Source: Eubacteriales bacterium | GTDB taxonomy: Bacteria > Bacillota > Clostridia > Oscillospirales > CAG-272 | Direction of reading: 5' to 3' | Length of the DNA stretch: 64,000 nucleotides | NCBI GenBank assembly: GCA_045580755.1 | Contig: JAZNOI010000042.1 | Span: forward strand, 2,758 to 66,757 | Notes under the pieces: model-generated | Database searches by the model: none | Told to the model about the DNA's origin: nothing | Seen by the model: only the letters and a program-made list of their open reading frames with translations | Shown: positions 1 to 64,000 of the stretch, one piece after another | Position numbering within the stretch: the stretch's first letter is position 1 | Layout of the letters: each line of letters begins with the position of its first letter | Position numbers and translations under genes: made by a program

Positions 1-282
1 ATGATTGCTGTATTCACACTCACCGTATTATACAGCAAGGGGTATTTTGACTTTTCGTTTATCACCAGACCAAGCAATTTCGGAACTCTCAACGGGGTCG
101 AAATAGAAAGATTGGAAACCGAACCCGTTTTTGATGAGGACAGAATAGAGGAAGACCTGAACGACGCTATGGACGGAATGGACGATTTTGAAGCTCCCCC
201 CGAAAGCGACGATCTGTACTTCCCCAATCCCGACGATTTTCCGACTGACAATATGTTCGAAGAAAACATGCCGAACTATTAA
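1..282 (+). CDS. 3' end of an unidentified ORF running off the window start; very acidic D/E/P-rich tail
   Basis: Open frame from base 1 to the stop at 280-282. No family recognised. The tail does not resemble MnmE, which usually precedes mnmG. Confidence 0.3.
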   Translation: MIAVFTLTVLYSKGYFDFSFITRPSNFGTLNGVEIERLETEPVFDEDRIEEDLNDAMDGMDDFEAPPESDDLYFPNPDDFPTDNMFEENMPNY

Positions 283-315
283 CGCTATTCCTTATTTTAA
301 CAATAAAGGTATTTT

Positions 316-2250
316 TTGGACGAGAGAAGGTCAAAAACTTTGAATTACATAGCAGGAAGCACCGACGTCGCGGTAATCGGAGCAGGACACGCGGGTATTG
401 AAGCCGCTTTAGCATGTGCGCGACTCGGACTTAAGACAATTTTATTTACAATAAACCTCGACGCTGTCGGTAATATGCCCTGCAATCCCTCAATAGGCGG
501 TACGGGAAAGGGGCACCTCGTTTATGAGATCGACGCGCTTGGCGGAGAGATGGGCTATGCCGCCGATCTCGTTACGCTCCAGACGCGCACGCTCAATCTG
601 GGCAAAGGTCCCGCAGTTCACTCGAAAAGAGTGCAGGCAGACCGCATCAAGTACCGCGAAATAATGAAAAAGACCATAGAAAACACCGAAAATCTCTCCC
701 TCGTTCAAGCTGAGATCGTAGACTTTTTCACAGAAGAAACGGACGGCACGAAAAAAGTAACGGCTGTCGTTACGAAAATGGGTGCTGTTTGGAACGTTAA
801 GGCAGCGATCGTTTGCGCGGGTACTTTTTTAAACGGCAGAGTTATCACAGGTGAATGCTCGTACGAGTCAGGTCCTGACGGTATGCTGCCCGCAAAAGGC
901 TTTACAGACGCACTTTTGCGTGAAAATATTGAGATTTACAGATTTAAGACCGGCACGCCTCCCCGCGTTCACGCAGACACGGTCGACTTTTCCGACCTTG
1001 AGATACAGACGGGAGACGAAGACACCCTTCCCTTTTCGTCAAGGACAAGCCGGGCAGACTACAGTTCGCTCGAGCAGATTCCCTGCCACATTGTTTACAC
1101 GTCGAAAGACACACACGATATAATCAAATCAAATCTTCACCGTTCTCCCCTCTATTCAGGCGAAATCAAGGGCACGGGTCCCCGTTATTGCCCGAGTATC
1201 GAGGATAAAGTCGTCAGATTTGCCGATAAAGAGCGCCATCAGCTGTTTATCGAGCCCTGCGGAAAGGACACGAAAGAGCTTTATATACAGGGCTTTTCAT
1301 CTTCACTGCCCGAAGAAGTACAGATCAAAATGCTTCACTCGCTTAAGGGCTTTGAGAATGCACAGATGATGAGAACGGCTTACGCCATAGAATACGACTG
1401 CATCAACCCGACTCAGCTCTACCCCACCCTCGAATTTAAGGCTATATCGGGTCTATACGGTGCGGGACAATTCAACGGCACAAGCGGCTACGAAGAAGCG
1501 GCGGGACAGGGCTTGATCGCGGGGATCAACGCCGTATTAAAGATACGCGGCGAGCAACCCCTTATCCTTACGAGAGATTCGTCTTATATAGGCACTCTTA
1601 TCGACGATATAGTAACAAAAGGCACGAACGAGCCATACAGAATGATGACCTCCCGCTCCGAATACAGACTTTTGCTGAGACAGGACAACGCCGATTTCCG
1701 ACTTACACCCATAGGCCACAAGATCGGTCTTGTAAGCGATGAAAGATACAACGAATACCTCGCAAAGCAAAAAGCTATAAACGAAGAGGTCGAAAGGGCT
1801 AAAAATACGACCATATCACCTACCGACCAGCTTAACGGTATACTTTGCGAATGCGGCACAACTCCCGTTACCACCGGAGTTCGTCTCGCCGATCTGCTTC
1901 GACGCCCTCAGCTCAGCTACAAGCACCTTGAGCCCGTAGATAAAACCAGGGGTAATGTTCCGCTTGATATTATAAGCTGTGCCGAAGTTATAATTAAATA
2001 CGACGGATATATCAAGAGACAGATCGCCGAGGTCGAAAAATTTTCAAAAACCGAGAGCATAAAGCTCCCGCATGATATTGATTATTTGTCGATAAAGGGC
2101 TTGCGACTCGAAGCAAGACAAAAACTTGACAAGATCAAACCCGAAAACATAGGCCAGGCAAGCCGTATAAGCGGTGTCAGCCCCGCCGATATAACCGTAT
2201 TGCTCATTTACTGTCAGCAAAACCGCAGACAGAAAGAGGTAGACGAATGA
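316..2250 (+). CDS. mnmG: tRNA uridine 5-carboxymethylaminomethyl modification enzyme MnmG (GidA)
   Basis: 644 aa. N-terminal FAD fold VAVIGAGHAGIEAALACARLG and C-terminal GQASRISGVSPADI. TTG start in the track. Stop overlaps the rsmG start (ATGA). Confidence 0.95.
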   Translation: MDERRSKTLNYIAGSTDVAVIGAGHAGIEAALACARLGLKTILFTINLDAVGNMPCNPSIGGTGKGHLVYEIDALGGEMGYAADLVTLQTRTLNLGKGPAVHSKRVQADRIKYREIMKKTIENTENLSLVQAEIVDFFTEETDGTKKVTAVVTKMGAVWNVKAAIVCAGTFLNGRVITGECSYESGPDGMLPAKGFTDALLRENIEIYRFKTGTPPRVHADTVDFSDLEIQTGDEDTLPFSSRTSRADYSSLEQIPCHIVYTSKDTHDIIKSNLHRSPLYSGEIKGTGPRYCPSIEDKVVRFADKERHQLFIEPCGKDTKELYIQGFSSSLPEEVQIKMLHSLKGFENAQMMRTAYAIEYDCINPTQLYPTLEFKAISGLYGAGQFNGTSGYEEAAGQGLIAGINAVLKIRGEQPLILTRDSSYIGTLIDDIVTKGTNEPYRMMTSRSEYRLLLRQDNADFRLTPIGHKIGLVSDERYNEYLAKQKAINEEVERAKNTTISPTDQLNGILCECGTTPVTTGVRLADLLRRPQLSYKHLEPVDKTRGNVPLDIISCAEVIIKYDGYIKRQIAEVEKFSKTESIKLPHDIDYLSIKGLRLEARQKLDKIKPENIGQASRISGVSPADITVLLIYCQQNRRQKEVDE

Positions 2251-2972
2251 CAGATTATTCAGTCCTTTTAAGAGACGTATTCGAGAAAAACGGCATTTCC
2301 GAGCTGTTGAACTCGGATTCCGTGTCGAAACTCAATTTGCTTATAAATAATATGCTTGCCGTCAACGAAAAAATGAACTTGACCGCTATAACCGACGGCG
2401 AAGATATAATTTTGAAACACATTGCCGACTCGGCAACTATCGTTAAATACATTCCAAAAAACGCAAAGGTCCTCGACGTAGGTACGGGCGGTGGTTTCCC
2501 TGCGCTCCCCCTTGCTGTATTGAGAAAAGATCTTTCGGTCTACGCACTCGACAGCACAGCCAAAAAACTGCGTTACATAGACGAAACCGCAGCTCTACTT
2601 GGCATTTCTAACATAAAAACCGTCGTCGGTCGTGCTGAGGAACTCGGCAGATCGGTCAATTACAGAGCTCGTTTTGACGTTGTAACGGCAAGAGCGGTCG
2701 CATCACTCAATATATTGACTGAGTTATGTATTCCCTTCGTAAAATTAGGCGGCATCTTCATTTCGATGAAAGGCAGTGCCGCAAAAGAGGAGATCGACAG
2801 CGCAAAAAGCGGAGTCATTCAGCTTGGCGGAAGTAAATTTGAAGATGTTGAGCTTACTCTGTCTTATAACGACAAACAGTTCCAAAGACACATCGTTATC
2901 TCCAAAAAGATCAAAGATACCCCCGACAGTTTCCCCAGAATGTATAACAGAATTGCAAAAAAGCCTCTTTAA
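2247..2972 (+). CDS. rsmG: 16S rRNA (guanine527-N7)-methyltransferase RsmG (GidB)
   Basis: 241 aa. SAM motif LDVGTGGGFPALPLA. Conserved position directly after mnmG with a 4-nt overlap. Confidence 0.9.
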   Translation: MTDYSVLLRDVFEKNGISELLNSDSVSKLNLLINNMLAVNEKMNLTAITDGEDIILKHIADSATIVKYIPKNAKVLDVGTGGGFPALPLAVLRKDLSVYALDSTAKKLRYIDETAALLGISNIKTVVGRAEELGRSVNYRARFDVVTARAVASLNILTELCIPFVKLGGIFISMKGSAAKEEIDSAKSGVIQLGGSKFEDVELTLSYNDKQFQRHIVISKKIKDTPDSFPRMYNRIAKKPL

Positions 2973-3161
2973 TTCTTTTTTTGATCTTATTAATTCGTTT
3001 TTTGAGAATAAAACGGCAAAACGCCGTTTTATTCTTTTTTTATTGTATTATATCAGTTATTCTCCCACACAAAAACATTTTCCGCCGTACATGCTTTGAG
3101 CAATATTTTATTTCCCGTGTGTTATCATTCTCTTTGCATAAAAACAAAAAGGAGATAACAA

Positions 3162-3986
3162 ATGAACGCGACGTTAAACATACCCCCGAAAAGCCAAAAA
3201 CAGCACTTTGATACCCAGCTTATACCGACTGACCTTCTTTTCCCTAACCCGTCCCAGCCGAGATTTATTTTCGAGGACGAGCCTCTACTCAGACTTGCTG
3301 ACAGTATCAGACGATACGGTATACTTCAGCCGCTTTCGGTTAAACCGGCAATACGAAACGGCATACAGTCATTTCAAATAATTGCGGGAGAAAGGCGCTG
3401 GAGGGCAGCCCGCATCCTCGGAATACAGAGAGTTCCATGCGTAATTCTCGACGTAGACAGTCAAAAATCGGCTGAAATCGCCCTCGTTGAGAACATTCAG
3501 CGCGAAGACCTTAATTTTTTCGAACAGGCGGCGGCTATTTCTTCACTTATTGACATCTACGGATTAACACAGGAACAGGCGGCACGCAGGCTGTCTATGA
3601 GCCAGTCTTATCTTGCAAACAAGCTTCGCATATTGAAACTCACTCCAAAAGAAAGAAAAGAGATCGTAAAAAACAAATTGACCGAGCGTCACGCGCGTGC
3701 GCTCCTTCGGATCGACGATCCCGAGGTTCGTTTTAATGCTATTTTATACGTTTCATCCAAAGAATTGAACGTCAGCGCAACAGAGAGATACATTGACACT
3801 CTGTTAAATCCCAAGTGCGACGCAACCGCCCCCAAAACAAAAGCTTTTATAAAAGATATTCGTTTTTTTACAAATTCGCTTGACCGTGCACTTGATATTT
3901 TAAAAAACTGCGGAATAAACGCAGTGTCAAAAAAATCCGAAAGCGATACCGAGACTATATTTACCATCACAATACAAAAACAGTAA
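3162..3986 (+). CDS. noc: ParB-family protein in the Noc position (rsmG-noc-soj-spo0J synteny)
   Basis: 274 aa. ParB box IIAGERRWRAARILG and HTH region. AAGGAG RBS before the ATG. The Noc versus second-ParB call rests on synteny only. Confidence 0.7.
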   Translation: MNATLNIPPKSQKQHFDTQLIPTDLLFPNPSQPRFIFEDEPLLRLADSIRRYGILQPLSVKPAIRNGIQSFQIIAGERRWRAARILGIQRVPCVILDVDSQKSAEIALVENIQREDLNFFEQAAAISSLIDIYGLTQEQAARRLSMSQSYLANKLRILKLTPKERKEIVKNKLTERHARALLRIDDPEVRFNAILYVSSKELNVSATERYIDTLLNPKCDATAPKTKAFIKDIRFFTNSLDRALDILKNCGINAVSKKSESDTETIFTITIQKQ

Positions 3987-3989
3987 AAA

Positions 3990-4005
3990 CGTTCCACGTA
4001 GAACA
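3990..4005. other. parS-like site CGTTCCACGTAGAACA (imperfect palindrome)
   Basis: Compared by eye with the Firmicute parS consensus TGTTNCACGTGAAACA. Lies 4 nt after the noc-like stop. Confidence 0.6.
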
Positions 4006-4016
4006 TTTTAGAAAAA

Positions 4017-4032
4017 AGTTCCACGTGGAACA
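4017..4032. other. parS site AGTTCCACGTGGAACA (core GTTCCACGTGGAAC is a perfect 14-bp palindrome)
   Basis: Near-consensus parS, 27 bp from the first copy, upstream of parA. Confidence 0.75.
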
Positions 4033-4148
4033 TTTATTTCCCCGTCGTGCAATATGTAAATTATTAATTACAAGATATATATTTATTGACAACGTCCGAC
4101 TGTGCTGATATAATAATATAAGTAAGAATTTCAGCGGAGGATAGATCG

Positions 4149-4913
4149 GTGGGAAAAATTATAACCTTTGCCAACCAAAAAGGAGGCGTCGGAAAGACGA
4201 CCTCTGCAATAAACATTGCCGCAGAAGCCGGTTTGGCAGGGAAAAAGGTTCTGCTCGTTGACAACGACCCCCAGGGCAACGCAACAAGCGGCGTCGGCTT
4301 GTTTGATAAGAGAAGCATAAGATATTCTACATACACGACGATAATCGAACCCGAGACCGTCAGAAACTCCATTCACAAGACCGATTTTGAGAACCTGGAC
4401 GTTATGCCCTCAAACATAAACCTCGCAGGCGCTGAAATTGAGATAATCGAGTTTAACGACAGACACAAAAGACTGAAGACTGCACTCGACCTGATAAAAG
4501 ACGATTACGATTATATTTTCATAGACTGTCCGCCGACCCTCGGATTGCTGACGGTAAATGCACTCGTAGCATCTGACGGAATTATTATACCCATGCAGTG
4601 CGAGTATTTTGCCCTCGAGGGCTTAGCACAGCTTTCATTGTCGATCAAAAAGGTTAAACAGATGTACAATCCGAACCTCGAGCTCGTAGGAATACTCATC
4701 ACCATGTATAACGGCAGACTCAACCTGTCCGTGCAAGTAATGAACGAACTGAAAAAGTATTACTCGGACAAGATATTTAAAACCGTTATTTCAAGAAACG
4801 TAAGGCTAAGTGAAGCACCCAGCTTTGGAAAGCCCATTAAATACTTTGACAAGTACTCAAAAGGCAGTCAGGCATATACGGACGTAACGAAAGAAATACT
4901 CGAACGCATATAA
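4149..4913 (+). CDS. soj: Chromosome partitioning ATPase ParA/Soj
   Basis: 254 aa. Deviant Walker A NQKGGVGKTTSAIN. GTG start preceded by GGAGGA. Confidence 0.93.
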   Translation: MGKIITFANQKGGVGKTTSAINIAAEAGLAGKKVLLVDNDPQGNATSGVGLFDKRSIRYSTYTTIIEPETVRNSIHKTDFENLDVMPSNINLAGAEIEIIEFNDRHKRLKTALDLIKDDYDYIFIDCPPTLGLLTVNALVASDGIIIPMQCEYFALEGLAQLSLSIKKVKQMYNPNLELVGILITMYNGRLNLSVQVMNELKKYYSDKIFKTVISRNVRLSEAPSFGKPIKYFDKYSKGSQAYTDVTKEILERI

Positions 4914-4933
4914 ATGCAGGAATAGGGGAAATT

Positions 4934-5818
4934 ATGGCAAAAGAAAAAGGGACCGGAAGAGGAATAGACGCCATCTTCCTTGACAATTTCGATATAGACG
5001 ACAACAAAGGCGACAAGATCACGAAACTGAGACTGAGCGAGATCGAGCCCGATCCGACACAGCCGAGAAGTATATTCGACCATAAGCCGCTCGAAGAACT
5101 CGCCGAATCGATCGCAAATCACGGTTTGCTCCAGCCTATTACCGTAAGAGAAGGCAAGAACGGCTATTACAGAATAATAGCGGGCGAAAGACGTTGGAGA
5201 GCCTCAAAAATGGCAGGACTTTCCGAAGTACCCGTAATTATTATCGAAGCGGACGACAGAAAGGCAGCCGAGCTGTCACTTATCGAGAACCTGCAGAGAG
5301 AAGACCTCAACCCGATCGAAGAAGCAAAAGCATATCAGGCGCTTATAGATGAATACGACCTCACACAAAAGGAAGTTTCTTCCATAATTGGCAAAAAAAG
5401 AGAGACGGTCACAAACGCGCTCAGACTATTGGACCTTCCCGAAGAGGTTGCAGAGCTCGTAAAACAGAACGAATTGACAGCAGGGCACGCAAAAGTTCTC
5501 CTCGGAATAAACGACAAAGAGCTGATCCCGATCGCCGCGCAGAAGGTGATCGAAAAACAGCTTTCCGTTAGGGCAACCGAGGCATTGCGCGACTCCTTGA
5601 ACAAAAAAAGCGAAAATAGAGACGAAAACGAGAAAAACGACGGAGTTACGGTTGACTATATAGCAGATCTCGAAAAAAGAATCGCAGGTCAGATCGGCAG
5701 ACATATCAAGATCAAGTCTACCGGAAAACGCAAAAAGATCGAAATAGAGTATACGGACAACAATGACCTCGAAAACATCGTCAAAAAGCTGTGCGGAAGC
5801 ACCTTTTTTGAAGACTGA
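4934..5818 (+). CDS. spo0J: Chromosome partitioning protein ParB/Spo0J
   Basis: 294 aa. LQPITVR and IIAGERRWRASKMAG ParB boxes, HTH, and a C-terminal dimerisation-type tail. Confidence 0.93.
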   Translation: MAKEKGTGRGIDAIFLDNFDIDDNKGDKITKLRLSEIEPDPTQPRSIFDHKPLEELAESIANHGLLQPITVREGKNGYYRIIAGERRWRASKMAGLSEVPVIIIEADDRKAAELSLIENLQREDLNPIEEAKAYQALIDEYDLTQKEVSSIIGKKRETVTNALRLLDLPEEVAELVKQNELTAGHAKVLLGINDKELIPIAAQKVIEKQLSVRATEALRDSLNKKSENRDENEKNDGVTVDYIADLEKRIAGQIGRHIKIKSTGKRKKIEIEYTDNNDLENIVKKLCGSTFFED

Positions 5819-5855
5819 TCCGCAAAAAATATAACAAATTATCGAGGCAAAAACA

Positions 5856-6317
5856 ATGTTTAAATTAAATCTACCCGATTTTTCCTTTCTAAAGGAATTC
5901 GATTCAATGAACTTGACGATGGTGTTGCTCTCGGTCTGCATCGGTATCGCGATCGCATCGTGCGCGATGCTGTACAGACAGGTCTTTTTGGGCAACATTG
6001 CACGAAATATCATCAAAAAAGGCGCTCTTTCCGACGAAAAAGCGCTCACGCTTGAAGAACTGGGATACAAGAAAAACAGCTACTTAACAAAATTCGCCCT
6101 CAGAAAAAACTCGACCTTCAGAAAACTCGTGCTGTCGACCGAGGACGGAAAATACTATATTCCCGAAGATAAAAAAGACTACGTTGAGATAAGATACAGA
6201 AAAAAAGGCACAACGCCTTTCGGTGTCGTTTTCGGAGTGATCGCGATGCTCATAGTTGCATTCCTCTGCCTAACGCTTATCCCGATGTTCGCCGACGAAA
6301 TCAATAAAATGCTTTAA
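5856..6317 (+). CDS. Hypothetical membrane protein (TM segments near both termini)
   Basis: 153 aa ORF. Hydrophobic stretches LTMVLLSVCIGIAIASCAML and FGVVFGVIAMLIVAFLCLTLIPMF. No family recognised. Confidence 0.5.
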   Translation: MFKLNLPDFSFLKEFDSMNLTMVLLSVCIGIAIASCAMLYRQVFLGNIARNIIKKGALSDEKALTLEELGYKKNSYLTKFALRKNSTFRKLVLSTEDGKYYIPEDKKDYVEIRYRKKGTTPFGVVFGVIAMLIVAFLCLTLIPMFADEINKML

Positions 6318-6344
6318 AATAAATACTGAATCGAGGTATTATAC

Positions 6345-7190
6345 ATGAACACTCCTCCAAGAATGAGAACAGTATCTCAAAAAAAGAGAAGATCTCCCAA
6401 AAAAGTAAATAAACTTGCCCGTTTGTTGCTCGTAATGGCAATAGCGTCGTTAATATTGATAGCTCTTATCTGGGGCGTCAGCCACTTTATATTCGGATTC
6501 CGCTTTTTCTCGGTAGAACTCGACGACGGCTCTACCATTAAATATTTCGGAACAGTCGATTCATCGGGCTCACTTAAAGACGGAACTCTATATTTCTCAA
6601 ACGGAAGTACGGGTAAAGTCGACGGCGCAAAAAGCACTATCACTTATTCAAACGGCGACGTCTATACAGGCGGACTCTCAAAGCTTGAAAAGAGCGGTGA
6701 GGGTATATATAAATACGCCAACGGCGACGTATACACAGGTTCGTTCTCCAAAAATGAGTTTTCGGGCACAGGTACGTTTAAATATGCAAACGGAGACGTC
6801 TATACAGGCGACTACAAAGACGGAATGATGCACGGAAAAGGAAAGTACACCTGGTCCGACGGCTCATACTATGACGGCGACTTCGAAAAAAACAAGAGAA
6901 ACGGCAAAGGCAAGTTCGTATTGGATAAAAACTCCTATTACGAAGGCGATTACGTCGACGACGTAAAAGAAGGTAAAGGCAAATACGTATTCCCCAACGG
7001 CGATGTATACGACGGTGACTACAAAAACGACGTCAGAACAGGCAGCGGAACATATACCTGGGCAAACGGAGAAGTTTACGTCGGCGAATTCTTGAACAAC
7101 GATATGCACGGCATCGGAAAATACACCTGGCCGAGCGGCAGAACCTACACCGGCGAATTCTACCAGGGCAAGATCCACATCGAAGAATAA
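6345..7190 (+). CDS. Membrane-anchored MORN-repeat protein
   Basis: 281 aa. Basic N-terminus plus one TM segment, followed by about 8 tandem Y-x-NGD-x-Y-x-G-x-(F/Y) MORN units. Confidence 0.85.
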   Translation: MNTPPRMRTVSQKKRRSPKKVNKLARLLLVMAIASLILIALIWGVSHFIFGFRFFSVELDDGSTIKYFGTVDSSGSLKDGTLYFSNGSTGKVDGAKSTITYSNGDVYTGGLSKLEKSGEGIYKYANGDVYTGSFSKNEFSGTGTFKYANGDVYTGDYKDGMMHGKGKYTWSDGSYYDGDFEKNKRNGKGKFVLDKNSYYEGDYVDDVKEGKGKYVFPNGDVYDGDYKNDVRTGSGTYTWANGEVYVGEFLNNDMHGIGKYTWPSGRTYTGEFYQGKIHIEE

Positions 7191-7210
7191 TAATTACCAA
7201 TAAAAAAATC

Positions 7211-7237
7211 ATCCACCTGTTACCCGGACAGGTGGAT
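7211..7237 (+). terminator. Rho-independent terminator after the MORN gene
   Basis: ATCCACCTGT-TACCCGG-ACAGGTGGAT perfect 10-bp stem followed by TTTTC. Confidence 0.7.
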
Positions 7238-7257
7238 TTTCTTTGCAAAAAAACAAT

Positions 7258-7391
7258 CAGGGCTTCGCCCCGAACCCTGACAAAAGGCGCGCTTTTGTAA
7301 AAGCGCCCTCTTGACTCCAGCCAAAACTTTTAATATTTAATAATCTTCATCCGTAGGGGACGGCGCCTTCGACGTCCCGCTTATAAAAAAA
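7258..7391. repeat. Intergenic mosaic repeat, copy 1 (conserved core plus GTAGGGG hairpin module)
   Basis: Near-identical over about 95 bp to 7431-7525 and 15160-15249. Ends in GTAGGG-GACG..CGTC-CC hairpin plus TTATAAAAAAA. Confidence 0.9.
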
Positions 7392-7560
7392 CAAAAACGC
7401 TTTCGCGTTTTTAAAAAAAGCACAAACAGTCAGGGCTTCGCCCCGAACCCCACAAGAGACGCGCTTTTGTAAAAGCGCCCTCTTGACTCCAACCAAAACT
7501 TTTAATATTTAATAATCTTCATCCGTAGGGGAGGGGCTTGCTCCTCCCGATATAAAAAAA
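7392..7560. repeat. Intergenic mosaic repeat, copy 2 (extended form)
   Basis: Tandem to copy 1 with a 173-bp period. Its full length matches 15121-15291 except for the terminal hairpin stem (GGGAGG..CCTCCC). Confidence 0.9.
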
Positions 7561-7579
7561 GAGGGTGATTCTACCCTCT
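7560..7579 (-). terminator. Terminator of the hflX-yigZ operon (bidirectional shape)
   Basis: AGAGGGT-GATTCT-ACCCTCT flanked by an A-run and a T-run, directly after the yigZ stop at 7582. Confidence 0.7.
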
Positions 7580-7581
7580 TT

Positions 7582-8229
7582 TTATATTTTATCAAATCTT
7601 TCGCCAATCTTTCGCGGCTCAATCTTGCCCGCGCTTATCTCGGATATTTTTAAACAAAACTCACTGTACGACGGCGTTTTTATCGCCATTTTCAGCGTTA
7701 CGCTGTCGCTGTATTCGATCCCGTCCTCTATAATGTCAAAGAACTGACATTCGTACCTGATCTTTTCATGGTCGGCATAACTGCATACTATCTCAAATTC
7801 CGTATATTCGGTATACGTGATGATCTGCGCATCCTCCGCAGCCCCCTTCGCCGCCGCAGTATACGCCCTGACAAGCCCGCCTTTGCCTAACAGAATACCG
7901 CCAAAATATCTGGTAACAACAATTACAGCATCGGTAAAACCCGTCTTTCTTATAACGTCAAGAACCGGCATACCCGCCGTTCCCGCAGGCTCACCGTCAT
8001 CGCTGTACCTCGTCGTGTTCGTATCCTTTATAACGTATGCGTACACGTTGTGCCTTGCATCCGAATGCTTTTTCTTGATCTTGTTTACAAATTCAACAGC
8101 CTCCGCCTCGGAAGTAACCCTCTTGGCATACCCCAAAAACGTCGACTTGTCGATCACCGTCTCAAAAAAACCCTCGCCGCCTAACGTCGTATACAGATTC
8201 TCATTGTTGCTTATAGCCTTGTCCTTCAT
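7582..8229 (-). CDS. yigZ: YigZ / IMPACT-family protein (UPF0029)
   Basis: Motif YSDDGEPAGTAGMPVL and VVTRYFGGILLGKGGL. I chose the internal ATG at 8229, 5 nt after the hflX stop, over the track start at 8286, which would overlap hflX. Confidence 0.85.
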   Translation of the reverse strand: MKDKAISNNENLYTTLGGEGFFETVIDKSTFLGYAKRVTSEAEAVEFVNKIKKKHSDARHNVYAYVIKDTNTTRYSDDGEPAGTAGMPVLDVIRKTGFTDAVIVVTRYFGGILLGKGGLVRAYTAAAKGAAEDAQIITYTEYTEFEIVCSYADHEKIRYECQFFDIIEDGIEYSDSVTLKMAIKTPSYSEFCLKISEISAGKIEPRKIGERFDKI

Positions 8230-8233
8230 ATGA

Positions 8234-9544
8234 TCAATCTTTCTTGCACAAGTATTTTGAAAGCATTCCCTTTGTCTTTGAATCAACAGTCGCTTTTATC
8301 TTTACGCCTTCCGCCAAGTAGTCTGTATCCAAAATAACGGCATTCTTGTAAAGAACGTTAACCATCGACTGATCGTTGTGGGGAAACAAAAACGTTTCGT
8401 TTGTCTTTCCGTCGTTTACAAGCTCCTCGATTCTCGAAATGAGCTTGTCTACCCCCTCACCCGTTACCGACGAAATAAAGAAAAGGTTATTTTCTCCCGC
8501 TCCCTGCTTGAGTTTCGGAAGAACGCTCGTCTCCACGTCGCATTTGTTGTATACGTAAAGTATGGGTTTTCCCGACGCGCCCAGCTCCTCAAGCAGCTTT
8601 TCCGTAACGGCAAGCTGTTCGTGACATTCGGGCTCGGATGCGTCGATCATCACGAGAACGCAGTCCGAATAAGCAACCTCGTCAAGAGTCGATTTAAAAG
8701 CTTTTATAAGATGGTGGGGCAAGTTTCTGATAAAACCTACCGTGTCGGTCAAAAGTATTTCGTTTCCCGAAGGAAGCTCGTACTTTCTCGTAGTCGGGTC
8801 AAGTGTGGCAAAAAGCTTATTTTCAGCCAATATGCCAGCCCCCGTGAGATAGTTCAAAAACGTACTCTTTCCCGCGTTCGTATATCCCGCGATCGCTATT
8901 TTAAACAATCCCGATTTATCTCTCTGCTTTCGCTGAATACTCCTGTTTTTCTCGAGCAGCTCAAGCTCGTCCTCCAAAGCGTCCATACGGCGCTTTATGT
9001 GACGTCGGTCGCTTTCCAGCTTCGATTCACCGGGGCCTCGCGTACCGATACCGCCGCCCTGTCTCGAGAGCTGCAAGCCCTTTCCCGTCAGTCTCGGCGT
9101 CGTATACTTCAAAAGGGCAAGCTCGACCTGAAGTTTTCCCTCTCCCGTCTTTGCGTGCAGTGCAAATATATCGAGTATAAGCATACTGCGGTCAATAACG
9201 AGTATCTGCTTTTCGCTGTCACAGTTCACTTCGTTTTCAATATTTCTTATCTGCGACGGAGACAGCTCCGTATCAAAAACAACGAGGTCAGCATCGTTGT
9301 TTCTGCACAGCTCTGCCAGCTCTTTGAGCTTTCCGCTTCCGATATACGTTCCCGCATCGGGCGCAGTCTTAAACTGTGTCATTCTCGCAACGCATTTACC
9401 GCCCGCCGTATCAAGCAGTCTTTCAAGCTCGTCGAGCGACACTTCGGCATCCTCTCTGTCGTCACCGCGAAAAACCGCGCTGACAAGTATGCCTTTCGTT
9501 ACGTCTTTATCCTGTATTTCGGAAAATATATTTAATTCGGGCAT
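8234..9544 (-). CDS. hflX: GTPase HflX
   Basis: G1 AGYTNAGKST, G3 TDTVGF, G4 NKCD, and the HflX N-domain GGGIGTRGPGESKLE. Start moved to the ATG at 9544 behind a GGGGTG RBS. Confidence 0.93.
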   Translation of the reverse strand: MPELNIFSEIQDKDVTKGILVSAVFRGDDREDAEVSLDELERLLDTAGGKCVARMTQFKTAPDAGTYIGSGKLKELAELCRNNDADLVVFDTELSPSQIRNIENEVNCDSEKQILVIDRSMLILDIFALHAKTGEGKLQVELALLKYTTPRLTGKGLQLSRQGGGIGTRGPGESKLESDRRHIKRRMDALEDELELLEKNRSIQRKQRDKSGLFKIAIAGYTNAGKSTFLNYLTGAGILAENKLFATLDPTTRKYELPSGNEILLTDTVGFIRNLPHHLIKAFKSTLDEVAYSDCVLVMIDASEPECHEQLAVTEKLLEELGASGKPILYVYNKCDVETSVLPKLKQGAGENNLFFISSVTGEGVDKLISRIEELVNDGKTNETFLFPHNDQSMVNVLYKNAVILDTDYLAEGVKIKATVDSKTKGMLSKYLCKKD

Positions 9545-9626
9545 TTTTTCACCCCTTTTTCTTTTTAAAAACAAAAAGGGTAAGATGCGCAAAAATACAT
9601 CTTACCCGTTGTTAGTCCAAGGTCAA

Positions 9627-9830
9627 TTATTTTGCCTTGTTCAAGCGCTGTTTGAATTTGTCAACGCGGCCGCCTGCATCTACGAACTTCTGTTTGCCCG
9701 TAAAGAAGGGGTGGCACTTGGAGCAAATTTCAACACGCATATCGCCCTTTGTGGAACGAGTCTTAACTTCCGCACCGCAAGCACATTTAATTGTACATTC
9801 TTTATAATCCGGCTGAATAGCTGTTTTCAT
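9627..9830 (-). CDS. rpmE: 50S ribosomal protein L31 (Cys-containing type A)
   Basis: 67 aa. MKTAIQPDY... with CxC and CxxC pairs and the HPFFTGKQ motif. Confidence 0.95.
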
Positions 9831-9872
9831 TGCACTGTACCTCTTTTATCAGTTTTTTACATATTGCATTGT

Positions 9873-9901
9873 ATTATAACACATCGTTTTTCATTTTTCA
9901 A
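9873..9901 (-). promoter_or_regulatory. Sigma-A type promoter for rpmE
   Basis: On the minus strand: TTGAAA, 17 nt, TATAAT, with a TGt extended -10. Confidence 0.5.
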
Positions 9902-10010
9902 TAGCAAACTGATTTTTTTTGCAAAAAAATGTTAATTTTTTTTTAAGACCGCAAAAATCACGTTATAAATAGTGTATAATGGGTTGATTTTTAATAAAAG
10001 GTATACCAAA

Positions 10011-10898
10011 ATGACCCAAAACTGTATGAAAAACAAAGCAGTCTGGAAGGAGATCGACCTTTCGGACAAAGAAATTTTTGAAAATATCGGCAACAACGAC
10101 GACGGGATCGCTATGTTCGGCTTTCCTTCCCTCTTTTTCTGGAAAGACCGTTACAATACCTCGTTCACCGTAATAAACGGAAACGTCGTTGCGCGCGGAA
10201 TCTCCGACAGCGGCAGATGCGTCGTCTATTTCCCGCGCGGGCTTAACTGTCAAGTCGAAGAAACGCTCAAAACGGTAGTCTCCGACTGCGAAAACGGTAT
10301 CACGTTTATGCCGCTTACGGAAAAGGTTGCACTCCAAATAAAAAACGTATTCCCCGACGCTGAACCCAAGCTCCTCGAAGAAAAATGCGAATACGTCTAC
10401 AATCAATCCGATCTTTCGCTTTTGGCAGGAAAAAAATATCATTCAAAGCGCAACCACATAGCAAAATTCACAAAGGCGTACGACGCCGAATATTTGAATA
10501 TAAATGAAAACAATCTCGACATTTTGAGAGAGTGTGCAAAGCATTTATACAACACGATCGAAAACAGTCCCAAAGACGAATTCGACTCGATAAACCGCGC
10601 AATTGACCTCTTTTCCGAGCTTGAACTGCGCGCCTGCGTTATTAAGGTTGACGGAAACTACGTCGCTTATTCGATCGGCTCGTCAATAAACGCCGACACT
10701 GCGGATATTCATTTTGAAAAAGCCGACAGAAGCTACGACGGAAGCTATGCCTTTGTCAACAACCAATTCGCAAAGCACGGTTTCTATGACAAAAAGTATC
10801 TTAACCGCGAGGAAGACCTCGGCATCGAGGGTTTAAGAAAAGCAAAACTCTCATATTACCCCTGTAGGCTTAACAAAATGTATTCAATTAAATTATAA
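10011..10898 (+). CDS. DUF2156-domain protein (related to the C-terminal domain of MprF-type lysyl-PG synthases)
   Basis: Central GKKYHSKRNHIAKF motif and acyltransferase-like C-terminal half. The GTG start in the track (9972) sits on a TATAAT box, so the ATG at 10011 is preferred. Confidence 0.65.
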   Translation: MTQNCMKNKAVWKEIDLSDKEIFENIGNNDDGIAMFGFPSLFFWKDRYNTSFTVINGNVVARGISDSGRCVVYFPRGLNCQVEETLKTVVSDCENGITFMPLTEKVALQIKNVFPDAEPKLLEEKCEYVYNQSDLSLLAGKKYHSKRNHIAKFTKAYDAEYLNINENNLDILRECAKHLYNTIENSPKDEFDSINRAIDLFSELELRACVIKVDGNYVAYSIGSSINADTADIHFEKADRSYDGSYAFVNNQFAKHGFYDKKYLNREEDLGIEGLRKAKLSYYPCRLNKMYSIKL

Positions 10899-10911
10899 AA
10901 GCAAAAAACAC

Positions 10912-10940
10912 TTGCATTTTTTTTAACCGTGTGTTATAAT
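10912..10940 (+). promoter_or_regulatory. Promoter of the pheST T-box leader
   Basis: TTGCAT, 17 nt, TATAAT, with TGt immediately upstream. Confidence 0.55.
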
Positions 10941-10946
10941 ACCAAC

Positions 10947-11217
10947 TACTTATTATATATGAAACGCGTTTAAGAAGTTCGGCGCAACGCATAAAGCATA
11001 CACAGAGAGGATACCGTCTTTGGCTGTAAACGGTCCTATGTCGGCGTTTGACGCATTTCGCTTCCCAGCGGAACGGGTGAACGAGATCAGTAGTCCGTTA
11101 CGGAAAGGGCACCGTTACAAGCCTCTGTAAAGTGTTTGCTTTATTGCATAAATAAAGGTGGTACCGCGGAAAACTCAAGTCTTTCGTCCTTTGATCATAA
11201 GGATGGAAGACTTTTTT
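10947..11217 (+). promoter_or_regulatory. T-box riboswitch leader (Phe) with intrinsic terminator
   Basis: AGAGAG bulge near 11003. T-box sequence AAAGGTGGTACCGCGG at 11154-11170. Terminator AGTCTTTCGTCCTT..AAGGATGGAAGACT plus TTTTTT at 11178-11217. TTC triplets at 11057 and 11062 are specifier candidates. Lies directly upstream of pheS. Confidence 0.85.
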
Positions 11218-11310
11218 ACGTATTTTTGCATCGGTTCTACGGCACCGACTGTTTTCAGACTATTTTTGAAAAAATAATAAATTATCATATATTTTGGAGT
11301 GATCAAAAAA

Positions 11311-12348
11311 ATGAAAGAAAGACTTGACGCTTTACTCCGTGACGGAGCAAAGAGAATTGACGAGGCAAAAACCGAAGCCGAGCTTCAAGAGGTTAAGGGC
11401 GCGTTACTCGGAAAGACAGGTGCCATAACCGAACTTCTCAAAGAGATCCCCAAGCTCGACGTAGCCCTCCGTCCCGAAATGGGAAAGGCTGTAAACAACG
11501 TAAAGACGTTGCTTACCGAGCACATCGAGGGAAAGAGAGAGGAACTCAAGCTCAAAGCATCGGAGATCTCCCCCGACTTTGACTACACGCTTCCCGGAAA
11601 GGCTCCCATGATAGGCGGCCTTCACCCCATAACACAAATGTGCTATGACTTGAACGACGCGTTTCGTTCGATGGGTTTTGAGATCTATCAAGGTCCCGAG
11701 ATCACGAGCGAATATTACGCATTTGACAACCTCAACTTCCCGCCCCAGCACCCCGCAAGAGAAAGCATGGACACCTACTGGCTCGGCGGACACGATTCGG
11801 GCGAGGCAAACGAAAAGCTCTGTCTCCGTCCTCACTTGACGGGCGGCAGCGTTCGTTATATGCAGACCCATAAGCCCCCTTACCGTTTCGTATATCCCGG
11901 CAGAGTTTACAGAAACGAAACCACCGACGCAAGACACGAAAGAGCTTTCTTCCAGTATGAAGCGCTTATCGTTGACAAAGACCTCACCTTTACGTCGGGA
12001 AAGGTTATGATCAAGAGTATTCTCTCAAAAGTATTCGGCAGAGACGTGCCCGTCAGAATGAGAGCAGGCTTCTTCCCATTCGTTGAGCCCGGTTTTGAGA
12101 TCGATATGGGCTGTCTCGTATGCGGCGGCAAGGGCTGCAGTGTATGCAAGCACGTAGGCTGGATCGAGATCATGCCCGGCGGCACACCCCACCCCAACGT
12201 TCTCAAAGCGGCAGGCGTTGACCCCGATGAATATACGGGATTCTACGTAAATATCGGTCTTGACCGACTCGTAATGATGCGTTACGGCGTTGACGACGTT
12301 CGTTTGTTCCACGGAACAGACTTACGATTCCTCAACCAATTCCGTTAA
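11311..12348 (+). CDS. pheS: Phenylalanine--tRNA ligase alpha subunit
   Basis: FPPQHPARESMDTYW and class II motifs 2 and 3. ATG at 11311 lies 9 nt after GGAGTG. Confidence 0.95.
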   Translation: MKERLDALLRDGAKRIDEAKTEAELQEVKGALLGKTGAITELLKEIPKLDVALRPEMGKAVNNVKTLLTEHIEGKREELKLKASEISPDFDYTLPGKAPMIGGLHPITQMCYDLNDAFRSMGFEIYQGPEITSEYYAFDNLNFPPQHPARESMDTYWLGGHDSGEANEKLCLRPHLTGGSVRYMQTHKPPYRFVYPGRVYRNETTDARHERAFFQYEALIVDKDLTFTSGKVMIKSILSKVFGRDVPVRMRAGFFPFVEPGFEIDMGCLVCGGKGCSVCKHVGWIEIMPGGTPHPNVLKAAGVDPDEYTGFYVNIGLDRLVMMRYGVDDVRLFHGTDLRFLNQFR

Positions 12349-12363
12349 GGAGGAACTGATACC

Positions 12364-14802
12364 ATGAAATTATCGCTTAATTGGATAAAAGACTACGTAA
12401 AACTGCCCGAGGATATGGATCTTTCGAGACTTGCTTACGACCTTACGATGTCCACCGTTGAAGTCGAAGGCGTACACGACCTTGGAAAGCAGTTCGACAA
12501 AATAGTTGTCGGTGTCATCAAAGAAGTTTTGCCCCACCCCAACGCAGACAAGCTCCGCGTTTGCAAGGTCGATGTCGGCACCGATGAGATAAAAGACATC
12601 GTATGCGGAGGAAGCAACCTCGAAGCAGGAATGAAGGTTGTCGTTGCCTGCCCCGGAGCTATGGTTCGTTGGCACGGCGAAGGCGAGCCCGTCGAAATTA
12701 AAAACACGAAACTCAGAGGCGTCGCAAGCTTCGGTATGATCTGCGCGTCCGTCGAAGTAGGTCTTGCCGACCTTTTCCCCGCTGCAGAAGAACACGAGAT
12801 CATGGACGTGACCTTCCTTGACGTTGCGGCAGGTACGCCGGTCGCAAAAGCGCTCGACCTCGAAGATATGATCCTCGAGATCGACAACAAATCTATGACG
12901 AACCGCCCTGACCTTTGGGGTCATTACGGTATCGCAAGAGAGCTTGCCGCCCTCTACGATCTCCCCCTCGTTGAATTTGAAAAATACACCCCGAATACTA
13001 CCGAAGAATACGACGTTCGCATTATAGATGAAGAAAGATGCCCCAGATATATCGGCGCAAAGATCGAAGGACTTTCGGTAAAACCTTCTCCCTACGAAAT
13101 GCAGAGCCGTATCTGGAGAGTAGGTATGAGACCCATAAACGCCCTCGTTGACGTTACGAACTACGTTATGTTGGCTTTGGGTCAGCCCACACACGTTTTT
13201 GATTCCAACCATATAATTGACCATATAGAAGTAAGACGCGCAAATGCGGGCGAAAAGCTCCGGCTTCTCAACGATAAGCAGCTCGAGCTCTCGAACGACG
13301 ACCTCGTTATCGCCGATGCAGAAGGCGCAGTTGCTCTCGCGGGCGTTATGGGCGGTTCAAAAGACTCCGTACTTCCCGAAACCGACAGCGTTATCCTCGA
13401 GGTTGCAAACTTCGAGTCAAAGACGGTTCGCAGGACCGCGCTCCGTTACGACAACCGTACCGAAGCTTCTTCCCGTTACGAGAAGGCTGTAGACCCCGAA
13501 AGATGCGATCTCGCGCTCTCTCTTTGCATGGAGCTCTTTGCCGAGCTTTATCCCGAAATGAAGGTTACTGCATTCAAAGACCTTTACGTAAACAAGCTTA
13601 CAAAAAAAGAGATCGACGTTGACTTCGACTGGCTCGACAGACGTCTCGGCAAGCGTATTCCCCAGGAGATCGTTGCGAAAAAGCTGGGCGCTATGGGTTA
13701 TGAAGTTACTTTCACCGAAACGGGTATGCACATAGTCGTTCCCACGTGGAGATCGACGGGAGACGTTTCGATCAAAGCCGATATTATGGAAGAAGTTGCC
13801 CGTATGTACGGCTATGAAAACTTCGAACCGACCCCCATTACCACCTCGTTTGACAGCGCGATCAACCAGCTCGGTATGGACCTTGTCCGCAAAGTTAAAG
13901 AATACCTTGCTTTCCGTTGCAATATGCAGGAAATATTCACTTATCCCTGGATGACCGATACTTTTGTAAACGCGATACTGCCCAATACGGACGGAGTTCT
14001 CACACTTTCAACTCCCCCCTCCCCCTCGGAGCAGTATATCCGTTCAACCCTTCTCCCCAACATCTGCAAAGCTATCGTAAAGAACGAACACAACTTTGAC
14101 GAATTTGCGATTTTTGAAGAAGCACAGATATTTGCCGACCGCGACTATTCGTCCCCCTATGACGAAAAAGAAAAGCTCCCCTACCAGAGAAAGCACCTCG
14201 GCTGCGCTTTCGTCGGCAAGGCTGACAGCGTAGGCGATCTGTTCCGTACCGCAAAAGGCGTTATCGGAATGATGCCCCGTTATACTCACATGGAAGCTTT
14301 TGAGTTCAAGCGCGAGGAAAGACCCTATTGGGCAGACGAAACCGTTTGGCTCAACATATATCTCGGCGATAAGAAGATCGGTGATATCGCACTCCTTTCG
14401 AGAAAAGCGGCTATCGCATGCGGTATAAAAGTGCTTTCCGCCGTACTCGTTGAACTCGATATGGACGCATTCGTTCCCCTTAAATCGAGAACGAACAAGT
14501 ATGCTCCCATTCCCGAATTCCCCACTAACTATTACGACCTTTCGTTCCTTGTTGACTCTATGGTTAAGTGGAGCGACATCTACAACGCCGTAGCAGGCAA
14601 GAAGAGCGAAAACCTCCAGGACGTTCTCTTCGTCGACGAATATAAAGGCAAACAGATCCCCGAAGGTAAAAAGTCGATCACGATCCGTCTCGTTATCGGA
14701 TCAAACGAAAAGACGTTGACCGGTTCTGATATAGAAGCCGTTGCAAACAGCGCGATAAAGAAGCTTTCTAAGCAGCTCGGTGTCGACATCCGTACGGTTT
14801 AA
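12364..14802 (+). CDS. pheT: Phenylalanine--tRNA ligase beta subunit
   Basis: 812 aa. N-terminal tRNA-binding domain HPNADKLRVCKVDVG. B3/4, B5 and anticodon-binding-like regions in the usual order. Confidence 0.95.
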   Translation: MKLSLNWIKDYVKLPEDMDLSRLAYDLTMSTVEVEGVHDLGKQFDKIVVGVIKEVLPHPNADKLRVCKVDVGTDEIKDIVCGGSNLEAGMKVVVACPGAMVRWHGEGEPVEIKNTKLRGVASFGMICASVEVGLADLFPAAEEHEIMDVTFLDVAAGTPVAKALDLEDMILEIDNKSMTNRPDLWGHYGIARELAALYDLPLVEFEKYTPNTTEEYDVRIIDEERCPRYIGAKIEGLSVKPSPYEMQSRIWRVGMRPINALVDVTNYVMLALGQPTHVFDSNHIIDHIEVRRANAGEKLRLLNDKQLELSNDDLVIADAEGAVALAGVMGGSKDSVLPETDSVILEVANFESKTVRRTALRYDNRTEASSRYEKAVDPERCDLALSLCMELFAELYPEMKVTAFKDLYVNKLTKKEIDVDFDWLDRRLGKRIPQEIVAKKLGAMGYEVTFTETGMHIVVPTWRSTGDVSIKADIMEEVARMYGYENFEPTPITTSFDSAINQLGMDLVRKVKEYLAFRCNMQEIFTYPWMTDTFVNAILPNTDGVLTLSTPPSPSEQYIRSTLLPNICKAIVKNEHNFDEFAIFEEAQIFADRDYSSPYDEKEKLPYQRKHLGCAFVGKADSVGDLFRTAKGVIGMMPRYTHMEAFEFKREERPYWADETVWLNIYLGDKKIGDIALLSRKAAIACGIKVLSAVLVELDMDAFVPLKSRTNKYAPIPEFPTNYYDLSFLVDSMVKWSDIYNAVAGKKSENLQDVLFVDEYKGKQIPEGKKSITIRLVIGSNEKTLTGSDIEAVANSAIKKLSKQLGVDIRTV

Positions 14803-14822
14803 TACAAATCAATACAAACAAA

Positions 14823-14855
14823 AACACCACTCCGTTCACAATAACGGGTGGTGTT
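14823..14855 (+). terminator. Terminator after pheT
   Basis: AACACCAC...GTGGTGTT stem followed by a T-run. Confidence 0.6.
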
Positions 14856-14896
14856 TTGTTTTTTCGGACATAGCCACACGCGTACAGGTGGAGAAA

Positions 14897-15030
14897 ATAA
14901 TTCCGTAGGGGCGTTCTGTGAACGCCCGCGGGCGAACATTGTTCGCCCCTACGAACAAAATAAGGACAGAAAACGTAAATAATCTCTAATTGTAGGGCCC
15001 GGCGTCCTCGACGCCCCGTTTATATAAACG
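14897..15030. repeat. Stand-alone GTAGGG hairpin modules of the mosaic repeat family (one double/inverted, one single)
   Basis: AATAATTCCGTAGGGGCGTTC..GAACGCCC/GGGCGAAC..TTCGCCCCTACG, then AATAATCTCTAATTGTAGGGCCCGGCGTC..GACGCCCCGTTTATATAAA. The flanks are the same as in the copies at 7.3-7.56 kb. Confidence 0.8.
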
Positions 15031-15073
15031 GTTTCAAATAATATAATATCTTCGCCAGCCAAGGATGTGGGGT

Positions 15074-15116
15074 GTCGGGGAGAAAACTTCGGCGTTTGAG
15101 ATGGTTTCTCCCCGAC
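15074..15116. other. Perfect 12-bp-stem hairpin GTCGGGGAGAAA-N19-TTTCTCCCCGAC
   Basis: Read directly. Sits between repeat modules. Function unknown. Confidence 0.6.
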
Positions 15117-15120
15117 AAGA

Positions 15121-15291
15121 CAAAAACGCTGCCGCGTTTTTTAAAAGAGCACAAACAGTCAGGGCTTCGCCCCGAACCCCACAAAAGGCGCGCTTTTGTA
15201 AAAGCGCCCTCTTGACTCCAACCAAAACTTTTAAAATTTAATAATCTTTATTGTAGGGGGCGACGTCAAAAGGCGCCCCGTTTATAAAAAA
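15121..15291. repeat. Intergenic mosaic repeat, copy 3 (extended form)
   Basis: Matches 7392-7560 along its length with scattered substitutions. The terminal hairpin is replaced by GGGGCG..CGCCCC. Confidence 0.9.
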
Positions 15292-15311
15292 ACGCACGGA
15301 TAACCGTGCGT
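15292..15311 (-). terminator. Terminator of the VTC/DUF4956/CotH operon (bidirectional shape)
   Basis: ACGCACGG-ATAA-CCGTGCGT flanked by an A-run and a T-run, 4 nt beyond the CotH stop. Confidence 0.7.
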
Positions 15312-15314
15312 TTT

Positions 15315-17663
15315 TTATTTGTTTTTTTCGTAGAATTTACCGTCGTTTTCACTTCTTCTTGCACAGTATCCGTCGTGCAGTTCCATAAGCAATATATCCT
15401 CAACGACCGTTTCTTCTTTGGATAAATACAGCCTTTCACCCGTTTTTAGATTAAACGGAACTTCCGGCTGATGATATTTTTCAGTTCCCGAATAATTGTT
15501 ACAATATACGACTAAGCTTTCCCCCGGTTTCAAAAGCCTTTTTGGAATCATATACTTTCCAAGCTTTTTCTCCGTATCGCTCAGAGAATAACCGTACGTT
15601 GTCAGTGTTTCCGTTGACGACGGATTATATATAACGATATAGTCGTCTGCTCCCTCGCACGAATACTCAAGTATCGAAAGCTTGATATTCTTTTTCGGAA
15701 CAACGATACATTCGACTTTTACCATACCTGCCTCTCTGTTCTCGCTGTCAATATAAAGCTCTTTTTCCGTTACCTCTTTGCCGTTTATAACCCAATGCGA
15801 AAACTCGTATCCAACCTTCGGTATACAACTGTACGTTTCGCCGTATTCAACGACGTAGGTTCCTTCGAAATCTTCGTTTATCTCCCAGTTGCCTGCAACG
15901 ACAGTACAGTTTTCCGGTTTAGCAATAACGACCTTATACGTATTACCGCTTATGCCGAACGCTTGTTTCAAGTCGGCAATAAGAGTAGCGGGTCTCTCTT
16001 TTGCATAAATTCTGTTTTCTTCAACCGACGATTCGACCGCCGCAAGAGTTCTTTTCGAGTACTTGCTTTCGGACTTATAATACTTAAGCTCCGTATATCG
16101 CTCCTCGTGCATCGCGTCAACAGTCGCAATATAATTCTCAGTCGAGAATGCACCGTTCATAAGCTCCAGGCAATAGTCAACGAATTTTGCCACGCAGTCT
16201 TCGCGTTTCATCAATGCAATAAACCATTCGCTTATTCTCGGGCTGTCGGGGTTCAGTATGTTCGTATTCAGTATATTTTTACTTGCTCCCCAGTGCCAAT
16301 CCATATCGTGAACAAGGAATCGCCATCTGCCGTCAAACACCGTTCCTTCACGGTATTCCTCACCCTCCGCGGCATAATACCTGTATGCCTTGTGGTTATT
16401 GTACGGCCAGTCGTAGTTGTTTATATAAGTATTGATCGCATAGTAGAACAGAAAATTGTCAACGTCGACAAGCTTGCAAAACTCTGCATATACATCATCG
16501 TCGGTCATATCGGCGTTGCCGTATATTTCATAAATATTATTCCACTCGTCATAGAAAAACTGATCTTCTTCGATAGTATCTATCTCATATCGCTTATCGG
16601 GTTTTGATCTTTCGGGCCCCGATGCGACAGCCATAGTACCCGGATAGTAACCGTAATGCTGTTCGAACCACTTATCGCATATTACGTCGTGCATCCACAT
16701 ACTTCCGTAATACTCACCGTTCAAAAAAACGGATACGGGCTCGATCTTTTGCGCTCCCGGGAATCCCGCCATATCGGCTAAAGTCTGATGCAATTCGTCT
16801 CGCATGTGCGAACCGTTAAGGTCACTGCCCGAAGAACGAAGCAGCACCCTTTTATATTCCGTTATCAATCTTCCCGAACCGTCAAGCGCATACTGCTCTC
16901 CGAAAAACGGGTAACTCAGCTTGTTTAATACGGGTTCGTAATCGGTTCTTGCATACACTTTAAGCGATTTCAGTATCGCTGCTCTCGAATATGCGCCAAA
17001 AGGCCGAACGCCCACCGTTTGATTTATGACCTGCTCCCCTTGCGGTGTAAACATCTGAATGTTTACACTTCTCTCGGAAGCCCAGCCTCGCAAATTAAAT
17101 CCAGCAGGTGATATATTTATAACCTCTTCGTTCGGATTCGCCGCTATCCAATCATCACGCAGTTTTCCCGCCACCAGTATGCCGTTTTCATACCCAAACA
17201 ACTTATCGGGATCGCAGGTAATAAAAACAGTCAAATTCGTAAAACGCTCGTTTACTTTGCGCCCCACCGAAAAGGTGTTGAATATGCAGTCCCCCCACGT
17301 ACCGTCGGGATACATTGGACGGGCAGTTATGGAGTATACGATAGTCCTAACGGGATCGTCGGACAGACGTATACCGCCTTCGCTGTAAACGCGGCAACTC
17401 TCTTTGTCAACCGTCTCTCCGGGCACCTCACCGTCTACCGTATAATATATGGTGCACGGGCTCGCCGCACCGATCTTAACGTCTAAGTCTTCTTGATAAA
17501 AACCCGGCTCGGTTATAAAGTAAATACCCTTTTCGACCTTAGCTCCCGTGGGTTTTGTATCATTTTCCGTCTCTGTTCGGTCTCCGGAAAACATAAAAAA
17601 CGAGCCCAGGGTCAAAAGAGACAGCACCAAAAAAGCAATTCCGCTTTTTATGTATTTATTCAT
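15315..17663 (-). CDS. Secreted or membrane-anchored CotH-family kinase-like protein with a C-terminal lamin-tail-like domain
   Basis: Signal anchor MNKYIKSGIAFLVLSLLTLGSFFMF. CotH-type core NNYDWPYNNHKAYRYY and RWRFLVHDMDWHWG. N-terminal Ig-like CTIYYTVDGEVPG. Start moved to M12 of the track ORF. Confidence 0.8.
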   Translation of the reverse strand: MNKYIKSGIAFLVLSLLTLGSFFMFSGDRTETENDTKPTGAKVEKGIYFITEPGFYQEDLDVKIGAASPCTIYYTVDGEVPGETVDKESCRVYSEGGIRLSDDPVRTIVYSITARPMYPDGTWGDCIFNTFSVGRKVNERFTNLTVFITCDPDKLFGYENGILVAGKLRDDWIAANPNEEVINISPAGFNLRGWASERSVNIQMFTPQGEQVINQTVGVRPFGAYSRAAILKSLKVYARTDYEPVLNKLSYPFFGEQYALDGSGRLITEYKRVLLRSSGSDLNGSHMRDELHQTLADMAGFPGAQKIEPVSVFLNGEYYGSMWMHDVICDKWFEQHYGYYPGTMAVASGPERSKPDKRYEIDTIEEDQFFYDEWNNIYEIYGNADMTDDDVYAEFCKLVDVDNFLFYYAINTYINNYDWPYNNHKAYRYYAAEGEEYREGTVFDGRWRFLVHDMDWHWGASKNILNTNILNPDSPRISEWFIALMKREDCVAKFVDYCLELMNGAFSTENYIATVDAMHEERYTELKYYKSESKYSKRTLAAVESSVEENRIYAKERPATLIADLKQAFGISGNTYKVVIAKPENCTVVAGNWEINEDFEGTYVVEYGETYSCIPKVGYEFSHWVINGKEVTEKELYIDSENREAGMVKVECIVVPKKNIKLSILEYSCEGADDYIVIYNPSSTETLTTYGYSLSDTEKKLGKYMIPKRLLKPGESLVVYCNNYSGTEKYHQPEVPFNLKTGERLYLSKEETVVEDILLMELHDGYCARRSENDGKFYEKNK

Positions 17664-17692
17664 ATAATTTCCCTGTTTTTGTTTTAAAAAAA

Positions 17693-18358
17693 TCACATAT
17701 CGCTTGTAAATTCAACGATCATTGAGTTGGTAACCCCGTCAAGTGTCATAAATTTGTCTGCCAGTTCATTCGCAAACTTCTTTCCGGACACCTGGATCGT
17801 GATCTCGCAATCGGTCTTTGTTCTTATGCTGTTTTTAAGCCTGTAAAAAGGCTTAGGAAGCATCTTTTCAACATTTTCCTTTGCTTCGGCATCGTACTTC
17901 ACCACAATAAGATATTTCTTGATCCCAAAGCGGAGCAACACACCCAAAACGTATACAACGGCAATAAACAAAGTGCAAAAGATCGCCGTCTGATACAATC
18001 CCGCACCGCAGGTTATGCCTACCGCAACCGACCAGAACAAAAAGCCTACGTCAAGCGGGTCTTTTACTGCCGAACGGAAACGTATAATACTGAGCGAACC
18101 GACCATACCGAGCGACAACACGATATTCGCGGATATCGTCATTATGATAAACGTGGTAATAAGAGATACCAAAACGAGCAAAAGATTAAAATTCTCACTG
18201 TAACAAGTGCCGCGGTAAAACAGTCTGTATACAAGATATATCACTATACTGCAAGCCAAGGCTACGCCGATTCCGATAAAAATCTCTTTCGGAGACAGCT
18301 CGAGCAACAATCCCGACTGCTCTATACTGTTCTTAAAATCTTCAATGAGTGTCTTCAT
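17693..18358 (-). CDS. DUF4956-family polytopic membrane protein
   Basis: 221 aa. Several TM segments, the SLGMVGSLSIIRFRSAVKDPLDVGFLFW signature, and a soluble C-terminal domain. Confidence 0.7.
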   Translation of the reverse strand: MKTLIEDFKNSIEQSGLLLELSPKEIFIGIGVALACSIVIYLVYRLFYRGTCYSENFNLLLVLVSLITTFIIMTISANIVLSLGMVGSLSIIRFRSAVKDPLDVGFLFWSVAVGITCGAGLYQTAIFCTLFIAVVYVLGVLLRFGIKKYLIVVKYDAEAKENVEKMLPKPFYRLKNSIRTKTDCEITIQVSGKKFANELADKFMTLDGVTNSMIVEFTSDM

Positions 18359-18383
18359 TTGTGTTCTCCATTTTATATTCTAA

Positions 18384-19082
18384 TTATTTTTGAATCAATT
18401 TTATATTGTTTTTCAAATAGTCTCTGCACAGCATATATTTTGAAGCCGCCATAGGCGTATAGCCGATCGAGAGCAACTGTCTTATATATTCGGGCAAAAA
18501 GTTATCGAACTTAACCTCGAGAATAACCTCGTTTCTGCCAAAAACATAACCGTTTTTATACTCTTTTGAGAAAAAATCGTTCGTAGTTATGCCGCAAGAA
18601 AGCTCTTTGTCAAACGTTATTCGAGTATTTGAAAGCGGGTGCAAATACGCCTCTCTTACGTAATCGACCGTAACCACAGGGGAAAGCCCCTTGTCTCTGT
18701 TCAACAAAAACACCCTTTTGCATAAATCGTTTTCTTTTTCCGCCAAAGGAGAAAAATCGTTTGATTTCATCGAGTCAAATATTTCTTTGTCTATCCTAAA
18801 ACTCGTTTTGTTGATCTTATTCAGCTTTTTTTCTTTACATTCAAGGGCTATGAACGATGGGTCATAGTTATAAGCTCTGATCCTGTATTTTTTTCTGTTT
18901 GCATCACCCGAGAGTTTTTCGTAGTATGACGTATCTTTGTTGTCGTCGAGATACAGGCTTGTTATTCTGTAACCTTCCGGAGAAACAGTATGTTTATCAG
19001 ACGGCAATACCGCCGCGATCCGCTTCGATAATACGAGATAATCTTCGTAATTCAGCAAATACTTTATTTCATTTCGCAGCAT
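18384..19082 (-). CDS. VTC-domain (polyphosphate polymerase / triphosphate-tunnel type) protein
   Basis: 232 aa, soluble. N-terminal LRNEIKYLL tunnel-start motif and KKYRIRAYN. ATG at 19082 lies 6 nt after AGGAGG. Confidence 0.72.
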   Translation of the reverse strand: MLRNEIKYLLNYEDYLVLSKRIAAVLPSDKHTVSPEGYRITSLYLDDNKDTSYYEKLSGDANRKKYRIRAYNYDPSFIALECKEKKLNKINKTSFRIDKEIFDSMKSNDFSPLAEKENDLCKRVFLLNRDKGLSPVVTVDYVREAYLHPLSNTRITFDKELSCGITTNDFFSKEYKNGYVFGRNEVILEVKFDNFLPEYIRQLLSIGYTPMAASKYMLCRDYLKNNIKLIQK

Positions 19083-19260
19083 ACTTTTCCTCCTTTTTGT
19101 ACTCAACTACTCTATATTTATCTAATTATATCATAATATGATCATTTGCACAATACACAACGAAAAACAAAATACGACATCCTTTTTGTGCATATTACAC
19201 ACCGACTCCCCGAAAACAAGCTTTTCTAATGCATTATTTGCTTTTTTGATAAAACAGCAT

Positions 19261-20511
19261 TCAGCCTGCCGCCAGCTTTTCGACGGCAACATATATGGCT
19301 GATATCTTATACCAAGTTGCGAAATCCACACTCCCCGAAGAAGGAAGATCGAATATTTCCTGAAAAGTTTTGACCGCATTTTCCGTATTTTGTCCGTATA
19401 TACCGTCAACGCGAAGTTTTTGTATCGCGGGATAATTATCAGAGATCGCATTCAGCTGTTCTTGCACTGTTCTGACACTGCTTCCTTCTGACCCGAAAAA
19501 CAAAGGACTTCCCGGATAAGAAACGGGTACTCCCTCGACCACCTCTGCCGATGTCAGATAAATATCACTGCCATAATAATTGCGCAGTATTTCAACAGCG
19601 TCGAGCCCCTGCTCTCCCAACTCTTTTGACCCCCACTGACTGAGCCAGCCCGGGCAGGTTACGTCGCTTCCGTTACAGTACTGCGAAAAATACGGCTGAA
19701 GAATATTCGGTTTCGTTATATAAGTCGTAAACAAATAATCGACGATCTCGGATATTTCCGAGAAGACGTTTCTGCCGTACACGAACGCCTGATCGTATGC
19801 AGTGGAATTCGTTATGGTAAAATCATAGCCTTTGCCTCTGTACCATTCCGTATAAACCCTATTCAGAGTAAACGAAGTTATTGCAAGTATGTTTGCCTCG
19901 ATCGTTTCGATCGGCCACGTCGGATAGATCTCACAGCTTGCAACATTCTTTATATAATCTTTAAAAGGAACGTAATAATTCTGCTTTGAAGCATCGGAAG
20001 GAACACCGTCGTGCACTATTATCAGCTCGGGAATAACGGGCTCGGGCAGTACGACAAAACCGTCTCCCTCGGGCAACGGTTTTACCGCCTCCTCGGGTAT
20101 TTTGGGCGGAAATTTTTCCCACAGCGTGTGGGGGGAAATAATTATGTCATTTTCAAAAGAAGTATTGTCCTCTCTTTTTCTCAAAAATATATTTTGCAGA
20201 GCAAGCGTATCCTGCAGTATCTGCACACCTTCTATTTTGTATGGCTCAAAACCGTCGGCATTCACCGTAACGTTATATTCCGAATACGGTCTTACTTCAC
20301 TCTGCGGTTCAAAAGAGTATTCAATATTTGGTGCGCTGAGATCGATCTGCTCCGTGTTCCCCGATGAATCAGTGATCAGCCTTTCGATCACGTTTCCGTT
20401 TTCTCCCGCACCTTCAATAACGACTTCAATATTGTTGATCGGTCTTCCCTCACTTTGATCGTATACACTTACTCTCAAAAAACCTTTTTGAAATTCAATA
20501 CCGTTGTTCAT
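19261..20511 (-). CDS. sleC: Spore cortex-lytic enzyme SleC-like (pre-pro N-domain, catalytic region, C-terminal peptidoglycan-binding domain)
   Basis: N-terminus GFLRVSVYDQSEGRPINNIEVVI, core IVHDGVPSDASKQNYYVPFKDYIKNVASCEIYPTWP...TEWYRGKGYDFTIT, and C-terminal PG_binding_1-type VDGIYGQNTENAVKTFQEIFDLPSSG. Matches my recollection of clostridial SleC. Adjacent to the csp genes. Confidence 0.8.
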   Translation of the reverse strand: MNNGIEFQKGFLRVSVYDQSEGRPINNIEVVIEGAGENGNVIERLITDSSGNTEQIDLSAPNIEYSFEPQSEVRPYSEYNVTVNADGFEPYKIEGVQILQDTLALQNIFLRKREDNTSFENDIIISPHTLWEKFPPKIPEEAVKPLPEGDGFVVLPEPVIPELIIVHDGVPSDASKQNYYVPFKDYIKNVASCEIYPTWPIETIEANILAITSFTLNRVYTEWYRGKGYDFTITNSTAYDQAFVYGRNVFSEISEIVDYLFTTYITKPNILQPYFSQYCNGSDVTCPGWLSQWGSKELGEQGLDAVEILRNYYGSDIYLTSAEVVEGVPVSYPGSPLFFGSEGSSVRTVQEQLNAISDNYPAIQKLRVDGIYGQNTENAVKTFQEIFDLPSSGSVDFATWYKISAIYVAVEKLAAG

Positions 20512-20625
20512 AAAAAAATCTCCCCTTCTTATTGTTTGTATCATTTTATGCCGATCTTTACAAAAAAGATATAGTTAACAAACGCCGACAAAAAACATAT
20601 ACTGCTTTTTAAGGGGGGGATAATT

Positions 20626-22356
20626 ATGAATTCGTCATACACCAACAACCGCGAAAGCGCCGTAAACGGCATTATACTGCAAGGGGAGCCGAGCCTGGTT
20701 TCAGACGGCAGACTCGAAGCTATCGTCAAGTACAGCGACGGAATCGAGGCACTTGACGGATACGTTGAAAGCGTGGAAATATTAAGCAACAACTACGCCA
20801 TAGTTACGGGTACGTTATCACAAATAAACTCCATATATTCCCTACCGTTTATTGAATACGTGGAACTGCCGAAAACGCTGTCGTTCGAGCTGTCAAGCAG
20901 CAGATATTCAGTATGCTCAACAAGGGCGCAGGGAGCCCCTTTTAATCTCAGCGGTAAAGGCGTAGCGATAGGCATAATCGATTCGGGAATAGACTTTACT
21001 CACCCCGATTTTCAAAACGATGACGGCACAAGCAGAATACTGTATTTGTGGGATCAGACGGCAAACGGGATACCTCCCTACAATTTTAAAAACGGGGCTG
21101 AATATACAAACGGGCAAATTAACGACGCTTTAAAAACCGCTACTCCGTTTCAAACAGTGAACTCGGTCGATGAAGTAGGACACGGCACGGCAGTTGCAGG
21201 TATTGCCGCGGGCAACGGCAGACAGTCGGACGGCAGAGAAAGGGGGATAGCCCCCGATTCGCCGCTTATTATCGTAAAATTAGGCAGACGCGGAGACGGA
21301 GCTTTTCCTCGCACTACTGAGGTTATGAGAGCTTTACGTTATATAATCAACAGAGCGAGAGAAATCTCCTTGCCCGTTTGCATAAATCTAAGCTACGGCA
21401 CAAACAACGGCAGTCATGACGGAAACAGTCTTTTTGAGCAATACATAAACGAGGTTTCTTTGGAATGGAAAACCGTTATATGCGTAGCTACGGGCAATGA
21501 AGGAGATGCAGCCCACCATTTTTCGTCGGTTTTAAGCGAGGGCGGCTCAGTAAACGTCCCGATCGTTTTTTCCGGAGGTGTAAACAGGGTGTATGTAACC
21601 CTGTGGAAGAACTTTTCGGACAGTTTTAATTTTTCGATAACCTCGCCGACGAATGAAATATCTCCCGAGATAACGCCACTGAAAACTATATATCGTTTCA
21701 CTTTATCAAACACGGATATAACGGTTTTTTACGGTCAACCAACGAACTATACACAGTTTCAAGAGGTGTATTTTCTTTTTGAAAGCCAAAGTGCATCTTT
21801 TTTTGAAGGTATTTGGACCATAAACGTATCCGGAGAAACAGTGGTAGACGGTAGATTCGATTTATGGTTGCCGCCCGTCAGCGATGTTTTTGACTCGGTA
21901 ACGTTTTTAACCCCCGATATAAACGTTACACTCACCCTTCCTTCAACGGTAGAAAACGTTATTTCCGTCGCGGGATACAACTCAAACAACAATAGTATCG
22001 CCGCCTTTTCGGGCAGAGGATACACGCGAAACAACGTTAAAGTAAAACCCGATATCGCTGCACCCGCGGTAAATATTTTAACGACGAGGGCGGGCGGCGG
22101 GTACATGCAGTTCAGCGGAACGAGCTTTGCCTGTCCTTTCGTTACGGGTGCTTGCGCACTTTTGATGGAATGGGGGATAACCCGGGGAAACGACATATTT
22201 TTATACGGTCAAAGGGTAAAAGCTTTTTTACAAAAAGGGGCAAAAAGACTGCAAAACGTTAGTTACCCGAACAATTATTGGGGGTACGGTACGCTCTGTA
22301 TATCAAACTCTCTCGACCTGCTCGCTTCTTATAATCAAGGAGGTTCTGTTATATAA
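20626..22356 (+). CDS. Csp-type germination-specific subtilisin-like protease (intact D/H/S triad)
   Basis: 576 aa. IGIIDSGIDFTHPDF (Asp), VGHGTAVAGIAAG (His), FSGTSFACPFVTGACALL (Ser). No signal peptide. Divergent from sleC. Confidence 0.85.
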   Translation: MNSSYTNNRESAVNGIILQGEPSLVSDGRLEAIVKYSDGIEALDGYVESVEILSNNYAIVTGTLSQINSIYSLPFIEYVELPKTLSFELSSSRYSVCSTRAQGAPFNLSGKGVAIGIIDSGIDFTHPDFQNDDGTSRILYLWDQTANGIPPYNFKNGAEYTNGQINDALKTATPFQTVNSVDEVGHGTAVAGIAAGNGRQSDGRERGIAPDSPLIIVKLGRRGDGAFPRTTEVMRALRYIINRAREISLPVCINLSYGTNNGSHDGNSLFEQYINEVSLEWKTVICVATGNEGDAAHHFSSVLSEGGSVNVPIVFSGGVNRVYVTLWKNFSDSFNFSITSPTNEISPEITPLKTIYRFTLSNTDITVFYGQPTNYTQFQEVYFLFESQSASFFEGIWTINVSGETVVDGRFDLWLPPVSDVFDSVTFLTPDINVTLTLPSTVENVISVAGYNSNNNSIAAFSGRGYTRNNVKVKPDIAAPAVNILTTRAGGGYMQFSGTSFACPFVTGACALLMEWGITRGNDIFLYGQRVKAFLQKGAKRLQNVSYPNNYWGYGTLCISNSLDLLASYNQGGSVI

Positions 22357-24062
22357 TGCTTCAAGGAAATGAATTAACCGACTTTTTGTACAGCCCGAAC
22401 ACGACCGATTTTATTATCCGGGCAAACGAATACTACATAAATGAAATACAAAACTACCCGTTCGTCAGGGTCACGCAGGTGTTGAGTGACTATTTTATTT
22501 TAGGTTACGTAGACAACGCAGATATCGAAAAGCTGGGCGACGCTCTGGGGACGAATTTTTATTCTTCACTCCCATACGTCGTCGGTCTCCAGGACAGAAA
22601 CGCCTTAGAAAGCTCGGGGATAATACAAGTGCAAGAACAGGAGTTTCTCGAGCTGACGGGAAACGGTGTTCTTATCGGAATAATCGACACGGGCATCGAC
22701 TACACGAGCCCCGCTTTCAGATTCGAGGACGGAACAAGCAAGATAGTATCTATTTATGACCAATCTATCCCGGGATCACCGCCGGAAAACTTTTTACTCG
22801 GAACCGAGTACACCAATGAACAGATAAACGAGGCGTTGCTTTCGCGCACTCCATTCGATATCGTCCCCAGCAGAGACGAGGTCGGCCACGGCACATTTCT
22901 AGCCTCTGTTGCCGCCGGCAGAGAGGTGGGCGATTCTTTGGGAGCTGCCCCCGATTCCGAGCTTGTCGTAGTCAAGCTGAAAGAGGCCCGCCCTTTTATA
23001 AAAAACAACTACCTCGTCCCCGAGGATAACAGAAACGTATATGAATCGACGGCAGTTATGCTGGGAATAGAATACGTTCTGCAAAAAGCGAGGGAACTCG
23101 GAAAGCCCGTTGCGATCTGTCTCGGCGTTGGCACAAATCTCGGCAGTCACGACGGAAACACGCTTTTCGAGCAATATATCGGAATGGTGGCAAACATTAC
23201 GGGCGTATGCGTTTGTGCCTCTGCCGGCAACGAAAGCCAGGACAGACATCACACGAGAGTGGTCGTCCCAAGAAACGGAACGACTTCCGACATAACGATC
23301 AACAATAAAAAAGAGCGCAACGGGATATATCTCTCATTATTAAACTTAGCGTCCGACAGAATATCCGTCTCGCTAAAATCTCCAACGGGAGAGGTCGTCA
23401 GCAGAATACCCGCAAAGGCGGGTACGACGTATACCTCGCGGCTTGTCCTTGAAAGATCAAAAGTAACGATACAGTACTTTTTCCCCCTTTCCATAAGCAG
23501 CGGTCAGGCTACTATAATAAAGATCGAAAACGCCACGCCGGGTCTGTGGACGGTAACCCTATACGGAGATATAATACTCGACGGAACGGTGGATGCCTAT
23601 CTTCCATTGACTTCGATCGGCTATCCCGACGTTGAATTTTTGGAACCCGACCCGAATTATACGGTAACCGTTCCCGGCACCTCTCCGTCGGTTATAACCG
23701 TCGGCGCCTATAACTCAAGAGACAACAGTCTTTTTATCAATTCATCGTGGGGACCAACCAGACAGCCTTCAGGCTCGCCCGACCTCGTTGCCCCGGGAGT
23801 TCGCGTAAGCGGAGTTTTTCCGACGGGTGAAGGCGTAATGAGCGGAACGTCCGTTGCCTGCGCGCTGACCACGGGGGCCTGCGCCCTAATGCTTCAATGG
23901 GGGATCGTCGAGGGCAACGCAACGACCATCGATACTTTTCAGATAAAAGGCTATCTTATACGCGGGTGTGAACGGGATAACAACAGAGATTACCCAAACT
24001 ATCAATGGGGCTACGGCAAACTTGATCTGTATAATTCGTTTAACCTGATACGCGATCTGTAG
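22356..24062 (+). CDS. Second Csp-type subtilisin-like protease (intact D/H/S triad)
   Basis: 568 aa. IGIIDTGIDYTSPAF, VGHGTFLASVAAG, MSGTSVACALTTGACALM. Its start overlaps the upstream stop (ATAATG). Confidence 0.85.
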   Translation: MLQGNELTDFLYSPNTTDFIIRANEYYINEIQNYPFVRVTQVLSDYFILGYVDNADIEKLGDALGTNFYSSLPYVVGLQDRNALESSGIIQVQEQEFLELTGNGVLIGIIDTGIDYTSPAFRFEDGTSKIVSIYDQSIPGSPPENFLLGTEYTNEQINEALLSRTPFDIVPSRDEVGHGTFLASVAAGREVGDSLGAAPDSELVVVKLKEARPFIKNNYLVPEDNRNVYESTAVMLGIEYVLQKARELGKPVAICLGVGTNLGSHDGNTLFEQYIGMVANITGVCVCASAGNESQDRHHTRVVVPRNGTTSDITINNKKERNGIYLSLLNLASDRISVSLKSPTGEVVSRIPAKAGTTYTSRLVLERSKVTIQYFFPLSISSGQATIIKIENATPGLWTVTLYGDIILDGTVDAYLPLTSIGYPDVEFLEPDPNYTVTVPGTSPSVITVGAYNSRDNSLFINSSWGPTRQPSGSPDLVAPGVRVSGVFPTGEGVMSGTSVACALTTGACALMLQWGIVEGNATTIDTFQIKGYLIRGCERDNNRDYPNYQWGYGKLDLYNSFNLIRDL

Positions 24063-24136
24063 CATTTTATTTTTCTTCGCAAAACGAAATCATCATGATT
24101 ATTCCACGTTTTATACAATATAACAAAAACAAAAAA

Positions 24137-24158
24137 CTCATCGCAAAAGTGCGATGAG
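24137..24158. terminator. Bidirectional terminator between the convergent csp and amidohydrolase genes
   Basis: CTCATCGCA-AAAG-TGCGATGAG flanked by an A-run and a T-run. Confidence 0.7.
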
Positions 24159-24188
24159 TTTTTGTTTTATTATGTCAAAAAAGAATCA

Positions 24189-25550
24189 TTAGAAATCAAG
24201 GGTAACGGTTCCGTCGTCGTGATAGATAACCGCTTCTTTGTCTTTCAAGAAACAGTCGATCGCCGCAAAATATTCCTCTCTCGTCTTATACACGGGAGTG
24301 AAACTTGCAATGATCTTCTTTGCTTCTGCCGCATCATCCTTCAAAAGCTCGTGCAGGTAAACAAGCTGATATACAGCCGAGAACACGCACGCACTGTCAG
24401 GGTACGTTACCATATAGTCGTTTCCGTGGCTGGTACCCGTCGTACCCGAAACGTACGGGTGGAATGCAGGCATTACGCACTGAATATCACCGATATCCGA
24501 GCAACCGCCGCCGCGTCCGGGATTATACAGTATCTTATCGGAAGTTGTACACATGGGAGCAACTCTATGTCCGAGGTCAAGCATCATTTCGTCATTTTCA
24601 ACGGGCGAATAACCGGGTCTGTCCTGCAACAAAACGTTAGCCCCGATAGAAGCAGCAGACGCCGCAATTGCTCTGTTCACCTTGTCGTTTATCTTCTTGA
24701 TAACCTCGACCGACATACCTCTTACCTGAGCCTCGAGTCTTGCTTCCGAGGGGATGGCGTTTACCATTTGTCCGCCGTTTGTCATGATCGGATGAACTCT
24801 TCCGTATTCGCCGTCGATTATCGTTTCGCGGATAGCGTTAATAGCCTGAATACCGAGAGTTGCAGCATAGAAGGCGTTTACACCTTTATGAGGAGCAGCA
24901 CCTGCGTGTGCAGCTACACCTTTATAAGTAAACGTCTTGCTTAACAGTCCGTTTGAACCCTTCTTCATATAGATCGTATAGGGTTCTTTGTTGTTCATCG
25001 TATGAACCATAAACGCCATATCACAGTCGTCAAAGTAACCTCTCCACATAAACTCTACCTTGCCGCCGTAATACTTGATCTTACCCGCAAGTCTGAGCTC
25101 TTCTCTGAAATCGTTTTCGAGAAGCTCCTCTGCGGGAACCGCACAAAGCTTAAAGCTTCCGCAAAGACCGTCCATAGCCCCGGGTGTCTTTAATGCCGCC
25201 GCAATACCGAGCAAAGCCGCCGCCTGACAATTGTGTCCGCACGAATGGGCAGCGCCCGTTTCCTTATCTGCATAAGGATGTTCAGCACAAATAATGGCGT
25301 CGAGCTCACCGAAAATGAGCACCTTGGGTCCCGGTCTGCCCGTATCTATATCGGTATAAAAACCGGTTATACCCTCTGCTCTCGTTACCTCGTAGCCAAG
25401 CTGTTCAAACTTTTCTGCGAGATACTCGGTCGCCTTATATTCTTTAAAACCAAGCTCCGGATTAAGATAAATATATCTTTCCGCTTCAAGTATAAGATCG
25501 GTATATTTGCGAACTATACCGTCGTATTTTTCAAAAACCGCATTTCCCAT
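24189..25550 (-). CDS. M20-family amidohydrolase (AbgB-like), paralog 1
   Basis: 453 aa. Metal-site motif AAHSCGHNCQAAALLG and typical M20 dimerisation insert. Confidence 0.82.
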   Translation of the reverse strand: MGNAVFEKYDGIVRKYTDLILEAERYIYLNPELGFKEYKATEYLAEKFEQLGYEVTRAEGITGFYTDIDTGRPGPKVLIFGELDAIICAEHPYADKETGAAHSCGHNCQAAALLGIAAALKTPGAMDGLCGSFKLCAVPAEELLENDFREELRLAGKIKYYGGKVEFMWRGYFDDCDMAFMVHTMNNKEPYTIYMKKGSNGLLSKTFTYKGVAAHAGAAPHKGVNAFYAATLGIQAINAIRETIIDGEYGRVHPIMTNGGQMVNAIPSEARLEAQVRGMSVEVIKKINDKVNRAIAASAASIGANVLLQDRPGYSPVENDEMMLDLGHRVAPMCTTSDKILYNPGRGGGCSDIGDIQCVMPAFHPYVSGTTGTSHGNDYMVTYPDSACVFSAVYQLVYLHELLKDDAAEAKKIIASFTPVYKTREEYFAAIDCFLKDKEAVIYHDDGTVTLDF

Positions 25551-25584
25551 AACACTTATATCCTTTATCTTTCAAATAGTCAAA

Positions 25585-26952
25585 TCAAAAGTCAAGCTTA
25601 ACCGTACCGTCTTCGTTGTAAACTACGCATTCCTTATCCTTAAAGAAGCCGTCGATCGCTTTAAAATACTCTTCTCTGCTTGAGTAGGTGGGTTTTGCGT
25701 TTGCAAGAACTCTCTTTGCCTCAGCCGCATCGTCCTTCAAAAGCTCGTGCAGGAACGTTAACTGTACCTTCGCTGAGAACACGCACGCGCTGTCGGGATT
25801 GGTTATATAGTAGTTAGCGCCGTGGCCTGTGCCCGTAGCACCCGTAACGTTCGGATGAATAGCCGGCATAACCTGCTGAAGATCTCCGATGTCCGAGCAA
25901 CCGCCGCCTCTGAGTGTAATGATCTTAAACTTCTCGGGCGCAGTACATACCTTTGCGATCCTTTCAAATATTTCTGCCATGGTCGGATCGTTGTCAACGG
26001 GGGAATATCCGGGTCTGTCGTGGATCTCAACGTTTGCCCCGATAGAAGCCGCAGCCGCCGCGTACGCTCTGCTTACCTTATCATTTGCACTCTTAATGAT
26101 CTCGTTCGTCTTTCCTCTTACCTGTGTTTCCACACATATTTCGGAAGGAATAGCGTTTACCATCTGTCCGCCGTTCGTAATGATCGAATGGATCCTTACG
26201 TAGTTGCCGTCAACCATGGTCTCACGAAGCGCGTTTACAGCATTGAATCCCATATTAGCCGCATAAAGCGCGTTTATGCCGAGGTTGGGAGCACCGCCCG
26301 CGTGTGCAGCTTTACCCTTAAAAACTACGTTCTTCGAAACGCATCCGTTCGAACCCATACGAACAAAAAGCGAATAGGGTTCGGGACCTGACGCCGTATG
26401 TATCATAAACGCCATATTAACGTCGTCAAAGTAACCTCTGTACAAGAATTCAACCTTGCCGCCGTAATACTTGATTATTCCTTTTTTTCTGAGTTCTTCT
26501 CTGTATTCCGTCTCCAGAAGTTCCTCTGCAGGCACTGCACAAAGCTTAACGGAACCGCTGAGTCCGTCCAAAGCTCCTTCTTCTTTAAGAGCAGCCGCAA
26601 TACCGAGCAAAGCCGCAGTCTGACAGTTGTGTCCGCATGAGTGGACAGCACCCGTCTCTTTGTCGGCTTCGGGATGCTCAGCGCAAATAACCGAGTCAAG
26701 CTCGCCGAGAATAAGTATCTTCGGTCCGGGTCTGCCCGTATCTACGTCCGTATAGAAACCGGTTATACCTTCAGCCTTAGTCAAGGTGTATCCCAATTCT
26801 TCAAATTTTTCTTCAAGATATTTGGTCGTCTTGTATTCTTTGTAACCCGTTTCGGGGTTTGCGAAAATATATCTCTCCGCCTTCAAGATCAAGTCTCTGT
26901 ACTTGTCGACCATACCGCTGTATTTTTCAAAAATTTCTCCGTTCATTTGCAC
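25585..26952 (-). CDS. M20-family amidohydrolase (AbgB-like), paralog 2
   Basis: 455 aa. Collinear with paralog 1 over the full length (AVHSCGHNCQTAALLG). GTG start 6 nt after AGGAGG. Confidence 0.82.
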   Translation of the reverse strand: MQMNGEIFEKYSGMVDKYRDLILKAERYIFANPETGYKEYKTTKYLEEKFEELGYTLTKAEGITGFYTDVDTGRPGPKILILGELDSVICAEHPEADKETGAVHSCGHNCQTAALLGIAAALKEEGALDGLSGSVKLCAVPAEELLETEYREELRKKGIIKYYGGKVEFLYRGYFDDVNMAFMIHTASGPEPYSLFVRMGSNGCVSKNVVFKGKAAHAGGAPNLGINALYAANMGFNAVNALRETMVDGNYVRIHSIITNGGQMVNAIPSEICVETQVRGKTNEIIKSANDKVSRAYAAAAASIGANVEIHDRPGYSPVDNDPTMAEIFERIAKVCTAPEKFKIITLRGGGCSDIGDLQQVMPAIHPNVTGATGTGHGANYYITNPDSACVFSAKVQLTFLHELLKDDAAEAKRVLANAKPTYSSREEYFKAIDGFFKDKECVVYNEDGTVKLDF

Positions 26953-26982
26953 CTGCGACCTCCTAATAATTCCATTGATTTT

Positions 26983-27011
26983 ATATTATCATTATTCAAA
27001 ACACGTGTCAA
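26983..27011 (-). promoter_or_regulatory. Candidate promoter of the amidohydrolase pair
   Basis: On the minus strand: TTGACA, 17 nt, TAATAT. The -35 overlaps an ACACGTGT palindrome. Confidence 0.45.
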
Positions 27012-27039
27012 CAATTAAGCCGATTATTTAATAAAATAA

Positions 27040-27062
27040 AGTGCCGATCACGGATCGGCACT
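27040..27062 (-). terminator. Terminator of the ABC/GldG-like/DUF4340 operon
   Basis: AGTGCCGATC-ACG-GATCGGCACT perfect 10-bp stem with a T-rich tail on the minus strand. Confidence 0.65.
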
Positions 27063-27070
27063 TATTATCA

Positions 27071-28438
27071 TTATTTTAATGCGGCTATTACGTTTTCAAC
27101 CTTTTCGGCAGAAACCAAAATACCGTCATATTCCCCGATCGACAGAGCGTAATTATCTTCATCGTGTTTATAGAAATTCAACACGACTTCGCCGTCTTTC
27201 AAGCCAAAAATCGCTTTAAATACAAGCTCTGTCTTTTCTTCTTCGGTATATCCCGTCTTGGAAAGTGCCGTTATTCCGTAAAACACGTCGATAAACTTTT
27301 CGTCTTCTCCGTTTTTCTCGGGGTCAAACGAGTGTACGGCTCCATCGTATTCGACCTTGAAATAATCCGTATCGTTTGAATTCAAAGGACAAACAAGATC
27401 GGTCTTAAAATCCGCTTCGAGAGCCTTGTAAAGCTCGTCGCCCTTATTCAGACCGTACAGAATATCGGAATTATCAAACATCGAATAGTATACGGTCTTT
27501 CCCTCTTCATCAACGCTCTTTCCGATATAGATCGTATAGCTGTCCTTCTTTTTTACGGTAACCGACGTTCCCGAGCTGTCTTCTTTTATCTCTTCCTCGA
27601 ACTTCACCGTCAAAGCCAGCGCTTTGTTGTCTCCGAGACCGTACGAGTCAAGCGTTTCTTTATCAACCTTATAACCCTTTACGTACTCCTTGGTCGCACC
27701 CGCAACGGCAACCATAAAAGATGCCCCCGCCTGACCGTCAACGGCAATCTTTTTACCGTTTTCATCAAAGGTAAAATACTTGAAAGGATCTGCAAAAAAG
27801 TCGGCGCCGCTCTTATCTGTGGTTATAATGTGTTTTTTTCCGTCAACAACGTATTCAACCTCGGTTATATTTTCTGCCGTAGTTGTCGGAATATCGTCGG
27901 GCATAGTCATATCGAGCTTTCCGAGAGCAAAGCTGTCGTATACTACTCTTCCCGATATATAAACCTTGTCAACAACGCTCGATTTGAAGTAAAAACCTTC
28001 TGCTATCTCGTTATACATTCCGATAGTATACGTATACTCGTTGCCTTCGGAGGTCTGATATTTTATTTCGAGAGTGGGAACATCGAGCCCGTATTCGCTC
28101 TGGTTGTCAAGGTTCTCAGCAACCAAACGGTTCGCCCTGACGTCCGAAAGGCAGTCGATCATATAGTCTACGTAGCTGTCGTCAAAAGGAAACTCCGGAT
28201 CATCTTTAACTATCCACTTTCCGTCAACAACGGCTAAGCTGACCTTTTCTCCCTCGTACACGTACTCGATCGACTTCAAGGTCTCACCCTCAAGCTTATG
28301 AACCTGAATAGTCGGTACTTCTTCGTCTCCCGTTTGGAGTGCATCTCCCTCTTTTTGACTGTCGCTCAAAAAGACGTAGCCTACGACTAATCCAACAAGG
28401 ATGATAAGCATGACCGAAAGAGTAACAATCTTTTTCAT
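27071..28438 (-). CDS. DUF4340-like membrane-anchored extracytoplasmic protein
   Basis: N-terminal anchor MKKIVTLSVMLIILVGLVVGYVFL, then a long beta-rich, acidic ectodomain. Start ATG overlaps the upstream stop by 1 nt (TGATG). The family call rests mainly on operon context. Confidence 0.55.
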   Translation of the reverse strand: MKKIVTLSVMLIILVGLVVGYVFLSDSQKEGDALQTGDEEVPTIQVHKLEGETLKSIEYVYEGEKVSLAVVDGKWIVKDDPEFPFDDSYVDYMIDCLSDVRANRLVAENLDNQSEYGLDVPTLEIKYQTSEGNEYTYTIGMYNEIAEGFYFKSSVVDKVYISGRVVYDSFALGKLDMTMPDDIPTTTAENITEVEYVVDGKKHIITTDKSGADFFADPFKYFTFDENGKKIAVDGQAGASFMVAVAGATKEYVKGYKVDKETLDSYGLGDNKALALTVKFEEEIKEDSSGTSVTVKKKDSYTIYIGKSVDEEGKTVYYSMFDNSDILYGLNKGDELYKALEADFKTDLVCPLNSNDTDYFKVEYDGAVHSFDPEKNGEDEKFIDVFYGITALSKTGYTEEEKTELVFKAIFGLKDGEVVLNFYKHDEDNYALSIGEYDGILVSAEKVENVIAALK

Positions 28439-29856
28439 CACTTGCTCCTTCTGCGGTACAAAACGTACACACCCACTCCTACGACGGAAAGGGGTATTAT
28501 CACCGCAAATATCCAAGTAAGTATAGTGCTTGTCGTTTCGTTGATTTCCAACGGAGCATCGATCGTGTCTTTTGCGGGCATAGATATTGCGCTGTCAAGT
28601 TGACACATCCAGCCAAACGAGTTGGTAAGGAAGTCTCCGGATTCTGGATAAACGTTTTGCCATACGATCCTCGTAACCGTACCGTCGGCATTCTTTTCTT
28701 CTGCCGCAACAGCTACGTCAAACGGCCCCTTCACTTCACCCTCGTCAAGCGTACTGTTTCCGTTCAGATCAGTAAATGACACTGACGAAGTGGTAAACAA
28801 CGGAGTTATCGTCAAGGTATTTCTGAGCGATTTGTTCGATGAGATCGCCTGTCCGTCGGTTACGTACATATTCATACCGACAAACGGCTTCGTAATTGTA
28901 TGATCTCCGAAATCGGGAACGTAAAGTGAACGGACGAGTCCGGGCTTCATACGGTCGGAATCGGTTTCGACAACGTAACCTTCGCCTGCGGACAAGCCGT
29001 AGTAAGCCAAAACGGAATCGAGGTTGGGATGGCCCGATCTTCTCTGATTAAAATGAGAAATATACATCATATTTCCGCCCGACTTAAGATAATCGAGCAA
29101 AATATCTTTTTCTTCTTCCAAAATATCGGTCGACGGCTCGTATATCATAATACAACCGCAGTCGGCGGGGATCTTCTTTGCCGAAGCAATATTAAGAGTC
29201 TGAAGCACCATACTTTCGTTAGTAATATTTGCCTCTACTACCTCGTCGGAAAGAACCTCTTCTCCGTGTCCGGTAAGAGCATAAATAACCGGTATCTTAT
29301 CGGTCGTAACGTATTTAATAGCCGCCGTCAAGTATTCTTCCGCGTCAAAAAGCGGAGGGGGATATGTGCCGTACTGGTTATAATAACTGTACAGATACTC
29401 CATGGAATAGCTGCCGTACATAACGTCAACGTAGTTTATATTCTTGCTTCTCTTTGCGCTCTCAACGACAACGTCGCCTTCCATAAGCTCTTTTCTGTCG
29501 TCAACGAAGAATGAGGGGCGAAGAGTCGGATCGATACGCTCGATCTCAATGTGATCGTTCAACTCGGCGTACTTTTCAAGTATGTTCACCATACTCTCGT
29601 CCTCGGCAGTGCCGTGAGGCCAGATAAAATAAATTTTTATATCTTCTGTTACGCCCTTGACCGTTTTTTCGGTCTCTTCACTTATCGAATAAAGGTCGGA
29701 AAGGGTCATGTCGTACTGCGTTACGTTTTTGGGAAGCTTATTCACAAAAAGGTTGATAACGATTATGATCGCAATTGCAACGACCGAAACGAGCACTGAG
29801 TATCCGCCCGTTTTTAAATATTTAGTGTTAAATCTCCAAAATTTCTTGTCGCTCAT
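28438..29856 (-). CDS. GldG-like ABC-transporter auxiliary protein (TM at both ends, large external domain)
   Basis: 472 aa. N-terminal and C-terminal TM segments. Sits between an ABC-2 permease and a DUF4340-like gene. Confidence 0.6.
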   Translation of the reverse strand: MSDKKFWRFNTKYLKTGGYSVLVSVVAIAIIIVINLFVNKLPKNVTQYDMTLSDLYSISEETEKTVKGVTEDIKIYFIWPHGTAEDESMVNILEKYAELNDHIEIERIDPTLRPSFFVDDRKELMEGDVVVESAKRSKNINYVDVMYGSYSMEYLYSYYNQYGTYPPPLFDAEEYLTAAIKYVTTDKIPVIYALTGHGEEVLSDEVVEANITNESMVLQTLNIASAKKIPADCGCIMIYEPSTDILEEEKDILLDYLKSGGNMMYISHFNQRRSGHPNLDSVLAYYGLSAGEGYVVETDSDRMKPGLVRSLYVPDFGDHTITKPFVGMNMYVTDGQAISSNKSLRNTLTITPLFTTSSVSFTDLNGNSTLDEGEVKGPFDVAVAAEEKNADGTVTRIVWQNVYPESGDFLTNSFGWMCQLDSAISMPAKDTIDAPLEINETTSTILTWIFAVIIPLSVVGVGVYVLYRRRSK

Positions 29857-29871
29857 ATTATTCCCTCCCGT

Positions 29872-30735
29872 TCAGCTCCAACGGCGCTTTTCCACTGCCT
29901 GTACCGAAAGGAACACAAACAGGAAAATCACCGAAAGGAAATATACTATTGCCGACAAATCAAATATTCCGTAATAGAAGTTGAAGCATCTGTCGTGTAC
30001 GCTTATCCAGCCGACCACTTTGCCGAACAATCCTTCAAACATAGTTCTGTCGGACTTGAATAACCAGGCGAGAATAACCTCGCAAACGGTCGTCGCCGCC
30101 ATAGCGATCACATAGTTTTTTATCATAAAATAAACTATAAGACCGAACACCACCGCGCATACGGTAAAAGCCGCAAACGAGCCTTCAGCCGTTGCGGGCA
30201 CGAACGCTGCCAACGTGCTTGAAAAGTAGATAAGAAGCATTACGACAAACGAGATAACCGCAGATACGATCTGGTTTTCGGTGAGCGACGAAATAAACAT
30301 TCCGATGGCAAGCAGGCATGCGCCCATAAGAGCAAACGCCAATATAGCGCCGAAGCTTTGACCAAAATTAACAAAACCGAACGAGCCCAGCACAAACGGG
30401 TATACGCATATAACTCCGACGGGTATCAAAAATATCGTCAGCATAGCAAGATATTTTGCAACCACGGTCGAAGTTACCGAAAGAGGAAGCGAATACAAAA
30501 GCTGGTCTGTCTTCTTCTGTCTCTCTTCGGCGATGCTTCTCATTGTGAGTATCGGCGTTATCAGAAATACAACAAGCGCCAAAAGGCTGAGTGAATCGGA
30601 TATATAGGGAGACTGCCCCTTAAAACTGAAAGCCGTGGAAAAGAATCCCATAAACAAAAGTATAACCGAAATGTACAAAAATCCGAAAAAGTTATTGAAA
30701 TACGATTTCAATTCTTTTTTATATATTGCAATCAT
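29872..30735 (-). CDS. ABC-2 type transporter permease (GldF-like)
   Basis: 287 aa, about 6 TM segments. 4-nt overlap with the ATPase gene. Confidence 0.75.
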   Translation of the reverse strand: MIAIYKKELKSYFNNFFGFLYISVILLFMGFFSTAFSFKGQSPYISDSLSLLALVVFLITPILTMRSIAEERQKKTDQLLYSLPLSVTSTVVAKYLAMLTIFLIPVGVICVYPFVLGSFGFVNFGQSFGAILAFALMGACLLAIGMFISSLTENQIVSAVISFVVMLLIYFSSTLAAFVPATAEGSFAAFTVCAVVFGLIVYFMIKNYVIAMAATTVCEVILAWLFKSDRTMFEGLFGKVVGWISVHDRCFNFYYGIFDLSAIVYFLSVIFLFVFLSVQAVEKRRWS

Positions 30736-31835
30736 TTTTTCTTTTCCTCCTTCCCGTTTCCGGTATCCGACGTAAACAACGGAGTGTATTCTTCGTCTTC
30801 TTCGTCTTCTTCATCGTCGATCTCTTCAAGAGAATCAACCTTTTTATTACTTTCAGCCTTATCCTTTTTATCCGCATTATCTTTTTCAGACTCTTTGGAC
30901 TCGGATTTTTTGGATTCCGAAATGATCGAAAGGAATATGTCTTCGAGCGTCATACTGTTGTTTACCAGCTCGATCATAGGCACCCTCTCTGCGCAGAAAG
31001 CATAGAAAACCGCAACTCTGATATCTTCTGTGGTGTGAACCCTCACTTTAACCGTTCCGTCGTCGTTTTCAACGGGATCCTCTATGCGCTTTATGCCGTT
31101 AATACGGCGGAGGATAGACAAAACTGTGTTTTTACTTCCCTTTGCCGTGATGTCAAAAACGTTACCCGATATTCTTTTGCTGAGATTTTCGGGCGTATCG
31201 CTTGCAATAATACTGCCGTCTGAAATAATCAAAACGTAGTCGCATATCGCGCTTACTTCGCTAAGTATATGAGAACTCAAAAATACCGTATGATCTTTTT
31301 TTAGCGATTTTATGAGCTCTCTCATTTCGATTATCTGTTTAGGGTCGAGACCTACCATAGGCTCGTCAAGAATAATGATCTCGGGATTGCCTATAAGTGC
31401 CTGAGCAAGACCCACTCTCTGTCTGAAACCTTTAGACAGATTTTTTATTAATCTGTCTTTTACTCCGGTTATACCCGTCATAGTCATTATGTTCTTTATC
31501 TGTTTGCCGAGCTCGCTCTTTTTCACCCCTTTTGCAACACCCACGAACTCAAGATATTCGATCGGTGTCATATCGGTATACAAAGGGGGAAGCTCGGGAA
31601 GATACCCTATACACTTCTTCGCTTCTTTCGGGGATTTGTAAATATCGTACCCGTTTATCACAACGTTTCCGTCGGTAGCCGCCAAACATCCCGTCATAAT
31701 ATTCATAGTGGTAGACTTGCCCGCCCCGTTAGGACCCAAAAACCCGTAAATCTTACCCTTTTCGATCTTAAAACTTATGTTTTTTACCGCGGTATGATTT
31801 CCGTACTTTTTTACAAGTTTTTTTACTTCGATCAA
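30732..31835 (-). CDS. ABC transporter ATP-binding protein with a long charged K/E/D/S-rich C-terminal tail
   Basis: Walker A GPNGAGKST, signature LSKGFRQR, Walker B IIILDEP. About 70-aa low-complexity tail. Confidence 0.92.
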   Translation of the reverse strand: MIEVKKLVKKYGNHTAVKNISFKIEKGKIYGFLGPNGAGKSTTMNIMTGCLAATDGNVVINGYDIYKSPKEAKKCIGYLPELPPLYTDMTPIEYLEFVGVAKGVKKSELGKQIKNIMTMTGITGVKDRLIKNLSKGFRQRVGLAQALIGNPEIIILDEPMVGLDPKQIIEMRELIKSLKKDHTVFLSSHILSEVSAICDYVLIISDGSIIASDTPENLSKRISGNVFDITAKGSKNTVLSILRRINGIKRIEDPVENDDGTVKVRVHTTEDIRVAVFYAFCAERVPMIELVNNSMTLEDIFLSIISESKKSESKESEKDNADKKDKAESNKKVDSLEEIDDEEDEEDEEYTPLFTSDTGNGKEEKKK

Positions 31836-31990
31836 AGTTTTTTCCTCCGTATATAAACTGTATGTAATTTCTTTCGCCGGAAATATTTTGCCCTTGTTGC
31901 TCAGCCTAATATCAGCAAAAAAATTCCATATTAATATTTTACATAATTATGCCCCCGTTTACAATGGATTATTGTAAAAAAAGTGCGCTT

Positions 31991-32066
31991 TTTTCAAGTT
32001 TTTTCATAATTTTTCATTCAAAATTCCTCTGCATTTCACACAATCTTCACATTGGGAGATTATAAT
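31991..32066 (+). promoter_or_regulatory. htrA promoter region: phased TTTTCA/TTCACA repeats plus a TATAAT -10
   Basis: TTTTCA at 31991, 32001 and 32011. TTCACA at 32035 and 32046 (11-bp spacing). TATAAT at 32061-32066. No good -35 hexamer. Confidence 0.45.
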
Positions 32067-32156
32067 TTGACTTGATTAGGAATAATAAAGTATATTCCCA
32101 TTCGTTTTTATCAATTTTTTACCATTGCAAAAAGCAAAAACAGGAGGGCAGAATTT

Positions 32157-33569
32157 ATGTCGGACGAAATCAGAAATGAAACAAATCCAAGCGAAAACAC
32201 TCAAAACGAAAACAACACTTTAAACAACAATATACCGCCTCAGACAAACTCACCGTACACCTATCAAACGAATATCCCCCAGCAGAATCCCGGAGTTCAG
32301 TACGCGCCCCGCTACAACACGGGTTACTATTCTTCGGCGATGAACGGTCAGTCTCCCACGAATACGGTTTATTCTTATCCCGCTCAGCAGCCGTCGGAAG
32401 ATCAGACCGATAATAAAAAAGAAAAAAAGAAAAAAGAGAAAAAGCCGCTCGGTATGGGCGCTATGTTGCTCATTTGCATTTCCGTTTCTCTCGCTTCGGG
32501 ATTATTGGGAACGCTTGCAGGTATATTCATATTGAATAAAGGCACGACGCCTACGCTGCAGCCCCAAACACCTGTAGGCGGCGGACAAACCGTTATATAC
32601 GAAGAAATTGATTCGGATATAGGAAACACCGTAGACGTTGAACTCGGAACAGTTTCCGCAGTTGCGAAAAAAGCACTTCCCTCTGTCGTTGAGATCACAA
32701 CCGAAGCCGTTACGAACAACGCTTTCTACGGCCAGTACGTAACCGAAGGTGCGGGCAGCGGAGTTATCATTTCCGAAGACGGCTACATTGCAACGAACAA
32801 CCACGTTGTAAACGGCGCTTCGAATATAAAGGTCCGCCTCTCAAACGGAGATGAACACCAGGCAACGCTTATCGGAACGGATGCACAAACGGATATTGCC
32901 GTTATCAAGATCAACGCAAAGGGACTTACACCCGCAGTATTCGGAAACTCCGACGATCTCGTTGTCGGCGAACTAACTGTTGCCATCGGTAACCCTTTGG
33001 GCGAACTCGGCGGAACGGTAACAGACGGTATCATCAGCGCGCTTGACAGAGAAATAACCGTTGAGGGCGAAATGATGACACTCCTTCAGACAAACGCGGC
33101 AGTCAGCCCAGGAAACTCGGGCGGCGGTCTCTTTGATGCGGAAGGAAAACTCATCGGAATCGTTAATGCAAAATCTTCGGGAAGCAGTATTGAGGGACTC
33201 GGCTTTGCGATCCCCGTCAACACGGCAAAAGAAATTATAAAAGACTTGATCGAAAACGGTTTCGTTACGGGCAGACCCTCGATCGGAATAACGGTATTAG
33301 AAGTTTTGACCGACTATCAAAAGTATATGTACGGTGTCAGAGACTACGGTGTATATATTCGCGAGGCGGCAAACGATAAGCTTAAAAACGGAGACAGGAT
33401 CATCGCAATAAACGGTAATTCCGTCAGCCAGCTCTCCGACATCAAATCGATCGTCAGCAAATACGAGGTCGGCGACAAGATCACTATCACCGTAACGCGT
33501 AACAACAAGATCATTGACGTTGAAGTTACTCTTATCGATTCGGCTGAAAATCCTCTTAACAAAAACTAA
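32157..33569 (+). CDS. htrA: HtrA/DegP-family serine protease with PDZ domain, Q/N/P/Y-rich N-terminus and one TM segment
   Basis: Triad contexts ATNNHVV, TDIAVIKI, GNSGGGLF. C-terminal PDZ. Confidence 0.9.
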   Translation: MSDEIRNETNPSENTQNENNTLNNNIPPQTNSPYTYQTNIPQQNPGVQYAPRYNTGYYSSAMNGQSPTNTVYSYPAQQPSEDQTDNKKEKKKKEKKPLGMGAMLLICISVSLASGLLGTLAGIFILNKGTTPTLQPQTPVGGGQTVIYEEIDSDIGNTVDVELGTVSAVAKKALPSVVEITTEAVTNNAFYGQYVTEGAGSGVIISEDGYIATNNHVVNGASNIKVRLSNGDEHQATLIGTDAQTDIAVIKINAKGLTPAVFGNSDDLVVGELTVAIGNPLGELGGTVTDGIISALDREITVEGEMMTLLQTNAAVSPGNSGGGLFDAEGKLIGIVNAKSSGSSIEGLGFAIPVNTAKEIIKDLIENGFVTGRPSIGITVLEVLTDYQKYMYGVRDYGVYIREAANDKLKNGDRIIAINGNSVSQLSDIKSIVSKYEVGDKITITVTRNNKIIDVEVTLIDSAENPLNKN

Positions 33570-33699
33570 ACTGCTTATATTTATGTTTTCGAAACAGCAC
33601 TTGAAATTAGTAGAAAAATAATATATAATCTTTGCAGGGAACAGAGTATTCTGTTCCCTGCACCCGCATTTGCGTAAAATAAAAAAGGAGGAAACACGT

Positions 33700-34377
33700 A
33701 TGTATAAAATACTTGTCGTAGACGACGAGGAGCACATTCGCGCTCTGATAAAAAAATATGCTGCATTCGAAGGCCATACTGTTTCCGAGGCTGAAAACGG
33801 CTTAAGCGCAATAGAAATGTGCCGTTCCTTTACTTACGACATAATTATAATGGACATAATGATGCCCGAACTTGACGGTTTTTCTGCCTGCAGAGAAATA
33901 CGCAAGTTTACGGACACTCCCATTCTTATTCTTTCGGCAAGGGGAGAAGAATACGACAAAATAAACGGCTTTGAAGTCGGTGTCGATGATTTTGTCGTTA
34001 AGCCTTTTTCGCCAAAAGAACTTATGCTCCGCATAAACGCCATAATGAAAAGATCAAAAAATGCGGAAAACAAAAACAATTTCGTATTAAAAATTGACGG
34101 TTTCAGCGCCGACCTTACCGCAAGACTGGTCTTTATCGACGGGAACAGAGTCAACCTTTCCCCAAAGGAATTCGACCTGCTTTTCTATATGATCAAAAAC
34201 AAAAATGCGGCTTTAACGCGGGAACAACTTATATGTAACGTATGGGGCTATGATTTTTACGGCGATGACAGAACGCTCGACACACATATCAAGCTGCTCA
34301 GAAAACAGCTCGGAAAATACTCGTTTCTTATTGCAACGGTGAGAGGAGTGGGTTACCGTTTTGACACAAACGCATAA
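33700..34377 (+). CDS. OmpR-family response regulator
   Basis: MYKILVVDDEEHIR, phosphoacceptor context IIIMDIMMPELDG, wHTH TVRGVGYRF. ATG at 33700 after AAGGAGG. Confidence 0.92.
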   Translation: MYKILVVDDEEHIRALIKKYAAFEGHTVSEAENGLSAIEMCRSFTYDIIIMDIMMPELDGFSACREIRKFTDTPILILSARGEEYDKINGFEVGVDDFVVKPFSPKELMLRINAIMKRSKNAENKNNFVLKIDGFSADLTARLVFIDGNRVNLSPKEFDLLFYMIKNKNAALTREQLICNVWGYDFYGDDRTLDTHIKLLRKQLGKYSFLIATVRGVGYRFDTNA

Positions 34378-35842
34378 TAAAGCTCCTGTACAAAAAAACA
34401 GATCAAAACCGAGTATAAAATGGAAAGTATTTGCCTTTCTTGCAGCTTTTACAGCAATAATCCTGATCATCCTCTGGCTTACTCAAACGGTTTTTTTGTC
34501 AGATATTTATAAAAAAATTAAACTCAACGAACTCGAAAAAAGCGCCGACGAAATATCGGCGGCTGTCGGAACGGACAGACTCGAAAGCGTCGTTGAAAAA
34601 CTTGCAACGCAAAATGAATTTTGCATAATCGTCCAAAACGATGCGGGCAGGATACTGGCATCTACGGAATCTATGCACAACTGCGTAATTCACAATATTT
34701 CTTACAGAGACAGAGCAAGACTTCATATCGATGCCCAAAACGACGGCGGGGTCCTGCTCGAAAGATTTAAGCTCGACCCTCATTCCGGCACGTTTCACTC
34801 GGTAAAAGAAGAAGAGACAAAATCTGAAGAAAATATTATTTACACCCTCTGTTATACAAACGAAAACGGAGACAGCGGAGCTATATTCATAAACTCAATG
34901 TTGACCCCCGTCAACGCGACCGTTAAAACTTTGAATACCATGCTCGGTTTTATAAGTATAGCCTTGCTCGCAATAGCTCTGATCTTTTCGTTCGTAATAT
35001 CATTTACGATAACGAGACCCATAAAAAAACTTACGAAGGCAGCAAACGAACTTGCCGTCGGAAATTACGACACGGTCTTCCCGTCAAAGTCGTCAAAAGA
35101 AATTGCCAACCTCGCCGATACTCTGAATTACGCGGCAGGAGAACTGAAAAAGAACGAGATCTTAAAAAGAGAATTGATCGCAAACATTTCGCACGATCTG
35201 AGAACACCGTTGACTCTCATAACGGGTTACAGCGAAGTAATGCGGGATATTCCAAACGAGATGACTTCAGAGAATCTTCAGATAATAATCGACGAATCAA
35301 AACGCCTCACCTCTCTCGTGAACGACGTTATGGACGTTTCAAAGCTACAGGCTGCCGCCGTAGAGCTTAAGCTCGAAAGATTCGACATAAACGAAGTGAT
35401 CAAAGAAACCTTCACACGATACCAAAAGCTCGTCGACCAGGACGGATATGACATTTCTTTACAGCTTACGACACCGTGTTATGTCTACGCCGACAGACAA
35501 AAAATTTTGCAGGTCCTCTATAACTTTGTAAACAATGCGGTTACTCATACCGGAAATGACAAAAAGGTTATGATAACCCAATCAAACGTACAGCATCTCG
35601 GTAAAGATTATATACGAATAGAAATAACCGATACCGGTAACGGTATCGACCCGAACGACCTGCCATTAATTTGGGACAGATACTACAAGGTCGATAAGTT
35701 CCACAAACGCGCCCAGATGGGTTCCGGACTCGGTCTTTCGATCGTCAAAGCGATAATTGAACTTCACCGCGGTTATTACGGTGTATCCAGCACCGTAGGT
35801 ATCGGCTCGACGTTCTGGTTCGAGCTTGAAGAAATCAAATAA
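34361..35842 (+). CDS. Sensor histidine kinase (2 TM segments, HAMP, HisKA, HATPase_c)
   Basis: H-box ISHDLRTPLTLI, N-box VNNAVTHT, G-boxes DTGNGI and GSGLGLSIV. The TTG start overlaps the end of the regulator gene. Confidence 0.9.
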   Translation: MTQTHNKAPVQKNRSKPSIKWKVFAFLAAFTAIILIILWLTQTVFLSDIYKKIKLNELEKSADEISAAVGTDRLESVVEKLATQNEFCIIVQNDAGRILASTESMHNCVIHNISYRDRARLHIDAQNDGGVLLERFKLDPHSGTFHSVKEEETKSEENIIYTLCYTNENGDSGAIFINSMLTPVNATVKTLNTMLGFISIALLAIALIFSFVISFTITRPIKKLTKAANELAVGNYDTVFPSKSSKEIANLADTLNYAAGELKKNEILKRELIANISHDLRTPLTLITGYSEVMRDIPNEMTSENLQIIIDESKRLTSLVNDVMDVSKLQAAAVELKLERFDINEVIKETFTRYQKLVDQDGYDISLQLTTPCYVYADRQKILQVLYNFVNNAVTHTGNDKKVMITQSNVQHLGKDYIRIEITDTGNGIDPNDLPLIWDRYYKVDKFHKRAQMGSGLGLSIVKAIIELHRGYYGVSSTVGIGSTFWFELEEIK

Positions 35843-35857
35843 TAAACCAACAACAAA

Positions 35858-35883
35858 AATCCCACGCATCATAGCGTGGGATT
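35858..35883. terminator. Bidirectional terminator between the kinase and PPIase genes
   Basis: AATCCCACGC-ATCATA-GCGTGGGATT with an A-run before and a T-run after. Confidence 0.75.
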
Positions 35884-35902
35884 TTTTATTATAAGCTTTA
35901 TT

Positions 35903-37081
35903 TTACGCTTCAGGCGTAGTTGTTGTATCTTCGGGTGTAGCCGTCGTGTCCTCGGGTGCAGCCGTTGTATCTTCGGGTGTAGCTGTCGTGTCCTCGGGTG
36001 CAGCCGTCGTGTCTTCGGGTGCAGCCGTTGTATCTTCGGGAACGTCCTCAACGGGAACGTCTGCAAAATCCTTAATGAGCTCGTTTTCTTCCAAGATGTA
36101 GTCTACGATCTTGTTTCTGTAAAGCTCGAACATAATGGATTTCTTTGTTGCGTTCTTTTCGAATTCTTCGAGGGAAGGATAGCCGTTCTCTGTAGCAAGT
36201 TCGAGAGCTCCCTCTTTGTATTCTTCGTCGGAGATCTTAATATTGTGGGTTCTAACGGTACTGTATACGATCATCTCTTCTTTAACGGTGCTTCTTGCAG
36301 ATACAAGGAATCCTGCATAAAGCTCGTCAAGTGTTGTATAACCGATCGCGAGAGCATACTCTTCGAGAGTGTAACCCTGCATTCTCGCCAGATAATCCCA
36401 GTAACTAACCTGCTGATCATAGTATTCCTTAGTTTCGGTTTCGGGATACTTGATGACCTTGCAAGAAGCTACGTAATTTTCCCAAACCATAGATTCAGCC
36501 GCAGACTTTCTGTGGAAATCCAAGAACTCGGAAACCGTTTTATAGTCGGATGCGTTAAGCTCCGAAACCATTTTGTCGGTCAAAGCAGGAATCGTTTCCT
36601 CGGAAACTTTGTTGATCTTTACGGTAAATTCAACGTCCTTACCTGCAACGTCCGCGTTGTCGTAGCTTTCTTCAAACTTAAGCTTAAGAACGACCTCTTC
36701 GCCCTTCTTCTTGCCGATAAGTCCGTCTTCAAAGCCTGCAATGAAGCTACCGGAACCGATCGTGAGATCGTGTCCCTTTGCAGAACCGCCTTCAAACTCT
36801 TCGCCGGCGATCTTGCCTACGTAATCGATGTTGGCTATATCGCCTTTTTTGATCTCTCTGTCAACTTCTTTTGTTTCTTTATGCTTGGAAGCGACCGTTT
36901 CGACCTGCTTGTCTACTTCTTTTTGGATCGCAGCCTCATCCACTTCTACGTTCGGGAATGCTCCCAACTTAACGTATTCTTTCAAATCGTAATCGTAAGG
37001 TGTTTCTTCTTTTGTGCCGCAGCTTCCGAGCACTACCGTGCACATAAGCAAAAGCGCAAGCACTATGCTTAACTTTTTCAT
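35903..37081 (-). CDS. Lipoprotein with trigger-factor-like FKBP-type PPIase domain and a C-terminal PEDTTAA repeat tail
   Basis: Signal plus lipobox LLMCTVVLGSCG. GDIANIDYVGKIAGEEFEGGSAKGHDLTIGSGSFIAGFEDGLIG. Confidence 0.8.
   Translation of the reverse strand: MKKLSIVLALLLMCTVVLGSCGTKEETPYDYDLKEYVKLGAFPNVEVDEAAIQKEVDKQVETVASKHKETKEVDREIKKGDIANIDYVGKIAGEEFEGGSAKGHDLTIGSGSFIAGFEDGLIGKKKGEEVVLKLKFEESYDNADVAGKDVEFTVKINKVSEETIPALTDKMVSELNASDYKTVSEFLDFHRKSAAESMVWENYVASCKVIKYPETETKEYYDQQVSYWDYLARMQGYTLEEYALAIGYTTLDELYAGFLVSARSTVKEEMIVYSTVRTHNIKISDEEYKEGALELATENGYPSLEEFEKNATKKSIMFELYRNKIVDYILEENELIKDFADVPVEDVPEDTTAAPEDTTAAPEDTTATPEDTTAAPEDTTATPEDTTTTPEA
35915..36040. repeat. Six tandem 21-bp units encoding PEDTT(A/T)(A/T)
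   Basis: Read directly. Two unit variants (..GTCCTCGGG and ..ATCTTCGGG) largely alternate, giving a 42-bp higher-order period. Confidence 0.9.
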
Positions 37082-37346
37082 TGTTTACAGCTCCTTTTAA
37101 GCAATAATAATATCCTAAATATAATATCACAATTCCACAAAAAAATAAAGGTTTATGTCAAGATGTTTACAATTCGGAAACATTTTACTTTTCTCATATT
37201 AAATGAAATTGAAAAAATCCGTTTTTTTATTGATTTTTTTAGTATAATATAAAATAAATTATCAAATAAGTGTAGACAAAACGATGAAAAAAATGTTATA
37301 ATACAGTGATTCGAATATTTTTGCTTTGAAAGGAGCATTTTACAAA

Positions 37347-38525
37347 ATGGATTACCAAAATATACTCTCAGAGAAGGTTCAGAAGATCCAGCCTTCCGGT
37401 ATCAGAAAATTCTTTGACATTGCTGCAGAAATGAAAGACGTTGTTTCGCTCACGGTTGGCGAACCCGACTTCGTAACACCCCAGCACATCCGCGACGTCG
37501 CTATCAAGAGTCTCCAGGACGGCGCTACAAAATACACCTCCAACAGCGGTATGACCGAACTGCGTCAGGAGATCGCAAACTACCTTGACAGACGCTTCAA
37601 CACAAAATATGATGCATTGAAAGAAGTTATCGTTACCGTCGGCGGTTCCGAAGCTATCGACAACGCTATCAGAGCTTGCGTAAACCCCGGCGACGAGGTA
37701 ATCATTCCCCTTCCCGCATTCGTATGCTATCCTCCGTTGGTTGAACTTGCAGGCGGTAAACCCGTCATCATCAACACTACCGAAAAAGACAAGTTCAAGC
37801 TCACACCCGAAGCTCTTAAAGCAGCTATTACGCCCAAGACAAAAATGCTCATTCTCCCCTACCCCAACAACCCCACGGGCGCAATTATGACAAAAGAAGA
37901 CCTCGAGCCTATCGCTGATATTTTGAGAGACACGAACATTCTCGTTCTTTCCGATGAGATCTACGGCGAACTCACATACGGCAGAAACCACTGCTCTTTC
38001 GCAAGCCTTCCCGGCATGTGGGAGAGAACGATCATCGCAAGCGGATTCTCCAAGGCTTACGCTATGACAGGTTGGAGAATGGGTTATATTGCAGCTCCCG
38101 CTCCCATCACAACTCAGATCCTCAAGCTCCACCAGTACGCTATCATGTGCGCTCCCACGACCAGCCAGTACGCAGCTATTGAAGCTATCAAGAACGGCGA
38201 CGAAGACGTAAAGATGATGGCTGAAGAATACAACAGACGCCGTGTTGCTATCATCGAAGGTCTCAACAAGATCGGCATCGAATGCTTCGAAGCCGAGGGT
38301 GCATTCTACGTATTCCCCAACATCGGCAAGTTCGGCCTCACGAGTGACGAATTCTGCCAGAGACTGTTGCGCGAAGAAGGCGTTGCGATCGTTCCCGGAA
38401 CTGCATTCGGCGAATGCGGCGAAGGTTTTGCAAGAATTTCTTACGCTTACTCCGTTGAGCACATCAAGAAGGCTCTCGAAAAGATGGAGATCTTCGTTGC
38501 AAAAATCAAAGCTGAAAAAAAATAA
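37347..38525 (+). CDS. Class I/II PLP-dependent aminotransferase (aspartate/aromatic type)
   Basis: PSGIRKFFD, NPTG, and the PLP-lysine context SGFSKAYAMTGWRMGY. Confidence 0.9.
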   Translation: MDYQNILSEKVQKIQPSGIRKFFDIAAEMKDVVSLTVGEPDFVTPQHIRDVAIKSLQDGATKYTSNSGMTELRQEIANYLDRRFNTKYDALKEVIVTVGGSEAIDNAIRACVNPGDEVIIPLPAFVCYPPLVELAGGKPVIINTTEKDKFKLTPEALKAAITPKTKMLILPYPNNPTGAIMTKEDLEPIADILRDTNILVLSDEIYGELTYGRNHCSFASLPGMWERTIIASGFSKAYAMTGWRMGYIAAPAPITTQILKLHQYAIMCAPTTSQYAAIEAIKNGDEDVKMMAEEYNRRRVAIIEGLNKIGIECFEAEGAFYVFPNIGKFGLTSDEFCQRLLREEGVAIVPGTAFGECGEGFARISYAYSVEHIKKALEKMEIFVAKIKAEKK

Positions 38526-38575
38526 TTTTGACATATCTTGCATAAAAATAATTCACAAGAAAGAAGGGCACTCCC

Positions 38576-39259
38576 GTGAAATTAACATATAAAGGAAAAA
38601 CCAAAGACGTATACTCTCTCGAAAATGGCAATGTTCTGCTCAAGTTTAAAGACGACTGCACCGGCAAAGACGGAGTATTTGATCCGGGTGAAAATTCGGT
38701 CGGTCTCACAATAGAAGGAATCGGAAAGGCTAATCTCCAAACATCAGTATACTATTTTGAAATGCTCAAGGCTGCAGGAATCAAAACTCACTACGTTTCC
38801 GCAAACATCGAAGACGCAACTATGGAAGTTCTCCCCGGAAAAGTATTCGGCCACGGACTTGAAGTAATTTGCAGACTCGTTGCTACGGGTAGTTTTATCC
38901 GCAGATACGGCGAATACATTGCAGACGGAACGGTTCTTGAAGGCGGTTACGTTGAGTGCACGTTCAAGAACGACGAAAAGGGCGACCCGCTGGTTACATC
39001 AGAAGGGTTGGCAGCTCTCGGCGTTATGAGCGAAGATCTCTTCAAGAGCATGAAAGAACAGACTCTCAAGATCACTAAGATCGTTGCAGACGACCTCAAG
39101 ACGATCGGACTTGACCTCTGGGACATCAAGTTCGAATTCGGTTACAACAACGGCGAAGTAATCCTCATCGCCGAGATCGCTTCGGGCAATATGCGCGTTT
39201 ACAAAGACGGCAAGATCGTTGACCCCGTAGAACTTACAAAGCTTATCCTCAACAGATAA
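38576..39259 (+). CDS. purC: Phosphoribosylaminoimidazole-succinocarboxamide (SAICAR) synthase
   Basis: 227 aa. N-terminus [15 protein letters not shown]_synt-like throughout. GTG start. No other pur genes nearby. Confidence 0.8.
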
Positions 39260-39267
39260 TTTTTATA

Positions 39268-39295
39268 ATGCTGTGCGCCTTACGCGTACAGCATT
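39268..39295 (+). terminator. Terminator after purC
   Basis: AATGCTGTGCGC..GCGTACAGCATT stem with a T-rich tail. Confidence 0.6.
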
Positions 39296-39351
39296 ATTGC
39301 TGTATTTTTTAGTTTAGTCTTAGTAATGAGAAAGGTTTAAGGTTCACAGAT

Positions 39352-40755
39352 ATGAAAGATATTATGTCAAGATACATAGCACAGCCCGTTATTTTGCCTA
39401 TCGGCAAAAAATCGAAGGTTTCGATCATTCCTCTTAAAGGTCAGCTTTATTTTGAGGACGGCAAGGAATATTCGGTATACGTTGTTCCTATGTGCTACAA
39501 CCGCAAACTCCCCAAAACCGAACCCGACTTTGTTGTAGAAGCAAAAGGCGGAAAGCTTACCATCGAATACGAATTCGAGCACGAGTGCGAATACGAGATC
39601 CGTTTTAAAGATTCTCCCGAGGCAGCTTACAATCACACGTCGGTGTATGCCCTGGAAGAAGATCTGTATCGTCTCCGCCCCTTGAAAGGCGACTTACACA
39701 TACACACTCCCCGTTCCGACAGCGACGACTATTCGGGAGAGATCGTGTCAAACTTCCGTCACGAAGGCTTTGAATTTTTGTTTATCACCGACCACAACCG
39801 TTACTTCCCCTCTGAAGAGGTGCAGGACGAATTCAAGGGCGTAAAGATCGACCTTAATATTATGAACGGCGAAGAAGTCCACACTCCCGGAAGCAACGTA
39901 CACACCGTGCACCTCTGCCGCGGAAAAGGAATCGACGGATATTACTGCCACAACACCGAAGCATACGAAAAAGAGGTCGACGAACTCGAAAAAGAATTCG
40001 TTGATGCAGGGGCAGACTCCCGCAGACTTGCAATGGCAAAATGGGCAACGACCAAGATCCACGAAGACGGCGGCCTTGCAATACTTCCACACCCTTTCTG
40101 GATACAGGCACTCGAAAACACCACTTACAACATCACTCTTCCCCTTCTTGAAAAGTTCTTCAAGAGCGGATGGTTCGACGCATACGAGATAAACGGCGGT
40201 ATGACGGACAACGGAAACGATCTGTCCATCTCATATTTTAACCAGCTGAGAGCAAACGGATTTAAAATGCCGATAATCTCGAGCAGCGATGCCCACAAGA
40301 CGTTCAACGATCCGAAAATACGTTTCGGCAATATTTACACCATCGTATTTGCAAAAGACAACACCAAAGAGAGCATCTTTGAAGCGATCAAAGCCGGTAT
40401 GACCTCCCCCGTTTTGCACACCGTAAAAGACAGCGAATCAAATCACGAGTACAGAGTTCAGGGCGATTTCAGACTTGCTATGTATACGAGATTCCTGATC
40501 GAAAACTACTTCGAGAGAATGAAGACTCTCTGCCGTGCCGAAGGCATAATGATGCGTGAATACACACTCGGCGTTGAAGGCGCAAAAGAGATCCTCGAGA
40601 GCATGTCGGGCAGATCATACAAGCTTTACAGACATTTCTTCGGCGAACACGGAGAGAGCTTCTACGATATAACCGAAGATAAAAAGCGTTACGACAAATA
40701 CACTCAGGTATGGAAAGAATACGGTGTATACACAAAAGGCTCGTCAATAAAATAA
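39352..40755 (+). CDS. PHP-domain (CehA/McbA-like) metallohydrolase
   Basis: GDLHIHTPRSDS and FLFITDHN histidine motifs. 467 aa. Confidence 0.65.
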   Translation: MKDIMSRYIAQPVILPIGKKSKVSIIPLKGQLYFEDGKEYSVYVVPMCYNRKLPKTEPDFVVEAKGGKLTIEYEFEHECEYEIRFKDSPEAAYNHTSVYALEEDLYRLRPLKGDLHIHTPRSDSDDYSGEIVSNFRHEGFEFLFITDHNRYFPSEEVQDEFKGVKIDLNIMNGEEVHTPGSNVHTVHLCRGKGIDGYYCHNTEAYEKEVDELEKEFVDAGADSRRLAMAKWATTKIHEDGGLAILPHPFWIQALENTTYNITLPLLEKFFKSGWFDAYEINGGMTDNGNDLSISYFNQLRANGFKMPIISSSDAHKTFNDPKIRFGNIYTIVFAKDNTKESIFEAIKAGMTSPVLHTVKDSESNHEYRVQGDFRLAMYTRFLIENYFERMKTLCRAEGIMMREYTLGVEGAKEILESMSGRSYKLYRHFFGEHGESFYDITEDKKRYDKYTQVWKEYGVYTKGSSIK

Positions 40756-40770
40756 TTCAATCAACAAAAA

Positions 40771-40795
40771 AAGATATGGCTGAAAACCATATCTT
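40771..40795. terminator. Bidirectional terminator
   Basis: AAGATATGG-CTGAAAA-CCATATCTT flanked by an A-run and a T-run. Confidence 0.7.
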
Positions 40796-40807
40796 TTTTT
40801 ATTGCGA

Positions 40808-41425
40808 TCATCTTATAAAGCTGGTCATTATTCCCGCTTCTTTTTCGGGAAGCCCGTACTTTTCTTTGCCGAGAGCAATGCTCTTCATCAAAAACGCCAT
40901 ATTTCGTCCAAGCGTACGCATCGTCTGCATACCCTCTTCATCCTTTGAAGCATCCCCGGGGGCTCTGCCGTGTACACTGTTCCAATATTGGCTGGACGCT
41001 ATCGGCATACCGCTTATCGTGAAATATTTATTAAGCTCATCAAAGGTTGCCGAACATCCGCCGCGTCTTGCAACGGCGACAGATGCGCCGACCTTCATCG
41101 TCTTATTGAACTTCGTGCTGTAAAACAGTCTATCAAGCAAAGAAACGAGGGTACCGTTTGCAGATGCGTAGTATACCGGACTTCCTACAACAAGTCCGTC
41201 AGAATCTTCAAGCTTCTTTGCGATCTCGTTCACAACGTCGTCTTTTATGCACTTGCCGTTCTCCTTGCAATAAAGACAACCGCGACATCCGGTTATATCC
41301 ATATTCCCGACTTGTATTATTTCAACGTCTATTCCTTCCTGCTCAAGAACGGTTTTTAATTCGTTCAGCGCAAGACTTGTATTTCCGTTTTTCCTGGGAC
41401 TTCCGTTCAACATAAGTACCTTCAT
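40808..41425 (-). CDS. Flavodoxin-like NAD(P)H-dependent FMN reductase / iron-sulfur flavoprotein
   Basis: MKVLMLNGSPRKNGNTS plus a Cys cluster ITGCRGCLYCKENGKC. Confidence 0.8.
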   Translation of the reverse strand: MKVLMLNGSPRKNGNTSLALNELKTVLEQEGIDVEIIQVGNMDITGCRGCLYCKENGKCIKDDVVNEIAKKLEDSDGLVVGSPVYYASANGTLVSLLDRLFYSTKFNKTMKVGASVAVARRGGCSATFDELNKYFTISGMPIASSQYWNSVHGRAPGDASKDEEGMQTMRTLGRNMAFLMKSIALGKEKYGLPEKEAGIMTSFIR

Positions 41426-41475
41426 TAGTTCATTCTCCCTTTTTTATTACCATTTTATTACGCTTGTTGAATATC

Positions 41476-41499
41476 TATGTACCAAATTATGTACCAAAT
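41476..41499. repeat. Perfect tandem duplication of TATGTACCAAAT (2 x 12 bp) upstream of the flavoprotein gene
   Basis: Read directly, 51 bp upstream of the start at 41425. Confidence 0.85.
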
Positions 41500-41542
41500 T
41501 CAGTATAACATATTATTAAAATGTTTTCAAGCAAAAAAACAA

Positions 41543-41563
41543 GGAGCGTGTCATACACGCTCC
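41543..41563. terminator. Terminator after rplA (bidirectional shape)
   Basis: GGAGCGTG-TCATA-CACGCTCC flanked by an A-run and a T-run. Confidence 0.7.
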
Positions 41564-41576
41564 CTAATTTTTTTAA

Positions 41577-42269
41577 TTAGCTGAGTTTTGCATAGTTGAT
41601 CTTGATGCCGGGGCCCATTGTAGATGCGATTACGCAGCTCTTAATGTACTGACCCTTTGCAGCAGCAGGCTTAGCCTTGATAACTGCGCCGATGAGTGCA
41701 TCAAAGTTTTCGGTGAGCTTTTCAGCACCGAAGGAAGCCTTACCGATGGGGCAGTGGATGATGTTCGTCTTATCAAGACGGTATTCGATCTTACCTGCCT
41801 TAGCTTCTTTAACAGCTTTTGCAACGTCGGGAGTAACTGTTCCTGCTTTGGGGTTAGGCATAAGTCCCTTAGGACCGAGAACCTTACCGAGACGACCAAC
41901 CAATCCCATCATATCGGGAGAAGCGATGATAACGTCAAAGTCGAACCAGTTTTCCTTCTGAATCTTTTCTACGTATTCTTCTGCGCCTGCGTAGTCAGCA
42001 CCTGCATCGAGAGCAGCCTGAACCTTGTCGCCCTTTGCGAATACGAGAACCTTTACAGACTTACCTGTACCGTTGGGGAGGACGATAGCGCCTCTGACCT
42101 GCTGGTCAGCGTGACGGGAGTCAACACCGAGACGGATGTGAAGTTCAATTGTTTCATCAAATTTTGCTTTTGCTGTCTGGCAAACGAGTGCAATTGCCTC
42201 GCTTGCATCGTAAAGCTTTGCTTTTTCGAGCAACTTAATGCTGTCGCTGTATTTCTTTCCCATTTTCAT
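41577..42269 (-). CDS. rplA: 50S ribosomal protein L1
   Basis: 230 aa, typical L1 sequence. AAGGAGGG RBS. Confidence 0.95.
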
Positions 42270-42283
42270 TTCAGTTACCCTCC

Positions 42284-42709
42284 TTATTCCTCAACAGTGA
42301 TACCCATACTGCGTGCAGTACCGGCGATCATACTCATAGCTGCTTCAAGAGAAGCTGCATTGAGGTCGGGCATCTTTGTTTCAGCAATCTTCTGAACCTG
42401 CTCTTTTGTGAGCTTTGCAACCTTTGTCTTGTTAGGAGCAGCAGATGCGGTTTCGATTCCGCAAGCCTTCTTTATAAGAACGGGTGCGGGGGGAGTCTTT
42501 GTGATAAATGAGAACGAACGGTCTGCATAAACCGTAATGATTACGGGAATGATGAGACCCATATCATTCTTTGTTCTTTCGTTGAATTCCTTTGTGAAGT
42601 TAGGAATGCTTACGCCATACTGACCCAAAGCCGGACCGATAGGGGGCTGAGGAGTAGCTTTGCCGGCGGGAATCTGAAGTTTGATATAACCCTGAATTTT
42701 CTTTGCCAT
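42284..42709 (-). CDS. rplK: 50S ribosomal protein L11
   Basis: [30 protein letters not shown]. Confidence 0.96.
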
Positions 42710-42827
42710 TTCTATACACCTCCGAATGTGGTTCTAAATCGGGAGAATTAAATAATGAAAAAATTTTCTCCCTCCCACGATGCACGCATATCTTATGCGT
42801 GTTAAGCAAAGGATGATTTAACTAAAA

Positions 42828-43370
42828 TTAAATCTCTAAAATTTCTACGCTGTCCGAGTCAAGCTCGACAGGCGTTTCTCTTCCGAAGATCGTCGCCATA
42901 ACTTTGATCTTTTTCTTATCTTCGGAAATCTCTTCAACTCTGCCAATGAATCCGCTGAGCGTTCCGCTCTTGATCTTAACGCTGTCGCCTACGTTATAAT
43001 CAAGTGTAATAGTGCGTGTTTCGATGCCTATACTTGCAACTTCTTCATCAGTGAGCGGTACCGGCTTCGAACCGGGACCTACAAAGCCCGTAACACCGCG
43101 AATGTTTCTTACCACGTGCCAGCTCTCATCAGACATGATCATCTTTATGAGAACGTAACTGGGGAAGATCTTGTTTTCAACTTCCTTGGGATTCTCTTCG
43201 CTTCCTTCCTGTACTGTTTCCACAGGAATTATCGAATCGAATATCAAGTGCTGAAGACCGCGGTTTTCTACGATCTTTTCAAGGTTGGCTTTTACCTTGT
43301 TTTCATAGCCTGAATAGGTGTGTACTACGTACCAACACGCCTGACGGCTGAAATCATTAAGATCGCTCAT
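42828..43370 (-). CDS. nusG: Transcription termination/antitermination factor NusG
   Basis: NGN domain WYVVHTYSGYENKV and KOW motif GDSVKIKSGTLSGFIGRVEEI. Confidence 0.95.
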   Translation of the reverse strand: MSDLNDFSRQACWYVVHTYSGYENKVKANLEKIVENRGLQHLIFDSIIPVETVQEGSEENPKEVENKIFPSYVLIKMIMSDESWHVVRNIRGVTGFVGPGSKPVPLTDEEVASIGIETRTITLDYNVGDSVKIKSGTLSGFIGRVEEISEDKKKIKVMATIFGRETPVELDSDSVEILEI

Positions 43371-43373
43371 ATC

Positions 43374-43658
43374 TTATACCAATCCTGCAACAAAGTCTAA
43401 GAGTGTTTTGAAGGTAATGTCAAGTACGCCTATAAATGCGCTTACCAATACGATCACAACCAAAACCATTCCTGTATACTGGAACGTCATCTTGGGTGAC
43501 AACCATACTATCTTCTTGAGCTCACTCTTGTAATCTTTGAAAAACTTACCGATCTTCTTTCCAAAGCCTACTTTGTCTTTTTTGGGGGCAGCCTTTTTGG
43601 TCTTTTCTTTCTTAGCCGCAGTTGCAACTTCGGCTTCTTTCTTTTCAAGATCTGCCAT
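43374..43658 (-). CDS. secE: Preprotein translocase subunit SecE (Lys-rich N-terminal extension)
   Basis: 94 aa. FFKDYKSELKKIVWLSPK plus a single C-terminal TM segment. Conserved position between rpmG and nusG. Confidence 0.85.
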   Translation of the reverse strand: MADLEKKEAEVATAAKKEKTKKAAPKKDKVGFGKKIGKFFKDYKSELKKIVWLSPKMTFQYTGMVLVVIVLVSAFIGVLDITFKTLLDFVAGLV

Positions 43659-43670
43659 TATGCTACCTCC

Positions 43671-43832
43671 TTATTTTGTTTCTCTATGAAGAGTATGTTT
43701 ACGACAGAAACGGCAGTACTTGTTCATTTCAAGTCTGTCGGGATCATTTTTCTTGTTCTTCATAGTGTCGTAGTTTCTCTGCTTGCATTCGCTGCATGCC
43801 AGTGTAATTCTAACTCTATTTCCCTGAGCCAT
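43671..43832 (-). CDS. rpmG: 50S ribosomal protein L33 (below the ORF-track length cut-off)
   Basis: Hand translation gives [64 protein letters not shown] 7 nt upstream. Two CxxC pairs. Confidence 0.9.
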
Positions 43833-44060
43833 TCAGAGACACCTCCCGATAACGGAACACGTTCGTATTCCTAAAATTTTATCTCCCTCACACGAAGAAA
43901 TACGCGACAAAAAAAGACCTCTCCGCAGAGGTAGAATCATTATAGCACGTCCCCATATTTTTGTCAACACCTTTTTTCATTTTTTGGCTTACGTATTTAC
44001 ATTTACGATCAAATGGTATATAATATAAAGGATATGAAGTAATATTTTTATAAGCGCGCT

Positions 44061-45416
44061 ATGGAGAACGGTATGCCCGAGAAGAATAAGCTTTACGAAA
44101 CACGAATAGACAGCATAAATAATATGGGTTACGGCGTATGTCGGATAAACGGACTCGTCTGCTTTGTAAAAGGGGGAGTTACGGGTGATATTGCCGAGAT
44201 CAAGGTAATAAAAGTAAACAAAAATTACTGCGTCGGCAGACTCGAAAGGGTCATAACCCCCTCGGAACACAGAACCGAACAGGACTGCCCCGTTTTCAAA
44301 CAGTGCGGCGGCTGCTGCTTCAGACACATATCTTACGACCACGAGCTTTTTCTCAAAAAAAGCTTTGTAGAAGCCGAGTTCAAAAAAGTCGGTGTAAAAA
44401 TCAAAGTAAACGACGTTGTAACCGCCAATCAAACGAAAAGATACCGAAACAAAGCGCAATACCCCGTAAATTTTGAAAACAAAATAGGCTTTTATGCAGA
44501 GCGCACACATACGGTATGTGAAAACCGCGACTGCACTCTTCAGCCCGAAATATTCGCTAAGGTTACAGATATAATAAAATCTTTTCTCGAAAAGCATAAA
44601 CTGAACGGCTACGACGAACAAAGCGGAAAAGGGCTTCTGAGACACATATATCTCCGTCAAGGCAAAGAAACTAAAGAAATCAACGTATGTCTCGTTATAA
44701 ACGGAACAGCCCTTCCCCACTCGGCGGAGCTTATCGAGGAACTTAAACACATTGAAGGCTTAACGGGTATAGTTTTAAACGTAAACACCAAAAACACGAA
44801 CGTAATACTTGGCGAAGAGTATATAACGCTCTACGGTAGAGATTACATAGAGGACGTTCTTTGCGGATTCAGATTCAGGATCTCGCCCGCCTCGTTCTAT
44901 CAGATAAACCACGACTGCGCCGAGCTTTTATACAACAAAGTATTTGAATGCGTTTTAAAAAGCAAGCACGACAGAATTGCCGACCTGTATTGCGGAACGG
45001 GCACTATCGGGCTCACCGTTGCGGGCAGGCTCGACGATTGCAGGCTGACGGGAGTAGAAATAGTCCCCGACGCCATCGAAAACGCCAAGCTCAACGCCGA
45101 AATTAATAACATCAAAAACGCCGATTTTATATGTGCGGACAGCACTGATACGCAAAACGGCATACTGAAAGAAAGCGACGTCGTTATTCTCGACCCGCCG
45201 AGAAAAGGCATAACGAAAGAACTTGCCGTCAAAATTGCGGAAAACCGTGTCGAAAGCGTGGTATACGTTTCATGTTCCCCCGACACGCTTGCAAGAGACG
45301 TAAAAATATTTAATGAACTCGGATACACATGCACAGAGGTAACACCGTTTGATATGTTCCCAAGAACCGGACACGTAGAAAACGTCGTGCACCTAACAAG
45401 AAAGGAACCCAAATGA
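44061..45416 (+). CDS. 23S rRNA (uracil-C5)-methyltransferase, RumA/RlmD type (TRAM plus Fe-S cluster plus SAM MTase)
   Basis: Cys cluster CPVFKQCGGCCFRH, SAM motif DLYCGTGTIGL, catalytic VYVSCSPDT. Confidence 0.88.
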   Translation: MENGMPEKNKLYETRIDSINNMGYGVCRINGLVCFVKGGVTGDIAEIKVIKVNKNYCVGRLERVITPSEHRTEQDCPVFKQCGGCCFRHISYDHELFLKKSFVEAEFKKVGVKIKVNDVVTANQTKRYRNKAQYPVNFENKIGFYAERTHTVCENRDCTLQPEIFAKVTDIIKSFLEKHKLNGYDEQSGKGLLRHIYLRQGKETKEINVCLVINGTALPHSAELIEELKHIEGLTGIVLNVNTKNTNVILGEEYITLYGRDYIEDVLCGFRFRISPASFYQINHDCAELLYNKVFECVLKSKHDRIADLYCGTGTIGLTVAGRLDDCRLTGVEIVPDAIENAKLNAEINNIKNADFICADSTDTQNGILKESDVVILDPPRKGITKELAVKIAENRVESVVYVSCSPDTLARDVKIFNELGYTCTEVTPFDMFPRTGHVENVVHLTRKEPK

Positions 45417-46174
45417 TCCAAGATCTCCACTCGCATTCATACTATTCTCTTTGCGGAAAAGACAACCCAGAAGCAATAATCAAGGCGGCAATTGCCGGCG
45501 GTATAGAAGTATTCGGGATCACCGACCACAACAACGGCATAGGATTCGGAAACAAAGAGGCGAGAGCTGCATCTCCCGACGTAGTTTCAAACACCTATAA
45601 TCCTTATGCTCTCAGAAAGTATTTCGACCATTTGACTTTACTCAAAGAGAAATATGCCGGAAAGATAAAGCTGTTGCGCGGCATCGAACTTGCGACAAAC
45701 TTACTCAATCCCTTAAAGATCGTTTTGCCCGACAACGAGGATATATCTTATTTCGACTACTGTCTTATAGAGCATTTGAGCTATGAAGGCTCTGTAACCA
45801 AGGGTGATCTTTTTAAATATGCCGAAAGGTGCGGCTGCAAATACGTCGGCGTAGCCCACACGAACCTTTTTGCATTTATAAAAAGCATAGGAGAAGATCC
45901 TTTAAAATATTTCAAAAAAATGGCTGAACGAAACATTTTTTGGGAAATGAACGTCAGCTACGACAGCACACACCACTATCGAGAGCATTCTTATATGCTT
46001 GACTTTTTCAACAGCAAGGAACAGCAGGACATTATCAGAGAATCGGGCGTTTGTCTCAGCATCGGTTTTGACGGACACATGGTTGAAGATTACCTCCCCG
46101 AACGCATAAAAGAATACTGCAAAAAAGCCGAAGATCTGGGGCTGAAGCTCGTTTTCGACGGCGATACCTTATGA
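45413..46174 (+). CDS. PHP-family phosphoesterase (histidinol-phosphatase-like)
   Basis: DLHSHSYYS and GITDHN. 4-nt overlap with the methyltransferase gene. Confidence 0.72.
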   Translation: MIQDLHSHSYYSLCGKDNPEAIIKAAIAGGIEVFGITDHNNGIGFGNKEARAASPDVVSNTYNPYALRKYFDHLTLLKEKYAGKIKLLRGIELATNLLNPLKIVLPDNEDISYFDYCLIEHLSYEGSVTKGDLFKYAERCGCKYVGVAHTNLFAFIKSIGEDPLKYFKKMAERNIFWEMNVSYDSTHHYREHSYMLDFFNSKEQQDIIRESGVCLSIGFDGHMVEDYLPERIKEYCKKAEDLGLKLVFDGDTL

Positions 46175-46227
46175 CCCCTCTTTTGCAGAACAAAAAAACA
46201 AATAATACGTAGAAAAAGGTGAAGATT

Positions 46228-47247
46228 ATGTGTATGAATTTTAAAACACACAAAAAACTGAAAATTCTCGGAATAATCCTGGGAGCGATAATACTGTTCT
46301 GGATCATAATCAATGTTATTCCTCCGAAGAAAAACGTTGAAGACAACCCGTTTATTGTTGAAAAGAACGATCTCCCTATGATCGCAGCCCACAGGGGCGG
46401 CAGCATAAACAATCCCGAAAACACGATGCTCGCTTTCAGAGAAGCAGTTACAACTTATAACGTAGATATAATCGAAAGCGATCTCTATTTAACGAAAGAC
46501 GGCTATCTCGTTTACAACCACGATGAATATATCGACGAGACTTGTAACATCAACGGAGATATCAGTCTCGACGAAGTAAAAAAACTGTGCGAAGACGAAA
46601 ACAACAGACACTTTATCAAAGATATGACGCTTGAAGAACTCGAACAGTACAACTTCGGATATTATTTCACCGATAAAAACGGAAACAGAAAATACAAAGA
46701 CGCAGAAAACATCGAAGAGCTCGGACTCCAGATCGCAACCGCAGACAAGCTTTTCGAGGAGTTTTACGAATCGAACCCCGACCTTATGTTTATCGTTGAG
46801 ATCAAGAACGGCGGAGACATGGGATATAAGGCTTGCAAGATCTTGAATGATACTTTAAACAAATATCCGAAATATCTGAAACAGACAGTCGTCGGTACGT
46901 TCCACGATGAGATCGAAACCGAACTCAAAGAAAAATACCCGAATATTATGCGAGGAGCTCCGACGGGAACTGCCGCAACGTTTATCGTTACTACCCTGCT
47001 CGGCGTTAATATATTTGACACAAGCGACTTTGCTTGCCTGCAGATACCGATGAGCTATGATGTAGGCATAACTCTCAACCTCGACACAAAGTCGATCATT
47101 GACAGAGCACACAGAAGAAACGTTGCAGTCCAGTATTGGACGATAAACGAGGCTGACGATATGAGAAAGCTCATTGACCTCGGATGCGACTGTATCATGA
47201 CCGACGACGTCGAGCTTCTCAGATCAGTATTGGAAGAATACAAATAA
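46228..47247 (+). CDS. Membrane-anchored glycerophosphodiester phosphodiesterase
   Basis: IAAHRGGSINNPENTMLAFREA and IESDLYLTKDGYLVYNHD. N-terminal TM segment. The exact start (46219, 46228 or 46234) is uncertain. Confidence 0.85.
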   Translation: MCMNFKTHKKLKILGIILGAIILFWIIINVIPPKKNVEDNPFIVEKNDLPMIAAHRGGSINNPENTMLAFREAVTTYNVDIIESDLYLTKDGYLVYNHDEYIDETCNINGDISLDEVKKLCEDENNRHFIKDMTLEELEQYNFGYYFTDKNGNRKYKDAENIEELGLQIATADKLFEEFYESNPDLMFIVEIKNGGDMGYKACKILNDTLNKYPKYLKQTVVGTFHDEIETELKEKYPNIMRGAPTGTAATFIVTTLLGVNIFDTSDFACLQIPMSYDVGITLNLDTKSIIDRAHRRNVAVQYWTINEADDMRKLIDLGCDCIMTDDVELLRSVLEEYK

Positions 47248-47286
47248 TGGTTTCAGCCGACATCGGCTGTATAGAGGAACAGAATA

Positions 47287-48312
47287 ATGACAAACCCTTC
47301 AAGCAATCTTGATAACAAAATAAACACGACGGCAAAGAAGACCTTTTCGACAGTAGGCTTTGCTTTCTGTGCAATAACTCTCGGCGCTCTCGGTGCTCAG
47401 TTTATTGCAATACTCATATCAAATCTTATCGCAGGTGAAAAAAACTGGCTTACAACGTCATATATGGGAAATCTTTTATTATCATTTGTTCCCATTTATC
47501 TCGTTGCCTACCCTCTGGGACTTCTTATACTCAAAAGAATCCCCTCGGTAAAACCCAACAACCATAAGCTGAAAGCAACTGACATAATAATCTACCTTGC
47601 AATCTCTTTTGCACTTATGTATTTCGGAAATTACGTAGGTCAGTTTCTTTCCGCACTTCTTTCGAACAATACGGCTGAAAACGCATTGAACGAGCTCGTT
47701 TTTGAAATGAACCCTATTATGATAATAGTGTCAGTCGTTTTAGCCCCTATTGCCGAAGAATATATTTTCAGAAAACAGCTGATCGACAAGATCCACGTTT
47801 TCGGCGAAAAGCGCGCCGTTCTTCTTTCGGGCTTGATATTCGGACTTATTCACACAAATATGTTCCAGTTTTTCTACGCATTTCTACTGGGAACGCTTTT
47901 TGCTTACATCTATATTCGCACGGGACGCATCAAGTATACGATGATCTTGCACTCAATCGTGAACTTTATGGGCTCGGTCGTTGCACCGTTCATACTGTCC
48001 CTGCTTGACGTTGAAAAAATGGAAACTTTGGCAAATATGGACCCCGCAACCGTACAGACCGAGGAGTTTATGAAACTTTATTCGTCTGTTCTTCCGGGAA
48101 TGACTCTCTCTCTGGTTTATTCGGCAATAATGCTCAGTCTTTCGATCTGGGGCTCCATTATGCTTTTCAGAAGAATGAAGAGGACCGTTTGGCTCCGTTC
48201 CGTTCTTGAACTCCCCGAAGAATCGGCGGCATCTACCGTTTATATGAACTACGGGATCGTTGCATATATAGCAATATCCGCAACTCTCACCATAGTTTCA
48301 CTGTTTTTATAA
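47287..48312 (+). CDS. CPBP-family intramembrane glutamic endopeptidase (CAAX protease-like)
   Basis: Motifs APIAEEYIFRKQL, GLIFGLIH and HSIVNF in a polytopic protein. Confidence 0.8.
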   Translation: MTNPSSNLDNKINTTAKKTFSTVGFAFCAITLGALGAQFIAILISNLIAGEKNWLTTSYMGNLLLSFVPIYLVAYPLGLLILKRIPSVKPNNHKLKATDIIIYLAISFALMYFGNYVGQFLSALLSNNTAENALNELVFEMNPIMIIVSVVLAPIAEEYIFRKQLIDKIHVFGEKRAVLLSGLIFGLIHTNMFQFFYAFLLGTLFAYIYIRTGRIKYTMILHSIVNFMGSVVAPFILSLLDVEKMETLANMDPATVQTEEFMKLYSSVLPGMTLSLVYSAIMLSLSIWGSIMLFRRMKRTVWLRSVLELPEESAASTVYMNYGIVAYIAISATLTIVSLFL

Positions 48313-48337
48313 AAAACTATGAAAGGACTGACCGACA

Positions 48338-49099
48338 ATGGTTTTAAGGTTTACCCTCGTGGCAATAGGAACTATCCTTGCGGTACTGTTCCTTATCCCC
48401 ATATTCATTCTGGGAATCTTCAACGCCGGTAACTGCATAGGCCTCTGCATTTCTGCAGTTCTTATTATTTACGGTACTTTTACTGATCAGTGCAACAAGT
48501 TTATCTTATATCTCACAAAAAGCCTTTGGGGTAAATCTCTTCTAATACTGACGTCTTTGATAGTTGTTTTTTGTTTTTTGTTCGCCTGTGTGGTAACCTT
48601 TATGATAGTTTCGCACGCGAACAGGCCTTGCAATGAAGAAACTACGGTCGTCGTACTCGGTTGCCGCGTCAGAAAAACGGGTGCCAGTATGATGCTCAGA
48701 ACGCGTCTCGATGCCGCTTACGAGTATCTTATAGCCAACCCGAACGCAAAATGCGTGCTATCCGGAGGTCAAGGAAAAGACGAACCCGTTGCAGAAAGCG
48801 TTTATATGTATGAATGGCTGGTCGAAAAAGGTATAGACGGATCAAGGCTTTACGTCGAGGATAAGTCGACGTCCACCGAAGAAAACCTTGCTTTCTCTAA
48901 AAAAGTAATCGAGGAAAACGGATTGCCGGAAAAGATCACCATTATAACGAACGATTTTCACCAGTACAGAGCTTACAGATTTGCCAAAGAAGCGGGCATT
49001 GAAAGTTACAGCTATTCGGCAAATACACCTCTTTCGGTTTTACCGACATACTACGTCAGAGAAATACTCGGCGTCGCCCACATGATATTTATAGACTGA
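48338..49099 (+). CDS. YdcF/SanA/ElyC-family (DUF218) membrane protein
   Basis: N-terminal TM segments, then VVVLGCRV...LSGGQG...STSTEENL...ITNDFHQYRA. Confidence 0.8.
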   Translation: MVLRFTLVAIGTILAVLFLIPIFILGIFNAGNCIGLCISAVLIIYGTFTDQCNKFILYLTKSLWGKSLLILTSLIVVFCFLFACVVTFMIVSHANRPCNEETTVVVLGCRVRKTGASMMLRTRLDAAYEYLIANPNAKCVLSGGQGKDEPVAESVYMYEWLVEKGIDGSRLYVEDKSTSTEENLAFSKKVIEENGLPEKITIITNDFHQYRAYRFAKEAGIESYSYSANTPLSVLPTYYVREILGVAHMIFID

Positions 49100-49146
49100 C
49101 AATTCCTTCTTTCACTTAAACAATAACTGATTTTGGAAATATTTAT

Positions 49147-49674
49147 ATGAATTTTTTAGATCTGACTCCACAAAACACTGAAGCTTTTGAAAAAGTTTTT
49201 GGAATAATGCAAGAGGCTTTTCCGCCGGCAGAATACAGACCAAAACAAAAACAATTCGAACTGCTCAAAGATAACAATTACCGACTTACCGCTTCATACG
49301 GTGAAAACGGCATCACAGCATTTATCGGCGGTTGGTATCTCAACGGTTTTATGTTCGTAGAGCATTTTGCGGTCTCCTCAAGATTCCGAAACCGCGGAAT
49401 CGGTTCTGCATTTTTAAAAGAGTATATTTCTACCCTTTCGCTCCCCGTCGTTCTTGAGGTTGAGAACCTGACGGACGATATTTCTTTACGCAGAATAGAG
49501 TTTTATAAAAGACTTGGTTTTATTCTCACGGACATCTGCTACGATCAGCCAAATTTTCAAAATCATTCAACGACGATACCTCTGCGTATAATGTATCACC
49601 CAAACGGAAAAACGCTTGACGTATCATCCGTTAAAGACGAGATCTTCAAAAAGATATATAAAAAACAAAACTGA
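49147..49674 (+). CDS. GNAT-family N-acetyltransferase
   Basis: Acetyl-CoA motif FAVSSRFRNRGIGSAFL. Confidence 0.75.
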   Translation: MNFLDLTPQNTEAFEKVFGIMQEAFPPAEYRPKQKQFELLKDNNYRLTASYGENGITAFIGGWYLNGFMFVEHFAVSSRFRNRGIGSAFLKEYISTLSLPVVLEVENLTDDISLRRIEFYKRLGFILTDICYDQPNFQNHSTTIPLRIMYHPNGKTLDVSSVKDEIFKKIYKKQN

Positions 49675-49691
49675 GAAAGGCTTATGTATTT

Positions 49692-50429
49692 ATGAACAAA
49701 AAAACTGCCGTCATAACGGGTGCATCACGCGGCATAGGCCGACAGATCGCAAAAACTTTTGCGGAAAACGATTACAACGTGGTTATAAACTACAACAAAA
49801 GCGAAAAAGAAGCCGAAGAACTAAAAGCCTTGCTCGAAAACAAGGGTTTGACTTGCGAACTTTTTAAAGCGGACGTCAGGATCTATTCAGAGGCAAAGTC
49901 CCTTATAAACTTTGCCGTTGAAAAGTTCGGCTCTATAGACACTCTGATAAACAACGCGGGAATAAGCCAGATCAAGCTTTTTACCGACATTTCCCCTGAA
50001 GAGTGGGATGATATGATACAGTCGAATCTTACTTCGGTCTTCAACTGTTCACAGACTGCGGCAAGGTATATGATAAATCAAAAGTCGGGAAACATTATTA
50101 ACGTTTCTTCGATGTGGGGAATAGCGGGTGCATCGTGCGAGGTGCATTATTCCTCGGCGAAATCGGGCGTGATCGGCTTCACGAAAGCCCTTGCAAAAGA
50201 GCTCGGACTTTCGGGGATAAGAGTAAACTGCATCGCCCCCGGAGTTGTAATGACCGACATGATGAAAGGTTTTTCAAAAGACGACCTTGATCTGATAAAA
50301 GAGGATATTCCGCTCAACGCATTCGGCACCCCTGAAGATATTGCCGAGCTCGCCCTCTTTATCGCCTCGGATAAGGCAAAGAACATAACGGGACAAATAA
50401 TCAGCTCGAACGGCGGGCAGATTATTTAA
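49692..50429 (+). CDS. Short-chain dehydrogenase/reductase, FabG-like
   Basis: TGASRGIG, NNAG, and YSSAKSG (YxxxK). Confidence 0.88.
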   Translation: MNKKTAVITGASRGIGRQIAKTFAENDYNVVINYNKSEKEAEELKALLENKGLTCELFKADVRIYSEAKSLINFAVEKFGSIDTLINNAGISQIKLFTDISPEEWDDMIQSNLTSVFNCSQTAARYMINQKSGNIINVSSMWGIAGASCEVHYSSAKSGVIGFTKALAKELGLSGIRVNCIAPGVVMTDMMKGFSKDDLDLIKEDIPLNAFGTPEDIAELALFIASDKAKNITGQIISSNGGQII

Positions 50430-50469
50430 ACCGTACAAAAAAGCAATTATAAGGACTTTTACTTACAAA

Positions 50470-50940
50470 ATGGAAAAAACTAACGTTATGCGCATATTGG
50501 CGCAAAAAAAGATCGATTACAAAGCATACGAATACGATCCCGACGAGACCGTCGGAGAAAACGTAGCCTCGCTTATCGGCAGACCGTGCGAGTCCACGTT
50601 CAAAACGCTTGTAACAGTTTCCAATACAAAAAACTACTTTGTGTTCGTAGTGCCCGTCGACAGCTCGCTCAACTTAAAAAAAGCGGCAAAGGCAGTTGGC
50701 GTAAAATCTATCGAAATGATCAAGCAAAAAGAGCTTTTACCTCTGACCGGCTACGTTCACGGCGGCTGTTCGCCCATCGGAATGAAAAAAGCTTTTCGCA
50801 CAGTGATCCACGAAACAGCATTAAGCTTCGATAAAATCGCATTCAGCGCGGGAAAAAGAGGTTGTCAGGTCGAACTCGCCCCCAAAGATCTTATTGATCT
50901 TATTCGCGCCGAAACGGCTGACATCGCAGTGCTTGATTGA
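50470..50940 (+). CDS. ybaK: Cys-tRNA(Pro)/Cys-tRNA(Cys) deacylase YbaK
   Basis: 156 aa. TNVMRILAQKKIDY N-terminus and GGCSPIG motif. Confidence 0.85.
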   Translation: MEKTNVMRILAQKKIDYKAYEYDPDETVGENVASLIGRPCESTFKTLVTVSNTKNYFVFVVPVDSSLNLKKAAKAVGVKSIEMIKQKELLPLTGYVHGGCSPIGMKKAFRTVIHETALSFDKIAFSAGKRGCQVELAPKDLIDLIRAETADIAVLD

Positions 50941-50999
50941 TTTTTTAAACAGAAAAAGACTCATCAAATATATTAACATAACCGGGAGGATTCATTTTT

Positions 51000-52217
51000 A
51001 TGGAATCATTGAGAGAGCTTTACCGAATAGGAAAAGGACCGTCAAGCTCACATACAATGGGCCCCAACAATGCCGCAAAATTATTCAAGAAAAAGAATAT
51101 GGATGCCGACCTCTTCAGCGTTACTCTTATGGGATCTCTTGCAAAAACAGGCAAAGGGCATTTGACCGACGAAGCAATTATTGACGCATTATCACCCACG
51201 CCCTGCGAGATAGTCTGGGACAAAACCTCCCCCACTCCCGTCCATCCGAATACAATGGAATTCAGAGCTTACAAAAACGGAGTGCTCGTTGATTTCAACA
51301 GAATATTCAGTGTCGGCGGCGGAAAGATCAACATTGAAGGTATGGAAGAAGCTGCTCCCCCGTCGGTTTATCCTCACAAAAACTTTGAAGAAATAAAAAA
51401 ATACTGCACCGAAAAAAGAATCCCGCTTTACAAATACGTTGAAGAGTTTGAAGGACGCGAGATCTGGAGCTTTTTAAACGAAGTGTGGAACACCATGCGT
51501 ATGTGCATATCGACAGGTCTTGACGCCGAAGGTGTTCTGGGCGGCGGTCTCGACGTTCAGAGAAAGGCTAAATTACTCTATAACCAAAAACACATGGACG
51601 AAAGCCCGGAAACACGAGAAAACCGCATCGTTTGCGCCTGTGCATTTGCCGCAAGCGAAGAGAACGCGGCAGGCGGAACGATAGTTACCGCCCCCACCTG
51701 CGGTTCATGCGGAATAGTTCCGTCCGTACTATTGTATATGCAGGAAAAGAAAGCTTTTTCGGACTCCGATATTTTAAAGGCTCTCGCTACCGGCGGTATC
51801 ATCGGAAACGTGATTAAAACCAACGCCTCGATAAGCGGCGCTGAATGCGGTTGCCAAGCCGAAGTCGGCTCTGCCTGTTCTATGGCTTCCGCAGCTCTTG
51901 CACAGCTTCACGGAATGGACCTCGACCAAATAAAATATGCGGCAGAGGTTGCCCTTGAGCACCACCTCGGTCTTACATGCGATCCCATTTGCGGTCTCGT
52001 ACAGATCCCCTGCATTGAGAGAAACGCCGTTGCAGCAATGCGCGCGATAAACGCCCTTTCTCTTGCCAACTTTCTTACGCACACGAGAAAAATATCGTTC
52101 GACTACGTCGTTGAAACGATGTATAAAACGGGAAAAGACCTGCACAGCAAATACAGAGAGACTTCCGAAGGCGGTCTTGCCACCCAATACGCAAGGCCCG
52201 AGAGGGATAGTATATGA
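51000..52217 (+). CDS. sdaA: Iron-sulfur-dependent L-serine ammonia-lyase (single chain)
   Basis: IGKGPSSSHTMGP N-terminus. Cys ligand contexts PTCGSCG and CDPICGLVQIPCIERNA. Confidence 0.9.
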   Translation: MESLRELYRIGKGPSSSHTMGPNNAAKLFKKKNMDADLFSVTLMGSLAKTGKGHLTDEAIIDALSPTPCEIVWDKTSPTPVHPNTMEFRAYKNGVLVDFNRIFSVGGGKINIEGMEEAAPPSVYPHKNFEEIKKYCTEKRIPLYKYVEEFEGREIWSFLNEVWNTMRMCISTGLDAEGVLGGGLDVQRKAKLLYNQKHMDESPETRENRIVCACAFAASEENAAGGTIVTAPTCGSCGIVPSVLLYMQEKKAFSDSDILKALATGGIIGNVIKTNASISGAECGCQAEVGSACSMASAALAQLHGMDLDQIKYAAEVALEHHLGLTCDPICGLVQIPCIERNAVAAMRAINALSLANFLTHTRKISFDYVVETMYKTGKDLHSKYRETSEGGLATQYARPERDSI

Positions 52218-52405
52218 ACGAAAAGAAAATACAGGCTTCTTGCGATCTTTGTGTTTACTATATGTACGACGAAGAGGACGAGTGCTACGAATGCGTTAAG
52301 AATCTTGACGAAGACGAAATGCTCCGTTTTCTGACCGGAAACTACAACAACTGCCCCTACTTTCAGTTAAACGACGAGTACGGCAGAGCAAGAAAACAAA
52401 TATAA
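52214..52405 (+). CDS. Small acidic Cys-rich (CxxC...CxxC) protein
   Basis: 63 aa. CDLC-x11-CYEC zinc-ribbon-like spacing. 4-nt overlap with sdaA. Confidence 0.5.
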   Translation: MNEKKIQASCDLCVYYMYDEEDECYECVKNLDEDEMLRFLTGNYNNCPYFQLNDEYGRARKQI

Positions 52406-52449
52406 ATTATAAACAGTATAAAAAAGAACATATCAGGCGGTGAATACTT

Positions 52450-53130
52450 TTGAAAATAATAGACGTAACGGGACAAATAAGGGATGATATGTGGAATTAC
52501 GAATTCCCTTTTCCAAAATACAAGATAAAGCCCCTTCCCCAACCTGAGTGGGTAGAATCAAGGGTTTATTGCGAAATATTTGAAGGACTGCATTCGCAAA
52601 CGGGTACATACCTCGAAACTCCGGCACACTTTTTCGGTCCCGAAAAAAGCTACAATCTCGAGGCTGTTCCGATGGATAAGCTGGTAAACGTGAGATGCTC
52701 TCACTTAAAAATGGACAGAAAGTTATTCGAAACGGGAAAAAGAGAAAAAATAACCGTTGAAATGCTCGAAAAAGCCGCAGAAGGCGTTGATATCAAAGAA
52801 GGCGATGCCTTGATCTTCTCGTGCGGCTGGGGCATATATTGGTCGGACAAAAAATACCTTGAACAGTCCCCCTATCTATCCTATGAGGCTATGGAATGGC
52901 TGGTTTCAAAGAAGCCGTTTATTCTGGGAGCAGACGTTCCGCGCTGGGAAAACCTTGAGAAACCCGAGGGCTTTTTTGAAATGTTTTATCAAGCAAACAT
53001 TCTCTTGCTCGGTCCCCTTGTTAATCTCGAAAACGTAGATACCAAAAACATATCCCTCACAGCTTTGCCGATAAACGTTGTCGGAACAAGCTGTGCGCCA
53101 TGCAGAGCAATTATCACCGATAACAATTGA
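52450..53130 (+). CDS. Putative cyclase-family (kynurenine formamidase-like) protein with a divergent metal motif
   Basis: 226 aa. HSQTGTYLETPAHF where the family has HxGTHxDxPxH. TTG start. Confidence 0.6.
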   Translation: MKIIDVTGQIRDDMWNYEFPFPKYKIKPLPQPEWVESRVYCEIFEGLHSQTGTYLETPAHFFGPEKSYNLEAVPMDKLVNVRCSHLKMDRKLFETGKREKITVEMLEKAAEGVDIKEGDALIFSCGWGIYWSDKKYLEQSPYLSYEAMEWLVSKKPFILGADVPRWENLEKPEGFFEMFYQANILLLGPLVNLENVDTKNISLTALPINVVGTSCAPCRAIITDNN

Positions 53131-53158
53131 TACTTTAAAATAATAAGGAGTTTACATA

Positions 53159-54019
53159 ATGATCACGAAAGAAGATATTGTATTCAGCCTTGAATGTATG
53201 GGAATCCAAAAAGGCGACGTATTACTTTTGCACAGTGCTTTGACCTCGATCGGAAAAGTCGATGGAGGTGCTGATACGGTTATAGACGCATTTCTTGAAG
53301 CTATCGGAGAAGACGGCACCCTCGTAATGTCGACGCTGACCGGTTGGTTTGCCCCGTTTGATGCGAAGACTTCCCCCTCTGCCGTCGGGTATCTCAGCGA
53401 AGTATTCAGAAAGCGTCCCGGCGTACTCCGCTCACTCCACCCCGTCCACTCGGTTGCAGCTTACGGAAAGAATGCCGAATATATAACCAAGGATCACGAC
53501 AAGTGCGAAACGGGTTGCGGAGAAGGAACACCTTATCTTAAGATCGCCGAGCTTAACGGAAAGGCAATTCTGCTCGGAGTCGATATGGACAGAAATACGA
53601 CTATGCACTCTATGGAAGAAGCTATCGATGCAAAATATCTGCTCACGCTCGACATTTGCGCGCCCACTTATATTGACGACTATAAAAACAAAAAATTCAC
53701 CCTCAAGAAATTTCCTCCCGGACACCGCGATTTCCTTTCTATGACACCGCTGCTCAGAAAAAACGAGCTTATGACAGAGGGCAAGATAGGCAGTGCATTG
53801 GTTAAGGTCATCGACGTAAAACCCATGTTCGAGCTTGGAAAAAGACTTATGGAAGAAAACCCGCTTCTGTTTATCTGTGAGAATGAAAACTGCAACTCTT
53901 GCCATTGGTCAAGATTGCTTTACACAGATGAAAAGATCGATTACACCAGGTATAAGAAAATACAGTGCCACGACGAGCACTGCGAAGTATGTGTAGTGGA
54001 GGAACCGAAAAATGTATAA
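53159..54019 (+). CDS. AAC(3)-family (Antibiotic_NAT) acetyltransferase with a Cys-rich C-terminal extension
   Basis: LLLHSALTSIGKVDGGADTVIDAFLEAIGEDGTLVMSTLT. Tail CENENCNSC...CHDEHCEVC. Confidence 0.72.
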   Translation: MITKEDIVFSLECMGIQKGDVLLLHSALTSIGKVDGGADTVIDAFLEAIGEDGTLVMSTLTGWFAPFDAKTSPSAVGYLSEVFRKRPGVLRSLHPVHSVAAYGKNAEYITKDHDKCETGCGEGTPYLKIAELNGKAILLGVDMDRNTTMHSMEEAIDAKYLLTLDICAPTYIDDYKNKKFTLKKFPPGHRDFLSMTPLLRKNELMTEGKIGSALVKVIDVKPMFELGKRLMEENPLLFICENENCNSCHWSRLLYTDEKIDYTRYKKIQCHDEHCEVCVVEEPKNV

Positions 54020-54743
54020 TTTCAGCGTTGAGATCTCGGACCTTTTGGCAAAGTCCTTTGAAGACAAATTAAAGATCTCCACCGAGCTCGGCATCAATAA
54101 TATTGAAACGACCGATTCTTTTGACGGCGTAAAGCTTTACGAGATGACGGGAGAACAGCTCGAAAGAGTTCGCGACCTTCTTATAGATTACACTAAGAGG
54201 ATCGTTCTTCTTACAACGACCTTGGATACGGACGAAAAAGAAAAGCTGAATCTGCTTTTCAGACGTGCTCTCGTGCTTAACGTTAAGGGCATAAAGCTTT
54301 TACCGAAAGAAAACGGCGATCTTTCCTACGTTGCAAAGCTTTCAAAAGCTTACGGCATAAAGATTTTGTTCGAAAACGATTCAAAATCTTTTATTAACAA
54401 CGAAAACACGATGCTTTCTCTTGCTTCTCAGGCTGAAGATTCGGGACTGATCTTTAACCCCTTTGAGTTTGTTTGTATGCAAAGACATCCCTTTTTCCAC
54501 GTTTACTATTCGAGCAAGATAAAAAACAAAGTTTCTTTTCTTCGCATAACGGACGGGTTATATAACGTTCACACCCCCATCATGCTTTATCACGGCTGTG
54601 CTGAAGTAAAAGAACTGGCATCGATCATGCTTTCACGTTCGTTCGACGGATATTTCTCGTTTAGCCCCTATCTTCCCGATATGACGCTCGAACAATACAA
54701 AGAATGCATTTCAATATTCAAAAAGCAGCTGAAAAATATGTAA
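54012..54743 (+). CDS. Xylose-isomerase-like TIM-barrel protein (sugar phosphate isomerase/epimerase family)
   Basis: Weak pattern match (GINNIE, LFEND, NPFEF, LRITDG). 8-nt overlap with the upstream gene. Confidence 0.45.
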   Translation: MYNFSVEISDLLAKSFEDKLKISTELGINNIETTDSFDGVKLYEMTGEQLERVRDLLIDYTKRIVLLTTTLDTDEKEKLNLLFRRALVLNVKGIKLLPKENGDLSYVAKLSKAYGIKILFENDSKSFINNENTMLSLASQAEDSGLIFNPFEFVCMQRHPFFHVYYSSKIKNKVSFLRITDGLYNVHTPIMLYHGCAEVKELASIMLSRSFDGYFSFSPYLPDMTLEQYKECISIFKKQLKNM

Positions 54744-54765
54744 ATTATATCCCTGCATAAAAAAA

Positions 54766-54783
54766 CCGCACGTAAACGTGCGG
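54766..54783. terminator. Bidirectional terminator
   Basis: CCGCACG-TAAA-CGTGCGG flanked by an A-run and a T-run. Confidence 0.75.
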
Positions 54784-54790
54784 TTTTTTT

Positions 54791-54830
54791 GTATCAATAT
54801 ATTTTTGTATCAATATATTTTATCAATATT
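54791..54830. repeat. About 2.6 tandem copies of GTATCAATATATTTT(T)
   Basis: Read directly. Lies between the terminator and the stop of the 54823 ORF. Confidence 0.8.
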
Positions 54831-55029
54831 TACTCATATTTGCTTTATATATCGGACATGTCGAATAATCCGACGTGCAATATTCCTTTTCATGCGTAAC
54901 TTTTTGTGAGCTGTACGAAAAACGTGTAACCGTATTTTCTCCCACAATGCCCTCGCAGGTAACGCTTTTTGCCGATTCCGTAAAGAAAAACGGACACATA
55001 GCTTCAACATTTATCGTTTTGTTCGCCAT
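54823..55029 (-). CDS. Small 4-Cys protein, unknown function
   Basis: 68 aa. AAGGAG RBS 10 nt upstream. Cys at CPFF, TCEG, YCTS and TCPI. Last gene of the repressor-controlled operon. Confidence 0.45.
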   Translation of the reverse strand: MANKTINVEAMCPFFFTESAKSVTCEGIVGENTVTRFSYSSQKVTHEKEYCTSDYSTCPIYKANMSKY

Positions 55030-55071
55030 TATACTATATCTCCTTTTTTTCTGTTTTGTAGTTCACTTCAA

Positions 55072-55248
55072 TTAAAAAGTGCCGAAAGAAAACGTGCTGT
55101 CGTTATCGTCGAGCAGATTGAGTTGAGCTCTTCTGAATTCCCTTTCGCTTTCTTCCATATCATAATCGCTTTTTCTTCTGTAATAATCAATTATATCCTG
55201 CTGATAAGTGTAAAACTCATAGCTGTAACCGTCGTCAACGTGTCTCAT
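55072..55248 (-). CDS. Small acidic protein, unknown function
   Basis: 58 aa from the ATG at 55248, 8 nt after AAGGAG. The track ORF extends to 55278. Confidence 0.4.
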   Translation of the reverse strand: MRHVDDGYSYEFYTYQQDIIDYYRRKSDYDMEESEREFRRAQLNLLDDNDSTFSFGTF

Positions 55249-55326
55249 TGCTGTTACTCCTTTGCTCAACCGTTTCAAATTCCCCCGAAATATTCCGGAG
55301 GAATTCTTTTTACTGTTTAAATTATC

Positions 55327-55722
55327 TTAATTGTCTTTTAGGATGCTTGCAGTTCCCAAAACGGTAACGGCAAATACAAGTATCAAACTCCACGTAGGAA
55401 GAAGTGCTACCGCATTTATGATCTTTCCAAGTACCGCCAGCACACCCCACAGGGCAAGGGCTGCCGCCCCGTATGTGAACAGCTTTTTGAATATCCTTTC
55501 TACGTTTATGTCTGCGCCGCCCTTCTTACCCAAGCTGTCTCCACTTAAAGTAGATAACACGAGTAAAAAAATAGCAGCAACGCATCTCAAAGCACCGACC
55601 AGTATACCCTTTTTATGCACTTTTTGGGTGAGTGGATTCCCCTTTTTCGCACTAACTCTTCTATTTAAGGGTACAATAGGTCTCTTATAGTTTATTATTT
55701 TTTCATCAACGTACTTATTCAT
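55327..55722 (-). CDS. Small membrane protein (basic N-terminus, about 3 TM segments), unknown function
   Basis: 131 aa. First gene downstream of the consensus promoter at 55768-55796. Confidence 0.5.
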   Translation of the reverse strand: MNKYVDEKIINYKRPIVPLNRRVSAKKGNPLTQKVHKKGILVGALRCVAAIFLLVLSTLSGDSLGKKGGADINVERIFKKLFTYGAAALALWGVLAVLGKIINAVALLPTWSLILVFAVTVLGTASILKDN

Positions 55723-55767
55723 ATATTTTTCTTCCTCCGTTGTTTACCATTTTTATCTTACGGGTAC

Positions 55768-55796
55768 ATTATACTCCACTTTTAGTAGAATGTCAA
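55768..55796 (-). promoter_or_regulatory. Consensus sigma-A promoter driving the three small ORFs
   Basis: On the minus strand: TTGACA, exactly 17 nt, TATAAT. Operator-like repeat R1 lies in the spacer. Confidence 0.65.
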
Positions 55797-55851
55797 TACT
55801 TTTGGTAGAATTTTTTTAAAATCCCTTGACTTTTTTCTACTTTTAGTATAC
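55778..55851. promoter_or_regulatory. Three operator-like repeats ACTTTT(A/G)GTA(G/T)A
   Basis: R1 at 55778-55791, R2 at 55798-55811, R3 at 55839-55851, spaced 20 and 41 bp apart. The R3 core TACTTTTAGTA is a TACT-N3-AGTA palindrome overlapping the -10 of the repressor promoter. Confidence 0.45.
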
Positions 55852-55854
55852 AAT
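55826..55854 (+). promoter_or_regulatory. Promoter of the XRE/S24 repressor gene
   Basis: TTGACT, 17 nt, TACAAT. Confidence 0.6.
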
Positions 55855-55879
55855 ATCATCAGAGGGAGTGATCATATTT

Positions 55880-56506
55880 ATGACGATTGGAAAGAGAATC
55901 AAGCGTCTGCGCGAAAAAAAAGGGTATACGCAAGCTGAATTCGGAAAGCTGCTCGGTCTGTCTGACAAAGCGGTTTCCACCTGGGAAAATGACGTAAAGA
56001 TCCCCAGAATGTCCACATTGCAAAGAATAGCCGATATCTTTTGTGTTTCCACAAGTTATCTTGTTGGCGAACGCGAGGAGAAAAACCACAGAGGCGCGGT
56101 TAAGATACCCGTAATGGGTAACGTTGCGGCCGGTACGCCGATAACTGCTATTCAGGAATATATAGACGTAGCTGATTCCGATACGTGGGAGGAGATCCCT
56201 GAAGCACTTGCTTCGACGGGAGAATTCTTCGCACTGCGCATTAACGGCGACAGTATGGAGCCCAAGATGTCGAGGGGTGACATCGTCATCGTCAGACAGC
56301 AGTCGGATATTAATTCGGGCGAAATAGGAATAGTTATGGTAGGTGACGGCGAAGCCACCTGTAAAAAGATCAAAAAACGCCCCGACGGAATAATGCTTAT
56401 TTCCACAAATCCGAAATACGAGCCTATGTATTACAATAACGAGCAGATCGAAGAGCTGCCCGTATGTATAATCGGAAAGGTCATAGAGCTTCGAGCAAAA
56501 TTTTAA
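55880..56506 (+). CDS. XRE-family HTH plus S24 peptidase repressor (phage CI / HdiR-like, self-cleaving type)
   Basis: HTH_3 region IGKRIKRLREKKGYTQAEFGKLLGLSDKAVSTWEN. S24 catalytic Ser in INGDSMEP and Lys in ATCKKIKK. Not a canonical LexA winged-helix N-domain. Confidence 0.88.
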   Translation: MTIGKRIKRLREKKGYTQAEFGKLLGLSDKAVSTWENDVKIPRMSTLQRIADIFCVSTSYLVGEREEKNHRGAVKIPVMGNVAAGTPITAIQEYIDVADSDTWEEIPEALASTGEFFALRINGDSMEPKMSRGDIVIVRQQSDINSGEIGIVMVGDGEATCKKIKKRPDGIMLISTNPKYEPMYYNNEQIEELPVCIIGKVIELRAKF

Positions 56507-56516
56507 CAATAAAAAA

Positions 56517-56534
56517 ACACTCCCGTAGGAGTGT
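56517..56534. terminator. Bidirectional terminator between the repressor gene and clpC
   Basis: ACACTCC-CGTA-GGAGTGT flanked by an A-run and a T-run. Confidence 0.75.
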
Positions 56535-56538
56535 TTTT

Positions 56539-58995
56539 TTATTGCTTTTCGTACACTATCTCTCCGTCGACGGCTTTTGCAACTACGCTATCTCCGGCGC
56601 CGAACTTGCCTTCAAGCATTTCGGTCGAGAAGCTGTCTTCGATTTTTCTTTGAATTGTTCTGCGTAAAGGTCTTGCTCCAAACGAAGGATCAAATCCCTC
56701 TTTCGACACGAGTTTCGTAACGCTTTCATCAAAAGTGATCTTGACTCCGATCGTTTCTATGCGTTTTGCAACCTCGCCGAGCATAATGCCCGAGATCTGT
56801 TCAATATTCTCGCTGGTGAGCTTATTAAAAATGATTATTTCATCGATTCGGTTTATAAACTCGGGACGGAACGTTTCTTTAAGATGAGACATAAGAACCG
56901 TTTTTATGTCCGCCTTTTCTTTTTCCGAGTTTTCCGAAGCGAAACCGAGACTTCTTTTCGTTTCAAGAGCCGATGCACCGACGTTTGAGGTCATAATGAT
57001 CACGGTGTTTTTGAAGTCGACCCGTCTGCCCTGGGAGTCGGTCAAGATTCCGTCCTCGAGAACCTGCAAAAGCATATTAAAGACGTCAGGATGCGCTTTT
57101 TCGATTTCGTCAAACAAAACTACCGAATAGGGTTTTCTTCTTATTTTTTCGGTGAGCTGTCCGCCCTCGTCATATCCCACGTATCCGGGAGGCGAACCGA
57201 TGAGTTTTGATACACTGTGCTTTTCCATATACTCGGACATATCGATCCTGATCATTGCATTCGGATCGCCAAACAGTATATCGGCAAGAGCCTTTGTCAA
57301 TTCAGTCTTTCCGACACCGGTAGGACCGAGGAACAAGAAGCTTCCCATAGGTCTCTTGGGATCCTTAAGTCCCATTCTTCCCCTTCTTATAGCTCTCGAC
57401 ACGGCAATTACGGCATCGTCCTGGCCTATTATTCTGTCTTTAAGGATCGAATCCAGATTCAAAAGCTTTTCGCTTTCTTCTTCTGCAAGTTTTTTTACAG
57501 GAATCCCCGTCCATAAAGTTACGATATCGGCGATCTCCTCTTTCGTTACCGAAAGAGTTTCGCCACCGCTTCTGTCTTTCCACTCTTGCTTTGCTTTTTC
57601 GAACTTTTCTTTAAGCTCTTTTTCTTTATCTCTGATCTGCGCCGCCTTTTCAAAGTCCTGCGCTTTTACCGCTTCTTCTTTTTCGGAGGATGCCTTTTTT
57701 ATTTCCTCTTCAATTTCTTTCACTTCGCTCGGCATGGTAAAATTGTTTATCCTGAGTTTTGACGCCGCCTCGTCGATAAGGTCGATCGCCTTATCGGGAA
57801 GATATCTGTCGTTTATATAACGGGTGGAAAGCTTAACGGCTTCTTCTATAGCTTCGTCCGTTATCTTTACTTTGTGATGCGATTCATACTTGTCGCGAAG
57901 TCCTTTCAGGATAAGAACCGCTTCTTCTTTCGTCGGTTCACCCACCATAACGGACTGAAAACGTCTCTCAAGAGCAGAGTCTTTTTCTATATGCTTTCTG
58001 TACTCTTCTATCGTAGTTGCGCCTATGACCTGCATTTCGCCCCTTGCGAGTGCAGGTTTCAGTATATTAGCCGCATCAACGGCACCCTCGGCTGCCCCCG
58101 CCCCGATTATCGTGTGAATCTCGTCCACAAACAGTATAATGTTCGGATTTTTGGCAACCTCAGCCATAACGTTTTTCAGTCTTTCCTCAAACTCTCCCCT
58201 GTATTTTGCACCGGCGATCATCCCCGAAATATCCAAAGTAACGAGCGTTTTTCCGCTGAGCGTCTCGGGAACATTTCCCTCAACTATTTTTTGTGCAAGT
58301 CCTTCGGCAACCGCGGTCTTACCTACACCGGGTTCACCTATTAAACAGGGGTTGTTTTTCGTTCGTCTCGACAAGATCTGTATGACCCTCTGCGTCTCGG
58401 TATCTCTGCCGATAATGGGGTCAAGCTTACCCTCTTTTGCCATTGCAGTCAGGTCTCTTCCGTACTGTTTAAGGGTAGGCGTATCTTTTAAGCTCGACTG
58501 AGCATTACCTTTTTTCTGGTCTGCCGACTTCAAGTTAGACTGATACCCCCCCTCTCCTTCGACACCTCTGACGTAATTAATAAGATCGTTTGCAAGCTCG
58601 GTAATTCCTACACCTTGCGCCGCCAAGATCCTTACCGCAACGCAGTCGCTCTCGGAGAGAAGCCCCAAAAGGAGATGCTCCGTTCCTATATAATTCTGTC
58701 CAAGCTTCATAGCCTGGTATGCCGACGATTCAATTATTTTCTTTGTGCGTGGGGTCATATCGGCTGCGCCAACGTCGCTGGGCGAGCCCTTCCCCGATAT
58801 TTCTTTAACCATTTCCAAAGCGTTGTCAAGCGATGCCGAACGAGCCAGAAGAAGCTTTGATGCCATTCCGTCTCCCTCGCTCAAAAGACCGAGCAAGAGA
58901 TGTTCGCTTCCGACGTACGTGTGTCCGAATTTTCTCGCATATTCAAGCGCTTTATCAAGCGCATTTTGCGCTGACTGTGTAAATCTGCTGTTCAT
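56539..58995 (-). CDS. clpC: ATP-dependent Clp protease ATP-binding subunit ClpC
   Basis: 818 aa. Clp_N repeats, Walker [10 protein letters not shown] and [12 protein letters not shown]-like linker. Confidence 0.96.
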
Positions 58996-59018
58996 TTATA
59001 TACGCCCTTTCATAGTTT

Positions 59019-60029
59019 TTATGCCAATTCTTTTCTTATATAGTCTGCTCTCAAAATGTCTCTTTCGCTGTCGCTTATATTTTTTCCGCCGTTACGCAAA
59101 ATGAGGTTGGCAGGCAAAACGCCTATCATTATTTCGCCCATTTTCTCGTACGTCAGCCCTTCCGTTATGCCTAACGCTATACCGAGTCTTACGTCGGAAA
59201 ACAGTCTCATAAACTCTTTCGAGCTGATAATTCTTGCATATTTCAATATTCCGTACGATCTGCCCACTCTGTCCGCCAGCGCCGAATAGCTATCACTCTT
59301 TATGTTATTTCGCGCTGCCCTCTCTTTTTCGCATATCTGCATAACGATATCATTCAGCTTTTTGATCGTATCCTCTTCGGTAACGCCCATAGTTACGCGA
59401 TTTGATATCTGATACAAGCAACCGTCGGGCTCAGATCCCTCGCCGTACATACCGCGTATAACAAGCCCGAGGTTCGATAATTGAACTGACAGTCTCTCTA
59501 TCGAACGCGTCATCGTCAATGCAGGCAAGAAAAGCATAACCGACGCTCTCATACCAAGGCCGAGATTTGTGGGGCAATGGGTCAAATACCCAAGCTCGCT
59601 GTCAAAAGCTATGTTCAGCTTTTCGTCAAGCATTTCATCGTAAACGCAAGAAGTTCTGTACGCCTCGTCGAGCGAAAGCCCCGGAAGTATACACTGTAGT
59701 CTTATGTGATCTTCTTCGCACACCATGACCGAAACGTTCTGTTTTTTGTTTTTAAGTAATGCGTGAGGTCTTCTTTTCTTTGCAAAATTGGGACTTATAT
59801 AATGTTTTTCGACCAATGCGTATGCTTCAACCGATGATAAAGCCGAAACATCAATTTTCTCAAATCCGTCTCCAAGAGCCGATTCAACCTTTTCTATAAC
59901 TTCTCTGCAAGAGGTTTCGTCAATCATCGTATCAAACGGGTAATCGGCTATGTTTCTTGCAAATCTTATTCTCGAACTAACGACAACGTCGTTTTCTTTG
60001 CCAATTTCATTGTACCAAGACATACCCAT
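59019..60029 (-). CDS. mcsB: Protein arginine kinase McsB
   Basis: Guanidino kinase motif CPTNLGLGMRASVMLFLP. Conserved operon position. Confidence 0.92.
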   Translation of the reverse strand: MGMSWYNEIGKENDVVVSSRIRFARNIADYPFDTMIDETSCREVIEKVESALGDGFEKIDVSALSSVEAYALVEKHYISPNFAKKRRPHALLKNKKQNVSVMVCEEDHIRLQCILPGLSLDEAYRTSCVYDEMLDEKLNIAFDSELGYLTHCPTNLGLGMRASVMLFLPALTMTRSIERLSVQLSNLGLVIRGMYGEGSEPDGCLYQISNRVTMGVTEEDTIKKLNDIVMQICEKERAARNNIKSDSYSALADRVGRSYGILKYARIISSKEFMRLFSDVRLGIALGITEGLTYEKMGEIMIGVLPANLILRNGGKNISDSERDILRADYIRKELA

Positions 60030-60037
60030 AAACCTCC

Positions 60038-60568
60038 TTATTTACCGTTCTCTATACTACGTATTTCGTCACGCAGTTCTGCCGCTTTTTCAAATTCCTG
60101 TTTTTCGATGGCAAAATCAAGTTCTTTCTTCAAAGCTTTTATTTTATCTTCTTTTGTTTGGAGCTTTTCGAATTTTTTCGGGCGTTTGCCAACATATTTT
60201 GCTTTTCCGTGGATACCCTCGACCGTTCTCTTCAGCTCTTCGGAAAAGACCTTGTAACATTCGGCACAGCCGACTCTGCCATTCTTTACAAGATCATCAA
60301 AGGTGGACGAACACAGAGTACATTTCTTTTTCTCGGCGATCTGCGGTCTCTTTTTGTCATAATGTATACCGAAAAGATCATCGAGTCCCTCTATTTTGAA
60401 CCCAAAATCCATATCGTCAAACAGTGTCGGGAATTTCAAATTAAGCTTGCCCGATTTTTGCAGCTCCTCCGCACATTTTGAGCAAAGCGCATATTCTTGA
60501 GTCTGACCGTTTACAGTTTGTTTATAGTATATTTCAGCATTGTTTTTTCCGCAGTTCTTACAGATCAT
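60038..60568 (-). CDS. mcsA: McsA (zinc-finger / UVR-motif activator of McsB)
   Basis: N-terminal CKNC...CSKC fingers, second CTLC...CAEC pair, C-terminal UVR motif FEKAAELRDEI. Confidence 0.87.
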   Translation of the reverse strand: MICKNCGKNNAEIYYKQTVNGQTQEYALCSKCAEELQKSGKLNLKFPTLFDDMDFGFKIEGLDDLFGIHYDKKRPQIAEKKKCTLCSSTFDDLVKNGRVGCAECYKVFSEELKRTVEGIHGKAKYVGKRPKKFEKLQTKEDKIKALKKELDFAIEKQEFEKAAELRDEIRSIENGK

Positions 60569-60620
60569 AACGTTTTCTCCTTTTCCAAATCTTTTAAAAA
60601 AATCATTTCATATCTTAATA

Positions 60621-61073
60621 TTACTTCATAAGTCTCAAAATAATATGGCGTAATATGTCGGCTCTGATAGTATTTCTCGGCGCTGACGGAAGCTTCGCCA
60701 AAGCGGTGTTGGAAACCGTGCTCGATAACAAAACGTATTCCCTTTCGGTGATTACTTCTTTATCGTAAAGATTACCGAGGAATGCAATCGCCTCTTTTTC
60801 GCCAACACTATCCCCGATCGCATACAAAAAGTGCATAAGATACTCGTCCTTACCCATCTGTTTTCGGATAATTCTGATATACCCACCGCCGCCGCGCCGG
60901 CTTTCGATTATATACCCTCTTTCGGGTGTGAAACGTGAAGTGATAACGTAGTTTATCTGGCTTGGAACGCATCCGAGCTGACCCGCAAGGTCATTTCTCT
61001 TTATCTCGGTCTCCCCCTGCCCCTCGTTTATCATTTCTTCTATTATTTTTGCAATAGCATCGGATATAAGCAT
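60621..61073 (-). CDS. ctsR: Class III heat-shock repressor CtsR
   Basis: VPSQINYVITSRFTPERGYIIESRRGGGGYIRI. Confidence 0.93.
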   Translation of the reverse strand: MLISDAIAKIIEEMINEGQGETEIKRNDLAGQLGCVPSQINYVITSRFTPERGYIIESRRGGGGYIRIIRKQMGKDEYLMHFLYAIGDSVGEKEAIAFLGNLYDKEVITEREYVLLSSTVSNTALAKLPSAPRNTIRADILRHIILRLMK

Positions 61074-61095
61074 TTTCTATCTCCTTTCCAATCGG

Positions 61096-61112
61096 TTTGA
61101 CCTTCTTTGACT
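61096..61112 (-). promoter_or_regulatory. CtsR operator AGTCAAAGAAGGTCAAA (heptad direct repeat)
   Basis: Matches (A/G)GTCAAA-NAN-(A/G)GTCAAA on the gene strand, just downstream of the -10. Confidence 0.8.
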
Positions 61113-61127
61113 TTCGCTTTCATATGC

Positions 61128-61156
61128 ATTATAACACAAAGGTCAAAGAAAGTCAA
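61128..61156 (-). promoter_or_regulatory. ctsR operon promoter
   Basis: On the minus strand: TTGACT, 17 nt (TGt), TATAAT. Confidence 0.7.
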
Positions 61157-61157
61157 G
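61141..61157 (+). promoter_or_regulatory. Second CtsR box GGTCAAAGAAAGTCAAG in inverted orientation, overlapping the -35
   Basis: Read on the plus strand. One mismatch to the heptad repeat consensus. Confidence 0.7.
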
Positions 61158-61220
61158 GTCGAATTTTGATTTTCTTATTTTTTTATTATGATCTCGTTTT
61201 GCAGTCTGTACACAGCAAAA

Positions 61221-61241
61221 AACCGTGCATTCAGCACGGTT
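61221..61241 (-). terminator. Terminator after the SleC-like paralog
   Basis: AACCGTGC-ATTCA-GCACGGTT abutting the stop, with TTTTTT on the minus strand. Confidence 0.7.
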
Positions 61242-62611
61242 CAGCTTATATTTCCTGCAATTATTGCATTATACACGCCGGTTATGGCATTCCAAGTCGT
61301 CGAGGTAACGACCCCCGAGTCTTTTATTCCAATTATTTTTTGAAACTCCTTTACGGCATTTTCAGTCTTTTCGTCAAATATACCGCTCACATCTACGTCA
61401 GATAAGAATCCGTATGTGTTTCCGATGCTTTTTAAATACTCTTGCAAATACCGCACATCGGCGCCCTCGCTTCCCAAAATGAGTATGCTTCCGAAATAAT
61501 CGTACGCATCCCCACCAAAAGAAGTCGGTGGCAACGCAGAATAAAGTCCTGTATATACGCTTCTCAAAATCTCCCACACCTCTTCGGTAACAACTCCGTC
61601 AGGAGAAAGACCGAATATTTTTTGAAAAGCCGTTACCGATTGATATGTATTTTCACCAAAAACACCTATTATTTGCAAAGGCGGCACCCTGCTCTCGTAC
61701 GCCGAAACAAGAGATAAATAATACTGTAAAAGCTTTACTGTATTACCCACACTTCCGTATTTCAGCTCCGAACGCAGTTCGGGCAATATGTCGGAAAGCT
61801 CTTTTCCGGCCTTTACAAGATCGGCAAGCCGCGAGATCGAGGTGTATACGTAAAGCAGCTTATAATACGTGGTTTTTTCAACGATCCCCGTTTGTTCAAG
61901 GTCAAATATTCTCTGAAACTCTTTTACGGCTTGCGTCGTCGTGCTTCCGTAGATATCATCCGAAAAATCAACTTTGGGGATTGTTGAATAGTTCGATCCT
62001 ATCCTGTTTAACGCAACGTTTAATGAGGTAACTTTATTCCCGCTTTCTCCGGGATATATGGGATATAAAAGCGCCAGATCATTTTTAAGTCCGCTTACCT
62101 CCGACTTTTTGGCTATGTAAATATCCCTGCCGAAATAATATTTCAGTATATCTTCATATCCCTGTCCGTTTTCAGCCATTTCAATACTTCCCTCAACCGA
62201 CAGTCCACTGCACCGTAATCCTTCGTAACAAATATCTGCATCTATCGGATAACTGTCCGCGTCCCGCGAAACATACTCATTAAATATACTGTCGGCAATT
62301 CGGTTTACGTTGTCGTACACGGGATAGTTATATTCATACGCTTGGTCATACGTCGGATCTGACGTTATGTCAAATGAGTATCCCCTTTTTCTGTACACTC
62401 CGTTTATAATTCTGTTCAAAGCTAAAGTGACTTGAGCATACATTACGGCATATAAAGCCTCTTCCGGCATATTGGGATCGACCAACATCGACGAAACACT
62501 TTTTATGTAGTCAGGAAAGCTTACGTATACGTTTTCGCCTATATCGTCCGGCTCACCTATATGTACCGTTATATAGGCGGGTATATCAGGAAAAGAATAT
62601 AATCCGTTCAT
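61241..62611 (-). CDS. SleC-like paralog lacking the N-terminal pre-domain; carries three PG_binding_1-type repeats
   Basis: ITVHIGEPDDIGENVYVSFPDYIKSV...RKRGYSFDITS aligns with the core of the 19261-20511 protein. Three xDGxxGxxTxxAVKxFQ repeats. Confidence 0.72.
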   Translation of the reverse strand: MNGLYSFPDIPAYITVHIGEPDDIGENVYVSFPDYIKSVSSMLVDPNMPEEALYAVMYAQVTLALNRIINGVYRKRGYSFDITSDPTYDQAYEYNYPVYDNVNRIADSIFNEYVSRDADSYPIDADICYEGLRCSGLSVEGSIEMAENGQGYEDILKYYFGRDIYIAKKSEVSGLKNDLALLYPIYPGESGNKVTSLNVALNRIGSNYSTIPKVDFSDDIYGSTTTQAVKEFQRIFDLEQTGIVEKTTYYKLLYVYTSISRLADLVKAGKELSDILPELRSELKYGSVGNTVKLLQYYLSLVSAYESRVPPLQIIGVFGENTYQSVTAFQKIFGLSPDGVVTEEVWEILRSVYTGLYSALPPTSFGGDAYDYFGSILILGSEGADVRYLQEYLKSIGNTYGFLSDVDVSGIFDEKTENAVKEFQKIIGIKDSGVVTSTTWNAITGVYNAIIAGNIS

Positions 62612-62635
62612 AGATGATCCCCCATATTCTTTTTT

Positions 62636-62911
62636 TTATATATTGATAAGAGGAAAAAGATTTACGCTTTGTACCGTCGTTCTGTTTGCAACTATCGGTA
62701 TGTCTTCAATGACCGCCTCCATAAATCCGTCTGCAGATATGACGGCACGGTGCTTCCCGATATTCAAAGCAACACCCGAAATTTTTCCGTCATTACCCGT
62801 TCTGTAAACAATATTTTCATCAATTCTTACCTCAGCATTCGGAATCGGCGATGCGGAATCCGCATAACGAACGTTTACGACAAGAAACGATCTACTGTCC
62901 CCACGATTCAG
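62636..62911 (-). CDS. ORF absent from the track: 91-codon ORF homologous to the SleC N-terminal domain, with no ATG/GTG/TTG start (CTG candidate) or a pseudogene fragment
   Basis: Hand translation gives (L)NRGDSRSFLVVNVRYADSASPIPNAEVRIDENIVYRTGNDGKISGVALNIGKHRAVISADGFMEAVIEDIPIVANRTTVQSVNLFPLINI. AAAGGGGGAG lies 5 nt before the CTG at 62911. In-frame TAG just upstream. Stop lies 24 nt before the downstream ATG. Confidence 0.45.
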   Translation of the reverse strand: MNRGDSRSFLVVNVRYADSASPIPNAEVRIDENIVYRTGNDGKISGVALNIGKHRAVISADGFMEAVIEDIPIVANRTTVQSVNLFPLINI

Positions 62912-63077
62912 ATGATCTCCCCCTTTCTAAAACTGCTATTCTTATGATAATAATATGACACTTATTTAATATTTGTGATTTACTAAACCGCTAATTGAGT
63001 TTTCGAATAATATAAACAGATGATTTATTGATTTTTTCAATTTATTGTTTATACTATAAGTATAGGCGGTGAATAAT

Positions 63078-64000
63078 ATGAATCTTGAAGCCATCGGAAA
63101 AAACATAAAAAGACTGCGCGAAAAAAGCGGGATAACACAAAACGAGCTTGCCAAAAAGCTTTTCGTGAGTTTTCAGGCGGTGAGCGCCTGGGAAAGAGGG
63201 ATATCTCTGCCCGACCTTGAGAACGCAGTCAAAATGGCAACTCTTTTTAACGTGAGTATAGATACGCTCATGCGCGACAGCGAAAGCCATCTCCTCCTCG
63301 CGATCGACGGAGGAGGAACAAAAACCGAATTCGTTTTGTTTGAAAGAAACGGAATAGTGAGAAAACGCGTTATTTGCGAGGGGGCTAATCCCAACGCCGC
63401 AGGCGTTGAAAAAAGCATTGACATTTTGTGCCGCGGTATTGACGAAATAACGGCAAACAATTCAGCCAAAGCAATTTTCGGCGGTATTGCGGGCGTTACG
63501 ACCGGCAACCACGTAAAGACGATAACAAACGCGCTCATCGAAAAATACGGAGTAAAAATAAACATCGATACCGACGGCGTAAACGTTCTCGCTATGGGAA
63601 AGAATCCTGAGAATACGGCTTCGGTAATAAGCGGTACAGGCTCGTGCGTTTTTGTCAGAAACGATTTCAAGCTTACCCGCCTCGGCGGCTGGGGCAATCT
63701 GTTCGCTCCCGCGGGCTCTGCATACAAAGTCGGTTGTGATGCGATAACACATACACTTGCAGTAAACGACCGTCTCGAATCCCCCACTCTGATCACAAAA
63801 CTTGTCGAAGAAAAGCTGGGCGGAAACGTATGGCAAAACCTTTCGTCAGTTTACGAAAAAGGTGTGGCGTATATAGCATCGTTTGCCCCGCTCGTAACAG
63901 AGGCAGCAGAAAAAGGCGAAAAAAAGGCTTTTGATATCCTTGAAGAAAACGCAAAAGGACTTGCCCGCATAATAGAATGTGCAAGAAAGAATTACGGCGC
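63078..64000 (+). CDS. XRE-HTH fused to a BadF/BadG/BcrA/BcrD-type ATPase (N-acetylglucosamine-kinase-like); 3' end outside the window
   Basis: Not in the ORF track because no stop is reached. Hand translation: MNLEAIGKNIKRLREKSGITQNELAKKLFVSFQAVSAWERG... then LLLAIDGGGTKTEF, VISGTGSCVF, LGGWGNLFAPAGSAYKVG. Open to base 64000. Confidence 0.82.
   Translation, partial: MNLEAIGKNIKRLREKSGITQNELAKKLFVSFQAVSAWERGISLPDLENAVKMATLFNVSIDTLMRDSESHLLLAIDGGGTKTEFVLFERNGIVRKRVICEGANPNAAGVEKSIDILCRGIDEITANNSAKAIFGGIAGVTTGNHVKTITNALIEKYGVKINIDTDGVNVLAMGKNPENTASVISGTGSCVFVRNDFKLTRLGGWGNLFAPAGSAYKVGCDAITHTLAVNDRLESPTLITKLVEEKLGGNVWQNLSSVYEKGVAYIASFAPLVTEAAEKGEKKAFDILEENAKGLARIIECARKNYG

Follow-up and report, generated by a model that had tools for sequence, protein, structure and literature searches.

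We investigated a chromosomal cassette in which an S24-type repressor gene faces a three-gene operon of small genes, with a bidirectional terminator at each end (Table 1). From sequence comparison we consider it probable that the cassette is a co-opted, minimised immunity switch of a phage or an integrative element, which has become fixed in the chromosome of gut Clostridia that form a clade at genus level. The same four genes are found in ~20 related metagenomic lineages, nearly always beside the same left-flank genes, and what they encode, how their control region has been kept and where their relatives occur are set out below. The window is the whole stretch of DNA analysed (64 kb), and positions are those of the window.

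Layout and surroundings of the cassette

Every element that an earlier sequence-only reading of this DNA had described was found in its place. The bidirectional terminator it had put after the small operon was recovered by folding, together with a second one past the repressor gene (z from -5 to -11). The left terminator is common to the small operon and a convergent 243-aa gene, and the right one to the repressor gene and a convergent clpC; an Rfam scan returned sub-threshold terminator look-alikes only. One flank of the cassette is a ctsR-mcsA-mcsB-clpC operon, and the other holds genes for a cyclase and an N-acetyltransferase and a TIM-barrel-like gene.

Table 1 Features of the cassette, with positions in the 64-kb window
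Feature	Position	Strand	Description
Left bidirectional intrinsic terminator	54757..54792	both	A7-CCGCACG-loop-CGTGCGG-T7; -21.6 (+) and -19.5 (-) kcal/mol; z -6.9, -5.2
Tandem repeat, 16 bp	54786..54829		TTTTGTATCAATATA, 2.9 copies; between the stop of the 4-Cys gene and the terminator; TRF score 63-72
Gene 3 (cys68)	54823..55029	-	68-aa protein; invariant C12, C25, C51, C58; AAGGAG RBS at 55040-55045
Gene 2 (ac58)	55072..55248	-	58-aa acidic, Tyr-rich protein; pI 4.3; AAGGAG RBS at 55258-55263
Gene 1 (tm131)	55327..55722	-	131-aa basic membrane protein (hydropathy); pI 10.3; RBS GGAGGAAG at 55731-55738
O4, operator-like	55540..55554		TCTACTTTAAGTGGA on the operon strand; half-sites as in O1; one-mismatch palindrome match; inside gene 1
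P_small	55768..55796	-	TTGACA-17-TATAAT, sigma-70-type, 12/12 match; promoter of the three-gene operon
O1	55775..55789		TCCACTTTTAGTAGA; fills the 17-bp spacer of P_small
O2	55795..55809		AATACTTTTGGTAGA; overlaps the P_small -35 and reaches upstream
P_rep	55826..55854	+	TTGACT-17-TACAAT, 10/12 match, conserved; promoter of the repressor gene
O3	55836..55850		TCTACTTTTAGTATA; in the P_rep spacer plus the first 2 bp of its -10
Repressor gene	55880..56506	+	208 aa; XRE HTH (7-61) and S24 peptidase (77-202) by Pfam
Right bidirectional terminator	56507..56544	both	-21.6, -25.9 kcal/mol; z -8.6, -10.7

A Pfam scan of the neighbouring ORFs, covering ~49.7-54.7 kb to the left of the cassette and ~56.5-63.8 kb to its right, agrees with the earlier statement that there is no phage or mobile-element gene nearby. 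The ORF list and the Pfam matches of the neighbours gave no integrase or recombinase, excisionase, Cro, antirepressor, lytic or replication, or structural gene at the locus. Since a Cro-like gene is missing, the cassette is not a bistable phage switch. GC content is 36-41% in the small operon and 42-48% in the flanks; the operon is merely slightly AT-richer than its surroundings, so composition is uninformative on recent transfer.

A repressor of the self-cleaving type

Pfam identified HTH_3 (3e-13) and Peptidase_S24 (3.8e-29, full model 1-116) in the repressor, and its HTH matches the HTH structures of ICEBs1 ImmR and P22 C2. The serine and lysine that had been picked out in GDSMEP and CKKIKK are Ser125 and Lys162, the two motifs beginning at residues 123 and 161. 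This dyad aligns with the LexA structures 3k2z and 6a2r, Lys162 falling at the position of the LexA catalytic lysine. Additional to the earlier reading is a LexA-type VAA/G site at residues 82-85, with cleavage predicted between Ala84 and Gly85; the linker around it (GNVAA84/G85TP) aligns with the GEIRAGEK linker of LexA (3k2z), and the Ala-Gly site is invariant in relatives (sequence of L001). By Pfam and by alignment to LexA structures, then, all sequence hallmarks of an autocleaving LexA/CI-type repressor are present, and the description of the protein as of the self-cleaving type holds. Among PHROGs it matches phrog_4 (7.5e-46); the exact protein was absent from the gene-position index.

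Promoters and putative operators

Both divergent promoters proposed earlier were confirmed on their respective strands (Table 1). The window contains three perfect consensus promoters, compared with zero expected from shuffles, and P_small is invariant in 14 lineages. Exact copies of ACTTTTRGTAKA occur within the 64 kb at 55778, 55798 and 55839 only, which upholds the three repeats and their spacings of 20 and 41 bp. One detail did not survive: the copy that had been placed over the -10 of the repressor promoter (O3) covers merely 2 bp of it. The repeats are better read as imperfect 15-bp palindromes, TCTAC-N5-GTAGA. As putative operators they overlap the promoters that they would regulate, two of them within promoter spacers and one across a -35, and all three are conserved. 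O3 is likely the autoregulatory site of the repressor.

Among relatives, the centre spacing is fixed at 20 bp between O1 and O2 and is 60-62 bp between O1 and O3. The ~95-bp operator/promoter core is nearly invariant in 14 lineages in which dS ranges from >1.3 to saturated, the main recurrent change within the operators being at the R position of the spacer. Such retention, almost base for base at saturated synonymous divergence, supports the operators and promoters of the earlier reading. A lone one-mismatch copy of the motif at 63050, in the -10 region of the promoter of another XRE gene, is probably due to chance because 1.35 one-mismatch matches are expected.

The operator-like site O4 lies inside gene 1. 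It spans the codons TCT ACT TTN RGT GGA, whose synonymous positions are invariant in 14 lineages. Across six genes, 7 of 152 codons that are at least 4-fold degenerate and invariant in amino acid are themselves invariant, and three of the seven fall in O4. Retention of an intragenic site at synonymous positions suggests looping or a roadblock. The distance between O4 and O1 varies from 224 to 245 bp among relatives and is thus not phase-locked, which weakens a strict looping model and rules out O4 as a phase-locked looping partner in the strict form.

Proposed mechanism

We propose that the repressor, a CI-type dimer with an XRE HTH and an S24 domain, would bind the imperfect palindromes. Occupation of O1, in the P_small spacer, and of O2, over the -35 and two helical turns away, would shut off the three-gene operon, and O3, within the P_rep spacer, would provide negative autoregulation; the conserved O4 may contribute a loop or a roadblock. 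The repressor would then be inactivated by cleaving itself between Ala84 and Gly85, with RecA* after DNA damage as the most likely stimulus. Both the binding to these sites and the dependence on DNA damage and RecA are inferred from the protein and its control region. The N-terminal fragment of LexA is a ClpXP substrate, and the N-terminal fragment of this repressor would end in VAA as the ClpXP-degraded LexA fragment does. P_small would then fire and supply a basic membrane protein with three transmembrane (TM) segments, a small acidic protein and a Cys4 protein of phage origin. As to the output, our foremost guess is a stress effector that acts on the membrane, causing growth or division arrest or phage exclusion, with two accessory proteins.

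Conservation across the clade

The presence of the four genes was judged in relatives with enough sequence (L001-L018 and L068-L072), and all were positive. Left-flank synteny is constant in all relatives but L001, and the flank on the repressor side is a hot spot of rearrangement, where L071 has an IS30-type transposase. Synonymous sites are saturated across lineages, and none of the four genes is disrupted in any lineage examined. The repressor is 86-96% identical across species (dN/dS ~0.013), compared with 71-93% for flanking metabolic genes. For the payload, identity among relatives is 42-53% in tm131 (dN/dS ~0.34), 66-100% over 30 clusters in ac58 (dN/dS ~0.065) and 74-93% in cys68 (dN/dS ~0.05). 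The three small ORFs proposed earlier are therefore real genes, conserved in relatives and under purifying selection. From these comparisons the cassette has, as far as sequence can tell, become fixed and is under selection throughout this clade (Oscillospiraceae-like MAGs from the gut).

It is highly improbable that the cassette is an inert, decaying prophage fragment with no host function, even though the repressor and the 4-Cys gene are of phage ancestry and no integrase, Cro or structural gene is left: the genes are intact throughout, dN/dS is 0.013-0.07 for three of them at saturated dS, conservation is higher in the repressor than in the flanking metabolic genes, and the non-coding core has hardly changed.

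Phage ancestry

The nearest relatives of the repressor are CI-type repressors of phages, with 48% identity to the repressor of Clostridium phage Maintenon, in which the layout is integrase-repressor<->cro-antirepressor. In L001, a phage DnaD-like loader (phrog_8489, 1e-52) lies inside the operon between genes 2 and 3; by its match it is a surviving phage relic. Phage genomes (L062-L066) encode members of the 4-Cys family close to their replication and terminase modules, and other members lie in operons divergent from XRE-S24 repressors of 45-48% identity, two of which also carry integrases (L039 and L035) and another a DnaD-like protein (L038). By all these matches, the ancestry of the cassette is phage. 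The earlier suggestion of a prophage remnant thus stands as a statement of ancestry, through the phrog_4 and CI matches, the loader in L001 and the 4-Cys family in phages, but not as a description of a decaying remnant, the cassette being fixed and selected.

The three small proteins

Hydropathy bears out the ~3 TM segments claimed for the product of gene 1. Its N-terminus (residues 1-38) contains 11 K/R, the hydrophobic segments span ~39-61, 81-101 and 104-126, and the C-terminal tail is ~5 residues; the TM segments and the N-terminus are conserved in relatives and the loop is variable. An AAGGAG RBS had been assigned to all three small genes; genes 2 and 3 have it, but the RBS of the 131-aa gene is GGAGGAAG. 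The acidic character of the 58-aa product and the four cysteines of the 68-aa product were as described.

No functional relatives of the three proteins were detectable in Pfam, PHROGs, NCBIfam and PADLOC or, for cys68, by Foldseek against the PDB. For tm131 and ac58 individually, the four family collections gave no match; weak ac58 matches to DUF3879 and DUF3591 (E 0.05-0.08) were dismissed as noise. Profile HMMs of the two retrieved nothing beside distant repressor homologues, and a profile search with ac58 found nothing outside this clade. No confirmed relatives came from viral_contigs scans (A1 and ac58) or from a metagenome scan (A3), and tblastn of tm131 and cys68 against 50,697 phage records gave zero matches.

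A holin-like or toxin module, raised in the sequence-only reading, found no holin or toxin family match in the four collections. As a holin, tm131 would have its charged region at the wrong end, N-terminal instead of C-terminal; its operon is without an endolysin, and the gene sits in an early-type operon directly under the repressor, not in a late operon.

The 4-Cys family to which cys68 belongs comprises 652 representative clusters at E<=1e-3 in a profile search, and 49 members compared with Pfam and PHROGs gave zero matches. The AF2 model of cys68 reached a pLDDT of 88.8 with a 49-sequence alignment, compared with an unusable 47 with 10 close sequences. Foldseek of this model against the PDB found no match (best E 1.3), whereas phage proteins, and phage proteins only, resembled it (TM 0.81-0.91 to four gut-virome phage proteins and 0.67 to a fifth). 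The Cys4 protein is probably metal-binding, and its unannotated family, widespread in gut phages and with no match among solved structures, deserves to be flagged.

Alternative readings of the function

A bolder version of the co-opted switch is possible, and we put it forward tentatively: a genus-wide, host-selected stress-response unit made from phage parts, with a new effector set (the 3-TM protein, its acidic partner and the Cys4 protein) under four-operator control. If true, it would assign a role to a common unannotated early/middle gene of gut phages.

It is rather unlikely that the locus is an SOS-type checkpoint in which tm131 is the clade's damage-induced division inhibitor, like YneA, SosA, ChiZ and DivS, under a phage-derived repressor and not LexA. 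As in those systems, the unit facing the gene of an autocleaving S24 repressor begins with a small membrane protein gene, an arrangement that had drawn attention to SosA and YneA, and the fast evolution of tm131 is typical of such inhibitors, with SosA orthologues at 25-60% identity (PMC6851548); the module is, moreover, conserved clade-wide. However, the known inhibitors are LexA-controlled and cross the membrane once, their C-terminal domain being extracellular and often a LysM domain, as in YneA and ChiZ (PMC6851548). Here the repressor is of the XRE type, and tm131 combines three TM segments with a basic cytoplasmic N-terminus of 38 residues and almost no C-terminal tail, and has neither an extracellular domain nor LysM, so that the analogy with YneA and SosA drawn earlier comes down to divergent gene order. 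The phage ancestry of the operon does not suggest a host checkpoint gene, and the two extra co-transcribed genes would be left unexplained.

We regard as unlikely a defence or abortive-infection unit, in which the repressor would confer immunity to related phages or sense infection and the membrane protein would be an effector of toxicity or exclusion. Exclusion is a frequent reason for the retention of prophage remnants, a strong promoter is held off by a repressor predicted to be cleavable, purifying selection is seen with no visible housekeeping role, and the rearrangement hot spot with its transposase on the repressor side would fit. On the other hand, PADLOC matched the generic HTH of the repressor only and none of the three small proteins, and profile, tblastn and viral_contigs scans found no phage homologues of tm131 and ac58. 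The operator motif was missing upstream of all 17 related repressors (42-53% identity); there is therefore no sign of a circulating phage with this immunity.

It is quite improbable that global SOS control in the clade falls to the XRE-S24 protein, as a non-canonical LexA of the kind found in Bacteroidetes, with this locus only its autoregulated home site. Non-canonical S24 regulators can replace LexA (PMC8565304, PMC13148647), and no canonical lexA was found within the 64-kb window. Good operator matches in the window are, however, confined to the cassette locus, and exact motif copies in the related loci fetched are confined to the cassette intergenic region. Nor is the repressor itself a canonical LexA: it scored 87 bits against the TIGR00498 equivalog cut-off of 110.95, the match being limited to residues 65-203, and its N-terminal domain is HTH_3, not the winged-helix LexA_DNA_bind.

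Comparison with known systems

The co-opted, minimised switch that we favour has close parallels. IrvR of the IrvR/IrvA pair in Streptococcus mutans likewise joins an HTH to an S24 domain and has the Ser/Lys dyad and an Ala-Gly site; it belongs to the core chromosome, where no prophage surrounds it, represses the gene next to it and has a degraded phage as its presumed source (PMC7101444). In contrast, IrvR is longer (catalytic Ser224/Lys260) and, as a complete S24 repressor, cleaves constitutively and RecA-independently, and irvA acts partly as a regulatory RNA (PMC7101444), whereas the cassette here has three small protein genes and three to four putative operators. This behaviour of IrvR, and that of PrlP, which responds to acid, oxidative and thermal stress, count against the proposed RecA-stimulated trigger. 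FddR of Francisella is likewise a phage-derived S24 repressor, fixed genus-wide, that forms a self-contained unit with divergent genes and autoregulates through a palindrome in its own promoter, as is predicted here (PMC13148647). It differs in phylum, in its operator (GTG-N11-CAC) and in standing in for a degenerate SOS system (PMC13148647), and the payload here consists of three uncharacterised small proteins.

A lambda-like CI/Cro region, such as that of Clostridium phage Maintenon, has the same repressor family, divergent promoters and several operators, with a closely spaced pair of sites at the promoter of the lytic side and a single site at that of the repressor. Unlike it, the cassette lacks Cro, antirepressor, integrase, excisionase and lytic genes, its first repressed gene encodes a membrane protein, and many species carry it as a fixed part of the chromosome. 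HdiR of Lactococcus and Streptococcus is likewise an XRE HTH plus S24 LexA-like regulator in a Firmicute chromosome, and is induced by DNA damage via RecA and degraded by Clp (PMC7101444). No homology of the HdiR cassette to the payload here was found. The streptococcal HdiR cassette is reportedly linked to a umuC-type gene.

The cassette does not represent a new kind of regulatory unit but is a well-preserved member of a known one; it leaves current concepts unchanged, and its value is moderate. It offers a clean natural case of a phage immunity switch stripped down and retained by the host, with the repressor and the ~95-bp regulatory core frozen across species and the payload evolving, and it adds a case from Clostridia to the few described co-opted S24 repressors (IrvR, FddR, PrtR and HdiR). 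O1-O4 and their promoters form a compact set that could be reused as a damage-inducible expression switch in poorly tractable gut anaerobes.

Conservation of the cassette

The XRE-S24 repressor gene and the three-gene operon facing it are a stripped-down immunity region of a phage or integrative element, chromosomally fixed in a genus-level clade and maintained by selection. Strong bidirectional terminators bound the cassette at either end; the stretch from the Cys4 gene stop to the terminator contains a 16-bp tandem repeat (TTTTGTATCAATATA, 2.9 copies; 54786-54829).

Genes, promoters, and operator-like palindromes of the cassette (window positions)
Feature	Position	Strand	Description
Cys4-protein gene	54823-55029	-	68 aa, four Cys
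Acidic-protein gene	55072-55248	-	58 aa, pI 4.3
Membrane-protein gene	55327-55722	-	131 aa, pI 10.3
O4	55540-55554		within membrane-protein gene; one-mismatch palindrome search
Operon promoter (strong)	55796..55768	-	TTGACA-17-TATAAT, consensus scan
O1	55775-55789		occupies 17-bp spacer of strong promoter
O2	55795-55809		over -35 edge of strong promoter, 20 bp from O1
Repressor promoter	55826..55854	+	TTGACT-17-TACAAT, consensus scan
O3	55836-55850		occupies spacer of repressor's own promoter
Repressor gene	55880-56506	+	208 aa, XRE-type HTH and S24 peptidase

A word-indexed search with the 68-aa protein returned close homologues only (11 clusters, 74-93% identity), and the contigs encoding them keep the same four genes in unchanged order. 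The repressor scan, with one genome per species, yielded ten species-level MAGs whose repressors are 91-96% identical; these MAGs are labeled Oscillospiraceae, Clostridia, or Eubacteriales, and several come from ruminant gut samples. Below them came many more distant homologues (27-53% identity). Across all ten MAGs and further metagenomic contigs, identity is 42-53% for the membrane protein, 59-81% for the acidic protein, and 74-93% for Cys4.

Synonymous divergence from the window is >1.3 or saturated, and median dN/dS, with relatives compared against the window, rises from 0.013 (repressor) through 0.05 (Cys4) and 0.065 (acidic protein) to 0.34 (membrane protein); flanking metabolic genes give 0.03-0.07. 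By these comparisons the repressor is the best conserved gene in the neighborhood. Given such low dN/dS at saturated synonymous sites, the three small ORFs are real genes, as the sequence-only reading had supposed; all are conserved in relatives (dN/dS 0.05-0.34).

The left flank is constant (cyclase, N-acetyltransferase, and a 243-aa TIM-barrel-like gene), and the flank past the repressor 3′ end varies between species (relatives' loci L002, L005, L009-L018, L070, and L071 compared). Rearrangement starts directly beyond the repressor 3′ terminator (window 56507 onward): clpC adjoins the repressor 3′ end only in the window and L017, and other neighbors on that side include an M20 peptidase, large Big_2 surface proteins, and an IS30-type transposase (L071). 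Three relatives (L012, L014, and L018, ~3300-3950) carry ~650 bp of extra DNA between the 243-aa and Cys4 genes, which in L014 encodes a 151-aa hydrophobic ORF.

Divergent promoters and operators

Perfect consensus promoters number three in the window versus none in 100 shuffles; the two outside the cassette are at 4086-4114 (+) and 43939-43967 (-). Exact copies of ACTTTTRGTAKA occur three times in the 64 kb, all inside 75 bp of the intergenic region, and with their flanks form imperfect 15-bp palindromes (TCTAC-N5-GTAGA). The consensus scan and this motif count thus bear out the divergent promoters and three repeats read earlier from the sequence. In an intergenic alignment of 14 lineages, an almost invariant core of ~95 bp has the -10 elements of the strong and repressor promoters as its two ends, the operon 5′-UTR varies freely, and within operators it is mainly the R of the spacer that varies recurrently. 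O1 and O2 are 20 bp apart in all lineages scored, and O1 and O3 are 60-62 bp apart wherever O3 is scorable. Judged from sequence, this geometry fits classical phage immunity-region logic: O1 and O2, close together on the same helix face, would shut the outward promoter, and O3 would permit negative autoregulation.

The half-sites of the intragenic palindrome O4, which reads TCTACTTTAAGTGGA on the operon strand, are identical to those of O1. Its codons are TCT ACT TTN RGT GGA in 14/14 lineages, so that the six-fold Ser, four-fold Thr, and four-fold Gly codons never vary despite saturated dS. Across six genes, 7 of the 152 amino acid-invariant codons with at least four-fold degeneracy are themselves invariant, O4 accounting for three of these. 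The O4-O1 distance varies (224-245 bp; 363 bp in L001, the most divergent cassette), which makes strictly phased looping unlikely; O4 may instead serve in a phase-tolerant loop or as a roadblock.

The repressor and its phage ancestry

The repressor combines an N-terminal HTH (Pfam HTH_3, 3e-13, residues 7-61) with a complete C-terminal S24 peptidase domain (Pfam, 3.8e-29, residues 77-202), to which the solved LexA catalytic domains 3k2z and 6a2r align; its predicted catalytic residues are Ser125 (in GDSMEP) and Lys162 (in CKK), in agreement with the domain reading made from the DNA. The linker motif VAA|G (residues 82-85) places the predicted cleavage point at Ala84-Gly85. The protein misses the curated LexA equivalog cut-off (87 vs. 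110.95 bits, the C-terminal part alone matching), and among viral families it matches phrog_4 "transcriptional repressor" best (7.5e-46). No other S24 protein and no canonical lexA were found in the 64 kb. By the sequence comparisons it is not a canonical LexA.

Several results agree in pointing to a phage or integrative element as the origin of the cassette. The repressor matches 223 phage records, its nearest counterparts among deposited phage proteins being S24 repressors of the CI type, e.g., that of Clostridium phage Maintenon (48% identity), where an integrase, a hypothetical gene, and the repressor are followed by divergent Cro and antirepressor genes. L001, at another chromosomal site adjoining yebC, has a 300-aa gene (1969-2871, +) between the acidic and Cys4 genes; its product, a phage DnaD-like helicase loader (phrog_8489, 9.8e-53), is probably left over from the ancestral element.

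A Cys4 profile run against 1.84 billion representatives gave 652 clusters at E ≤ 1e-3, and nearly all of the best 150 are 63-160 aa long, mostly ~70 aa. The 49 aligned members share the four Cys together with CPF(F/Y), CEG, and a C-terminal KY motif (order: CPF[FY]...CEG...YC...CP...KY); no source gives this large family a name, and neither Pfam nor PHROGs has a model that matches it. Both gut phages and integrative elements encode members. In three elements, members lie in operons transcribed divergently from genes for XRE-S24 repressors of 45-48% identity; two of these elements (L039 and L035) also have tyrosine integrases and Cro- or excisionase-like genes, and one (L038) has a DnaD-like organizer directly upstream of the Cys4 gene. 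In bona fide phage genomes (L062-L066), genes for members follow replication genes or directly precede the large-terminase gene. The AlphaFold model of Cys4 from a deeper alignment is confident (pLDDT 88.8) and shows three strands and two main helices; it had no Foldseek match in the PDB, and superposes on four uncharacterized gut-virome phage proteins at TM 0.81-0.91 and on a fifth at 0.67.

A prophage remnant, one option raised previously, is supported as to ancestry (CI-type repressor, L001 loader, and Cys4 family), but the cassette is maintained by selection. Nor is it an intact prophage module: integrase, Cro, antirepressor, and excisionase genes were not found beside the repressor in the window.

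Mechanism and related systems

A CI/LexA-type mechanism is most likely. The dimeric repressor would sit on O1/O2 and, at higher concentration, on O3; self-cleavage at Ala84-Gly85 would inactivate it, and the consensus promoter would then fire. The cleaved N-terminal fragment would end in VAA; the LexA N-terminal fragment, which ends likewise, is recognized by ClpX. RecA* may be the trigger. IrvR of Streptococcus mutans, with all the same hallmarks as the cassette repressor, is cleaved independently of RecA (PMC7101444), and several stresses elicit a response from PrlP of S. suis.

Among described systems, the nearest are co-opted CI-like S24 repressors controlling their own expression along with that of adjacent or divergent genes; for IrvR/IrvA, an origin from degraded phage genomes is stated explicitly (PMC7101444). 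The cassette would work like these systems and joins their class; its payload differs from theirs, and its phylogenetic footprint is unusually clear.

As to output, the analogy with YneA/SosA had gene order as its sole basis. Inhibitors of that type span the membrane once and carry an extracellular C-terminal part (PMC6851548), whereas the 131-aa protein has a 38-residue basic N-terminus and then three hydrophobic segments, with no such C-terminal part; without their architecture, a YneA-type checkpoint is not recognizable. The suggested holin-like or toxin module is not supported, as the small proteins match no holin, toxin, or defense family in Pfam, PHROGs, NCBIfam, or PADLOC.

Elsewhere in the window, a gene at 63079-64000 (+), running off the window end, encodes another XRE-type HTH (phmmer 4.8e-12 against the repressor HTH) fused to a longer C-terminal region that, by eye, may resemble a BadF/BadG/BcrA/BcrD-type ATPase or sugar kinase; a one-mismatch copy of the repeat motif in its promoter (63050-63061) is probably due to chance. 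A 63-aa Cys-rich DUF6472 protein (52214-52405, +; 2.2e-24) follows a 405-aa gene (51000-52217), which in relatives is annotated SDH_alpha/SDH_beta and keeps its pairing with the DUF6472 gene.
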